A DNA stretch of 64,000 nucleotides from contig OX597830.1 in the NCBI GenBank assembly GCA_951406725.2, forward strand, positions 67,084,001-67,148,000, in the 5' to 3' direction. The position numbers and the translations under genes are program-made. Below are positions 1 through 64,000 of the stretch, one piece after another (within the stretch, counting starts at the first letter, position 1; every line of letters begins with the position of its first letter). Origin of the DNA: Octopus vulgaris. Its lineage: Eukaryota. The notes below the pieces were generated by a model. That model saw nothing but the letters and a program-made list of their open reading frames with translations, was not told the origin of the DNA and did not search any database.

Positions 1-1153
<1,153 letters not shown>

Positions 1154-1209
1154 TATTGTCGACTTCTTAAGAACTTTTACACACCATTATTTATAGCATC
1201 ATTTTACAA

Positions 1210-1392
1210 AACAGCGAACTTAGCAACATTTTGTCCGTCTTTACGTTTTGAATTAAAATTCTGCCGAGGTCGACTTAGCCTTTCATCATTTCTGGGTCGA
1301 TAAAGAATTACCAGTGAAACACTTGGATCGATCGATGTAATTGACTAGTCCCCTCCCCAAAAAATTTCAGGCCTTGTACCTTCAGTAGAAGG
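1210..1392 (+). mobile_element. SINE family B, decayed
   Basis: GCCGAGGTCGAC..GCCTTTCATC..GGGTCGATAAA core shared with the other family B copies. Confidence 0.75.
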
Positions 1393-1543
1393 ATTACCTA
1401 CAGCATTATTTGCTTCGAGATCCATCATAAACGTAACACACAATCTGGTGTTCCAAAGAACCATAATGAACTTACAAACTTGAGTTATCTTAATTTCTCC
1501 GGCATTTGCTCTGTATTTCATAACACACACTCCTCTCTTTCTC

Positions 1544-1575
<32 letters not shown>

Positions 1576-1749
1576 ACTATATATATTCTTTTATTCTTCT
1601 ATTCTTTTACTTGTTTCAGTCATCTGACTGCGGCCATGTTGGAGCACCGCGTTGAAGGGTTTTAGTAAAACAAATTGACTCCAGGACTTATCTTTGTTAA
1701 ATCCTGGTACTTATTCTATCGCTCTCTATCTTACTTATTCTATCGCTTA

Positions 1750-1904
1750 GGCGCAGCAGTGGCTATATGGTAAGTATCTTGCTTACCAACCATATGGTTC
1801 TGGGTTCAGTCCCACTGCGTGGCACCTTGGGCTATACTATAGCCTCGGGCTGACCAAAGCCTTGTGAGTGGATTTGGTAGACGGAAACTGAAAGAAGCCT
1901 GTCG

Positions 1905-1936
<32 letters not shown>

Positions 1937-2160
1937 TATGTATGTATGTGTGTGTGTGTGTGTCTGTCTGTCTGTGTTTGTCCCCCCAACATCGCTCGAC
2001 AACTGATGCTGGTGTGTTCATGTCCCCATAACTTAGCGGTTCGGCAAAAGAGACCGATAGAATAAGTACTAGGCTTACAACGAATAAGTCCTGGGGTCGA
2101 TTTGTTCGACAAAAGGCTGTGCTCCAGCATGGCCGCAGTCAAATGTCTGAAACAAGTAAA
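1750..2160 (+). mobile_element. tRNA-derived SINE family A, full length (a 3' fragment lies on the minus strand at about 1600-1745)
   Basis: GGCGCAG..GTGGCT..TGGTAAG head with B-box-like GGGTTCAGTCCC, an internal (TA)/(TG) microsatellite, and a GCTCCAGCATGGCCGCAGTCAAATG..GAAACAAGTAAA tail. More than 10 copies in the window. Confidence 0.9.
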
Positions 2161-2228
2161 AAAAATACATATAACCTTATTGCCCGTTGTGATAGCTAGT
2201 CTGCCAGATGTATATATATATATATATA

Positions 2229-2865
2229 CTAGCAGTATCGCCCGGCGTTGCTCGGGTTTGTAAGGGAAATAACTATATAAGCATTTTTAGAGAGTTATAG
2301 CCAAAAAATAGCAAAAAATGCATTAAAAATGGAAAAAATATGATGGTAAATTTTTTTTTAAATCGTTGACTCATCGTAGACATTTTTAGAGAGTTACTTC
2401 CCTTATATAATAGCGAAAAAATGCATTAAAATGGAAAAAAAACGATGGTAAATTTTTTTTTAAATCGTAGACTCATGTAGACGCTTTCTTAGCCATTTCT
2501 GTTTTGGTGTCTTCAAGCCATGAAGTCGTTGTTCTAAAAGAACGCTGGTCTCCTTGACAACGCATTACGACGTTGATTTCCTTGCATTCCCTTCCCCACA
2601 GGTGCAGGTGTAAGCGTGGATGCCAACTCCGCCGCCATCGACACACGAAAAATTATGCATTAAAATGGAATAAAAAATGATGTTAAATTATTTTTAAAAT
2701 CGTAGACTCATCGTAGACGCGCGCTAATACTCAGACAGGCTCGATATGAATCACGACTATAAGCTACCCGAATTTGGTTAAACTGCACCGCAAAATGTGG
2801 GAGTAGTTAGGAATCTAAATCGAAGGGGACAGACACTCACACAACTACAGTTTTATATATATAGA
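2229..2865 (-). mobile_element. Non-autonomous Helitron, family H1
   Basis: On the minus strand it starts A|TCTATATATATAAAA and ends CCCGAGCAACGCCGGG hairpin + CGATACTGCTAG|T: canonical TC...hairpin...CTAG in an AT target. Confidence 0.9.
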
Positions 2866-2884
2866 TATACATAGCGCAGTAGTG

Positions 2885-3275
2885 GTGAGATGTGACAGCA
2901 AAGAAAAGCATACATTCACTCTCTGCATGCAATTAGACTCGGAAAGTTCGTGAGGAACCCATTGACCCAATTTGCTGACTTTTCCGATCGCACACAGGTC
3001 TCAATGAATGGTTGAATGACCAAATCCAAGCTTCTCTGCTAGTTCCTGAACAGTTACGATGAGATTTTGTTCCACCAGGGTTTTCAGGATGTCCTTGTCG
3101 AGTTCTACAGATCTTTCAGGATGAGGCTCGTCTTCTAGGCTGTTCCAATATAGCTTTGAAAAAAATAGCTGTTAAAATCGAAATGCACTCTTCAAAACTT
3201 GCACTATGAATAAGGACAAGATAAAATTACTACCTGCTTTTATAGCAAGTTAATATAAGTAGTTTATCCCATTCC
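2885..3275 (-). mobile_element. Internally deleted mariner fragment, same family as 59315-60581
   Basis: Minus strand encodes LCAIGKVSKLGQWVPHELSESN (intact mariner WVPHEL motif) and aligns by eye to 59370-59915. Confidence 0.85.
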
Positions 3276-3334
3276 CCTCTGACTTTTAGTTGAAGCTGTT
3301 GAAAAAACCGCATTATTATATATATATACATACA

Positions 3335-3366
<32 letters not shown>

Positions 3367-3588
3367 CACACACACTCTCTCTCTCACACACATGCACACA
3401 TTTATATTCTGTTATTCTTTTATATGTTTCAGCCTTGAGGTTGTGGCCATGCTGGATCATGTGTGTGTGTCTATCTGTCTGTCTGTCTGTATGTATATAT
3501 GTATGTGTGTGAACAATAATATTTTCAACAGATGTGTTGCAAATGTATCTGATTGTTCTCAAGCTTCAATACTGTGTGTGTGTGTGTA

Positions 3589-3619
<31 letters not shown>

Positions 3620-3680
3620 ATGTATGTATGTATATGTATGTATGTATGTATGTGTGTATGTATGTGTGTGTATGTATGTA

Positions 3681-3711
<31 letters not shown>

Positions 3712-3742
3712 ATGTATGTATGAGTGTATGTTTACTTTATTA

Positions 3743-4177
3743 CTAACACAAGCCAGTACGGTTATTTAATGTAAAGTCTTCCTCAAATCACTATCTCTGG
3801 CTATTTACTCTCTTCCAAGAACATTTTCACTCACACTTATGTGTTAGCTTCCCATACATTTTACTCATGTATCTATCAGCGTGATAGAGAGAAACAAATA
3901 TTACATCTAGTTTCACTTTATTCGTTGCCCACTGTGTGTGTGCGTTTGCGTGTGGTGTAAACCAGACTAAGAAAAGCATTTGACACACACACCAGAATGT
4001 GAGTTTTCTGTAAATTTTGCTTAATTGGAGTTTAAATTTTAAAAACTGGACCTGGCATGACGCGATGCATTGTACTCTCAAAAATGGTAGGTAAATTGTA
4101 ATTGAAGAAATCCTATATTGTAGATTTGTATAACTCCCAAAGGGAGGCAGATAAAATCTGCCTTTTATAATAAGAGA
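3743..4177 (-). mobile_element. Probable non-autonomous Helitron of another family
   Basis: Minus strand begins A|TCTCTTATTATAAAAGGCAG and ends ..GGCTTGTGTTAG|T (CTAG variant) with a weak hairpin. Confidence 0.55.
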
Positions 4178-4185
4178 TATATAAC

Positions 4186-4555
4186 CAAGCCCTCATCAAC
4201 TATTTCAAGTTTCACTTGAAAAGGAAGTTGAGGGTGTTGTCTTCTAGCAAGTTTATTGAAAGGTGGGTGAATGTTGGAAGAATGGCCAGTGTGAAATGAC
4301 TAATTCTGAGCACACACCTGTGAGAAATAAAAGACGGGCTCTTGCCCTGTTGATCAGACACTCGTAGCTTTTCTGAGTTTTTCAACGAGGATCTTAAAGC
4401 GCTTCCCCTATTGGGAGTTTTAATTTGTTCAATTTTAATTGTTATTTATCTTGTTTACACGCAGAAAACCCATTGTATCATCCTGTTTCTGTTTTTTATG
4501 TTGTATGTCTTTTAATGTTGTTTTATGTGACCCCTTGTAGCTAATAAAAGAACAA

Positions 4556-4607
<52 letters not shown>
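4186..4607 (+). mobile_element. L1/Tx1-like LINE 3' end
   Basis: QALINYFKFHLKRKLRVLSSSKFIERWVNVG.. resembles the Tx1 ORF2 C-terminus. T-rich UTR, AATAAA at 4543, then an (ATT)n tract. Confidence 0.55.
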
Positions 4608-4609
<2 letters not shown>

Positions 4610-5082
4610 TAGCTCAATTTGATTTCTGGAAGACTCTAATAGAATGCTCGAATTACTGAAATTAAATTTAAAAGTGGAGTTCTATATCAGCTTACATAAA
4701 CGAGTCTCTTGTAGTAATTAATTATAAGGATAAATACTTTGCAGTCACCACGAAAATATTTCTTTTGTGCAAAGCAATTTTGCAAAAGGCTGAATGGAAC
4801 TGAATAAAAATAATCAAGTTTAGAACAGTCAACAATATGATAATTGCCACAGTATATTTATATATTTTGTGTCACGCAAAGCGTCTGGATTAAATTTCAA
4901 TATATTTGCATATAACGTGCAACTATAGTTACAGATGTAAAAGACCGTGCCTAGTTGTTCGAGTATTCCGTTGACGATCATAATGTAGGTTCAGTTCCTA
5001 GACTGGACAGCGCGTGGTGTTCTGGAATACAGCATTTTATTTCACTCAGCTGAAAATGAGTACCTGCTGGGTGTTGATGCTG

Positions 5083-5114
<32 letters not shown>

Positions 5115-5274
5115 ACCTCACCCTCTCTTTCTACCTCTCCCTCTCTCTCTAATTGTCACATCTTGGATGTCCTGGATGTGTGGTACTGGTTCAAAGGATG
5201 GGAGAGTCTAGAGGGTGTCTACGTTTACTTTGGCACCTAAAACAATTAGCAAATGCATAGAACTTATTTTATGT

Positions 5275-5548
5275 TTGTTCCTTCTTGAGCCATGTCTGGC
5301 TCATAAGGGCCGGTTTCCCGGTTTCCTTGGCGTATAGGTTCCCCACCTGGATAGGACGCCGGCCCGTCGCAGGTGAGCTGCAAGATGAAAGAGTGAGAGA
5401 AAGTTGTGGCGAAACAGTCAGCAGAAGTTCGCCATTATCTTCTGCCGGAGCCGCGTGGAACTTACGTGTTTCGCTCATAAACACACACATCGTTCGGTCT
5501 GAGATTCGAACCCGCGATCCCTCGACCGCGAGTCCGCTGCTCTAACTA
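5275..5548 (-). mobile_element. tRNA-derived SINE, family C variant (related copy at 43078-43335, plus strand)
   Basis: Minus-strand head CATGGCCTAGTAGTTAGAGCAGCGGACTCGCGGTCGAGGGATCGCGGGTTCGAATCTC contains A and B boxes. Confidence 0.8.
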
Positions 5549-6122
5549 CTAGGCCATGTGCTTGCACACATAGTACTTATTACTAAACTATACTCGTTCG
5601 TGAGTGACGGCTGGCTTCAAACAGTTACAAATATTTTGAATCTATCTCAAAAAATTATTTGGCTTGCCAGAATATTTAATGAAGAACACAAGTCCAAGTA
5701 ATTTTCAACATCTGCTTATTTACAACAAAACTTTGCATTTGAATATTCGATAGACACAACGCATAATCATAAGTAAGATTCTTTTGAATTTTTCTAAAAT
5801 ATAATTCGACTTTCCAATAGATTTATCGAAGCGAAATGATGCAGACAACGATAATATCCCGTGTAATTTTGATAAATTTCTATTTACAAAATGTTCTAAA
5901 TATAATATTTGGTAGGTGTAACGTATGACTACAGTTATTTATGCTTAGAAAATTTTTGAAAACAATATATTGATCCTGTCGGGAATGCCTCTGTTCTAGT
6001 TGAAACCAAAACTTTATATGACTATTATGATTTTATGCGACATTGACACCTATGCATGCGTCTCTTCGTTTGTGATATGTGTGTTTATGTGCATCAGCTG
6101 TTTGCATATGCATATACATGCA

Positions 6123-6180
<58 letters not shown>

Positions 6181-6181
<1 letters not shown>

Positions 6182-7304
6182 GGCACCCATCATCGACCCT
6201 ATCGCATCATCAACTCCTTCACCTGCACCTCCAGCAATATTATCTATTGCGTCTCTTGCTCTCTCTGCCATTCCCTGTACATCGGACAAACGGGACGCCG
6301 CTTGGCTGACCGGTTCGCGGAACACCTTCGTGACATCCGCCTTGCGAACGACACACCGGTCTCACGCCATTTCCGCTCCACCGGTCACTCCTTGCAACAC
6401 CTGTCTGTGTTCGGTTTGTCCTTACACAGAGGCCATCCGGATTCCCGTTTGCGCCGTGAACAGGAATTAATCTTCTCTCTTCGCTCTTATACGCCATTTG
6501 GTCTCAACTCCCCCCCTTCATCTAACCCCCTCTCCCCCCTCCTCATCTAACCTCTCTCCCCCGCCCCCTACTTCTCTTCAGTCCTTCATCCTTTCACCCC
6601 TACTCCTCTTCCTTTCTTCCCTCTTTCTCCCTCCCTCCTTCTTCCCTCTTCCCCTTCCCTCTTTCTCTCTGCTCCCTCACTCCCCTTCTCTCTCTCCCCT
6701 CTCCCTCTATCCTCCCTCCTCCTCTCCCCTCCTCTTCTCCTCTCCTTCCTTCTCCCCCTTCTCTCCCCTCCTCTTCTCCTCTCCTTCCTTCTCCCCCTTC
6801 CCCCTCCTCTTCTCCCCTTTCTTTCTCCCCCCCTCACCCCACCCCTCCCCCTCTTCCCTCATCTCCTCTCTCTACACTACACCATACGACTTTACACATC
6901 ACATCATATATACATACACACGTCCAGACCTCTCATACGCACTAATACTCTCTCATACACACACACACACACTCTTCTCATACACACACACACACTCTTA
7001 TGTTGGAGCGAGGTCACTTAACCCTATTATCTCCCCTAATTTCGCTCTTGTGTCTCACGTTTGATCTTTGACTTCTGGCCGAAATCAGATTGCCATGTTG
7101 ATTCGCTAGCTTCTGCACGCATACTTTTTTTCTCTGTGTATCTTTCTGTTGAAGAGCGTAGGCTCGAAACGTTAAAGACTAGTTTTATTTATATTTCCTG
7201 AGTGCCATACTAATACAATTGTTTGTTTGTATTCCACCTGCCTTCGTCTTTTGTTTATTTCCGTAAACCTGCCTTCGTCTTTTGTCTATTTTCATAAAGC
7301 TTCC

Positions 7305-7307
<3 letters not shown>
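6181..7307 (+). mobile_element. 5'-truncated Penelope-like element: GIY-YIG endonuclease + pyrimidine tract + pseudo-LTR, inserted in (TA)n
   Basis: Stop-free 6182-6550 reads FTCTSSNIIYCVSCSLC..LYIGQTGRRLADRFAEH..HF..REQELIFSL...PFGLN (PLE GIY-YIG with CCHH). A hammerhead motif lies downstream. Confidence 0.92.
7141..7178 (+). ncRNA. Minimal type I hammerhead ribozyme motif (variant core)
   Basis: UCUUU-CUGUUGA-A-GAGC(GUAG)GCUC-GAAACGUU-AAAGA: stem I UCUUU/AAAGA, stem II GAGC/GCUC, palindromic ACGU stem III. Confidence 0.75.
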
Positions 7308-7340
<33 letters not shown>

Positions 7341-7416
7341 TTAGAGATAGTAGGCACCTTTCATCTCACCATATAAAAAATAATTTTTATTTTAAATACC
7401 TACTACTTTATAACTT

Positions 7417-7511
7417 GGCTACACGTGTTTCATGAGGTACATTCCCCGGTTCCTAAACCACTGCGTGTTTTGCTGGAACCCTTCTTAAAATGTAACCCCA
7501 ATCATCAGGCC
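7417..7511 (-). ncRNA. Hammerhead ribozyme motif with extended stem II, in a Penelope pLTR-like piece (about 7340-7757)
   Basis: Minus strand: GGC-CUGAUGA-[UACAUU..GGUUCC..GGAACC..AAUGUA]-GAAACACGUGUA-GCC. Canonical core with a GUA cleavage triplet. Confidence 0.8.
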
Positions 7512-7806
7512 CTTATATCACTTTATCATTGTTCAATACTATAAACTATATTTTAATTTTTTAAAAACCCTTAAGTATGTGTAAAATATAAAATTAGTGC
7601 TGTATGAACATTTAATGTGGTTTTAGAGTCAAGTTTTGGCTGCTATTCTAGCGTGGTGGTATCTCTTAGATACCCTAAATTATACTTTTTATAATAATTA
7701 TTACCTTCGAAGATTTTTATTCCTATGCTGGCCACTTGAAGTTTCTGAATCAACGATATGCACGCATACATACATATATACATAAACACACGTACAACGA
7801 TATGCA

Positions 7807-7862
<56 letters not shown>

Positions 7863-7869
<7 letters not shown>

Positions 7870-8226
7870 TTACTGGACGCTCAGGAAAGAAGGAGGGTTT
7901 AACGTTTCGAGCGGAGCTCTTCGTCGGAAACATAGGAGAAGGAAAGATCCAGAGAAGGGAAGACAGAGGAAAAAACAACAAAAAAAAACGTCAACGGTAC
8001 ACACGTCAAAATGTGACCGCGTGTGTACCGTTGGCGATTTTTATTCCCTCTGTCTTCCCTTCTCAGGATCTTTCCTATTCCTATGTTTCCGACGAAGAGC
8101 TCAGCTCGAAACGTTAAACCCTACTTCTTCCCTTCCTTCCTGAGCGTCCAATAATACTATATTTGTTCCACGTCCTCGCGTTGTTGTGTTTTTTTTTGTG
8201 CTTTCTTGTCTGGATTAACTAACTAT
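7863..8226. mobile_element. Inverted pair of Penelope pLTR fragments with two hammerhead motifs (7897-7931 minus, 8085-8119 plus)
   Basis: Arms about 7863-8005 and 8020-8162 are reverse complements. Each carries GUUU-CCGACGA-A-GAGC(NNN)GCUC-GAAACGUU-AAAC. Confidence 0.8.
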
Positions 8227-8235
8227 ATGTATATA

Positions 8236-8685
8236 ATGTTCGTCCTTCGGGTTCGAAGATGACCATTGACATCATTTGGTGGAATTGCTGCTATGAGACC
8301 GGAGGTGGCTGGTGAGGCCAATCCGGGCAAGAAAGCCCCTTCCACAGGTGGGGCAGAAGTGGGTAGGGGCTGTGCTATTCGTGCAGGTGGCTCTGGCTTT
8401 CCGCATCTGGCGTTTCTGTTCTGCTGACTGAATCCGTCTCTCCTCGGCTGTCTTTGCTCCTGTGGTGATTGCGCTGCGCCAGGATGAGCGGTTGGCAGCA
8501 AGTGTCTCCCAAGTCTCTGTGCCGATGGAGAAGTCCTTGAGAGAGACTTTGAGACTGTCCTGGAAGCGCTTCTTCTGCCCTCCGACTTTGCGTTTTCCCT
8601 GGCTGAGTTCACCGTAGAAGAGCTGTTTTAGGATGCCAGTGTCGGACATGCGGGAGACGTGGCCTGCCCATCTCACCTGGGCTTT
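8236..8685 (-). mobile_element. RTE-clade LINE 3' end (open frame 8272-8676)
   Basis: RWAGHVSRM...KQLFYGEL..GKRKVGGQKKRF.DSLK...W...A.NRSSWR, a terminal C2H2 finger CPTC...GLTSHLRSH, and a short RTE-type 3' UTR. Confidence 0.92.
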
Positions 8686-8828
8686 GCGCGCGCGCGCGCG
8701 CGTGTGTGTTTGTGTGTATACATTATGTGTATGTATACAGCGTTATCTGCGTCTGTTTACCTGTAGCGCTGTACGTATATATGTGTATACATGAGTGTAT
8801 CTGAGTGAGTATGCCTGTATCCATGTAT

Positions 8829-8889
<61 letters not shown>

Positions 8890-9348
8890 ATGAGCAATCT
8901 TGAGTATTTTACTGTAAATGTGTCTGAAATTTTCTGTATGTATATAAACATAGTGAGCACTCTTCAATGTATATGTACATATATATTCACATATATAAAT
9001 AAGCTTCGTATTGTAACTACGTATCTTATACATAGTGTCTATCTTTGACTATGAGCGGGAAAAAGTGACAGGTAGTAAGAAACGAGGGAAGGTAATCATC
9101 TCGAGATAGATTTATCATCTGCTGATATCTGTCTTCTTTCCTTTACTATTAACAGACGTTAATTTCCTGTGTTTCAGGCCGTTGCAATGACCATTAACAA
9201 AGCGCATATATTTTTACTAAATTTTATAGTAATTTTCAATTGGCCTACTCCTTCCAGTGTTATCACAGTACCATCACAGGTCAAATTATATTTAAACTGT
9301 CGGCCAGGCTAGGTCTAAATTATTGTATAAAATAGAATGTTCTACATT

Positions 9349-9968
9349 CAGTTGTGTAACTGGGGCGGGAGTTGAGGCAGGGATCTTTTCTGTTTGACTG
9401 GCAGTTTTTTAAAATAATTTCCACGTAACTAAACACTTTTAAACTTCGTATACTGGTAGAATGTGTTTCTAAAACATCTTTTTTCTCTTGGCTTTATTGA
9501 GAAAATTCTATAGTTTGTAAGATATTTGTTTTGTTTTTTTTCAATTTCTGCAATTTCAACCAATCACTGACGTCCATTAAGGTAAAAATATCCCTTCTGT
9601 GCTGTATGAATATGTCCCTCGTTTAAGAAACAGATTGGGTTTATTTACATTTGTGAAGAAAAAAAGATACCCTTCCCCCACCCCCGCCCCTAACCCTAAC
9701 CCTAACCCTAAAACAGATTGAAATGCAATAGATCGATACTAGGGTCATAATTATGGGTGAAAATTTCATAGGACACCGCTAGAAAAAACTGCCGTTCAAC
9801 CCGAAAAGATCCAGAGGCAGGAGCAACACACCCTGGGTGACGCTTTTAGGGAAGTGGTCGTGGGAGGGGGGTACGTTTCGATCTGCTGCATAAGCCTATC
9901 CAGAGGAACGGGACAGCAGATTTCAAGGGCTGCCCCTGGCGGTATCCTCACTCTAAGCTGCACCACTG
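9349..9968. mobile_element. hAT-like MITE, host of the nested 9381-9812 element
   Basis: Imperfect TIR CAGTTGTGTAACT / AGCTGCACCACTG, with imperfect 8-bp flanks TCTACATT / TCTATCTT. Confidence 0.6.
9381..9812. mobile_element. MITE with GG-starting TIRs, 8-bp TSD (Merlin-like) and internal (CCCTAA)4
   Basis: About 30-bp TIR GGATCTTTTC.GTTTGA..GGCAGTTTTTT; TSD TGAGGCAG/AGAGGCAG; telomere-type repeats at 9688-9711. Confidence 0.8.
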
Positions 9969-10043
9969 TCTATCTTTAAAACCTATTGGGTTGTTTGACC
10001 ATCCGACTCCCCTGTTCGTCATGTTCTACGATCGTTCCTGTAT

Positions 10044-10279
10044 ACCTATTTCTTTACTACCCACAAGGGGCTAAACACAGATGAGACAAACAAGGACAGA
10101 CAAACGGATTAAGTCGATTACATCGACCCCAGTACGTAACTGGTACTTAATTTATCGACCCCGAAAGGATGAAAGGCAAAGTCGACCTCGGCGGAATTTG
10201 AACTCAGAACGTAACGGCCGACGAAATACGGCTACGCATTTCGCCCGGCGTGCTAATGTTTCTGCCAGCTCGCCGCCTT
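10044..10279 (-). mobile_element. SINE family B, full length and CpG-intact
   Basis: Head AAGGCGGCGAGCTGGCAGAA..GAGTTCAAATTCC and central GCCTTTCATCCTTTCGGGGTCGATAAATTAAGTACC, which resembles the Meta-type SINE domain. Short TATACCT duplication at the flanks. Confidence 0.88.
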
Positions 10280-11962
10280 ATACCTGTGACTATCTTCTTC
10301 CACCCTAATTCCTCTTTCTCACTCTCTCACCCTATAAATACTCCTCCAACATTTACCCACCTTTACTGAGTCTACTGACGTCACGGCAGTTACAAAGGTC
10401 GGCATGATTACAAAGGAATATATGCATTCGTATTGCATGAGTGCATGCAACCAAACCACGTCTAAGTGTTTATACAAATGATAGATACTTTGCTGGTTTG
10501 AACAAGAAAGCATTGTTAATTCGTCAGTAACCGATTTTCATCCTGACAATTTTTTGTAATTAAATATGTTTGTATACATTTCAAAGTTTGTTTATTAAAT
10601 TGCTAATTTAGACAGTTGAATATATAAATATACTAAATTATAAGAAATTAGTATTGTTTTCTTTCATTAATACTGAACTCAGTGGCGGCTCATGTATAGA
10701 CACTGCAGAGCTGCAAATACCCCAATTTCTACTTGATACTATCGATAACAACCAATATAATGAGTCCTTTTTTTCTTTAGTTCTTTCTTTATACTTGTAC
10801 ATTATATAATCCTTAAGCTTAATGCCAGTAGCCACCTCCTAGATTATGAAAAAAATACAGAAGTCCTTGTATAGAACTATGTGCTTCACAGTTCCAGCAA
10901 TGAAGTGTTTGGTTGTTGAGCGCACGCTCACATGTCTGAGATAGGAAGCTTCACACTAGGGAGAGAGAGCACTATCTGAACGACAGTGCTGGGTGAAATG
11001 TAGTGTTTCTTTTGACTCTACGTGTGTTGTGCTTAAAAACGTGTTTATATTCTTGAATGTAATAAAGTGTAGAATTAGATTATTATCCTGCTTCCAGCTT
11101 CAATGTTGCTGCCAGGATTTGAAAAAAGGGCAGACTTTCCTTCCTTATTTTGTGATTTAAGGGGGATTTTTGAAAAACAAGAATTCGCGAAGGTGTTCAG
11201 TAAACAAATTAAACACACTATCCGGCAGTGGCTAAAACGCGAACCGATCAAGTTTATGTATAAATTTTCTTTTTATGTTTGTTTCCTTTTGCACAATATC
11301 AAAACAACGGCTAAAAATTTTCTAAAGCAGCATCCCCACTAATTTTATCTACGAGCCATCACTGATTGATCTAATGGTTTCTACTTCAGACACTAGGCGA
11401 GAAATTTTGAAGGGGAGAAATTAATCGATCATGTCGACTTAGTACTTGCCTGGTACTTTGTATTATCGTCCACGAAAGGATGAAAAGCTTAGTTGACTTC
11501 AGATTGGCTTAGACTGAAAACGTAAGGAATCGGAACAAAATGTACTTTGAGGTGTTTGTTCTGGCTCTTTCATTGTATTTTTTCACGACCAGACATGTTT
11601 TTACGGCAGACTGGAAACGAATGACACTCCTGTAACATTTGTTTACAACTCTCAAACGATGTCAAAACAAGGCGACATCAACTCACAACACATACTCGCG
11701 CACGCGTATGCAAACACATATGCATGTATCCTATCTGATTTGAAACCTCGTCGAGGTCAACTTTGCCTCTCATTCTTTGGGGATCTATAGAAATAAAGTA
11801 CTAGGGAGTACTGGAGTCTAATAACATCCTCTCATCGAGATTATTGGCCTTTCATCCTGAAAAATGTATAACAGGAACTCTTTTTCATATTTATATTAAT
11901 AGCTGTTTAGAACGAACTCTCGGTACTTAGTGTTGTTATGCTTCAGAGATACTTTTTAATGT

Positions 11963-12314
11963 GTGTGGAAGCACTCCGTCGGTTACGACGATGAGGCTTC
12001 CGGTTGATCCGACCTGCTCGTAAAATTAACGTGTAAGTGGCTGAGCACTCCACAGACACGTGCACCCTTAACGTAGTTCTCGGGGATATTCAGCGTGACA
12101 CAGAAAATACAGGTACAACAGAAACAGGAAGTAAGAGTGAGAGAAAGTTGTGGTGAAAGAGTACAGCAGGGATCACCACCATCCCCTGCCGGAGCCTCGT
12201 GGAGCTTTTAGGTGTTTTCGCTCAATAAACACTCACAACGCCCGGTCTGGGAATCGAAACCGCGATCCTACGACCGCGAGTCCGCTGCCCTAACCACTGG
12301 GCCATTGCGCCTCC
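11963..12314 (-). mobile_element. tRNA-derived SINE family C
   Basis: Near-identical to 43399-43773 and 56614-56994. 12-bp TSD ACTTTTTAATGT. Confidence 0.9.
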
Positions 12315-12344
12315 ACTTTTTAATGTTACAGAATATAGAAAGAA

Positions 12345-12654
12345 AATCCCCTTCAGTCACGAATGACTATGGAATTGCACCTAGAAAGCTTCCCTCCGAG
12401 GTACAGGTCCGGGGAAGGTTATTAGTGGTAGATCAGTGATCGTCCATGCATACCAGTCTCCTTTCTCTACACCAGCGATTTTGTCCAAAGGAAAGACAAA
12501 GGCCGATACAGCTTGATACCAGTGACGTTGCAACTCATTTCTACAGTTGAGTGAACTTGAGAACGCAACACACAATACACAGCCCGGTCCGGGAATTACA
12601 TCCACATCACGATTGATAGCTCGACGCTCTAACCGCTAAGCCATTCGCTTCCAC
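12345..12654 (-). mobile_element. tRNA-derived SINE family E (other copies at about 23920-24230 and 45775-46090, plus strand)
   Basis: tRNA-like head plus shared GTGTAGAGA..GGCTGGTATGCATGG and TGCAATCCCATAGTCATTC segments. Confidence 0.75.
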
Positions 12655-13141
12655 TGTAAAGTACACAGCAAATTAAAATTCGTTTTTTGTGATATAATTT
12701 TGGTGTTTGCAGCTTTGAGAATAATCATTCAAGAACAAAATTTATTCGGAAGTTTTGGGGTAAAAGTTGTTTCTTTTCTCCAAAATAATGCTATTATAAT
12801 TTTATATGCGTTATGTCAATTTATAGTAGCAAGGTTGTCAGAGTCATTAGCGATGAGCACGCGCGGACTCTTGTCAGACACGTTTTCTCCAAAGGTCGTC
12901 TCGTTGACTGAACTGCAATCTCGGACGTGTCCATACGTATATACAGCTCTGTCATGTGACTTTTAGATGCTCCCTGCAACTTTTTGTTTCGAGGCCCCGT
13001 CCCTTCAATCAAAATTCATAATCTACGCACATTTTATCCATAGCTATATTTTACTTTATTCTATCTGAAGTTCAATATTTCTCGTTATCCTAAAGAACAT
13101 CATTAAAAGTACAAGTTAAGTTTATCTAGGTTTATTACAAA

Positions 13142-13419
13142 CTAGCAGTATCGCCCGGCGTTGCTCGGGTTTGTAAGGGAAATAACTATATAAGCATTTT
13201 TAGAGAGTTACTTTCCTTATATAAACTGAGAAAAAATGGTAATTTTTTTAAAATCGTAGACTCATCGTAGACGCGTGCTAATACCCAGAAGGGCTCGATA
13301 TGAATCACGACTATAAGATACCCGCTTTTGGTTACACTGCACCGCAAAATGTGGGAGTAGTTAGGAATCTAAATCGGAGGAGACAGACTCTCACACAACT
13401 TCAGTTTTATATATAAAGA
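13142..13419 (-). mobile_element. Non-autonomous Helitron H1, short form
   Basis: Same termini as 2229-2865. Confidence 0.9.
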
Positions 13420-13711
13420 TTTCAATAAGTAAAACTTCCAGATATGAATGGAAGAGCACTTTTATAATCCAGGCAACTTTCAAAGACAAACTCAGCGCAA
13501 TATTCGCTTCGCGAATTCATCGATCAATTCAGAATAATCAAGCTGAGAGCTAAGTTCGTGTTCAATAGATATCATAGACAATCCACAAAGTCTGGTACAC
13601 ATTCGTGGTACGATGTCATATTTTTACAAGAACTTTTGCAGGTACAATGTATTACAATTTTATTTCTTGAAATTTTCAGTTAACATGGATAGTTTAATTT
13701 TTGTTCAACAC

Positions 13712-14255
13712 AGGCGCAGGAGTGGCTGTGTAGTAAGTAGCTTGTTTACCAACCACATGGTTCCGGGTTCAGTCCCACTGCGTGGCACCTTGGGCAAGTG
13801 TCTTCTACTATAGCCTCGGGCCAACCAATGCCTTGTGAGTGGATTTGGTAGACGGAAACTGAAAGAAGCCCGTCGTATATATGTATACTAGCAGTATCGC
13901 CCGGCGTTGCTCGGGTTTGTAAGGGAAATAACTATAAAGCATTTTTAGAGAGTTATAGCCAAAAAATGGAAAAAAAAATGATGGTAAATTTTTTTTTGAG
14001 AGTTAAAAAGGTCGAGTTGCGTCCCCTAGACAGTCTGTGGTTTGTGTTTCTGATTGTCGACCCCATGTCGAATTTATCGATTTTTTTCAGAACTGGGGGA
14101 ACTTTTCAAAATTTTCGCTGCGTTAGTTTTGAATTATGACATTGGGCTATGTGTGTGTCAAGTTTCATCAGAATCGGTTGAAAGCCGTGGTCAGGGTGAG
14201 GGTACAACCAAACAGACACACAGAAACACACACAGACAAACTGCCGTTTATATAT

Positions 14256-14322
<67 letters not shown>

Positions 14323-14466
14323 TGTGTGTCTGTGTTTGTCCCCGGTTCGGCAAAAGAGACCGATAGAATAAGTACTGGGCTTACACAAGAATAAGTCCCG
14401 GGGTCGAGTTGCTCGATTAAAGGCGGTGCTCCAGCATGGCCGCAGTCAAAATGACTGAAACGAGTA
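13712..14466 (+). mobile_element. SINE family A interrupted by a Helitron
   Basis: Head at 13712-13885 and tail at 14320-14466. Confidence 0.88.
13888..14258 (-). mobile_element. Chimeric non-autonomous Helitron (H1 3' end, different 5' half)
   Basis: H1 hairpin-CTAG end at 13888. The 5' half begins TCTATATATAAACGGCAG and is unrelated to H1. Confidence 0.8.
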
Positions 14467-14698
14467 AAAAAAAATAAAAATAAAAAATAAAAAGAATCTT
14501 AACCAAAGTAAATAGATGACTCATCTACGAGTGGGGGGGGTTACAGGGGATTAGCGACAGCCCTGTGTATATTGCGGATATATATGTGTAAATGCATGTG
14601 TGTTTGTGCATAGCATCAACTATGCAACCTTAAGTGTGTGTCTGTTTCTGAGTATATCGACTTCGCATTTATAAATATCACACACACACACACACACA

Positions 14699-14895
14699 CG
14701 AGGGGCTGCTGAAAAGTCCCTGGCTTTGGGTTTTAAAAATGCAGGAGGATTAGTTAATTATGATTTTATTCAACATATTTCCTTCTGAGATTCACACACT
14801 TATTGCTGCGGTCTTCAGTTTTTCAAAGCCTTGTAAAAGAATTAAACCAGACCTTTTACGATATCCTTAAAGCCAGGAACTTCTCAGCACCCACT
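14699..14895. mobile_element. Mariner-type MITE
   Basis: Imperfect TIR CGAGGGGCTGCTGAAAAGTCCCTGGCTTT / AAAGCCAGGAACTTCTCAGCACCC. Confidence 0.65.
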
Positions 14896-14898
14896 TCC

Positions 14899-14929
<31 letters not shown>

Positions 14930-14934
<5 letters not shown>

Positions 14935-15190
14935 ATATGTTACATTACTCAATAGTCAAGATAAAACTCTGAGTTTCAGATGCCGAAGTGGAAATCCACA
15001 ATACTATCTCTTCGGTTATCTGGCCAGATAACCGAAGAGATGGTGTTGTGGATTTCCACTTCGGCATCTGAAACTCAGAGTTTTATCTTGACTATTGAGT
15101 AATGTAACATATTATTTCATAGATAAATTTCCTCTATTTACATAATATTGAAGTCTCTTTCTTTCTTTTGTTCTCTCACCGTTTTTACCA
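14930..15190. mobile_element. Palindromic Penelope pLTR-derived element with two divergent hammerhead motifs, in (TA)n
   Basis: Spacerless palindrome 14930-15117 centred on TGG|CCA. Plus-strand motif 15026-15088: AGAUAA-CCGAAGA-GAUG..CAUC-U-GAAACUCAGAGUU-UUAUCU. Confidence 0.8.
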
Positions 15191-15200
15191 ATATATATAT

Positions 15201-15368
15201 ATAAACTTAGATAAACTTAGATATGTTTCGACCAAAGATTGGTCCAGGCCATGTCTAACTTAATAGCACCACCTGATAGGATTATTCGAATCCTGTTTAA
15301 GTCAAGTTTTGTTCAAGTAGTGAGTTGTATCAAGTTTTGTTCAAGTAGTGAGTTCTTGTTGGGTGAGT

Positions 15369-15370
<2 letters not shown>
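15201..15370 (-). mobile_element. CR1-group LINE 3' end, same family as 17282-17666
   Basis: Reverse complement of 17510-17666, including the (ATCTAAGTTT)2 tail. Confidence 0.8.
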
Positions 15371-15433
<63 letters not shown>

Positions 15434-15436
<3 letters not shown>

Positions 15437-15673
15437 GGTGCCCAAAAGCAGGTTTATTGTTATCACGTAGGCACTTTAAATTTCTTTTAAAGCATTTTAT
15501 TACACTTAAATTTCTATCTTACAAACTGAAAAGGGAACTTGACAAAATTAACTAAATTAGCACAGAATAATGGTTTCATGTTTTTTTTAATAATTAAGAT
15601 CTATTAATATATAAACTGCTAATATATGAATGCGAAAGAGATAGTTGAATAAACTTACTTTTGGACCACCCTG
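15434..15673. mobile_element. Tc1/mariner MITE
   Basis: TA|CAGGGTGCCCAAAAG ... CTTTTGGACCACCCTG. Confidence 0.7.
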
Positions 15674-15810
15674 TGTATATACATACTAACACAGGTATAA
15701 ATCCGCAGGCCTTCGACCTGTGACTAGTTTGCTATGTACCAACGTACAAAACACCCGGCCCTTGAGTCACTCTGTTACTTCTGTTAATATATATATATAT
15801 ATATATATAT

Positions 15811-15996
15811 AAAGGGAAAGTTTACGAAAATAAACCAAAGACGAAGGCAGGCGGAGTACAAACAAACAAATGTATTAGTATAGCGCTCAGGAATAGAAAA
15901 AGTATTTTACGTTTCGAGCCTACGCTCTTCGATAGAAAAAAACAAGGAGAGAAACAAGAGAGAGAAAAAATGCGTGTAGGAGCTAACGATCTATCA

Positions 15997-15998
<2 letters not shown>
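15811..15998 (-). mobile_element. Penelope pLTR fragment, same family as 7090-7307, with a degenerate hammerhead at 15904-15939
   Basis: Minus strand UUUU-CUAUCGA-A-GAGC(GUAG)GCUC-GAAACGUA-AAA. Downstream sequence matches 7195-7307. Confidence 0.75.
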
Positions 15999-16037
<39 letters not shown>

Positions 16038-16545
16038 TTACACTATTGTATGTATGTGCGTGTGTACGTACTTGGAATGACAGTACAAATGCGCTGCATT
16101 GCTAGTAGCCAAATCTTTCCCAAACCTGCTATTGCACCTTGTTAATACTGTCAGGCCAGATATAGTTTACCACTGAAAAGGTTCAATAGACCTCCGAACT
16201 GCTTGGCCTACAATCATGAAGTATTGGAAGAGGGGTCAATCCGATTGATTATATTGTCGCCTTGTGCTGTTGTTAGAAATCATTATTTTCAGAATGGTGG
16301 ATGGCAGAATTAGTAGAGAACCGGACAAACTGCTTTGTGGTATAACTTAGCTTATTCATTGTTGCCGGTTGCATAAAATATAGACGAATTTTCATGTTAA
16401 GCTTGTAAACAGAATCCAGCATAATAAGAATGCAATACAAACACGAACGTTGTTAAATTTCTAAAGAAACTAACAATTAAACTTCAACAATTGTTATCCG
16501 TCATGTGTATTTAAGAATGATTTAAAAATTTATGAAATTTATAAT

Positions 16546-16591
<46 letters not shown>

Positions 16592-16594
<3 letters not shown>

Positions 16595-16998
16595 TTTTAC
16601 TTGTTTCAGTCATTTGACTGCGGCCATGCTGGAGCACCGCCTTTAGTCGACCAAATCGACCCCAAGACATATTCTTTGTAAGCCTGGTACTTATTCTATC
16701 GGTCTCTTTTGCCGAACCGCGAAGTTACAGGGACGTAAACACACCAGCATCGGTTGTCAAGCGATGTTGGAGGGGGTGTACAAACACAGACACACAAACA
16801 CACACATACATTTATATATATATATACATATACATATATACGACGGGCTTCTTTCAGTTTCCGTCTACCAAATCCACTCACAAGGCTTTGGTCGGCCTGA
16901 GGCTATAGTAGAAAACACTTGCCCAAGGTGCCACGCAGTTTAACTGAATCCGGAACCATGTGGTTGGTAAGCAAGCTACTTACCACACAGCCACTCCT
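16592..16998 (-). mobile_element. SINE family A
   Basis: Near-full-length reverse-complement copy. Confidence 0.9.
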
Positions 16999-17009
16999 AT
17001 ATATATATA

Positions 17010-17272
17010 AATAAGGATAAGATCGTTAATTTAAATTAAAAAACGATCTCATCAAGTGGCCAGCATGGAAATAATTACCTTTTATAAGTTAATAATAATT
17101 ATGGAATTATCCAGTAATTCTTTACTAGTTCTATTTTGTCTTTTTGTCTTTTCTCCTTGTGCTGTATGAACATTTAATGTGGTTTTAGTGTCAGATTTTG
17201 GCTGCTATTTTCAGCATGGAGGTATCTCGTAGATACCCTAAATTATAATTTTAATAATTTTAATAATTTATA
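17010..17272. mobile_element. Rearranged fragment of the pLTR-like family at 7597-7757, in (TA)n
   Basis: 17160-17270 matches 7597-7700 in direct orientation. 17050-17075 is the reverse complement of about 7718-7740. Confidence 0.65.
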
Positions 17273-17281
17273 TATGTATAT

Positions 17282-17666
17282 AGCTTCAAGGTTCATCCAA
17301 GACTGGGACCACGGGCCATACGTCCCCTGCCCAATTTAAGATCACAACATACATGTACACTGCAACATAATTTCTTTTCCTCAACAGGCCCTGCCCTATC
17401 TAACATTGTCCCGAGGGAGATCAAAGAGGAAAAGGATCCCATCAACTTTAAACGGAGTCTGGATAGATTCCTTCAAAGAAGACCAGATAAGCCACCCATA
17501 ATTGGATACAACTCACCCAACAAGAACTCACTACTTGAACAAAACTAGACTTAAACAAAACTTGACTTAAACAGGATTCGAATAATCCTATCAGGTGGTG
17601 CTATTAAGTTAGACATGGCCTGGACCAATCTTTTGTCGAAACATATCTAAGTTTATCTAAGTTTAT
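17282..17666 (+). mobile_element. CR1-group LINE 3' end
   Basis: HPRLGPRA..HNFFSSTGPAL.NIVPREI....INFKRSLDRFL..PDKP..GYNS.NKNSLL*, followed by a short-unit tandem tail. Confidence 0.8.
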
Positions 17667-18088
17667 ATAATTATAAGATTGATTTAGCAAAAGTAATGAA
17701 CTCCAGCGGACGAAACAAGTAATCCTGCAAGTCTCTGTCAGACTTCTTCCGAATTAACCTGAGATACCCCGAAACTTTGTCTTGAAGTTTCGACTTCTAT
17801 TGTGTTTCCGTGTTGAAACTATTCAGAAAATTTAATGATATTCGTGTTAAACTGATTGTTTCTATAGTAAATTTAATGATGTTCGTTTGAATTGATTCTA
17901 TGATTTCTGATGATATTTTTTTTTCTTTGAGCCTATAGCAGATTACCCCCACGTATCAATTGTTGTTTAGCTTCGTGTAAGAATTGATCCAGCTGGCCAC
18001 CGCCTAATCACTTTTTATTTCACTCATCATTGGTAGATTTTAATTTATTCAAACGCCTATTAAAACTATTCTAATATACAGGGTTCTT

Positions 18089-18496
18089 GGATCAACTAAA
18101 CACTTTTAAACTTCGTATACTGGTAGAATGTGTCATATAAAACATCTTTTTCTCTTGGCTTTATTGAGAAAATTCTATAGTTTGTAAGATATTTGTTGTT
18201 TTTTTTCTTCAATTTCTGTAATTTCAACCAATCAATGACGTCCATTGAGGTGAAAACATTCTGTGCCGTATGAAAATGTCCCTCATTTAAGAAACAGATT
18301 GGGTTTATTTACATTTCTGAAGAAAAAAACTATACCCTTCCCCACCCCTAACCCTAACCAACCCTAATTAACCCTAACACTAACCCTAACCCTAAAACAG
18401 ATTGAAATGCAATAGATCCATATTAGGGTCGTAATTATGGGTGACAATTTCATATGACATCGCTAGAAAAAACTGTCGGTCAAACGGAAAAGATCC
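18089..18496. mobile_element. Second copy of the telomeric-repeat MITE (left TIR internally deleted)
   Basis: Aligns to 9381-9812. TSD GGGTTCTT/GGGTTCTA. Expanded variant (CCCTAA)n at about 18346-18395. Confidence 0.8.
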
Positions 18497-18971
18497 GGGT
18501 TCTATTTTTGTTTTGTTTTTGAAAAGAAAAAGAAAAGATCGAAGTTTATGGTTTGAAGACGGGTAGACTTTTGCTGCTATTTCTAACAGATCATGCATCC
18601 GTACAACGTCTTCTTCATTATTGCTTTGTCATTTCGTTAGTTGAACTCTGCTTCCTTCCCTCTTTGAGTTCAAAAGAAAACCTACGCCTTACGCTCAGAT
18701 TTTCACTAAACTTTTCCAAACGGCAGGTAAAGGATGACAGAAAGAAAGACCGCTTAAGGTACTAGAGGGGCTGTTTACCTCTCCCTAAAATGTATGGCCT
18801 TGTCCCTTTAGACTATCATCATTTGTTGTTTAACTTCAGGTCAGTCCTGGATGTAATTTTCATTTATTCTTGTAAGTTTACTGTTTACATGTTTCTATCT
18901 GTGTGTGGAAGCATATTTTCTTTATGCATGGAACAGATATAACTGTAAACCCACTTTTGGGCCACCCTATA

Positions 18972-19364
18972 TCATTATACATAAAAGTGAGGTTGTGTGC
19001 TGTCTGTCTCCTACGATTTAGATTCTTAACTACTCCCACATTTTGCGGTGCAGTTTAACCAAAACCGGGTATCTTATAGTCGTGATTCATATCGAGCCCT
19101 TCTGGGTATTAGCACGCGTCTACGATGAGTCTACGATTTTAAGAATAATTTACCATCAATTTTTCCCATTTTTAATGCATTTTTGGCATATATAAGGGAA
19201 GTAACTCTCTAAAAATTTATTATTAAATCTCAGAACGTAAAAAGCTACAGTACCCCCCCTTTGTGGTTAGCCATATTGAGATGGCTATTATACTTTACAT
19301 CTCTAAAAATGCTTATATAGTTATTTCCCTTACAGATACGAGCAACGCCGGGCGATACTGCTAG
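18972..19364 (+). mobile_element. Non-autonomous Helitron H1
   Basis: A|TC...GAGCAACGCCGGGCGATACTGCTAG|T. Confidence 0.88.
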
Positions 19365-19471
19365 TATATATATATATATAAACGGTAAGACGACAAAAGA
19401 AAGAAAGAGACCTCGATATTATGTAAATAGAGGAATTTATCTGTAAATGTAATAACGTTTTTCCGATGGCC

Positions 19472-19534
19472 GGATAACTGAAGAGATGGTGGCGTGGATT
19501 TACACCTTGGCATCCGAAACTCGGAGTTTTATCT
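19472..19534 (+). ncRNA. Type I hammerhead ribozyme motif with canonical core, in a pLTR-like piece (19381-19571)
   Basis: GGAUAA-CUGAAGA-GAUG..CAUC-C-GAAACUCGGAGUU-UUAUCU. Same family as 15026-15088. Confidence 0.8.
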
Positions 19535-20003
19535 TGGCTACCGAATAATTGTCACATATTACATTTTCAGATATATATATATAATGAGTTCATTACTGGG
19601 GTCCGGAACTCTCGTGGGAAAAAAATTTTCGCGTTCAGGAACTGGGGTAGTCCTCTCTCTCTCTCTCTCTCTCTCTCCTCCTGCAGTCATATCCTGTTTT
19701 TTTTTGCTGGATCAAGGACGATAGAGGGGTGGAGCAGGGGCAAGATGGTGTCTACGTCTGCTCGCGACTGCACAGGTGTCTAAAATATTAATTTTTCAAT
19801 TAACCCAGTTTAACGTATAATTAAACGAAAATATGACGATGCTGTCACGTTAACAAAGCTCTCAGTTTTACAAAAGCCTTCACTCTTTTTTAAGAGGAGA
19901 GTCATTTATTTATTTATTTATTTATTTTCATTTATTTATTATTGGATAGGGTATTGAATGTTCGATTCGGTACATGCCTATTAATTTTTCATTTTGCCGA
20001 ATA

Positions 20004-20402
20004 TTTTTATATATAAAAGTCAAGTTGTGTGTCTGTCTCCTACGATTTAGATTCCTAACTACTCCCACATTTTGCGGTGCAGTGTAACCAAAAGCGGGTA
20101 TCTTATAGTCGTGATTCATATCGAGCCCTTCTGGGTATTAGTGCGCGTCTACGATGAGTCTACTATTTTAAAAATAATTTACCATCATTTTTTTCCATTT
20201 TAATGTATTTTTTCGCTATTATATAAGGGAAGTAACTCTCTAAAAATGTCTACGATGAGTCAACGATTTTAAAAAAAATTTACCATAATTTTTTTTCCAT
20301 TTTTAATGCATTTTTTTTGCTATTTTTTGGCTATAACTCTCTAAAAATGCTTATATAGTTATTTCCCTTACAAACCCGAGCAACGCCGGGCGATACTGCT
20401 AG
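20004..20402 (+). mobile_element. Non-autonomous Helitron H1
   Basis: Same body and hairpin-CTAG|T end as the other H1 copies. Confidence 0.88.
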
Positions 20403-20838
20403 TAACGTATAATTTAACAAAACTAACGCCACTCTTTCACTTTATCCTCAATCTTAGTTTCACAAAAAGCTTTCGTTTTCGCATTTGTTGTGAGGACCAC
20501 TTAATAATCGAACACCGCCCCCCCCATTCCGATCGAAATATCGGCCTCTCCTCAATAGAAACTATAACGAACTCGTATCAGTGCCTATATATTTGAAAAT
20601 CATTGGTAATTAAGACCTCGTAATTCATTAGGACGTAAAGATTGCAGCTGAAATCTTCATGAAGTCATTTAAATAAGGGCTGCCCTATTAATGGGGTCGC
20701 GGACTAATATTATGCTGTGGATCATTTGCTACTGGGCCGTATTAGTAAGAATAAATTTTAAAATGTTGACTTCCACATCTGTATGGTGTTTTTGCATTTT
20801 ATGTCTTACGTATGTAATAATTAAATTATATATTATGC

Positions 20839-21060
20839 ACTGGCAGAAACGTTAGCACGCCGGGCGAAATGTTTAGCGGTATTTCGTCTGCCGTTACGTT
20901 CTGAGTTCAAATTCCGCCGAGGTTGACTTTGCCTTTCATCCTTTCGGGGTCGATAAATTAAGTACCAGTTACGCACTGGGGTCGATGGAATCGACTTAAT
21001 CGCTTTGTCTGTCCTTGTTTGTCCCCTCTGTGTTTAGCCCCTTGTGGGTAGTAAAGAAAT
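20839..21060 (+). mobile_element. SINE family B
   Basis: Matches 10044-10279. Confidence 0.88.
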
Positions 21061-21350
21061 ATATATATTATGCTCTTTATTGGGCGATCCTTCGGTATAA
21101 GTACACACATGACTTTGTTTACATTTCTGAAGATAACAGAAACCTTTTTCTCCTAACCCTAACCCTAACCCCCCCGCCCCCATATATAAAAAAAACACTT
21201 TCTTGAAATGTATCCGGTACTTCCGGTACTTATACCGAAGTTACGCCCTTTATTGTATTTTGTTATGCGCATGGTCCTCTGGTTTGTGGAAATATTGTCT
21301 TGCATGAGACCGGTCCGTGCTGCAAAAGAATAACAAAAGGAAAAAAAAGG

Positions 21351-21987
21351 GTCAAACTCCAGTGTTTGACCCGAGCAAAAAAACAAAAAAAAAAGTGCAA
21401 TAGGTGTAAAACTTGTAGCAAACAAATATGAAAAAGAAAATGTGTGCTGGTGAACGGAGGGTGGGGGAGAGAACTCGGAAAATTCACACGTTCCGATTTT
21501 TCCCCCGAAAGAAAATGGATATTCTTCCCAACCACGCGGTTCCGGGTTCAGTTCCACTGCATGGCACCTTGGGCAAGTGAATTTTCCGAGTCCTCTCCCT
21601 CGCCCCCCCTCGTTCTCCAGCACGCATTTTTTTTCGTATTCGTTTACTACATGTAAACTATATATATTTTTATTTTTGTGACTGGGTGTCGAAGTGGGGT
21701 TACTGGATCGTGTGAATTATCCGACTCCGCACTCCACCCCATCCCCCTTCACAAAAATTGAAAAAAAGTATAGTGTAAAACAACATGTAGTAAACGAATA
21801 TGAAGAAAACAAAAATTCACCAATGAACGGGGAAGTGGTGAGAGGACTCGGAACATTCCCCATGTGAATTTTCCGAGTCCCCACCCCCGTTTGCCAGCGC
21901 GCATTTTTTTCATATTCGTTTACTACATGTTGTTTTACACCTATTGTACTATTTTTTTGTTGCTCGGATCAAACACTGGAGTTTGAC
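21351..21987. repeat. Foldback-type element with long inverted arms and internal alternating subunits
   Basis: GTCAAACTCCAGTGTTTGA at 21351 and its reverse complement ending at 21987. An approximately 100-bp unit occurs four times in alternating orientation. Confidence 0.7.
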
Positions 21988-22699
21988 TGAAAAATGTAGG
22001 GAACCGCTGATTTAAAGATTGACTCGTCTTGGTTTGACTCGTCCACTACATAGGAAACTATCGGATAATTTGAAAGCATCACAATTGTTTCTGACTTAAA
22101 GCACAAGGCCAGCTAATTTAAGGAGAGAAGATCGGTTGATACCATCAACCTCAGTACATGACATCTATTCTATCAACCTCCGAAAGGATTAAAGGCAAAG
22201 TTGGCCTCGTTGGAATTCGAACTCGGGAGTTAAAGAGCCGGAACAAATACTGCAAAGTATTTTCATTCCGACGCTCTAACGATTCTGTCAGCTCCACCAC
22301 CTCATGGAGCATATTGATGAAACTATCTTTCTTCCATATGTGAACTCTGCAGCCACAGTGTACGTAATTATTGATAATTGAGACAGCGGAATAAAATTCT
22401 CAGCCGGAGGAAAAAAAAAGAAAAAGTTTGACGTTTTGAAGCAGAAACGGAGAGAGATTACATGTTTACTGTAAACATTTAATCACTCCGAAAAGTCTAG
22501 TCTTCCTTGCGGCATATAATTTATTCTACTGTTTGAACTCTTTGTATTGCTATTTGCCATCACAGAGCATTTCTAGTTTCTTCAGAATCTGATGGTTTAT
22601 TATATACAGATCGGTGGACTGAGCTTGTGAATGTTAAGTGTATTTTCCCAGAAATACATGGTAGAATTGATACTTCGGAGTCAGCCGCCATAGCTATCG

Positions 22700-22985
22700 T
22701 TCTATCTTTAGTTTGCAGGCCGTCTCATCCAACTATCTAAAAATGCCAATTCTTAAATTTCCCAAAATAACTTTTGCTGTCACTGTTTCCACGGCAACTT
22801 AAATGTCAAAAAGCAATGCAACATTTCTCATTCTACATTGAGCACTTTCAACAAGACTCTCATCTCTCCGAGGTCGTCTTCATTGGCGATTTCCATAAGT
22901 ATAACTTTTGATAGCTTTTTCACACCATCTGCTTTGACGCAACTGGTTTAGCGACTGCATTATCTGCTTTCGTAAATAATCTATA
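22700..22985 (+). pseudogene. Highly decayed LINE APE-endonuclease fragment
   Basis: SEVVFIGDFHKYN..TICFDATG......NNL resembles the GDFN motif region of APE endonucleases. Confidence 0.35.
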
Positions 22986-24439
22986 CTTCTCCCTTTCACC
23001 TTTACTTTCTCTCCGATCGATCTTCTGACTTTCCAAACGTATTTGATCTTTACCGCACATCAACACCCATATTTTATTCAAACATTTTCTTTTCCCTCGT
23101 CCACATAATTTACACCGCAACAAAAATTCACAACAAAGTCATTTAAAATTAACCACACAGACTTTTGTATCATTTGTTTCCTTGTCCCAGATGTTCATTC
23201 AAATTCCCAGTATTTTTAAGAGTTATTTTTAGTAGGATGGCCTTCGGGTTATGTTTCTACTTTCACTTTCGCATTAGTTGTTAGTACGAGTTCGTTCGGT
23301 GGCCAACGAAGCTTTTTTTTTTTGTATTTAGTTTGTTAGGTTCAGGCATACGTGTGTAGTTGAAAAATTTGTTTCGTAACCACCTGGTTTCGGGTTCAGC
23401 TCCACTACTCTACACCTTGGGTAAGAGTTTCATACTATAGCCCCAAGCCAACATATCTCCGGTCCGTCTATTATCTCATTAGTGAATTTGGTAGATGGAA
23501 GCCTATCGTGTGTGTGTGTGTGTGTGTGTGCACGCACGTATTTATATGAATGTCTGGTCTTGCATTCAGTCCCACTGTGTGACACCTTGACAAATGTGTT
23601 CTAATATAGCCTTCGTCCGACAAAAACCTTGTGAGTGGATTTGGTAGACGGAAACTGAAAGAAGCCTGTCATCCATGTGCGTGTGCATGTATGTCTTTGT
23701 GTCTGTGTTTGTCTCCCCTCCCACCAGCACCATCACTTGGCAACAGGTGGTGGTATATTTGTCTCTGTAACTTAGCGGTTTGGAGACCAATGGAATAAGG
23801 CTTTACACAAATGAGTCCTGGGGTCGATTCATTCGACTGAAAATTGACCAATCGAAGTTTTTTTATTTTACTTGTTTCAGTCCTTGGTCTGTATGTATGT
23901 ATGTATGTATATTTTATAAAATGGTTCAGTAGTTAGAGCATCGGGCTCACAGTCATGAGGTAGTGAGTTCTATTCCCAGACAGGGCTTTGTGTTGTGTTC
24001 TTGAACAAGCAAAACACTTTAATTCCCATTGCTCCAGTTCATTCAGCTGAAGAAATAAGGTGCTATGTCACTGATGCCAAGCTGTATTAGCCTTTGCCTT
24101 TCCCTTGGATAACATCAGTGGTGTGGAGAGAGGGGAGGCTGGTATGCATGGGTAACTGCAGGTCTTCCATTAACAACCTTGCCCAGACTTGTGCCTCAGA
24201 GGAGAACTAGGTGTAACCGAAAGGGGTCTTTATCCTAATTCAATTAATGAGATATGCTAACAGTATAAACAGTGAAGAAGTGCTTTGAAAATAAATCTCC
24301 TGAAGATGATTAAAATCTTGCAACTTCACATTTTCATAACTTCAGCAAATGATAATTGTCTTTCAATTTCTTTATTAAAAGCATGTAGACTGCAAATAGT
24401 TTAAATAGTAAAAAGGAAAAAAGAAGTGTCCACCAACCA

Positions 24440-24673
24440 TACCTATTTCTTTATTACCTACAAGGGGCTAAACATAGAGGGGACAAACAAGGACAGACAT
24501 AGGTATTAAGTCGATTACATCGACCCCAGTGCGTAACTGGTACTTAATTTATCGACCTCGAAAGGATGAAAGGCAAAGTCGACCTCGATGGAATTTGAAC
24601 TCAGAACGTAACAGCAGACGAAATACGGCTACGCATTTCGCCCGGCGTGCTAATGATTCTGCCAGCTCGCCAC
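24440..24673 (-). mobile_element. SINE family B (young), next to an older plus-strand copy at 24725-24890
   Basis: Matches the family B consensus. Confidence 0.85.
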
Positions 24674-25171
24674 CTGGTGGACATTATTGCTCAGTATTCA
24701 TGTACTCTTAATATATGCACCGTTATTCGTCTGTCTTTACATTCTGAGTTCAAATTCTGCTGAAGTCAACTTTGCCTTTCATTCTTTCAGGGTTGATAAT
24801 TTAAGTACCAGTTGCATACTGGGGTTGATCTAATTGACTGCCCCCCCCACTACCCCAAAATTTTCAGGCCTTGTGCCTAGAGTAGAAAAGAATATATGCA
24901 CTGTTATAAGACAGCGAGCTGGTAGAGTTGTTAGCTCAAGAACACAACACTTGGACCAGTCTGGGAATGAAACTCAACTCACTACCACATGAGTGTCAGC
25001 CCAATTCTCTTACCACTGAGCTATGCACCTTCGCATTATTTGAATTACCTACTCCTAAATTAATGTGTCAGTGCCTGAGTATTCCACAGACACATGTACT
25101 CATAATGTATGCACCATTAATTCAAGAGTACATTAATGTTACTCAAATGTTTTCATTACTTCATTGCAAAC

Positions 25172-25470
25172 CATTCGTAGCTCTCTCCAAGTTAAACCAC
25201 TATTTCTCTGCATTGAGAGGTGACAGCGCTAGTGTTACAGACATGATTTGAATGTCATTGGAATGAACTGCAAGACAAATTCTTCAAGCTGAGCCAACTG
25301 GTAGGAGACCTAGGAGCAGACCAAGAATGAAATGATTGGATAATGTCTATAGTCTCAATTGGTTATACTCGGGAATTCAGCTGGGAAGAGGAATGATGGA
25401 TGCTTCTGATAGGACCTGACGGAAGAGGTGCCTGAGATCTCTTGACTCATGATTCTCCCTGGAATTGTGG
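25172..25470 (+). mobile_element. Decayed RTE (Expander/Rex3-like) LINE 3' fragment
   Basis: IRSSLQVKPLFLCIER...TARQILQAEPTGRRPRSRPRMK*LD...W...GI, with stops. Confidence 0.7.
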
Positions 25471-26029
25471 GCAAAGAATACAGATAAATCGATGTGTGTG
25501 TGTCCTTGTCTTCACATGATAATTCTTTTCTACTCTAGGGACAGAGCATGAAATTTTGTTTCATAAAGTCAAGTTGAGCAGTTATAAAAACCCTAGATTT
25601 TTGGAAAAACTTTAGTGTTTGTGGGATGTAACTAAACTCCACGACACTCACTCCTTTGAGACATTGGTTATTTTTTATGCCATCTCTATGAAAAATCCAA
25701 CACAGGCATTGTCCATACAGCACTGGCATTGGCCACAACTATAATGTCACTTGGCTTGACTAGTCTTCTCAAGCACAACATATCGCCCATTGTTTGAAGG
25801 GTATTTTTTTACATGGCAGTCAAGCGAAACTGGCATTAGTCATGACTATGATCTCACTTGGCCAGACAGGTCTTCTCAAGTACTACATATCACCAAAGGT
25901 CTCGGTCACTTGTCATTACCTCCGTGAGGTCCAACATTCAAAGATGCAGTCGACTAAACCAATACAAGGCAATACCCCAGCATGGCCACAGATAATGATT
26001 GGAACAAATAAATGAAGATATATCTTTTT

Positions 26030-26302
26030 ATCATCATCATCATCATCATCATCGTTTAGCGTCAGCTTTCCATGCTGGCATGGGTTGGACGGTGCAATTG
26101 GGGTCTGGGAAGCCAGAAGGCTGCACCAGGCCCAGTCTGATCTGGCAATGTTTCTACAGGCTGGATGCCCTTCCTAACGCCAACCACTCCATGAGTGTAG
26201 TGGGTTCTTTTTACGTGCCAGATGAGGCTGGCAAATGACCACGAGTGGATGGTGCTTTTTACATGCCACTGGCACGGGGGCCAGTCGGGGCGGCGCTGGC
26301 AA
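26030..26302 (-). mobile_element. SINE family D, (GAT)n-tailed with RTE-like 3' end. Other copies at about 29268-29578+, 34260-34610-, 36920-37225+, 37228-37700-, 39445-39720, 43787-43948+, 52465-52778+, 53595-53955+, 54203-54561+, 61885-62134+
   Basis: Shared AGTGGTTGGCGTTAGGAAGGGCATCCAGCTGTAGAAAC..CCAACCCATGCTAGCATGGAAA..GACGTTAAACGATGATGAT. Confidence 0.85.
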
Positions 26303-26718
26303 TTGATTCAAAATATTTATATTTTTTATTAATTTTATAAACCCGCCTCCTTCCACCACCCTATCCTTTACTTCACCGCTAACTTCTCCGGTTTCTATTT
26401 AAAATCATTAAATTGTCTCTTATATTAAATACATATTAATAGTCTGTTTCATTATTGTACACATTTTATTAACCTATTTCATTTATTTACTGCTCGTTAA
26501 GTTGAGTAATAAATTTTTCAATCAAGGTATAATTTCAAATTCTTTTATGTTCTTATCTGTTTCCATTCTTTACTTTACAACCATAACTTTTAGATAATTG
26601 TAATCATTTGTTTCATAAAGACACTGCTGGTCTCTTGTTATTAGTAGTTAGTCATTGCTAATTAAGTTGGCACTAGTTTTTATATAATCTCTATTTTCAT
26701 TTTTTTTTTGTTGCAGTC

Positions 26719-26743
26719 ATGTTTAGTTATGATGCTATCACTG
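26719..26743 (+). CDS. Candidate first coding micro-exon (MFSYDAIT) of an uncharacterised gene
   Basis: Strong acceptor TTTTCATTTTTTTTTTGTTGCAG at 26716, ATG at 26719, donor G|GTAATT in phase 1, matching the 43989 exon. Confidence 0.45.
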
Positions 26744-26944
26744 GTAATTGTTTCTCACATTTTAACTACTATAGGTGCAGGCATGGCTGTGTGGTAAGAA
26801 ACTTGATTCCTAGACACATGGTTCCAGGTTCAGTCCCACTGTGTGGTACTTTGGACAAGTATCTTTTACTATAGCTCCAAGTTGACCAAACCCTTATGAA
26901 TGGATTTGGGAGACGGAAACTGAAATAAGCCTGTTGTATATATG

Positions 26945-26982
<38 letters not shown>

Positions 26983-27184
26983 GATATACATATCCAAGTT
27001 TGTATGATTGTGTATAGAATATATTAATCAACGAATTTCCAACTTAGTCTGATTTTCATGTTTTATTGTTTGCAATTTTTACCATTTTACAATTTCATAA
27101 TTTTGAAATAAACTAATACTTTCATGCATTATGCAATCATCAGGTTTATATAGTAACAGCTGTGTTCCACAATTGACAACTGTG

Positions 27185-27215
<31 letters not shown>

Positions 27216-27961
27216 CTGTTTGTCCCACTACCGACACTTAACAACCACTCTCATTGTGTTTACGTTCCCATAACTTAGCAGTTTGATGAAAGAGTTTGAT
27301 AGAATAAGTACCAGGCTTAAAAAAAAAATACTGGTGTTGATTCATTCAACTAAAACCTTTCAAGGTGGTGCTCCAGCATGGCCACAGTCTAATGATTGAA
27401 GCATGTAAGAGATTGACTCTCAAACTTATAGTTGAGTACTTTAGTATGGCCAGTTGTAGCTTCTTTGGAACTTGTAACACCCTGGAATGAGTTTGTGTGT
27501 GCAACAGAACTAACAGTCCGAAATGTGTCAAATCTAAAAACAAGTCTACCTGATTTAGTTATAAATGTAAGAACTATAGCTATAAATGCAGTTTCATATT
27601 GGCAGTAAAATGTAAGGTAGCTGATTGTTAATGTAACTATAGGAATAGTTGAAACAACATCATCTAATCAGTCTTTCTTTTACTGTTCATTGTGAGGTTT
27701 ATATATAAGCATGACAGACATTTACATCTATGTTATGGGTTTAATGTGTTTATTTAATTTATGAATGCAGCTACACTGGTGTGGCTGTAGAGTTGAGAAG
27801 CTTGGTTCCCAGCCATGCTTCTCAGGTTTGGTGTTACTCTGCTGCTTGGGTCAGTATCTTCTACTATAGCCTTGGGCTGACCAAAACCTTGTTAGTGAAT
27901 TTGGTAGAGGGAAACTGAAAGAAGCCCACTGTGTGTGCTTGTGTGTGTGCTGTGTGTATGT

Positions 27962-27992
<31 letters not shown>

Positions 27993-28073
27993 GGCTCAAC
28001 CAATGTGAAGCACATTGTGACCAGCGATGTATAGCAACATCTGATAGCCTGATCGGTCACGGTGATCACGGTG

Positions 28074-28242
<169 letters not shown>

Positions 28243-28649
28243 CACACATGTATGTGTGTGTGTATGTGTATATATACATGTGCTGGCACAGTGTAAAAGG
28301 CACCCACATTGGCACCACTTCTGCCATTGTCCAAAGGGTCCCTCTTTCTGAGGTAATAAGGTGTGATTTTGAAGGATATTTGTCTGCTATTTCTAACAGG
28401 TCAAATTAAGTTAGTCTTTGATGTATTAGACAAAGAGTCTAGTTGGATACATAGAACTTAGGACTTTGGGCTTCCACAAGTTCTAGGGCTCAAAATAATA
28501 GACCTTAACCTGATATCCATGACATATAAGTGACTAAGGTTATGATATTCCTCCCCTGGACATGACATTAGTCTGTCGAAGGGTTAACTTTCCAACTATT
28601 TACAGTTACAGCTGAGTGAACTGGAGTAGCAGGAATTGAAGTGGTTTAC

Positions 28650-29062
28650 TCTTTTTACTCTTTTACTCTTTTCAGTCACTTGACTGCGGCCATGCTGGAG
28701 CACCGCCTTTAGTTGATGAAATCGACCCCAGGACTTACACTTTGTAAACCTAGTAATTATTATATTGGTCTCTTTTGCCAAACCGCTAAGTTACGGGGAC
28801 ATAAACACACAAGCATAGGTTGTCAAGCGATGTTGGGGAATAAACACAGAAACACAAACACATACACACACATACATACATACATATATATATACATATA
28901 TATGGCAGGTTTCTTTCAGTTTCTGTCTACCAAGTCCACTCATAAGGCTTTGGTCAGCCCAAGGCTATAGTAGAAGACACTTGCCCAAAATGCCACACAG
29001 TGGGACTGAACCCGGAACCATGTGGTTGGTAAGCAAGCTACTTACTACACAGCCACTCCTGC
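28650..29062 (-). mobile_element. SINE family A
   Basis: Reverse-complement copy with many CpG-to-TpG/CpA changes. Confidence 0.88.
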
Positions 29063-29135
29063 CAAGAACATAATGAAGCACCCAGTTTGGGAATTGACAC
29101 CACAATCTTACAATCATGAGTACAACACCCTAACC

Positions 29136-29776
29136 CAGTGGTTCTCAACCAGGGTCCATATAAGATTTTGTGGGGTCCATATAAGATTTTGAGGGGTCCA
29201 TGCTACAAAATAGTACATTGGACATCCACAATAGTATTTTAAGGGCCTGTGAAAAAATTTTACTTCAGGGCACGTAAAAAGTACCATCTGAACGTGGCCG
29301 ATGCCAGCGCTGCCTTGACTGGCTTTTGTGCTGGTGGCATGTAAAAAGTACCAACCGATCGTAGCCGCTGCCATCCTCCCCTGGCACCTGTGGTGGTGGC
29401 ATGTAAAAAGCACCCACTACACTCACGGAGTTGTTGGCATTAGGAAGGGCATTCAGCTGTAGAAACACTGCCAGATCAGAGTGTAGCCTGGTGCAGCCTC
29501 CTGGCTTCCCAGATCCCAGTCAAACCGTCCAACCCGTGCTAGCATGGAAAACGGATGTTAAATGATGATGATAATGATGTATGTATTGGTATGAATTGCA
29601 AGAAACAAGCATAATTCCACCTACAGAAGTTAAAGTAGGAAAAACAAAACACAAATTTTGAAAGAAGTATCGATAAAAGTAGTTTTTAAACATCAAATGA
29701 TGGCTATGAGGGATGTCCACCAAAAAGAAGTAATTATCAAAGGGGTCCATAGATAAACAATGGTTTAGAACCCCTG
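29136..29776. mobile_element. hAT-type MITE with nested SINE D; same family as 57724-58391
   Basis: TIR CAGTGGTTCTCAACC / GGTTTAGAACCCCTG, with subterminal GGGGTCCAT repeats. Confidence 0.75.
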
Positions 29777-29808
29777 CTTTCATTTTCCAGTGATTAGGTG
29801 AGGAAGGC

Positions 29809-30225
29809 TCAAGGCGATGGGCTGGCAGAAACGTTAGCACGCTGGGCGAAATGCTTAGCAGTATTTCGTCTGTCTTTACGTTCTGAGTTCAAATTCTGCT
29901 GAGGTCGACTTTGCCTTTCATCCTTTCAGGGTCAATAAATTAAGTACCAGTTACGCACTAGGGTCAATATAATCGACTTAATCCATTTGTCTGTGCTTGT
30001 TTGTCCCCTCTGTGTTTAGCCCCTTGTGGGTAGTAAAGAAATAGGTATTTCGTCTGCCGTTACGGTCTGAGTTCAAATTCCGCCGAGGTCGACTCTGCCT
30101 TTCGTCCTTTCGGGGTCGATAAATTAAGTACCAGTTACGCACTGGGGTCGATATAATCGACTTAATCCGTTTGTCTGTGCTTGTTTGTCCCCTCTGTGTT
30201 TAGCCCCCTGTGGGTGGTAAAGAAA
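29809..30225 (+). mobile_element. SINE family B tandem dimer
   Basis: A full unit followed by a 5'-truncated unit, both inside one 14-bp TSD TAGGTGAGGAAGGC. Confidence 0.88.
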
Positions 30226-31984
30226 TAGGTGAGGAAGGCAGACAAATTCAAGCCTTATACATGCAGAATGAATGCAGGTCAGAAAGATTGCTATCAGGAC
30301 ACACTTTGAAAGTGCAGTCTGACAAGAAACTCTACAATCCAAGAAATGCATAACGGACAGAGCCCATAGGCAAGCAGTAGTTTGTAAGTGATTTTGGTCA
30401 GTGTGTACTGCTGTTCCTCTTCAAAAATTGTCAAGAATATCCGGTAATAATAAATGACCTTAAACATTGAATGTATTATTAATAAAATATGGAATAAAAA
30501 AAAATATTAACCAAAAGCAAAACTGAATGAATACGATAACGTTGAAATTTCCATAGATGCAGACATGTCCACTTAACTAGAATGTTAATTGTATAGTTCG
30601 ATATTTCTTGTTGAAGGCCAAATTGACATTTATCCAGTTATACTTCGGTTATACTACACTAATTTTCTACTCTGCATTTCTCCCCTCCCCCCATTTTTCA
30701 TCCTCTTTCTCTTACTCCTCTATCATCATTACTCCATTAAATCTCTCTCCCTGTCATTCGTTTTGCTAGCTTCCATTTTCTTTATCTCTTCCTTTCTCAT
30801 GCCTTTTCCTCTATTGTCTTGTCTACTGTCTCTTTTATCTGTCTGTCTGTTCATCTCTCTCTTAATTTCTCTCTGTTTTTCTCTTTCCCTCTTCTCTCCT
30901 GTCTCTTGTATTACCGTTTCCTTTCTCCATATCTCGTATTATCGCTCTCAAATTCTCTAAATCATTATTCATTAATTATCCTCTTCATACAGTCCGACAT
31001 CAGAAGAATCGCCATTTCACTTTATTTGAAACAAACCTGCAATTTAACCTTGGAAGCTCATTTTCATTGGTCAAAACTTGGACACTCTTACTTCATTGGT
31101 GGAAATTTAAGACAGCAAATTTGAAATTAATGAATCTATTGGTATTGAAAGAATAAAGGAACAAATGATAACCCTGTGGAGTCTGTACATAAATATAATG
31201 AACTTGACCTATTTGTGGCTTTGATAATAAGATTAAGAAATTATGTAACACATAAATTAATTAACTCCTTAAAACAAAATAATTCTAGACTTGCTCATCA
31301 AATTTTGTTTTAAATTCATTAATATAATCTCAAAAATTGTCCTTCCTGTTTAGAGTTAATAAATTCATACACTCTCTGGTGTTTCATAATTAACACTAAT
31401 TATCAAAGCTGCAACTTCATATGATTTATTCTTGAGAATGAACGACTAAGGAAATGACTCCTCAGGGGCGCCTTCTGTATGAGTTGTTGGCTGTTATATA
31501 GTGTAAGGTATATTGTCGTGAGAACAGTGTCTCATAAGCTCTTGGTTTGATAATTTTCAGTGCTACTGCAATCTTTGTTGTCATACAGTCCATCCTCTGT
31601 TCACCATAACCTGCCTACATGTATATTTGCTGACATGTTTTGCAGCTAGTACACAAAAGAAATTAATGTGGACACAAAAGGTTAGTTATGTACAATGATG
31701 TAGTAATTAATATAATTATTATACACACACACACACACTCATTTATGTATATGTATATATGACATATTTACCGATACAAATATATGTAGATCTTTATGCG
31801 TGCATGTGTGTAGGTATGTATATTGGTCTCTGTATATATATGTATATATACCTAACTTGGAAATGGGTATAAGTTGGCAACAAGAAGGGCATTTAGCTGT
31901 AGAAAATCTTCATTGATAAATTCTATCTGGTCCATTCAAACATGGAAATGTAGATGTTAAAATGCTGGTGATGTACATAATTCA

Positions 31985-32040
<56 letters not shown>

Positions 32041-33697
32041 TTTTAAGTGATGATGTCTCATGTAAAAATGTATCATGTTTAGGCTGAAAGGGAGTTTATG
32101 TATGCAACTACATACAGAAGCTCCCTTTCAGACTTCCATTTTTGATCCAGCAAAACATCTAGGATGCAACAGCATGAGGGAGAGAGAAGACAGCGCCAAT
32201 AATCAATTGGTACCCATTACAGTTGACTTGACTGAAACAATGTGAAACGATCACCTGGTTCAGGTATCAAACTCCTAAACTCATGATCATGAGTCCAGTT
32301 CCTTAACCACTTGGCTACATGGTTGGTTGCTACATAGCTGTAACAACTGATGTAGAAGTTAAAAGAAAATAACCCAGACATCATCATTAAGGATTAATCT
32401 GGGAAAAAATATTTCTACATCAATATACCAATATTTCATCAATATATCAATCTGTTTTGATCAAAATGTTGTTTTGAAAGATAATCAATATATTCGTTTT
32501 ACGGAAGAGAAGGTGATGGGTGGTCAAATTGCTAGAGTGTCAGAAAACTAATGTGTAGAATTTAGACATAACTATTTGAATTTTCTACTAGGTGCTGGCA
32601 TGGCTGTGTGGTAATAAATTTGCTTCTCAGTCACAGACACAGACACACACACACATGATAGGCTTCTTTCGGTTTCTATCTAACCAAATCCACTCGCAAG
32701 GCTTTGGTCAGCTTAGGGTTATAGTAGAAGATGCTTGTCCAATGTGTCATGAAATGGTACTGAACCTGAGACCATGTTGTGGTTTACTGTCATAATAGGT
32801 CCAGTGTATTGAATTGTCCAGGGTCCTATAATCTTGCTAAGATAGCCTTGCATACAATGCAATGATCAAGGCTGGAATATCATTTATCTTAGATCTGATT
32901 GACTTATGACAAAACAAGGGCAACATTTATTTGCAATTTTTGTAAGACAAATATAGTTAGGTGTTGTGTCAAGGTTGTCTAAGTCTCTAGTCATCTCAAC
33001 AAACAAACATATTCTCTGTTCATTTCTAACTCAACAATTGGCTAATCAATTATTTGCTTCTAATTTGTTCGTCACATACATAAATAATTTTAAACTCATC
33101 CAAATATTACCAATTACAGTTACGACTTACCATTCTCTTGAAAACCTAATGAATATTATTTTTTTACGTCTTCTGAAAACAGAAATCTTTATTATTATTA
33201 TTACTATTATTATTATTATTATTTTGTTATCTCAGTTTTACTACGTAACAAAGTAAACCAAGATTTAGAAGTCAGTTTTAATTTGAAATTATTCTAAATA
33301 TTTATTGAAAGAAAAATGAATTGTTTTTTTTTTTTAGTTTTCATTCATATTTACCATATTTATTGATACTGTAATTGTAAATTCAGATTTTGTTATATTT
33401 TCTGTTTTGCTAATTCTATTAGAATTCATTGCTTTTAATATTCCATCTAGTTACTCTTGTCATATTGTCATTTATTTGGCCGCATTACAATTTCCTATTT
33501 TAACGATCCTTGTTATCGGCTAATTATATAGAATTTTATTGAAGTAGGCGATGTATCACTCTCTTTGTTTTGATTGAATTAAACATTAGTTTCGGAGATT
33601 TACTTTTTTCTTTCATTTAGTTACATTTTATTTCTTCTGAATTTAATAATTGTCTGAAATAACACGGATAATAATAATGGTGATGATGATGATGATG

Positions 33698-33731
<34 letters not shown>

Positions 33732-33732
<1 letters not shown>

Positions 33733-34234
33733 TGGAAGTGTTATCATGTACATTGTTTTGTCTTGGTATAAAAGATGGGTTACAGTAAATATTCTGCTCA
33801 ATACCACGGATTTGCCTGTCAGTTGTTTGACCTTAACCAGTTGACCATGTCCTTTAGTGGCTGACGATATGTGCATCTCTGATCACAAGCAGAAGTAGTG
33901 GGGGAGCATCATAGCCATGTGTTGTAAGGAATTCTTGGAGGTTTGGATAATTCACTTCTGGAATCATGGGTAATTCGTTCAGCATCCTTAAACAACTCTT
34001 ATTCAGGGACCTTTTGAGCGGTATGGGCTACTCAACCTGAAGAAAATTCTAACTGGGCCCCACCTGCAAGGTCATGTGCTGTTTATCTTGATATGAGATT
34101 ACCATTTCATGCACATATGGTTGTGATGCATGTGCCTGGTGTACCCTTATCAGACAGGTAGTCATGATGGGTATACTGGGCTTTGTATACTTTACCCCAG
34201 TGTCACTTTGATGGCATACACTGCTCTCTCACTC
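33732..34234 (+). mobile_element. Unclassified 500-bp element embedded in (AAT)n
   Basis: Higher-GC block bounded sharply by AAT repeats on both sides, with no ORF. Confidence 0.5.
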
Positions 34235-35005
34235 AATAATAATAATGATAATAATAATATCATCATCAGCATTTAACATCCATTTTCTATGATACTATGG
34301 GCTGGACAATTATAGGGGCCAGCCAGGCTCCAGTTGTTTATGTTGGCATGGTTTCTATGGCAGGTGCCCTTTCTAATGCCAACCACTTTACAGAGAGTGC
34401 TGGGTGCTTTTTTATGTGGAGCCATCGTGGGTGCATTTTACGTGGCACCTGCATGTGTGCTCTATGCATTGCACTGGCATGGGTGTTTCTTATGTGACAC
34501 CTGTACAGATTGCTTTTTACTTGACATTGGCATGAGTGCTTTTGTGTGAGTTTGGCACAGGTGCTTTTACATGGCACCGGCACAGGTGCATTTTATGTGG
34601 CATCAGCACAACAATAATAGTTCTTTCTCATTTTGGAACAAAGCCAGAAATTTTGAGGGGTTGGAGAAGTTGCTTACCTCAACTCTTGTAGGTGACTGGT
34701 ATGTTTTTTTTTTTACCCCAAAATGATGAAAAATAAAGTTGATCCAGACAAATTTAACTCAGCATGATGATAATAATTCTTTATAATTTTGGCTTTAGGC
34801 CAGAAGTCACTTGTATTGACTTGTATTTGGCTTTAGGGGAAGTCACTTGTATTGAATCCAATGCGCAACTGGTATTTATTATACAGACGCTGAGAGGATG
34901 AAAGTGAAGTTGACTTTGGTGGAATTTGAACTCAGTACCTAAAGCTAGAAGAAATGCCACTACACGTTTTGTCCAATATGCTAATATTTCTGCTTCCTCA
35001 CCACC

Positions 35006-35071
<66 letters not shown>

Positions 35072-35220
35072 GGCACACTTGCAGAAAATAGCACTGCTTA
35101 GGACTGCTCGAATACTCCAGGTGGTACTCAAAAAATAAGGGGTGTTACCTTAGTTCACTGGTAGTGAACAGCTGACACTGTAGTACATCTCCAGCATTAG
35201 AAGCTGTACAAAGACAATGA
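35072..35220 (+). mobile_element. R4/Dong-like 3' end within (AAT)n
   Basis: HLQKIALLRTARILQVVLKK* parallels HLQKSSLLGTARILRRVFEV* at 790-854. The UTR shares GTG.ACAGCTGACACT. Confidence 0.8.
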
Positions 35221-35286
<66 letters not shown>

Positions 35287-36317
35287 GATAATAATAATAA
35301 TAATTCTAAGAAGAAGAAGAATCTTTTCTACTATAAGGTATAAGACCTGAAATTTTGATGGAGATGGCTAGTTGATTACATTGGTCCCAATGCTCACCTG
35401 ATACTTATTTTATCAAACCTGAAAGGATGAAAGGCAAAGCTGACTTTAGTGGAATTTGAGCTCGGAACATAAGGTCAGAAAAATGCCATGAAGCATTCTG
35501 TCCAGTTTTAACGGTTCTGCTAGCTGAACACCTTAATAATAATAATAATGATGATGATGACGCCGATGCCGACGACGACAATAGTAATAACAGGAATAAT
35601 TGTTTCTTTATTGACATAAAACACTTTAGTCATAGTAATCTATAGATACAGGTGTTGCTATGTGGTAAGAAGCTTACTTCCCAATCTCATGGTTCCAGGT
35701 TCAGTCCCAAGTGTCTTCTTGTGAGTGGATTTGGTAAGTGAAACTTGTGTGTGTGTGTATATATATATGTGTGTGTGTGTGTGTTTGTATGTGTATATAT
35801 TCGTGTGTGTGTGTGCGCGCACACGAATGCGTGTGTGAGTCCTTGTGTTTGAGTGTGTGTGCGAATCTACCGCTTGACAACTGGATTTGGTTTGTTTATG
35901 TTCTTGTAACTTAGTGGTTCAGCAAAAGAATTTAAAAAAACAATAGAATAAGCATCAGGTTTTACAAAAATGAGTACTGGGGTTTATCTATTTGACAAAT
36001 AGACCCTTCACGATGGTGCTCCAGCATGACTGCAGTTCAAAGACTGAAGTAAGTTTAAGAATAAAGATAAAAAGGATTGTAATTGTCGTATGAAGGAGAG
36101 TGGAGGGTGAGGTATTTGTGAAAACATGTTGTTCATGCCTCGCTCAAGAACATTAATGATGCTTATGAAATAAAATGACTTCAGTCATGTTTGAAAAGCA
36201 CTCCATAAACAGTTCAAGCCAATAAAATTATATTTAATGATTAAAACATTAAACAGCTGAACAACTGAAACGGACAATAAAAGCAAAACAATATTACTTA
36301 ATAATAGCTAATATTCA

Positions 36318-36541
<224 letters not shown>

Positions 36542-36805
36542 CTTTAACGTCTATTTTCCATGCTGGCATGGGTTGGACAGTTCCAGTCTGATTTAGCTAG
36601 GTTACTATGGGTTGATGCCCTTCCTAATGCCAACCACTTTAGAGTGTGTGTGTGTTGGGTGCTCTTAACCTGGTACCTTAGGAGATGCCTGTTTTTTTTA
36701 TTTACTTTTTACTTGTTTCACTCATTGGATTGTGGTCATGCTGGGGCTCCACTTCGAAGGGTTGTCAACCAAATCGCACCTGCCCCCACTTCACAGTGCT
36801 TTTGT

Positions 36806-38603
36806 TTTTGCTAAACCACTAAGTTATGGGAACGTAAACAAACTAACACCACTTATTAAGAAGTGGTGAGGAGACAAACATGCATATGCACATATACATA
36901 CGCACTTACATATATTTATACTTGGTGACCCTGCTAGTGCTGGTGCCATGTAAAAAGCATCCAGTCCACACTGTGAAGTGGTTGGCATTTGGAAGGGTAT
37001 CCAGCTGTAAAAACCATGCCAAAGCTGACCTTGGCTGTGCTGATGCCATGTAAAAGGCACTCAGTCCACTCTGTGGGGTGGTTGGTGTTGGGAAGGGCAT
37101 CCAGCCATAAAACACCATGCTAAAATAGACACAGTAGCTTGGTATAGTCTTCTATCTGGTTGGCTCCTGTCAAACCATCCAACTTATGCCAGCATAGAAG
37201 ACAGACATTAAATGATGATGATGATCATCATCATCATTTAATGTCCGCTTTCCATGCTAGTGTGGGTTGGACGATTTGACTGAGGACTGGAGAACTAGAT
37301 GGCTGCACCAGGCTCCAATCTGATCTGGCAGAGTTTCTACAGCTAGATGCCCTTCCTAATGCTAACCACTCCAAGAGTGTAGTGGGTGCTTTTACATGCC
37401 ACTGGCACGAGGGCCAGTCAGGAAGTACTGGCAATGGCCACACTCAAATGGTGTTTTTTTTTATGTGTCACCTGCACAGGAGCCAGTCCAGCGGCACTGG
37501 CAATGACCTTGCTCAAATGTTTTTTCACTTGCCACTGGGACAAGTGCCAGTAAGGTGACGCTGGTAACGGTCGTGCTTGAATGGTTCTTTTTACGTGCCA
37601 CCGGCACGGAAGCCAGTCAGCTGCTCTGGCAATGATCACACTCAGATGGTGCTCTTAGCACTCCACTAGCATGGATGCCAGTCATCAAATTTTATTTCGA
37701 TTTCGATTGATGATGATGATAATACACATACACACACACACACACTCATATAGACATAGAAAAATAAAGGGGAACAGGTTTGAAACATTCAGTTGTATGC
37801 TAGAAAATACAGTATATTGTAAAATGGTTAACTACCATACAACAAGCACAATAGTAGATACCATTTTATGAATTTCATAAAACAGATAATATAATTTGTT
37901 ATTAATTATACAATCAATAACAAGACTTGCAACCAACGTATTTGACAAAGCTTTATTTTTTATAAATACTTTGTACTTTTTTTATAAATATTTATTTTTT
38001 ATAGTTTGGCCTTTCCAGGTCCCCTGGGACAAAAAAGGTCAATGCTGTTGATGTATCTTTTGAGAAATTATGATTGGACAACAGCAAATAAAAAAAACAG
38101 GCAGGGAGGGAATTATAAAGGAGTAATGTTTCGTGGTAGAAGGATTGACAGTAGGTTAGTGTGGTGGGGCCTAGGAAAGAAGACACAGTATGTGTGGTGA
38201 GACTAGAAAATCAGGTAGGCCTATTACTGTAAATACTAGGTGACAGAAGAATCTGAAAAGAACCAAGACACTCTGAGACTCATCCAACTGATGGTTTTTT
38301 ATGGTTGGATGCCCTTCCCAACACCAACCACCCCACAGAGTGGACTGAGTGCCTTTTACATGGCATCAGCACAGCCAAGGTCAGTTTTGGCATGGTTTTT
38401 ACAGCTGGATACCCTTCCAAATGTCAACCACTTCACAGTGTGGACTGCATGCTTTTTACATGGCACCAGCACTAGCAGGGTCACCAAGTATAAATATATG
38501 TAAGTGTGTATGTATGTGTGCATATGTGTGTTTGTCTCCCCACCACTTCTTAATAAGTGGTGTTAGTTTGTTTACGTTCCCGTAACTTAGTGGTTTAGCA
38601 AAA
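36806..38603. repeat. Local inverted duplication of about 313 bp (36806-37118 vs 38291-38603)
   Basis: ORF pairs 36824-37060(-)/38349-38585(+) are nearly identical and share the same SINE A/SINE D junction. Confidence 0.9.
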
Positions 38604-39999
38604 GCATGGTAAAGCAGACATGAAATGATAATAATGATTGTCAAATATCTCTTGTGAACCAGTCTATTTCTCATTTACTCTTCTGTTTGTAAACATTGTG
38701 TTACTGTTATTTACATATATGGAATTTATTTTAGTATAAAACAATGTCACCTTATTATAATAATGTTCAGCACCAATTCATTACCTACTGGCCACTATTG
38801 ATTCATCAATAGAACAATGAGTTAGTGACCGGCTGCTATTGCAATCTACATACATATAATTGATGAGATGTTGTTCAGTAACTTACAGTTCTGTCAGTGT
38901 TTGCTTTGGCCTTTTGAAGCTTCTAGGATCGATGTGGTGCAAAAATAAAACAATAAAATTCTATCGAAATGTTCAAACAAATCTGCTTAACTAGAAGCAA
39001 CAGAAGCTATCAGACAGCTTTAAGACGGAACAATGACAACAGCTACGATAACAACAACAATAGCAACAACAATGACTTACAAGTATAACAGTTAAGTGGA
39101 TTGAATCAACGAGATTGTAATTTTGTTTAACAACTACAATCTTATCTGTTGAGTCTTGAGAGGAAATGGAATGTCAGTATAGAGTAATAATGATTTCCAA
39201 CGTTGGCGGAAAGGCTTCAAACATTGGGCGATAGGTACAGTTAGTTAAATTGACCTCAGTACTTGACTGGTACATTTTTTGGTTTTGTTTTATTATCAGC
39301 TTTGGATGAACGAAAGACAAAGGTAATTTTGGTAAGATTTAAACTTAGATGTCATAACTAAATACCACAAAGGAGACACTTCTGTCTTGCACTCTGCTAG
39401 GTTGGTCAATCCAAGAAATATTGAGTAAGCAAATATGATGGATTTGCGTCGCCTTACTGGCACTTGTGCTGGTGGCACGTGAAAAAACATTCGAGCGAGG
39501 TTGTTGCCGGTCCGCTGGACTGGCTCCTGTGCAGGTGGCACATAAAAGGCATCATTTGAGCGTGGCCGTTGCCAGTACCACCTGACTGCCCTTCCTAATG
39601 CCAACCACTTTACAAAGTGTACTGGGTGCCTTTACGCAGCACTGGCTCTGGTGAATTTATGTGGCACCAGTATGAGTATTTTTTTACATGACACCAGAAC
39701 CCACAAGCCTGCAAGGTTAGGAATTCTCAGCTGGAGAGGGAGTTCGTGTGGAGACACATGGCTTAGTGGTTAGGATGTTGGACTCCTGACTGTAAGATTG
39801 CAGTTTCAATTCCTGGACTGAGCACTGCACTGTGTTCTTGAGCAAAACTCTTCATTTCATACTGCTCCAGTCCACTCAACTGGTAGAAATGAGTAATCCT
39901 GCAATGAACTGGAATCCTGTCAGGGAGGAATATATACATCAGAGAAACTGGGGAAGCAGCCTTGAGCTCCTTTTGAAGTAATGTGGACTAACCGATGTA

Positions 40000-40179
40000 C
40001 CATATTTTAACATGTTATATGGATCCCGTTTTTGTCAAACATTTGGTTTAAAAAATATGGGAGTTTCTTATACATGGATAGTATTTTTATCCCTAACAAA
40101 ACCTTTTTTCCAAATTTTAAGCCCTCCAAATTAGGGGGTTCCTTATACACAAGGATTCCTTATACATGTTAAAATATGG
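40000..40179. mobile_element. Tc1/mariner (pogo-like) MITE, followed by SINE B at 40184-40400 with TSD AAAATATGGTATT
   Basis: TA|CCATATTTTAACATGT ... ACATGTTAAAATATGG|TA. Confidence 0.8.
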
Positions 40180-43100
40180 TATTCTGCTGGCGAGCATGCC
40201 AGGCGAAATGCTTAGCGGTATTGCATCTGTCGCTATGTTCTGAGTTCAAATTCCGCTGAGGTCAACTTTGCCTTTCATCCTTTTGGGGTCGATTGAATAA
40301 GTACCAGTTATGCACTGGGGTTGATATAATCGACTTAATCCATTTGTCTGTCCTTGTTTGTCCCCTCTGTGTTTAGCCCCTTGTGGGCAGTAAAGAAATA
40401 AAAATATGGTATTTAAAGCTCCCTGCATTAGATATTTTGACACTTACTTAACATTAATATGTCTGGAACAAACAACATTATCTAACATGTCATTCATTAC
40501 TGAATTCAATATGATGTTGCTTGATGAGGATTTAGCTGCCATTTCTACCAGGTCATGCTTCTAAGTTGAGAGACTCCCGTTGGTGTAAACTTTATTGCTT
40601 TACTAACTAACGTGTGTTTCACATCTCAGGCAAGCTGCCTTGCAGGGCTTTGTCTACTAAATACTTTAAAGTCAAAAGAATTTTGAAACATAGTAGAGTA
40701 GGAGGCTTGAGTTGGAAGCCCCGAAGACGAACGTGATCAAGCCTCAGAAAAACAGTATTAATGAACCAGCAACAGAGAATTCATTCTGATTGTTTTGCAT
40801 GGAAATAGGTGACAATGCTGTTCATGTAGTCGGGACAACCGATGCATTTCAGATTCATTTGTTCGGTTCAAGAAGGTTGCAGGCATGGCTGTGTTGTGAA
40901 AAGTCTTCTTCTCAACCACATGGTTCCAGGTTCAGTCCCACTGTGTGGCACACTGAGCTAGTGTCTTCTACTGTAGCCTCCAGGCCAACCAAAGCCTTGT
41001 GAATGGATTTGGTTGATGGAGACTGAAAGAAGCCTGTCATATATGTGTGTATGACTTTGTGTTTGGGTAATAGTTGTCCCACCACCACCACTTGACAATT
41101 GGTGTTGGTTTGTTTACATCCCTGTAACTTAGCAGTTTGGCAAAAGGGACTGATAGAATAAGTACCAAATTTAAAAAAAATAAGTACTGTGTGTGTGTGT
41201 GTGTATCTATGTATATATAGTTTCTGCCCACCAAATTTATTCACAAGGTTCGGGTCTGTAGTAGAAGTCACTTGCTCGAAGCGCAACCCTGCAAGACTGA
41301 ACCTGGAACCACATAGTTCTGAAACAGACTTCTTTACCACACAGCCACAGCTGGACTTAAACAGAAAGAACCAGAGGTTGGTGGGTAGCAGAAATTTTGG
41401 TAAACTTCAGCCACAAAATATATGGAAGTTCTTTGGAAGACAGTTGTATCATTTCCTTCTGAGCAGGAATGGTACACAGTCTACTATTCAAAGTAGCAGA
41501 GACTGTTATAATGCAGACAAAGGCTGTAGCATGTCAGTGGGCCAGTTAGCTTGTATTTATAGTGTGTTGTTGTTATTTAGCCCCAGGTCATCCTAGACTG
41601 CATATATTTATTGTCAAAGTGATTCTAGCCATGAACATCCTATTTCTTTTATTCAGGCATTGAAAGACAGGATCACATTATCCAATGCGTCATCTGTGCT
41701 GGCGGCTTTATCTCATATCTGAAAATTTAGTTTCTTCTTTGCTGAATGCTTCCTTTATGGTGATGGTGTTGATGACTCTGTCGACCAATTCTTGCATAGA
41801 AAAGTCAATGGCATTGACTGCATGGTAATGTTGGTGGAAGATGAAGTTTATTTTGTCAAACCTTTCTCTCCTGTCATTTGATTTCTTCCTTTTCTCTTCT
41901 AGTCACCTTGAAGTACCAGCGTGTACCTCCCGACTGCTATTTCTAACTTGTGGAGTGACCACACATATAGCATGTTGGTGACTGAAGCTTTATCTTCTGG
42001 TCCCCCCAAGATACGTTTTTTTTTGGGGGGGGGGGGTCTAGAATGTGTGTGAAGTAGCCCCATCATCCCAAATATTTGAGCAGCCACTAGGGGTCAGTAA
42101 TAATATAATATCCAATTCTAAGGATGTTAAGTGACCTTGAAGAAAGAAGCTACCATTTTTCTTGAAGGGCATCAAAACTTGCGAAGCCTAAATTTTGAAC
42201 CATAGATTATTTATTAGGTAGGGTAGCTGACAACTAACCAAGAGGTTGGTGGTTTCTATTCTGTCCTCATTCCTCTGTACTGCATCCATAATCAAAGTAC
42301 TTAACCCTCTTAAGGCCCAGTCCACTTATCTATAAATAAACACTGTTGGTTAGAACCATCGTTGCTTTTGTTGTTTGTTTAACCCTGGACCTGTTCCAGT
42401 TTTGTAGACATATGATCAGAGACATTCCATCCGTGACATTTGCATTCTTTATTAGTTTTTAACTTACTTAGGGCTATGTTATATAATGTATCCATCTTTT
42501 TAAAAATTGAAAGGTGTGATTTGTGTATGATTTAGCTGCTATTTCTTGCAGGTCAAGCAACTATACAGAAGGGTCCCCCCTTTGCTTACTAGCAATATTA
42601 TCGTTTTGATGAATGACTTATTAACTTGCAGTGCTGAGCTACTAATCAAGCAGAAATGATTTATTTCTCAAATAATTAACACTACAAAAACTGAACCATA
42701 AAGTGAAACTCTATATAGCTGTTTGACCTGTTAGAAATAACAGCCAACCATTTTTTTAAATGTATTTTTTTTAATGTATTTTTTAAAAATATAAATTCTT
42801 TAATTCTTTAAAATATAAATACTTTAAAGAATTCATTTGATAACATTGTCCAAAATATATAGCCATGACTGGATGGCCATGACTTAAGTATCTTTGGTCA
42901 TAAGTCTGCTCAAGCAGAATTGACCTGAGGGTTAAACAGCAAAAATTGGAAATAAACCCTGGATTATATGGATCCTTGGGTTTTGGAAGAGAATTAGATT
43001 TTATTTCATCTTAGTGATTAGAGTTCAAGAAGAATGGAATGAATTCTAGTGAATTGCTACTTACAGTTTACTTACTGGGTTTCGATTCCCAGACCGGGCG

Positions 43101-43398
43101 TTGTGTGTGTTTATTGAGCGAAAACACCTAAAAAGCTCTACGAGGCTCTGGCAGGAGTGGGTGGTGACCCCTGTTGTACTCTTTCACCCCAACTTTCTCT
43201 CACTCTTTCTTCCTGTTTCTTGAGTAACGCTGCGATGGACTGGCGTCCCGTCCAGCTGGGGGGAAAGCATACGCCATAGAAACCGGGAAACCGGGCCCAT
43301 GAGCCTGGCTAGGCTTGAAAAGGGCGCATAAGTAAAAAAATATAAATATTACTAGTATACTAGTATATTACTAGTAATATTACTAGTATATATACTAC

Positions 43399-43773
43399 GT
43401 GGAGGCGCAATGGCCCAGTGGTTAGGGCAGCGGACTCGCGGTCATAGGATCGCAGTTTCGATTCCCAGACCGGGCGTTGTGAGTGTTTATTGAGCGAAAA
43501 CACCTAAAAGCTCCACGAGGCTCCGGCAGGGGATGGTGATGATCCCTGCTGTACTCTTTCTCTCACTCTTACTTCCTGTTTCTGTTGTACCTGTATTTCA
43601 AAGGGCCGCCTTGTCACTCTCTGTGTCACGCTGAATCTCCCCGAGAACTACGTTAAGGGTACACGTGTCTGTGGAGTGCTCAGCCACTTACATGTTAATT
43701 TCACGAGCAGGCTGTTCCGTTGATTCGGATCAACCGGAATCCTCGTCGTCGTAACCGATGGAGTGCTTCCATC
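43399..43773 (+). mobile_element. SINE family C, young
   Basis: 11-bp TSD ATATATACTAC; CpGs retained. Confidence 0.92.
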
Positions 43774-43988
43774 ATATATACTACATTCACGGAGTGGTTG
43801 GCATTAGGAAGGGCATCCGGCTGTAGAAACACTGCCAGATCAGACTGGAGCCTGGTGCAGCCTTCTGGCTTCCCAGACCCCCGTCAAACCGTCCAACCCG
43901 TGCTAGCGCGGAAAACGGACGTTAAACGATGATGACGATGATGATGATTTCATTAATTTATAAATGCTTTTTTTCTTTATCATTACAG

Positions 43989-44165
43989 ACAGTGCCTATG
44001 CTTTTGATGACAGCTCTAGTGAGAGTGAAGATGAAATTATTAAAAGATATCAACATTCCTTCAAAACTGAACAGAAGAAGCTTGAAAAAGAGGTCCTTAG
44101 TAGTCAAAGTATAAAACGAACAAAGAGTACCAAAAGCAATGATTTACCATCACAAAACAGCACTG
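43989..44165 (+). CDS. Internal coding exon of an uncharacterised Ser/Lys/Glu-rich protein
   Basis: Acceptor TTTTTCTTTATCATTACAG, 177-bp open frame DSAYAFDDSSSESEDEIIKRYQH...PSQNST, donor G|GTAAAT, phase 1-1, non-repetitive sequence. Confidence 0.75.
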
Positions 44166-44639
44166 GTAAATTTCTTTCTTTATTAAAGAATTTATGTGTG
44201 TATGTATGTGTGTAGGTCTTTTAATTCTCAAGTTTCTAACTTAGCATTGGGTTAAATTGATCTAGAAATTAGGGCACCTTGCTTCCATTGTTGATGCAAA
44301 TCTTTTCAATCATATGATTTTTAGTGCTAAGTATTCAACCATAATTAGAAATGGTACCTTGTTGAGGAATGGTATAATGTTGTGTACAGAATTTCACTGT
44401 AGAATTTTGACTCGTTCTTCAATTCAAAACTTCGCTACTCTTTTATCTTTTTAACAGTGTGTCTCAACCAAGCATGGGCAACCTTTTTTTAAGAAGTAGG
44501 CCACATGAGATATAGCTGATCATTAGCAGACAGCACTCTAAAAACTTCAAGATAATTGCTCACTGGACATGCCAATTAGAAAGTCCCATGGGCCACAGTT
44601 TTCCTGTGACTAGTCTAGACCAACATTTCGATACCTTCG

Positions 44640-44954
44640 CTTGTTATTCTCTTTAAGTGAACATTTTTCTCATTGAAATACACCGAAAAATGGCGATACA
44701 GCAGTAAAAAAATCGTAAAAAAATAGGGATTTTCACAGAAAAAAAGCACCACTTTGATGTAAATAATTTTTGGTCTTAACACGGTCCAATTTGAATTTTA
44801 TCTTCTACGCAATGAAGAGCAAGCCTTCTTCTATCATACTCTCAATTTTGGTCAACTTGCGCCACAGAGTCTCGGAGGGGATAGTGTTAGTTGAAGGCTA
44901 CCAAACCTGCCACACACACACACACAGTCAACTTCAGCTTTATATATATAGAGA
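44640..44954 (-). mobile_element. Helitron-like 5' fragment
   Basis: Minus strand starts ATCTCTATATATATAAAGCTGAAGTTG..TGTGTGTG, like the other Helitron 5' ends here. Confidence 0.55.
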
Positions 44955-45437
44955 TTTATATGCTTTCAAATGTGTTTCGAGAATGTATAAATATGGTTTC
45001 ATAAACTGAACTAATTGATTTTATTGTTGTTTCAATTGTCACATAAATCATTAGTGGTTTTAATCATTGAGAAATGTGTCACATTTTTCCTAATCACCAA
45101 GAAGAGTTCATTTCTTTTTAATCTCTTAGAATAATCTATCCAGAGTCATGCTGTTCTACAACTTTTGCTACTCTTTCAACCTTCTGACTGACAAGTCTAA
45201 AAGCTATTTTGTCATATTCAATTCTTTATAGATTTTGTTTTCCCTCTTTTGTATAACATTGTACTGTACTATTAAATACTGTGCTATATTATAAAGTATT
45301 GTGTCATACTTTATTATATTCCATTGTACTATACTATAAAGTATTGTATGCTAATGCACACTACCATACATTGTACATTTTGTTTTGTTTTACACTAGTG
45401 TTCACTGTATGTACTATAATGATGGTGACCATTTTAA

Positions 45438-45592
45438 CCCTTTCGTTACTGTATTTATTTTGACCTTAGTCACAATTTATGTTCCTAACACTAGATGAAT
45501 GATAACTAAATTATTTTACCAAATTTTTTGTTGTATTTAAAGTAATTGAAAGAAAAACAGAGCATCTCAAAATAAATTCAGTAACAAAAGGG
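45438..45592. mobile_element. piggyBac-type MITE
   Basis: TTAA|CCCTTTCGTTACTG ... CAGTAACAAAAGGG|TTAA. Confidence 0.85.
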
Positions 45593-46864
45593 TTAAGTAT
45601 CATTTTGACATCACCTGACCACATGTCATCTTTCTGTAGTCCTGCTATGATTACCTGTCTATACTATGAGACAAAAGTCACAGCTACCCAAGGATTACAT
45701 TGTTTCCATTATCTCTTGTTCTCTCTCTTGTGTTACTTTAACTCATTAACTGGCACACAAATGTATAGTCGGTATGAAGGCACATGGCTCAAAGGTTAAA
45801 GTGTTTGGCTCTCAATCATGAGGTAGTGGATTTGATTCTTGGATCAAGCTGTGTGTTGGATTCTTGAGCAAGACACTTTACATTGTTCCAGTTCATTCAG
45901 CTGTAGAAATGAGTTGCGACCTCACTGGTGTCAAGCAGTATTGGCATTCACCTTTCCCTTGAATAACATCGGTGGTGTGGAGAGAGGAGGCAGGTATGCA
46001 TGGGTAACTGCTGGTCTTTGGTAAACAGTCTTGCTTGGACTTGTGCCTCAGAAGGTGCAATCCCATAGTCATTCATGACCAAAGGGGGTCTTAGGTAGGT
46101 CTTATAATTATAGCCTGTGTTTTAGATGTGTCTTTGGTTTTACAGGGACAATAGATAGTGCCATAATTTTAGCCATTTTCACTTGTGAGAACTCCTGATA
46201 TTATCCTAGAGAACCTGTAAAACTACTTGACATGATGGAAAATTTAGTTTGCTCCCATCCTTTTGCAAACAGAGAAATATAATTTTCCTCATTGCTTTCT
46301 CTTGGATTAGGTCCTGTGACAAAGAAATGCTGCTTAATTTTACAAAATATTCCTTCTAACATATTTTTCTTGTAACTGAAAAATCTAGAAATTCCATTTG
46401 ATCAGTTTTTGTGTGAAGAAAAGATTTGCCTTAACACAACTGCTGTATGAATTGTCCACAGTATTTGAAATCCCGTGGGAGTTACAGGTGTTCATATCCT
46501 TTTATTCTTATGCATTCAGTTGTGTTTTGAATCTGTGAAGTTTTTTTCTCTTCATCATTTTTTCTTTTTTTTTTGCAATTTTAATCTTTAGCTTTGTTAC
46601 ATGATTATGCGAGGTAACCCTTTTGGATGTGAAAAACATGCATGTCAATAATTTCTTTTTTAAATTTGTGAAACAAACCTCTTTTCTTTTTGTTGTTGTT
46701 CTGCCCCCAGGTATTAAGTGCAGGACTTCCTTAGGCATAATTCTTTTTTTTATAAGTACTTCATTGAAAGTTTATTTGGTAATACTTGAATAGCTTGTGT
46801 TTCGAATGCAGAAGCAAAGAGACATCTCCACACCACAAGGGTCACATATTACAATGATAATAAT

Positions 46865-46903
<39 letters not shown>

Positions 46904-47147
46904 AATAATAATAGTAATAATAGTAATAATAATAATAATCCTTTCTACTAAAAGCACAAGGACTGAAATTTGGTGGGGAGGGAACTAGTCGATTACATCA
47001 ACCCCATTGTTTCACTGGTATTTAATTTATTGATCCCCAAAAGGATGAAAGGCAAGGTCGACCTTCATGGAATTTGAAGACATGAAATGCTGCTAAGCAT
47101 TTTGCCCAGTGCTAACAATTCTGCAAGTTTGCCAACTTATGTGACAA

Positions 47148-47732
47148 ACTTATTGAAAATCATAGCAGAAAATTTTCCTGAAATTTCACTTGTGAGAACT
47201 TCTCTTGATATGTTCTAGAGAACCTACTTGACATGATAGAAAATTTAGTTTGCAAGTATTTTCTCTCACATGGAATTTCTAACATACTGTCTACACCACA
47301 TACTGTTTATTCATCACACCAGAAACATTCGTTTCTGTTTTGTCGACCAATTTTTTCAGAAATGTTTATGTTTACAGCAGTTTGAACTTACCAGTACCAC
47401 AGGAACTAACAGCACAGATAACAATGCTGTACTCACCACAAACAAACATAATTCCTACAGTTCAACAAATTCATATCATTAATCTCCAAGCTGGTCCATA
47501 TGATTGTGGTCTTTTTGCCCTGGCGTATGCATTTGAACTGGTCATTGGAAACTCTCCAGAGAAGTTTTTATTTGATCAGTCAAAAATGTTAGCACATTTA
47601 AGATTTTGCCTCGAAAACAATAAATTTGACCCTTTCCTCGAAAGTAAAGTTTTTTTCAAATGCCAACAAAAGCCACAGAAGTCACTCACTTTCTATCACC
47701 CACCCAGAGATGGATTATTCTTAGAAAGATGA
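47148..47732 (+). pseudogene. Ulp1/peptidase C48-like cysteine protease domain, decayed
   Basis: LKIIAENFPEI...ILFIHH...FV..ST...VYVYSSL...LQAGPYDCGLFALAYAFELVIGNSPEKFLFDQSKMLAHLRFCLENNKFDPF. The Q-x4-DCG.FA.A.A and FDQS.M..HL..C motifs are typical of transposon-borne Ulp1 domains. Confidence 0.75.
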
Positions 47733-50700
47733 CTAAAAGATTTGACTTCTCACATGAATATTCAGAGCAATTTTTTATCACCCAGTAGGTTCTGTGTTTT
47801 AAGTGAAGACTTCAAGCAAAACCCGAAAGGTAATCAGGAATCTAATGAAAGTAAGACTCTGAAAATCATTTTCCCAAGAAAATCCATCACACTAGAGAAT
47901 AAGTCAGTCATAAATTTATCTAAACTAAAACTTTCACCAAACGATATCTCTGTCTTAGAGCTTGGAATGAGTTTTTGCCCAAACACTAAGAATTTTGACA
48001 AGAATAAACTAGCTCAAGGGCTATTTCGGTTTGTCTGCCGTCACAAGCTGAAGGAATATTTTTTTGAAAAATATGATTATGCAGAGACAGAAAACCTTAT
48101 GCTTACTGAAACTAAAAATGATGATGATCGAATCTGGCATAATTGGATTGGAAAGAATTCCAGTTAGTATCCAGATAAAGTTCAGGAAGGACGTTCACAA
48201 CCACTACTGGAATTTCTTGAATTTTGTCGGACAGGCATTAGGGAAAGCCTTAAAATAAGTGGAAAGAAGTCCTGGAACAACCTCACAAATTTCCAACGTT
48301 ACGCACTCCAACGTTTAGCTAATAACAATTCTATTGTTATTAAGATGGCGGATAAGGGAGGCGCTATCGTAATTATGGACAAAAGTGAGTATATTTTGGC
48401 TTGTGAAGAAGTTTTAAGCGAAAAACTTAAATGAAGAATTATCTGTTGATCCAAACTCCAATTACAGAGAGGAACTTGACAAAATAATTCTGGAAATGGA
48501 GGAAAACAATTTCATTAATAAGGCTGAATCCAGGATTTTACAGTCAGGAAAAAGAACACCTGTATTTCATGGTCACACCAAAATACACAAAAAGTTCAAC
48601 AAAAGATTTCCTTCAATGCACCCAGTTTGCAGTAGATATGAATGTTGTACTGCCAAAATTTTGGAGTGGCTGGATGGCCTTCTACTCCCTGTCACAAAAA
48701 GATCAAGTTCCTATATTCAGAATACTTTTGATTTTGTGTCTAAAAGGGAATGTCAACAACTGTTTTTTGGTAACCATGGATGTTTCTTCCTTATATCCCA
48801 ATACTGACCATGTTGAAGGGGTAGAAACATGCATGAATGCCTTCGAAAAATGGTCAAACAAAAGTATTCCATCAAATTTTCTCTGTAGGCTATTGAGGTT
48901 TGTGTTACTTTGTAGCACAATGAAGTTTGGACAAAAATTTTACCACCAGACGAAGGGTTGCCAACAGACATGGGTATCCCCATGGCAGTTAATTTCACTA
49001 ATGTCTTCATGACGAAATTCGAGACACAGTTACTGAAGACATTCAAATCCCTACATGGTCATGAGCCAATTCTCTGGTTACGGTTCATTGATGATGTATT
49101 TTTTTGTCTGGGAAGGATCACAGGATAGTTTAATGGACTTCTTGCATTTCTGTGACTGTTATGCTAAAAACTATGGCTTTAAGTTCAACATAAAACTTAC
49201 GCCTAGTTTTTCAAAAACTACTATCCTTAAATCCTTAAAAATGTTTCAGCCTGAAGGCTGCGGATATGCTGGGGCACCATGAATTTTTGGGTACAAGTTA
49301 AGTTTTCTGGTGGCAGAGTTATTTTGTAAGCCCACGTCATCTCACATTTACCTCTACTTCCACTCTGATCATCCACATTTACTTCCACTGCCACTCTAAT
49401 CATCCACATCATAAAATTTGGTCAAATTTGAAATCTCAATTTTCGAGGATAAAATGGATTTGTACTGATATAGGGGATTACTGGAAACATGCAAGTGCTT
49501 TTATACACCATTATGACCAATGCAGTTACAGTGAATCATGATTAATGGAAATTGCAAATGACATAGCTAAGACTAACAAGGAAAGTCGAACTTTCATGCA
49601 TGATATTAGCAAACAATATATCACAGAATTCCTTTAGGGATTAACTGGCACCGAAATTTCGCTGGCGTTTCAAAAGTGTTATATGCAAGTTACCAGTATG
49701 TTATGGAAAAATATCCTCGTTTCAAACAGATATTTCCTCTCGTGGAAGCGCCATCCACCCAAAATGCAAATATATGGGAAACTACCACCTGTGTCATCTC
49801 TTGTGAAAGGTAGGAGAGTCCAGTTTGCTGGACATTGTTGTAGAGCTGAAAAAGAGGTAATTTCTACTCTTCTCCTCTGGAAGCCATCTGGTCACGATAC
49901 CAGAGGGCGCACACTCTCCTACCCTGATGTAATCTCCAGAGATACAGGCATCCAGCAGCAGGACCTCCGTAATGCCATGATGGACCGTGAAGTCTGGCGT
50001 GGCATGGTAAATTCCATTGTCTCGACCACGGTCGAACAATGATGATGATAGTAGCCTTTAGATGGAATAAAAAATATAAGAGAACTATTAACCTGTACTT
50101 CTGACTCCAAGAAAACTGACATTGGAGTTTCTGCATGCTGAACCTTGAAAAAACAGTTGCAAAAGAGGTAAGCCGAGTTCAGTGTGCAACAACAAGAGTC
50201 AATCAAGTCAATTCCATCAGGAATCTTAATAGAAATGTTATGATTTATATGAAAGGTGGGACATGTAGAGATTCCCATTTGCTGTACGCAACAGAATGCA
50301 CCAAATATAATTTGACTTATGTTGGTTGTACAACAGAACAATTAAACGAAAGATTCAATGGACACAGTTATGACATCAGACACAATAACAGTAGTTCGAC
50401 AGAACTTGCTGAACATTTTACATCAAACGGCTGCAATTTTGAAAAAGACTAGAAAGTGTATATTCTCAGAAAATATTCTGAATCTGCCACACTTTCAGTA
50501 CTCAAAATGCATAAGGAGCAATATGTTTGTGACTTATTAACATCACGTCCTGAAGGGATGAATAAAATGACAGGGGAATTTTATCATATTTACACAAAAC
50601 CGTTTGATTAAATATTCTTCTTTTCCTTTTTCTTTTCTTTTCTTTTTTCTCTTTTTTTCTTTTTTTTTTGCCAGTTGTAAAATCGAAAATTGAAGACTGA

Positions 50701-50872
50701 TGATGTTATTCCATCAACGTGGGAATGCAGGTTGCCCTCATTCAAACTTTTGAGTTTGAATTTCTATGTACCACTTTTCATTTTGAACTTGACAAAGACA
50801 CGCAAGCTGTTGAAATATTCAAACCAATAAAATATCTATTGCAATCGCATCACACTCTTTGTATTGTCTATT
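47733..50872 (+). mobile_element. Penelope-like retroelement, near-complete RT + C-terminal GIY-YIG, pseudogenised
   Basis: In order: VINLS..LS...SVL.LGMSFCP; IVIKMADKGGAIVIMD; KIHK; SYIQNTFDF; VTMDVSSLYPN; MGIPMAVNFTNVFM; RFIDDVF; KPT..YL..SDHP; SQ.SRI..IC; GGTC..LLYATEC..YVGCT..LNERFNGH..AEHF..PEGMN. Many stops and frameshifts. Confidence 0.93.
49737..50048 (+). mobile_element. RTE-clade LINE 3' end nested in the Penelope element
   Basis: SWKRHP...YGKLPPVS...RRVQFAGHC.R...LLLWKP....M.DREVWR*, then a (GAT)n tail. The host frame resumes with IVAFRWNKNIRELL. Confidence 0.88.
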
Positions 50873-50888
50873 TAATAATAATAATAAT

Positions 50889-50950
<62 letters not shown>

Positions 50951-51146
50951 TGATGATGATGATAATAATAATAATAATAATGATGATAATAATAATAATA
51001 ATAATAACAATAATAATAATAACAATAATAATAATAACAATAATAATAAATAACAATAATAATAATAATAACAATAATAATAACAATAATAATAATAACA
51101 ATAATAATAAATAATAATAATAATAATAATAATAATGATGATAATG

Positions 51147-51195
<49 letters not shown>

Positions 51196-51230
51196 TGATA
51201 ATGATAATAATAATAATAATAATAATGATG

Positions 51231-51267
<37 letters not shown>

Positions 51268-51363
51268 TAATAATAATAACAATAATAATAAATAACAATA
51301 ATAATGACAATAATAATAACAATAATAATAACAATAATAATAATAACAATAATAATAAATAAC

Positions 51364-51452
<89 letters not shown>

Positions 51453-51642
51453 TGATGATAATAATAATAATAATAATGATGATAATAATAATAATAATAA
51501 TAACAATAATAATAATAACAATAATAATAATAACAATAATAATAAATAACAATAATAATAATAATAACAATAATAATAACAATAATAATAATAACAATAA
51601 TAATAAATAATAATAATAATAATAATAATAATGATGATAATG

Positions 51643-51691
<49 letters not shown>

Positions 51692-51726
51692 TGATAATGA
51701 TAATAATAATAATAATAATAATTATG

Positions 51727-51766
<40 letters not shown>

Positions 51767-51862
51767 TAATAATAATAACAATAATGATAAATAACAATAA
51801 TAATGACAATAATAATAACAATAATAATAACAATAATAATAATAACAATAATAATAAATAAC

Positions 51863-51912
<50 letters not shown>

Positions 51913-51924
51913 TAATAATAATAA
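50873..51924. repeat. Compound (AAT/AAC/GAT)n array with an approximately 499-bp higher-order duplication
   Basis: The same pattern of variant triplets recurs about 496-499 bp apart (for example 51135/51631 and 51304/51803). Confidence 0.85.
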
Positions 51925-53232
51925 TGGCTTCAAATTTTGGCTTAAGGACAGCAATTTTAGCAGTGGGATTAAATCAGTTACATTAATCCCAATGCTCAAC
52001 TGGTTATTTATTTTATTGACCACAAAAGGATGAAAAGCAAAGTCAACCTTGGCAGAATTTGAACTCAGCACATTGTGCCAGGAAAGAAATGTTTCAGTAT
52101 TTTGTCCAATGTGTTAATGATTCTGCTATCTTGCCAATAATTTATTATATTCACAACAAGAGCAATGGATGATAGGACTTTAGAATGACAAAAACAGTGG
52201 ATGGTTATTTTTTAAAAGAATTTTGAGTGAGAAACAGGTGTGAATAAGAAGAAATTAAATGAAACATAACAAAAATGGACCAGTAAACCAAATCAATCAA
52301 GAAACCCCACAGATCCCAGTTTACCCTTAATGTTAAGAGCAACTACCCTCTATCAATTGTGTTCTCTGTCCTACAGTTACATACTGAAATTAGTTCCATT
52401 TATCTAAACCATGTTCCTTAATCTCACTCACCTTTCTGAACATTTATTGGACAGGGTCGTAAAGTTACTTGGTGACCCTGCCAGTGCAGGTATCACTTAA
52501 AAAGCATCTAGTTCACACTGTAAAGTGGTTGCCATTTGGAAGGGTGTCCAGCTGTAAAAACCATGCCTAAATTGATCTTACCTGTGCTGGCACCATGTAA
52601 AAAAACCATTCAGCCTACTCTGCAGAGTGGTTGGTGCTAGGAAAGGAAACCAGCATAAAAAAAAAACATGCTAAAACAGACAGAAGCATGGTGTAGGCTT
52701 CTGTCTGGTCAGCTCCTGTCAAACATTCCAACCAATGCCAGCATGGAAGGAGGACATTAAACGATGATGATGATGATAGCATGTTCCTTTCCATTCATAC
52801 TCTCCCTGTGGTACTATAAGGACTTGGGTAAAGAGAAAAGTACCTGTCTTCAAACCTTTCAGTTGTGTTCACCATATGACTTTCTGAATAGTCACAAGAT
52901 GAAAATTTCTGCCTTCCCAGCCAAAGAAAGACAGAGGGGAATTTCTCATAATGGACATTGTTGATAGCTAAATTTGTCCTACATGAAAACGATAATAATA
53001 ATAATAATAATAATTTATTTCCATTGTATTTTCGGATAAAATTCTCAATGCAAGCCAAGATGCAATATTGATCTATACGCAATATTAAAATGAAGAAACA
53101 TATTAAAATGAAGAAATATATGATGTAAATGGTTAAATATAATGATAAAACGAAATAACAAATATTACATAATAATAATGTATGATAGGACACAATACAT
53201 CAAAAACAACTATAACAATAATAGTAATAATG

Positions 53233-53289
<57 letters not shown>

Positions 53290-54843
53290 TACAGCATAAT
53301 AGGATAAAACGTAGTAATATATCATAGCATACATACAATGAATTAGAAAGAAAGAAAAGATTTTAATAATATGTCTACAGTGATGCACATACAAACACAC
53401 ACACACACTACAGTTTGAGACAGCACAGTTTAGCTGTGATAAACACTGAAGCAAAAAAGATAGTGTTTCTGAACTAAGTCATCCAGGTGCAAATTCATCT
53501 TTAAACATCTACACAGCCCATAGTTGTGGTGATTTCTGGGATAACACTGAATGTTCACTTCAGACTGGCAGCCCTGATATATTCCATTGAGGAGACCTAT
53601 TGAGTCAAGTACATCAACATCAAAATAAATATCAAATGGAAATTGTAGTTGTAATACCTGTGCCAGTGGCACGTAAAAAGCACCATTTGAACGTGGCCGA
53701 TACCAGCGCCACCTTGACTGGCTTCTGTGCCAACCGATTGTGGGCACTGCCAGCCTCCCCTGGCACCTGTGCCGGTGGCACATAAAAAGCACCCACTACA
53801 CTCACGTAGTGGTTGGCGTTAGGAAGGGAATCCAGCTGTAGAAACACTGCCAGATCAGACTGGAGCCTGGTGCAGCCTCCTAGCTTCCAAGACCCCGGTT
53901 GAACCGTCCAACCCATGCTAGCACGGAAAACGGACGTTAAACGTTGATGAAAGATGAAACGCCAGTGATTTGGGATTTAGTTTAGAAGGCTATTCCATCA
54001 CAGAGTTACCAATTTACAGTTGAGTGGACTGGAACAATGTGAAATGAAGTGGTTTGCTCAAGAATATAATGTGCTGCCTGATCCAGGAATTGAACCCATG
54101 GTCTAGTGATCATGAATGCAATGCCCCAACCACTAAGCCATGTGCCTTCATGTTCTTTACTATGTATTTTAGTAAACTATAGTACAATGTGTTTTCTGTA
54201 ATACCATCCGAGCATGCGTGATCGTTACCTGCATCGCCTTACTGGCACTTGCGCTGGTGGCACGTGAAAAAACATTCAAGCAAGGTCGTTCCCAGTGCCG
54301 CTGGACTGACTCCTATGCAAGTGGCACATACAAAGCTCCATTTGAGGGTGGCCATTGCCAGTACCGCCAAACTGGCACGTAAAAGCACCTGCTACACTCT
54401 CGGAGTGGTTGGCGTTAGGAAGAGCATCCAGCTGTAGAAACACTGCCAGATCAAGATTGGAGCCTGGTGCAGCCATCTGGTTCACCAGACCTCAGTCAAA
54501 ATCGTGCAGCCCATGCTAGTATGGAAAGTGGACGTTAAACGATGATGATGATGATGATGATTCTATATCATACATTTTGTAGAGTTGCTTCATGCCAGTG
54601 GCTAGTGTGGAGCGTGCAGACCACACAGGGTAACCACTTTGGATGTGTGGGTTTGGTGAACATATGTTGAAGCTCTGTTACTTATAAGAAAGAAGCAGCC
54701 TGTATGCTTACTGTACAGGACAGTCAAAGACCATGCTGTGTCGCTGTTTTGTGCTCTTATTAACTTTTGAGTATTATTGATTGTTAGGTACATTCACCAT
54801 TATTTATTACATGTTCTGTATAATGTACATTGCCACATTCCAT

Positions 54844-54878
<35 letters not shown>

Positions 54879-54996
54879 CAATTCCATGCTTGTATGCATC
54901 AGACAGAATGTGTTGAGGTTGATTTTTCTATGGCCAGATGCTCTTCCAGTCACCAACTCTCATCTGTTTCCAGGCAAGATAATATTTCCCCTATAA

Positions 54997-55226
54997 AGGC
55001 GGCGAGCTGGTAGAAACGTTAGCATGCTGGGTGAAGTGCTTAGCAGTATTTTGTCTGCATTACGTTCTGAGTTCAAATTCCGCCGAGGTCGACTTTGCCT
55101 TTCATCCTTTCGGGGTCGATAAATTAAGTACCAGTAATACACTGGGGTCGATGTAGTTGACTTAATCTGTTTGTCTGTCCTTGTTTGCCCTCTCTGTGTT
55201 TAGCCCCTTGTGGGTAATAAAGAAAT
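54997..55226 (+). mobile_element. SINE family B
   Basis: 18-bp TSD AAGATAATATTTCCCCTA. Confidence 0.9.
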
Positions 55227-55684
55227 AAGATAATATTTCCCCTAGTTGGGCACCTTTTCCATGGAAGACTGGAAAAGAACAACACTGCTTGTATGATGGT
55301 GATACTTGTTTACAACCATCACATGATGTCAAGACAAGGATATGCACATGCACAGAGAGAGAGAGAGAGAGAGAATGACTAGATATGTTCTGTTGTGGAA
55401 ATCTGCTGCCCTCTGGACACCAATGTGGTTAGAAAAGTACCAAAGAAAGGGGACCTCAATGGATCATTGATAAGGAGTTTGTAAATCCACTACCCAAGAT
55501 ACACTTTCAGCTTCATCCCTATTATTATTGAAGCAATAAGATATATAACAATTCATCTGGAGCAAGTATGGTTGAGCTTGTGAACTTGGGGAGAGAATGC
55601 AGACCCTTAATTCACACACTACAAATGATCATGATACCTGGGACAATAAAAATCTGTAAAACCTTACTCTTTTTCTTTTTTTTC

Positions 55685-56089
55685 TCTTTTTACTTGTTTC
55701 AGTCATTTGACTGCGGCCATGCTGGAGCACCGCCTTTAGTCAAGCAAATCGACCCCGGGACTTATTCTTTGTAAGCCCAGTACTTATTCTATCGGTCTCT
55801 TTTGCCGAACCGCTAAGTGACGGGGACATAAACACACCAGCATCGGTTGTCAAGCAATGCTAGGGGGACAAACACAGACACACAAACACACACACACACA
55901 TATATATATATACATACATATATACGACAGGCTTCTTTCAGTTTCCGTCTACCAAATCCACTCACAAGGCACTGGTCGGCCCGGGGCTATAGCAGAAGAC
56001 ACTTGCCCAAGATGCCACGCAGTGGGAATGAACCCGGAACCATGTGGTTGGTAAGCAAGCTACTTACCACACAGCCACTCCTGCGCCTA
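55685..56089 (-). mobile_element. SINE family A, young full-length copy
   Basis: Reverse complement of 1750-2160, with CpGs largely retained. Confidence 0.9.
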
Positions 56090-56613
56090 TTGAGATTTAA
56101 AAGGTGATGGTTAAAACGGGATGCTTTCTTTCAAAGCCTTGCTACCAAGTAGGTGGTCAATCAAAATTTATTTTAAATTAAAAAGTAAAGGAGAAGATAC
56201 ATACATACATACCACACACACACACACACTTAAATCGGGCTTCTTTCAGTTACAAAATTCACTCACAAAGCTTTGGTTGACTTAGGGTTACAATAGAAGA
56301 GACTTGCCTAAGGTGTTGTGCAGTGGAACTGAACCTAAGACCATATTGGTCAGGAAGCAAGCTTTTCAACCATATAACCTGTGCCATATATTTTATGTTC
56401 TTTACTCTTTTCAATAATGAATAAAAAAAATTTAAAAAAAACTCAGTTTATGGTCCATAATAATGTGCAATCTTGCTAATTTGGTTAATATCCTAATGGG
56501 ACCTGCATTAATGTCTCTCTGTCTAGACTTATAATGGTTCCCATTAATAAATTTCAGACTAGCAGGAATATCCTGTATCACTCAAGCATTGAAATCCACC
56601 CTTATATCTTCAT

Positions 56614-56994
56614 TGGAGGCGCAATGGCCCAGTGGTTAGGGCAGCGGACTCGCGGTCGTAGGATCGCAGTTTCGATTTCCCAGACCGGGCGTTGTGAGTG
56701 TTTATTGAGTGAAAACACCTAAAGCTCCACGAGGCTCCGGCAGGGGATGGTGATGATCCCTGCTGTACTCTTTCACCACAACTTTCTCTCACTCTTCCTG
56801 TTTCTGTTGTACCTGTATTCCAAAGGGCCGGCCTTGTCACTCTCTGTGTCACGCTGAATATCCCCGAGAACTACGTTAAGGGTACACGTGTCTGTGGAGT
56901 GCTCAGCCACTTACACGTTATTTTCACGAGCAGGCTGTTCCGTTGGTCGTATCAACCGGAACCCTCGTCGTCGTAACCGACGGAGTGCTTCCAC
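56614..56994 (+). mobile_element. SINE family C, young
   Basis: TSD TATATCTTCAT; near-identical to 43399-43773. Confidence 0.92.
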
Positions 56995-57138
56995 TATATC
57001 TTCATTGTTTTTACTATACTAAATATATTCAGTGGCTTGCAAAGAAATCTAGTTTGGTTCAATCAGAAGGATGAAGGGCAACATGAGGCCTTCAGAACTA
57101 TTTGCAGGAGAGAAAATCTTGATATTCTCAGACTTGAA

Positions 57139-57717
57139 CCCTTTTGTTACCATATATCTTGATATACTTTACTTTTGTTTCAGTTGTTGTTGGGCAAACT
57201 GGCATCTCATCTGTCTTTACGTTCTGAGTTCAAACTCCGCTGAGGCTGATTTTGCTCTCATCCTTTTGGGGGGGGGTCGATAAAATAAGTACCAGTTGAA
57301 CACTGGAGTTAATGTAGTTGACTTACTTCCTACTCCTGCTGGCCTTGTGACAAAATTTGAAAGCATCATTAAGCTCGTAAGGAACATAAATTAACATGAA
57401 ATTTTAATGAAAGGTTTTAATTTAGATCACTTTAACCCTTTAGTGTTCCAATTATTCTATCAAACATAATGCTTGTTGATTCCCATTGATTTGAATTAAT
57501 CATGCATTATCTCATATCTTCAAGATCTTGATGGTGTAATTACTTAATGTAGAATAACATTGTAGGGTAGGTGTGAGAGCCTGGATCTGGTCAGTTTGAA
57601 CATAAAACAGATTAGCTATTTTGGCCGGATATGGCCGGTTTAAATACTAAAGAGTTAAAACAGGGAGCTTGTATCATAAAATCAGAGGCAGTTTCAGGTG
57701 GGTTGGTATCCAAAGGG
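57139..57717. mobile_element. piggyBac-type MITE containing a second piggyBac MITE (57436-57654) and a SINE B
   Basis: Outer CCCTTTTGTTACC...GGTATCCAAAGGG|TTAA; inner TTAA|CCCTTTAGTGTT...AATACTAAAGAG|TTAA. Confidence 0.65.
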
Positions 57718-57723
57718 TTAAAT

Positions 57724-58391
57724 CAGTGTTTCTCAATCATTTTTTATTTGTGGACCCTTTTGATTCCTATTGTAATCTCACGGACTTCCATGCTCATTCA
57801 ATGTTTACAAAAAAATCATATTATGTTTTTACAATTAAATATTGTTAAGAATTGTATAAAAAAAAATTGTTAAATTGTTATAGGCGCAGGAGTGACTGTG
57901 TAGTAAGTAGCTTGCTTACCAACCACATGGTTCTGGATTCAGTCCTACTGTGTGGCATCTTGGGCAAGTGTCTTCTACTATAGCCTCGGGCCGACCAAAG
58001 CCTTATGACTGGATTTGGTAGATGGAAACTGAAAGAAGCCTGTCGTATATATGTATATATATATGTATGTGTGTGTTTATGTGTGTGTCTGTGTTTGTTC
58101 CCCTAGCATTGCTTGACAACTGATGCTGGTGTGTTTACATCTCTGCAACTTAGTGGTTCAGCAAAAGAGACTGATAGAATAAGTACTAGGCTTACAAAGA
58201 ATAAGTCCCAGGGTCGATTTACTTGACTAAAGGCAGTGCTCCAGCATGGCCGCAGTCAAATGACTGAAACAAGTAAAAGAATAAAATATTTCATGCATTG
58301 TAGAAGTATAAGCAATTTATTACATGAACTGTAACAACAGAATCTTATATGGACCCCTAAGGGTCATGTGGACCATGGTTAAGAACCTTGG
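57724..58391. mobile_element. hAT-type MITE with nested SINE A (57882-58283)
   Basis: TIR CAGTGTTTCTCAA / TTAAGAACCTTG; 8-bp TSD GGTTAAAT. Confidence 0.8.
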
Positions 58392-59238
58392 GGTTAAATA
58401 CTTGCAAGAGTAGTCTCTGCTAAAGGCACCTAAGGTGGGGATTAGGATATGGGGTATGTGATGATATTAAGTCAGGAGATAGATAGAGTCTGCCTATATT
58501 GATTTCAAATTTTTGCACAAGGCCAGCAATTTTGCAAGAGGGTTTAAGTTGATTACATCGACCCCAGTGTTCAAGTGGTACCTATTTTGTTGATCTCGAA
58601 AGGATGAAAGGTAAGGTCAACCTCGGTAGAATTTGAACACAGAACATAAAGACAAACAAAATGCTGCTAAACATTTTGCCCAGCATGCTAACAATTGTGC
58701 CAGCTTCCCACCTCTGTGCCACCCAGTATTAAGAATTGTCCATATGATTGACTTCTGAGTGGTGTCTGTCCATCCAATTTCTTTGTAAAGACCGAGTTGA
58801 CCTAAAGCTATGGTAGAACACAATCGATTGAATCTGGACGCATTTGAGTGCAAAATATGCTTCTTAACCACAGAGCCATGCTTGCACCCAACCAAGTGCC
58901 GAGCCATCTGAAGAAGATTCTAGGGTGAAGGGTCTGGCTAATAATAAACTTCTTCAAGATGATTGACTGTCTTTTGTTTTGCAATGTGTTGCTGTTGATT
59001 TTACCCTTTCTTTTGTAGAATATCCTAACAATAAACGTATTTGATTCTTTCAATATAAAGGATAACCATTCTCCCCTACCCTTTCTCTCTCTCTCTCTCT
59101 CTCTTTCAGTATATCTCTGTCTGTCTATCTATGCATATTCTTGTATAAGGATAATAGATTTGTACTCTACAATCTATAGAGAAACCCATCAAATTAGCAT
59201 AAAATTATTTTTATTATAACTAAACATAAAAACAAACA

Positions 59239-59282
<44 letters not shown>

Positions 59283-59314
59283 GTCCCATATGTACATATA
59301 TATATATATATATA

Positions 59315-60581
59315 TTGGGTCCCATAAATAATGTGGGTTTTTTTCAATTGCACTAAGTAAAAATTGGAGGGGGATGGAATAAACTATCTGCATTAACTTG
59401 CTATAAAAGCAGGTAGTAATTTTACCTTGCCCTTATACCTTGTGCAAGTTTTGAAGAGTGCAGTTCGATTTTAACAGTTATTTTTTCAAAGCTATAATGG
59501 AAGTGACAAAGGAGCATACTCGGCATATTTTGCTTTATGAGTTCAATAAAGGCAACAATGCAATGGAAAGTACGAAGAATATTAATGCAGTATATGGGGA
59601 TCTGACCATAAGCATAAGCTAATGTCAAAGCTGGTTCCAGAAATTTCAAGTGGGAAACTACAGCCTAGAAGACGAGCCTCATCCTGGAATATCTGTAGAG
59701 CTTGACAAGGATGTCCTGCAAATCTTGTTGGAACGAAATCCCATTGTAACTGTTGAGGAGCTAGTAGAGAAGCCTGGATTTGGTCATTCAACCATTCATC
59801 AACATCTGTGTGCCATTGGAAAAGTCAGCAAATTGAGTCAATGTGTTCCTCACAAACTTTCCGAGTCTAATCACATGCAGAGAAGAATGTGTGCTCTTCT
59901 TTGGTGTCATACCTCATGACTGAACCTTTTTTGGACTGAATAGTAACTGGTGACCAGAAATGGGTTCTCTATAAAAATGTCAAGCGCCGAAGACAGTGGG
60001 TAGGGAAAGGAGAAACACCAACACCCCAGGCTAAAGAAGGTCTTCACCTACATAAGGTGTTGTTATCTGTTTGGTGGAATATGTAAGGTTGAGTCCACTT
60101 TGAACTTTTAAAGCCAAACCAAACGATAACAAAGGAGATCTGCTGAGAGCAGCTTGAGCAGCTTTAAAATGACCATTTCTGGTTTCAAGACGAAAGGTGT
60201 TGTTACATCAGGATAATGCTCAACCACATACAGTGAAGATGATATTCCAAAGGCTGGAGGAATTTGAGTGGGAAACAATGCCCCACCCACCATATTCACT
60301 GGACATTGCCCCATCTGATTATCATTTATTCCACAGTTTTCAAAATCATTTGGACAGAAAAAACATGAATTCTGTAGATGAGCTCAGAACAGGCCTGAAG
60401 GAATATTTTTCATCACAGACAAATGAATTTTGGAAAAAGGGCCTTGCAAATCTACCAGATAGATGGAAGAGCATTGTAGAAAATGAAAGAGGGTATATTT
60501 TAAATCAATAAAGAACTTTGTTTATCTTAATTTTGAAAAATAAAAAGTATCAAAAATTGCATTATTTATCGGATGGCCCAA
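59315..60581 (+). mobile_element. Full-length mariner (DD34D) transposon with pseudogenised transposase (59497-60511)
   Basis: TIR TTGGGTCCCATAAATAATG / CATTATTTATCGGATGGCCCAA within TA repeats. Translation includes MEVTKEHTRHILLYEF, CVPHKL, VTGDQKW, HQDNAQPH and HPPYSLDIAPSDYHLF, with multiple stops. Confidence 0.95.
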
Positions 60582-60677
60582 TATATATATATATATATAT
60601 CTTTTTGCATCTTTGTCTGACTTATTGTCTCTGTCTGTCTGTCTGTCTCTCTCTCTATCTGTCTGTCTATCTATCTG

Positions 60678-60756
<79 letters not shown>

Positions 60757-60767
60757 CTGTCTTGTAG

Positions 60768-61108
60768 TAAAGTCTACCGATTTGGCACCAAGAAAGGCAT
60801 CTTCTGATGGAAACATATCCAGTAAATATCAAGATATCAAAGAAACTAAAAAACTTGAAAAAAATAAAGTTAGTGAAGCAGTTCCAAAGAAAACTGAGGC
60901 AATCGTTCCCTCCCAAAGTACCACTACTCACTTATCGGAACCACTGGTAAGGAAAGGAGCAGAAACTTCCACATCAAAACTAACCACTACACACAATGAT
61001 CGGCAAAGCGATGCTGAAGGAATAAGTAACCAAGCATTCCAAGATGAAGTGTCCTTGTCAATGTCGGTCAACAGCGATGTTTTGGATAGCCCAGACCACA
61101 ACTCCGAT
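60768..61108 (+). CDS. Internal coding exon of the same uncharacterised gene
   Basis: Acceptor CTCTGTCTTGTAG, 341-bp open frame VKSTDLAPRK...GISNQAFQDE...SPDHNSD, consensus donor GTAAGT. Its phase-1 start matches the 44165 donor. Confidence 0.78.
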
Positions 61109-61265
61109 GTAAGTGTTTTTTTTTTTTCTTTACTTTAAACTTAAGGGAATATTTCTGGTCAGTTACACAAATTTGTAATGGTAATGTGACCTTGTCCAAC
61201 AAACTATTGGAAAAAATATTTATAGCGCTATGATTTATTTATTTATTCTTCACATTTTTCTGCAG

Positions 61266-61286
61266 ATTCAAATGCAAATATGCTAG
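61266..61286 (+). CDS. Candidate terminal coding exon (IQMQIC*)
   Basis: Acceptor TTCTTCACATTTTTCTGCAG 157 bp after a phase-0 donor, then an in-frame TAG and unique UTR-like sequence. Confidence 0.5.
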   Translation: MQMQIC

Positions 61287-63815
61287 TCATTGTTGTGTAT
61301 GTCACAGGAGAACAATTTCCCCCTTTTACATTGTGTTCATAACATGTTCCACTCAGCTCATTGGCACAAGGAATTCTGGATCATAGGTGTTTTGATATGT
61401 TCTGTCTTGTCAGCCCAGAAGTACTCCAACTTTTGAACCTGAACAAGCCACTGGATTTGTTTCAGCAAACAAACTGTTTGCTGATCAGTGCTTATATCTG
61501 CCAACTGATACAAAAATTATCTTGTGACATACACGACAGTGACTAGCACATTTGTGTTTGAATCTACCAGAATGTATTAACGATAAGTATGCAAAACATT
61601 GTTTCAGATCTAACTGTACACAATACAAATGATTTTTTTTTTATTTATATAAATTGTATCTAAAGTGTTTTCCAGTATGCTCCAAAATATTTTAAATGTT
61701 TGATATGAGGTTCCATTTCTTCTATTTTGTCTGTAGCAATGATTTTTTTTGTTCTCACATCATTATCTCCTGATTTGTGGTGGACATACATAGTATTACC
61801 TTTTATCTTTTGCTTGTTTCAGTCATAGGATTGTGGCCATGCTGGAGCACCGCCTTGGTAGTTATCATCATCATCATCACCATCACCACTTGTGACACAT
61901 AAAAAGCACTGGTGTTGCTGCCATGTTAAACTCACTGGTGCTGGTGCCACTTAAAAAGCACCCCACGCACACTCACTGCAAAATGGTTGGCATTAGGAAG
62001 AGCATTGAACTGCAGAAACCAAACCAACACAAACTATGAGACCTGATGGGGGGCCATGGCCTTGCCAGCACCTGTTAAACTGTCCAACTCATGCCAGCAT
62101 GGAAAATAGATGTTAAATGATGATGATGATGATGACAAAAAGGATGAAAATCAAAGTTGACCTCAGTGAGATTTGAACTCAGGGTGCAGTAAATTTGATC
62201 AAATGCCACAAAGCATTCCATCTGATGTACTAACAACTTGGCCAATTTATCATCTATACATATACAATAGACTTCTACACAGTTTCCATTTATCAAGAGT
62301 GTAGTGGTGCCTTGCTGTAGAATTGAACCTCAGATCACATGGTTGAAAAGAAGACTTCTTAACCACGCAGCAATCCCTCTCTCTCTTTCGGAGAGGCACT
62401 GAGCAGCTATACGCACACATACACACACGGCAGTAACTTCCACCTATCGAATTCAATCACAAAGCTCCGGTCGGCTCGGGGCTATAGTGGAAGACACCTA
62501 CCCAAAGTGCCACGCAGTGGGACTGCAATATCAACATCAATTATGTTTCAATAACATTAAATGTTGCCACATTAACAAAAAACTGTGACTGTAGACCATT
62601 GAGGAGTTTCTATGTGGACGAAAGAAACAATTGATATCTTGTTTTTTTTTTTATTTAATTTTTACTGAGTTTCTATTATTATGTTTTTTTTGTTTTCTGT
62701 TGTGATTTTATGATGTAGAAACTGATTTTCCAGATCTTTCTATTTAATCATCAATAGTAATTTCTATTATAAATGTTAGGAATCAATATTAATTTCTACA
62801 GCGAAACCAATGGCTTGTAGAATCAGTACAGTGTGCCAGACGAAATTCTTTGAAGTATAATCGGATACATCCCTTTACAGTCTGAGTTCAAATCCAGCCG
62901 GAGTCTATTTTTTTTGCCTTTCATCCTGCCAGACTCAATGAAATAAAAGCACTCAGTCAAGGTTTTGAGGGGGTGGTGATCAATATATTAAACTTCCTCC
63001 TCTTACTTTTCCTCTCAGCTAGTCTAGATAGAAATCAATATTGTTTCTATCATGAATTGGAATGGATCTTAGAATTAACCCCCCCTCCTCTCATACTGGG
63101 TTTTTATAGATATTTATTGTATGATTCTATGTGGGTCAATATTTTTCAATCAGTTTTTTTCTCTCTTTTTCTTTTCTCTATATTATTAAACTGGATTGTC
63201 CGGTATTTCATGGCCGAAGTTCGTTATATATAATAAGTGAAACCTGTACTATATAAAATACATATAATCAAAAATATAATATTAATATAGTAATAATAAT
63301 AATGGTAGCAGTAATAATGGTATTGATGATCATCTTAGAGGAAGTGAGGAGAAAAAAAAACCCGTTCGAATTGTATTATCATTTCTAAATAAGAAAACTA
63401 ATTGATTTTCATAATTAATAAATTATTTATTGATTTAATTTTGAATTTAATGTAACTGGCATAAAACAATATAAAATATAATTTTTTATATGAATGCAAA
63501 AACAAAAAGATTAACAAATACTGCTGCTGCTGCTGATGATGATGGTGATGGTGATGAAGATGATCTTTCTTATTCTTTTGCTGGTTCCTTTTAAAGTTGT
63601 ATTGTTTAATACAATCTCAGAAATCACTATTGCACATACCCCCATCCATTTATGAGGTGCATTTAATAAAATATCTAATTTAAGAGCCGCCAATAATGTA
63701 CACTTATAATAGCAGCCAATCTATTTATGATGTATATTTCATAGAGTATCTAATATAAGGTCATCCAGTTTCTTTTATAAGAGCAGTCGGTCTATGAGGT
63801 CCATTTTATAATATA

Positions 63816-64000
63816 CTAGCACTATGACCCGGCACCGCCAGGTCATAGTGCTAGTGCATGCATATACAGCTGCGTGTGTGCGCTCACACACGCGAGTACT
63901 ATCCAAATCTCCGACCAATCACATACAGCTAGCTGGCATTCAATTGGCGTATCAAGTTTCGGGCATTTTGATTGGGTTTTGGATAGAAAATTCACCAAAA
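63816..64000 (-). mobile_element. Helitron-like 3' end running off the window
   Basis: Minus-strand terminus hairpin + CTAG|T in an AT-rich target. Confidence 0.55.

Follow-up and report, generated by a model that had tools for sequence, protein, structure and literature searches.

In the EN+ Penelope-like elements (PLEs) of the Neptune clade, one ORF encodes a DKG motif, a reverse transcriptase (RT), a thumb, a CX2-5CxxC-type linker and, at the C terminus, a GIY-YIG endonuclease, and the insertions show pseudo-LTRs (pLTRs), tandem or inverted arrangement and microsatellite flanks (Craig et al. 2021, PMC8557442). The Octopus vulgaris element studied here appears to share this organization, but it differs in an internal C48 protease, a 2A-like leader and an ORF of 1200-1500 residues, and in most of its relatives the Zn-finger cysteines of the linker have been lost, together with the first Cys in CCHH. 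The non-LTR retrotransposons NeSL and Utopia-1_TSP carry a Ulp1-like cysteine protease 5' of the RT (PMC4640811), but theirs is N-terminal and joined to an R2-group RT and a restriction-like endonuclease, whereas here the protease is inserted after a helical domain and accompanies a telomerase-related RT and GIY-YIG. C48-type proteases and Ulp1 (+PHD) modules also occur in the Ginger1 and Mutator DNA transposons (PMC2836005); these encode DNA transposases, and their protease is usually C-terminal and followed by a PHD finger, which is absent here. A putative cysteine protease motif has been described in the Penelope-like element Chlamys-1_cBra, but it is weak, Josephin-like and C-terminal and belongs to a permuted green-algal clade (PMC8557442). 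Near the ORF start of APE non-LTR elements, a hydrophobic tract leads to a 2A-like ExNPGP (Odon et al. 2013, PMC3708506). In the present case such a sequence, with the motif DPx[IV]ExNPGP, occurs in Penelope elements, a name that appears 0 times in the available text of PMC3708506.

No Ulp1-bearing Penelope element was found in the literature covered; Repbase, Dfam and subscription papers lay outside that scope and may already note the domain. The text of PMC8557442 contains 0 occurrences of Ulp1, C48, SUMO or peptidase, and its supplement, in which long sequence lines were partial, 0 of protease, Ulp1 or DCGL. The accessible parts of PMC5718144 and PMC6431247 mention no protease-bearing Penelope element, and a published link of Penelope with NPGP or 2A-like sequences was likewise not found in the literature covered. 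The element belongs to a widespread variant of Penelope-like elements with a protease of predicted Ulp1/C48 fold. The variant is real and, within the literature covered, new, and a function for its protease is proposed below from sequences and models.

Results

The window copy

The window is a stretch of 64,000 nucleotides from the O. vulgaris genome, which is 2.8 Gb in size and microsatellite-rich. On its forward strand, a sequence-only reading had proposed a Penelope-like retroelement apparently fused to a Ulp1/SUMO-protease domain. The protease domain, Ulp1/C48-like (clan CE) according to the ESM Atlas and the predicted fold of a sister copy, occupies positions 47137..47640 and is 5'-truncated, the copy beginning at ~47137. 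A foreign insert of 70 bp (47188..47257), 80% like window 46177-46252, interrupts its start. The catalytic sites correspond to His 47330-32, Asp 47376-78, Gln 47487-89 and Cys 47505-07. The domain is followed by an S/T/P-rich linker with KW..P and NRF motifs (47641..47906), the Penelope N-terminal motifs VINLS..G.SFCP and DKG (47907..48360), and the frameshifted RT core and thumb (48361..49739). A high-copy repeat with a (GAT)n tail, presumably a LINE-like 3' piece, is inserted at 49740..50047. This second and last foreign piece is missing from other copies, and it shows very high sequencing-contig depth with joints across the insert. The end of the thumb, a Cys-containing linker and the GIY-YIG endonuclease then extend over 50048..50611 to the stop TAA 50609-11. 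The 3' UTR or pLTR (50612..50872), which in other copies is repeated 5' of the ORF in direct or inverted orientation, includes a minimal hammerhead-like motif of type I (50783..50823), which is built on a U3-A8 core and has decayed in this copy. A (TAA)n microsatellite (50873..51925), the usual flank of the family, adjoins the 3' end.

The motifs named in the sequence-only reading were recovered at their places: Q..DCGLFALAYA at 47487-47531, FDQSKM.AHL..CL, VINLS at 47907, GMSFCP, DKG at 48351-48359, FIDD at 49084-49095 and GIY-YIG at ~50255-50608. Pfam detected GIY-YIG in the window at E 2e-4 and RVT_1 weakly. The same reading had judged the copy dead, and this was borne out by ~25 indels relative to the family majority and by a Ser in place of the catalytic Asp at 47376. 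An Arg also stands in place of the catalytic His at 47330; the Cys is kept. Because one sequencing contig is identical to window 47156-47407, the His and Asp changes and an extra base at 47335 are supported. The largest window fragment deviates by 8.5% from the family majority, the median of 56 fragments being 8.75%. The element in the window is one member of a multicopy Penelope-like family, dead and truncated at its 5' end.

The frame that had been read through an in-frame TGA at 47730 into LKDLTSHM turned out to be a shifted frame, an artefact of three +1 insertions in the linker. Set against the 29 other copies, the window carries one surplus base at each of 47335, ~47638, ~47650 and ~47771, and each of the latter three is common to at most two of the 30 copies. 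The distance from the catalytic Cys to VINLS is 402 nt in the window versus 399 majority columns, so that a net +3 restores the frame, and its recovery before VINLS is luck. The +1 bases between 47638 and 47771 are known from the assembly, and none of the listed sequencing contigs spans them. A sense codon expected at 47730 was indeed present, as CGA in 22 of 30 copies, but the triplet lies outside the inherited frame.

The junction in other genome copies

A 1-kb query across the junction gave at least 43 matches, the best 40 of 206 candidates being scored. The stretch from Cys to VINLS was spanned in 28 of the 30 fetched loci, as anticipated for an inherited junction, with a majority length of 399 columns that keeps the frame. 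Seven of these loci, which have the same flank upstream, probably arose by segmental duplication. In L035 (4229-4783) and L020 (1482-2477) the junction is crossed by natural frames free of stops, and in L046 a single open frame includes His, Asp and Cys. Among the 30 own-family copies, His is retained in 20 (by eye), Asp in 19 and Cys in 25. An intact own-family copy was not among the fetched loci, each DNA search covering the best 40 of 206-595 candidates.

Loci were also chosen by RT DNA alone. Of these 40, 35 were newly fetched and five had been fetched before. Thirty-two of the new ones end at scattered points 3' of VINLS, two contain the protease and one an inverted linker piece; the protease is present in all five of the others. 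Hence only eight of the 40 reach 5' of VINLS, all eight with protease-side sequence, and a protease-less version was not seen among the 40. Conversely, when further loci were selected by the protease, 24 of 24 sat within Penelope sequence, and none of them is a separate protease transposon. An outside protease query and the family query fell on largely the same places when compared by eye. Most of the protease is gone from L074 through an internal deletion, and a few loci have larger deletions; these are single, uneven events. The fusion of the protease with the PLE is real and inherited.

Full-length anatomy

A majority read was built from 76 fragments and a natural reference unit, derived from 41 loci and the window. 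It yielded 606 stop-free codons that run from the leader through the protease to past VINLS: a basic-hydrophobic leader ending SVEPNPGP, a helical domain with an H..FL..C...IP.GL motif, the protease, the S/T/P-rich linker and VINLS..GLSFCP. Farther downstream the read is no longer continuous and splits into three more long frames, which represent DKG, RT with FIDD, thumb, Cys linker and GIY-YIG. Longer own-family copies have ~850 nt more at the 5' end and begin directly after a direct copy of the 3' end; in many truncated copies an inverted 3' end is found instead. The order within the ORF is therefore a leader ending in a 2A-like NPGP, the Penelope helical domain, the protease, a linker, VINLS/DKG, RT and GIY-YIG.

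The majority read and the full-length copies place the protease inside the ORF, behind the helical domain. The core of the sequence-only reading, a PLE lineage whose single ORF encodes a C48-type protease together with RT and endonuclease, holds, but the protease is internal and not fused at the ORF start. The N-terminal part and the internal position had been missed because the window copy is truncated at ~47137.

Nearly every listed segment has (TAA)n or (ATT)n directly at its 3' end. The relative L081, which has an intact frame of 1261 codons, carries copies of one repeat of its own at its start and at its end. Among the hallmarks of EN+ Penelope-like elements, pLTRs, tandem or inverted 3' ends and 5' truncation are present, and the element is an EN+ PLE.

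The hammerhead-like pLTR motif shows an exact U3-A8 core in 24 of 55 own-family segments and occurs also in L081 and L082. It has an extra base before helix II and a palindromic helix III, and all three of these peculiarities are known from Penelope elements (PMC4209133). The Rfam hammerhead gave no match in the three sister loci L032, L046 and L052. Folded as a single-strand monomer, the motif was mostly unremarkable in four pieces (one of them mis-cut), and L082 alone was distinct.

An NPGP closes the leader in 26 of 33 proteins, in the form DPx[IV]ExNPGP in 21, and the canonical 2A motif D[VI]ExNPGP was found in none of the 33. Non-canonical 2A-like variants range from active to dead (PMC3708506). 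In one subclade the NPGP is missing, and a different conserved motif follows the hydrophobic leader.

Reverse transcriptase and endonuclease

The N-terminal motifs DKG and GxxF are present. In the model of the relative P0006, the top 11 Foldseek matches of the RT are telomerase (TERT), and by eye the motifs of RT and thumb agree with the Neptune rows in Fig. S7 of PMC8557442, so the RT appears Neptune-like by motif and telomerase-like by predicted fold. Pfam PF01541 scored above cut-off in a piece of L040 and in several relatives, as a C-terminal GIY-YIG in the same ORF. The CxxC linker and CCHH-like residues are found in the own family and in the P0044, P0166 and P0234 groups, and are lost in most other relatives.

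Fold and residues of the protease

In the ESM Atlas the domain fell into Peptidase_C48 clusters (0.97; 213 of 256 features), the family being named on 39% of the members of the best cluster. A natural own-family piece from a sister copy was modelled with a pLDDT of 93, and the first 12 Foldseek matches of the protease model are all Ulp1/SENP SUMO proteases. In a wide fold search, a NEDD8 protease (Z 15.8), SENP3 (15.7), NopD (15.3), Ulp1 (15.2), SENP5 (15.1) and a deubiquitinase (14.8) tied at the top, with 14-19% identity. Searched with this predicted model, 29 CE-type chains reached Z of at least 8, and the next chain Z 4.8. Pfam C48 did not match the window or own-family pieces and scored mostly below cut-off in relatives, and a PDB sequence search returned nothing significant. 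The nearest non-Penelope relatives of the protease, which do score as Pfam C48, stand beside SWIM, YqaJ, integrase-like or PHD domains, a setting similar to that of the Ulp1-PHD modules in Ginger and Mutator (PMC2836005). The 1187-residue model of P0006 shows a long helical domain, then a separate, confident protease between low-confidence linkers, then the RT; a linker is also predicted to be disordered in this relative. The domain is thus predicted to be a CE-clan protease of the Ulp1/SENP/NEDP1 fold (Z ~15-16), carried on flexible linkers.

His, Asp, Gln and Cys are in place without exception in the PLE-linked domains (53 of 53), in the triad order and with the oxyanion Gln of clan CE; the intact triad that the window copy has lost is accordingly retained elsewhere, as had been expected. 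Such invariance suggests selection for catalysis. Also kept in all 53 is the Asp of an L.D motif, which we take to be Ulp1 Asp451, gripping the substrate tail. Two tryptophans, presumably the walls of the SENP Gly-Gly tunnel, are poorly kept: the first is found in six of 53 domains and His-Trp in 20 (His-Phe in 31), a departure from the SENP pattern.

Relatives and trees

A profile of 23 natural pieces retrieved 1931 cluster representatives at E <=0.001. Among the best 150, the protease was recognized in 123, together with a Penelope part in 44 and with RT in 14. From this profile search, two further searches and JGI loci, 36 distinct proteins were collected that have the helical domain, protease, VINLS, DKG and RT, 28 of them also with the endonuclease; their median pairwise identity is 45%. 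Domains were called with profiles from our own alignment, and Pfam separately confirmed RVT_1 and GIY-YIG in many relatives. The intact relatives come from contigs of ENA, Logan and JGI. Among named proteins, the one nearest to the protease is an Octopus UniRef entry (P0003) that bears the annotation 'ubiquitin-like protease family profile domain'. Searched by word index against longer proteins, P0002 yielded 0 of 199 candidates.

When 120 proteins were chosen by RT alone, 32 had the helical domain and VINLS, and in 31 of these the protease lies between them. The exception, the distant P0274, has a 39-residue gap and a plain protease-less layout. An unrooted RT tree of 129 rows, made by a quick method, contains a branch (SH-aLRT 93) that sets 38 rows in which no protease was detected apart from the protease-bearing proteins and their truncated kin. 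Of these 38 rows, P0274 alone has an informative N-terminus, and P0165 was unplaceable. A protease tree of 80 rows, from which most unlinked short hits were excluded, placed 54 Penelope-linked domains and five other rows on one branch (93). By eye the subgroups of both trees are alike; P0006 and P0195, for example, join the own family in each. The simplest reading is that the domain was probably captured once, from an invertebrate C48 domain of the DNA-transposon type, and then descended vertically.

The branch of L088 in the RT tree is too long for placement. An assignment of L088 as Hydra-like was rejected, as only RW[RK] and DK[ST] are common and the Hydra RT4/RT5 motifs are absent (Fig. 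S7, PMC8557442).

Discussion

The junction in the window might have arisen by chance, with a DNA-transposon fragment lying in frame 5' of an ordinary Penelope element. The accidental read-through in the window copy fits such an origin, as does the occurrence of close protease kin in other elements, next to SWIM, YqaJ, integrase and PHD domains. Yet full copies have Penelope sequence on both sides of the protease, every RT-selected locus that reaches 5' of VINLS (8/8) continues into protease-side sequence, and the 606-codon majority read, the identical domain order in 36 proteins elsewhere and the Penelope context of 24/24 protease-selected loci led us to reject chance adjacency as vanishingly improbable. 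Three tests went against the alternative named in the sequence-only reading, in which the protease belongs to a separate DNA transposon.

As to the substrate, we lean slightly towards an isopeptidase that takes SUMO off host proteins near the element. This is favoured because SUMO proteases are its nearest structural matches and because SUMO is required for piRNA-guided SetDB1 recruitment and silencing, as reported for Drosophila, not molluscs (10.1101/533091); the dozens of intact relatives with catalytic residues suggest that the domain likely strips SUMO-type tags, possibly weakening silencing. Counted against a SUMO or chromatin role are the fold tie with NEDD8 and ubiquitin proteases, the poorly kept tunnel tryptophans, and the absence from the PLE proteins of the PHD finger that follows the protease in most DNA-transposon-type neighbours. 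A deubiquitinase or deneddylase that keeps the element's protein from being degraded or adjusts repair where the element inserts seems unlikely, though by no means negligible: in fold, NEDP1 and a bacterial deubiquitinase score level with the SUMO proteases, and the tunnel tryptophans are poorly kept, but the first 12 Foldseek matches and the Pfam C48 scores of the nearest sequence neighbours speak for the SUMO proteases. Roles of this kind have been proposed elsewhere, against degradation for Dualen (PMC8557442, which also describes the Josephin-like motif of Chlamys-1_cBra) and in repair for the Ginger Ulp1/OTU domains (PMC2836005). Cleavage of its own polyprotein, in the manner of viral CE-clan proteases and freeing the RT-endonuclease from the N-terminal part, would suit the predicted flexible linkers on both sides of the domain, the presence of viral CE proteases lower in the fold list (Z 11-13) and the other conserved motif behind the hydrophobic leader of the NPGP-less subclade. 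We nevertheless consider it improbable. Polyprotein processing, one of two uses suggested in the sequence-only reading, is without sequence support, since a Gly-Gly occurs in one of 36 linkers between protease and VINLS and in none of 36 upstream; moreover, the linker ranges in length between 73 and 386 residues, and P0274-type protease-less relatives with the same helical domain and RT have no need of a cut.

Returning to the removal of SUMO, a mechanism can be outlined on the established mobility pattern of Penelope elements, whose matching structure is seen here. A transcript from the pLTR would undergo hammerhead processing, as in other Penelope elements, and the GIY-YIG endonuclease would nick at (TAA)n. 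Target-primed reverse transcription would follow, in the course of which 5' truncation and inversion arise. The basic-hydrophobic leader may be freed by the 2A-like NPGP, while the protease would enter the nucleus with the RT-endonuclease protein and there could reverse SUMO-dependent steps of silencing or repair. The fuller proposal is tentative, and we hold it to be rather doubtful as a whole: a widespread, undescribed Penelope clade would use a counter-defence deSUMOylase against piRNA/SetDB1-type silencing and a StopGo-released leader, and its module would have passed both to an APE-type LINE (L087) and to a second, distant lineage of GIY-YIG retroelements (L088, L086).

Domains of the Ulp1 type turn up repeatedly in transposons that are unrelated to each other, and the telomerase-related Penelope class now joins these, with catalytic residues strictly kept in a deep clade. 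Dozens of intact natural single-ORF elements link protease, RT and endonuclease, which makes the substrate and the effect on mobility directly testable. If the substrate is SUMO, these elements would encode their own antagonist of a central silencing step.

Foreign sequence in and beside the window copy

Directly upstream of the truncated element, behind an (AAT/AAC)n tract, lies a high-copy SINE-like repeat (46940-47136), with related copies at ~40230-40400 and ~55060-55230 of the window. Within the element, a 70-bp piece at 47188-47257 is 80% like a stretch of low-copy flank located 1 kb upstream (46177-46252), and a short word is common to the two pieces at the left edge. The piece is possibly a templated insertion. 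The thumb region contains a high-copy, LINE-like 3' fragment (49740-50047) that replaced ~10 bases, and no target duplication was seen at this insert.

Variation among related proteins and copies

Most full N-termini among the relatives start with M.D..xYRxRIGxF. In one subclade (P0166, P0210, P0220, P0227, and P0259) the conserved motif D.R..KN.QR stands in place of NPGP behind the hydrophobic leader. Two short conserved motifs, KW..P and N[RK][FY], immediately follow the protease in the linker leading to VINLS; N[RK][FY] is kept in 32 of the 36 distinct proteins that combine helical domain, protease, VINLS, DKG, and RT, and the rest of this linker is variable. In the linker between thumb and endonuclease, the Zn-finger cysteines are gone from most members of the large subclade (e.g. 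P0005, P0007, and P0157), as is the initial cysteine of CCHH, and the ORF of these relatives is still intact. At the DNA level, the near-identical loci L070 and L071 have an internal deletion and retain both pseudo-LTRs and the leader; they could represent a non-autonomous derivative.

Related proteases at other loci

A related protease is followed by a weak F-box match in locus L089 (1831-3162). Locus L087 (124-2286) encodes a protease of the Penelope-linked group upstream of a weak match to an APE-type endonuclease (E 4e-4), and is possibly a LINE carrying a C48 domain. A second, very distant GIY-YIG retroelement (L088:3-4898 and L086:365-2992) likewise carries the protease, placed as it is in the Penelope family; its ORF comprises 1632 codons with the motifs RWR and DKS. 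Because the L088 protease is nested within the Penelope protease group in the protease tree (98) and shares 69% identity with that of L086, the sequences suggest that the C48-type protease module has passed between retroelements.
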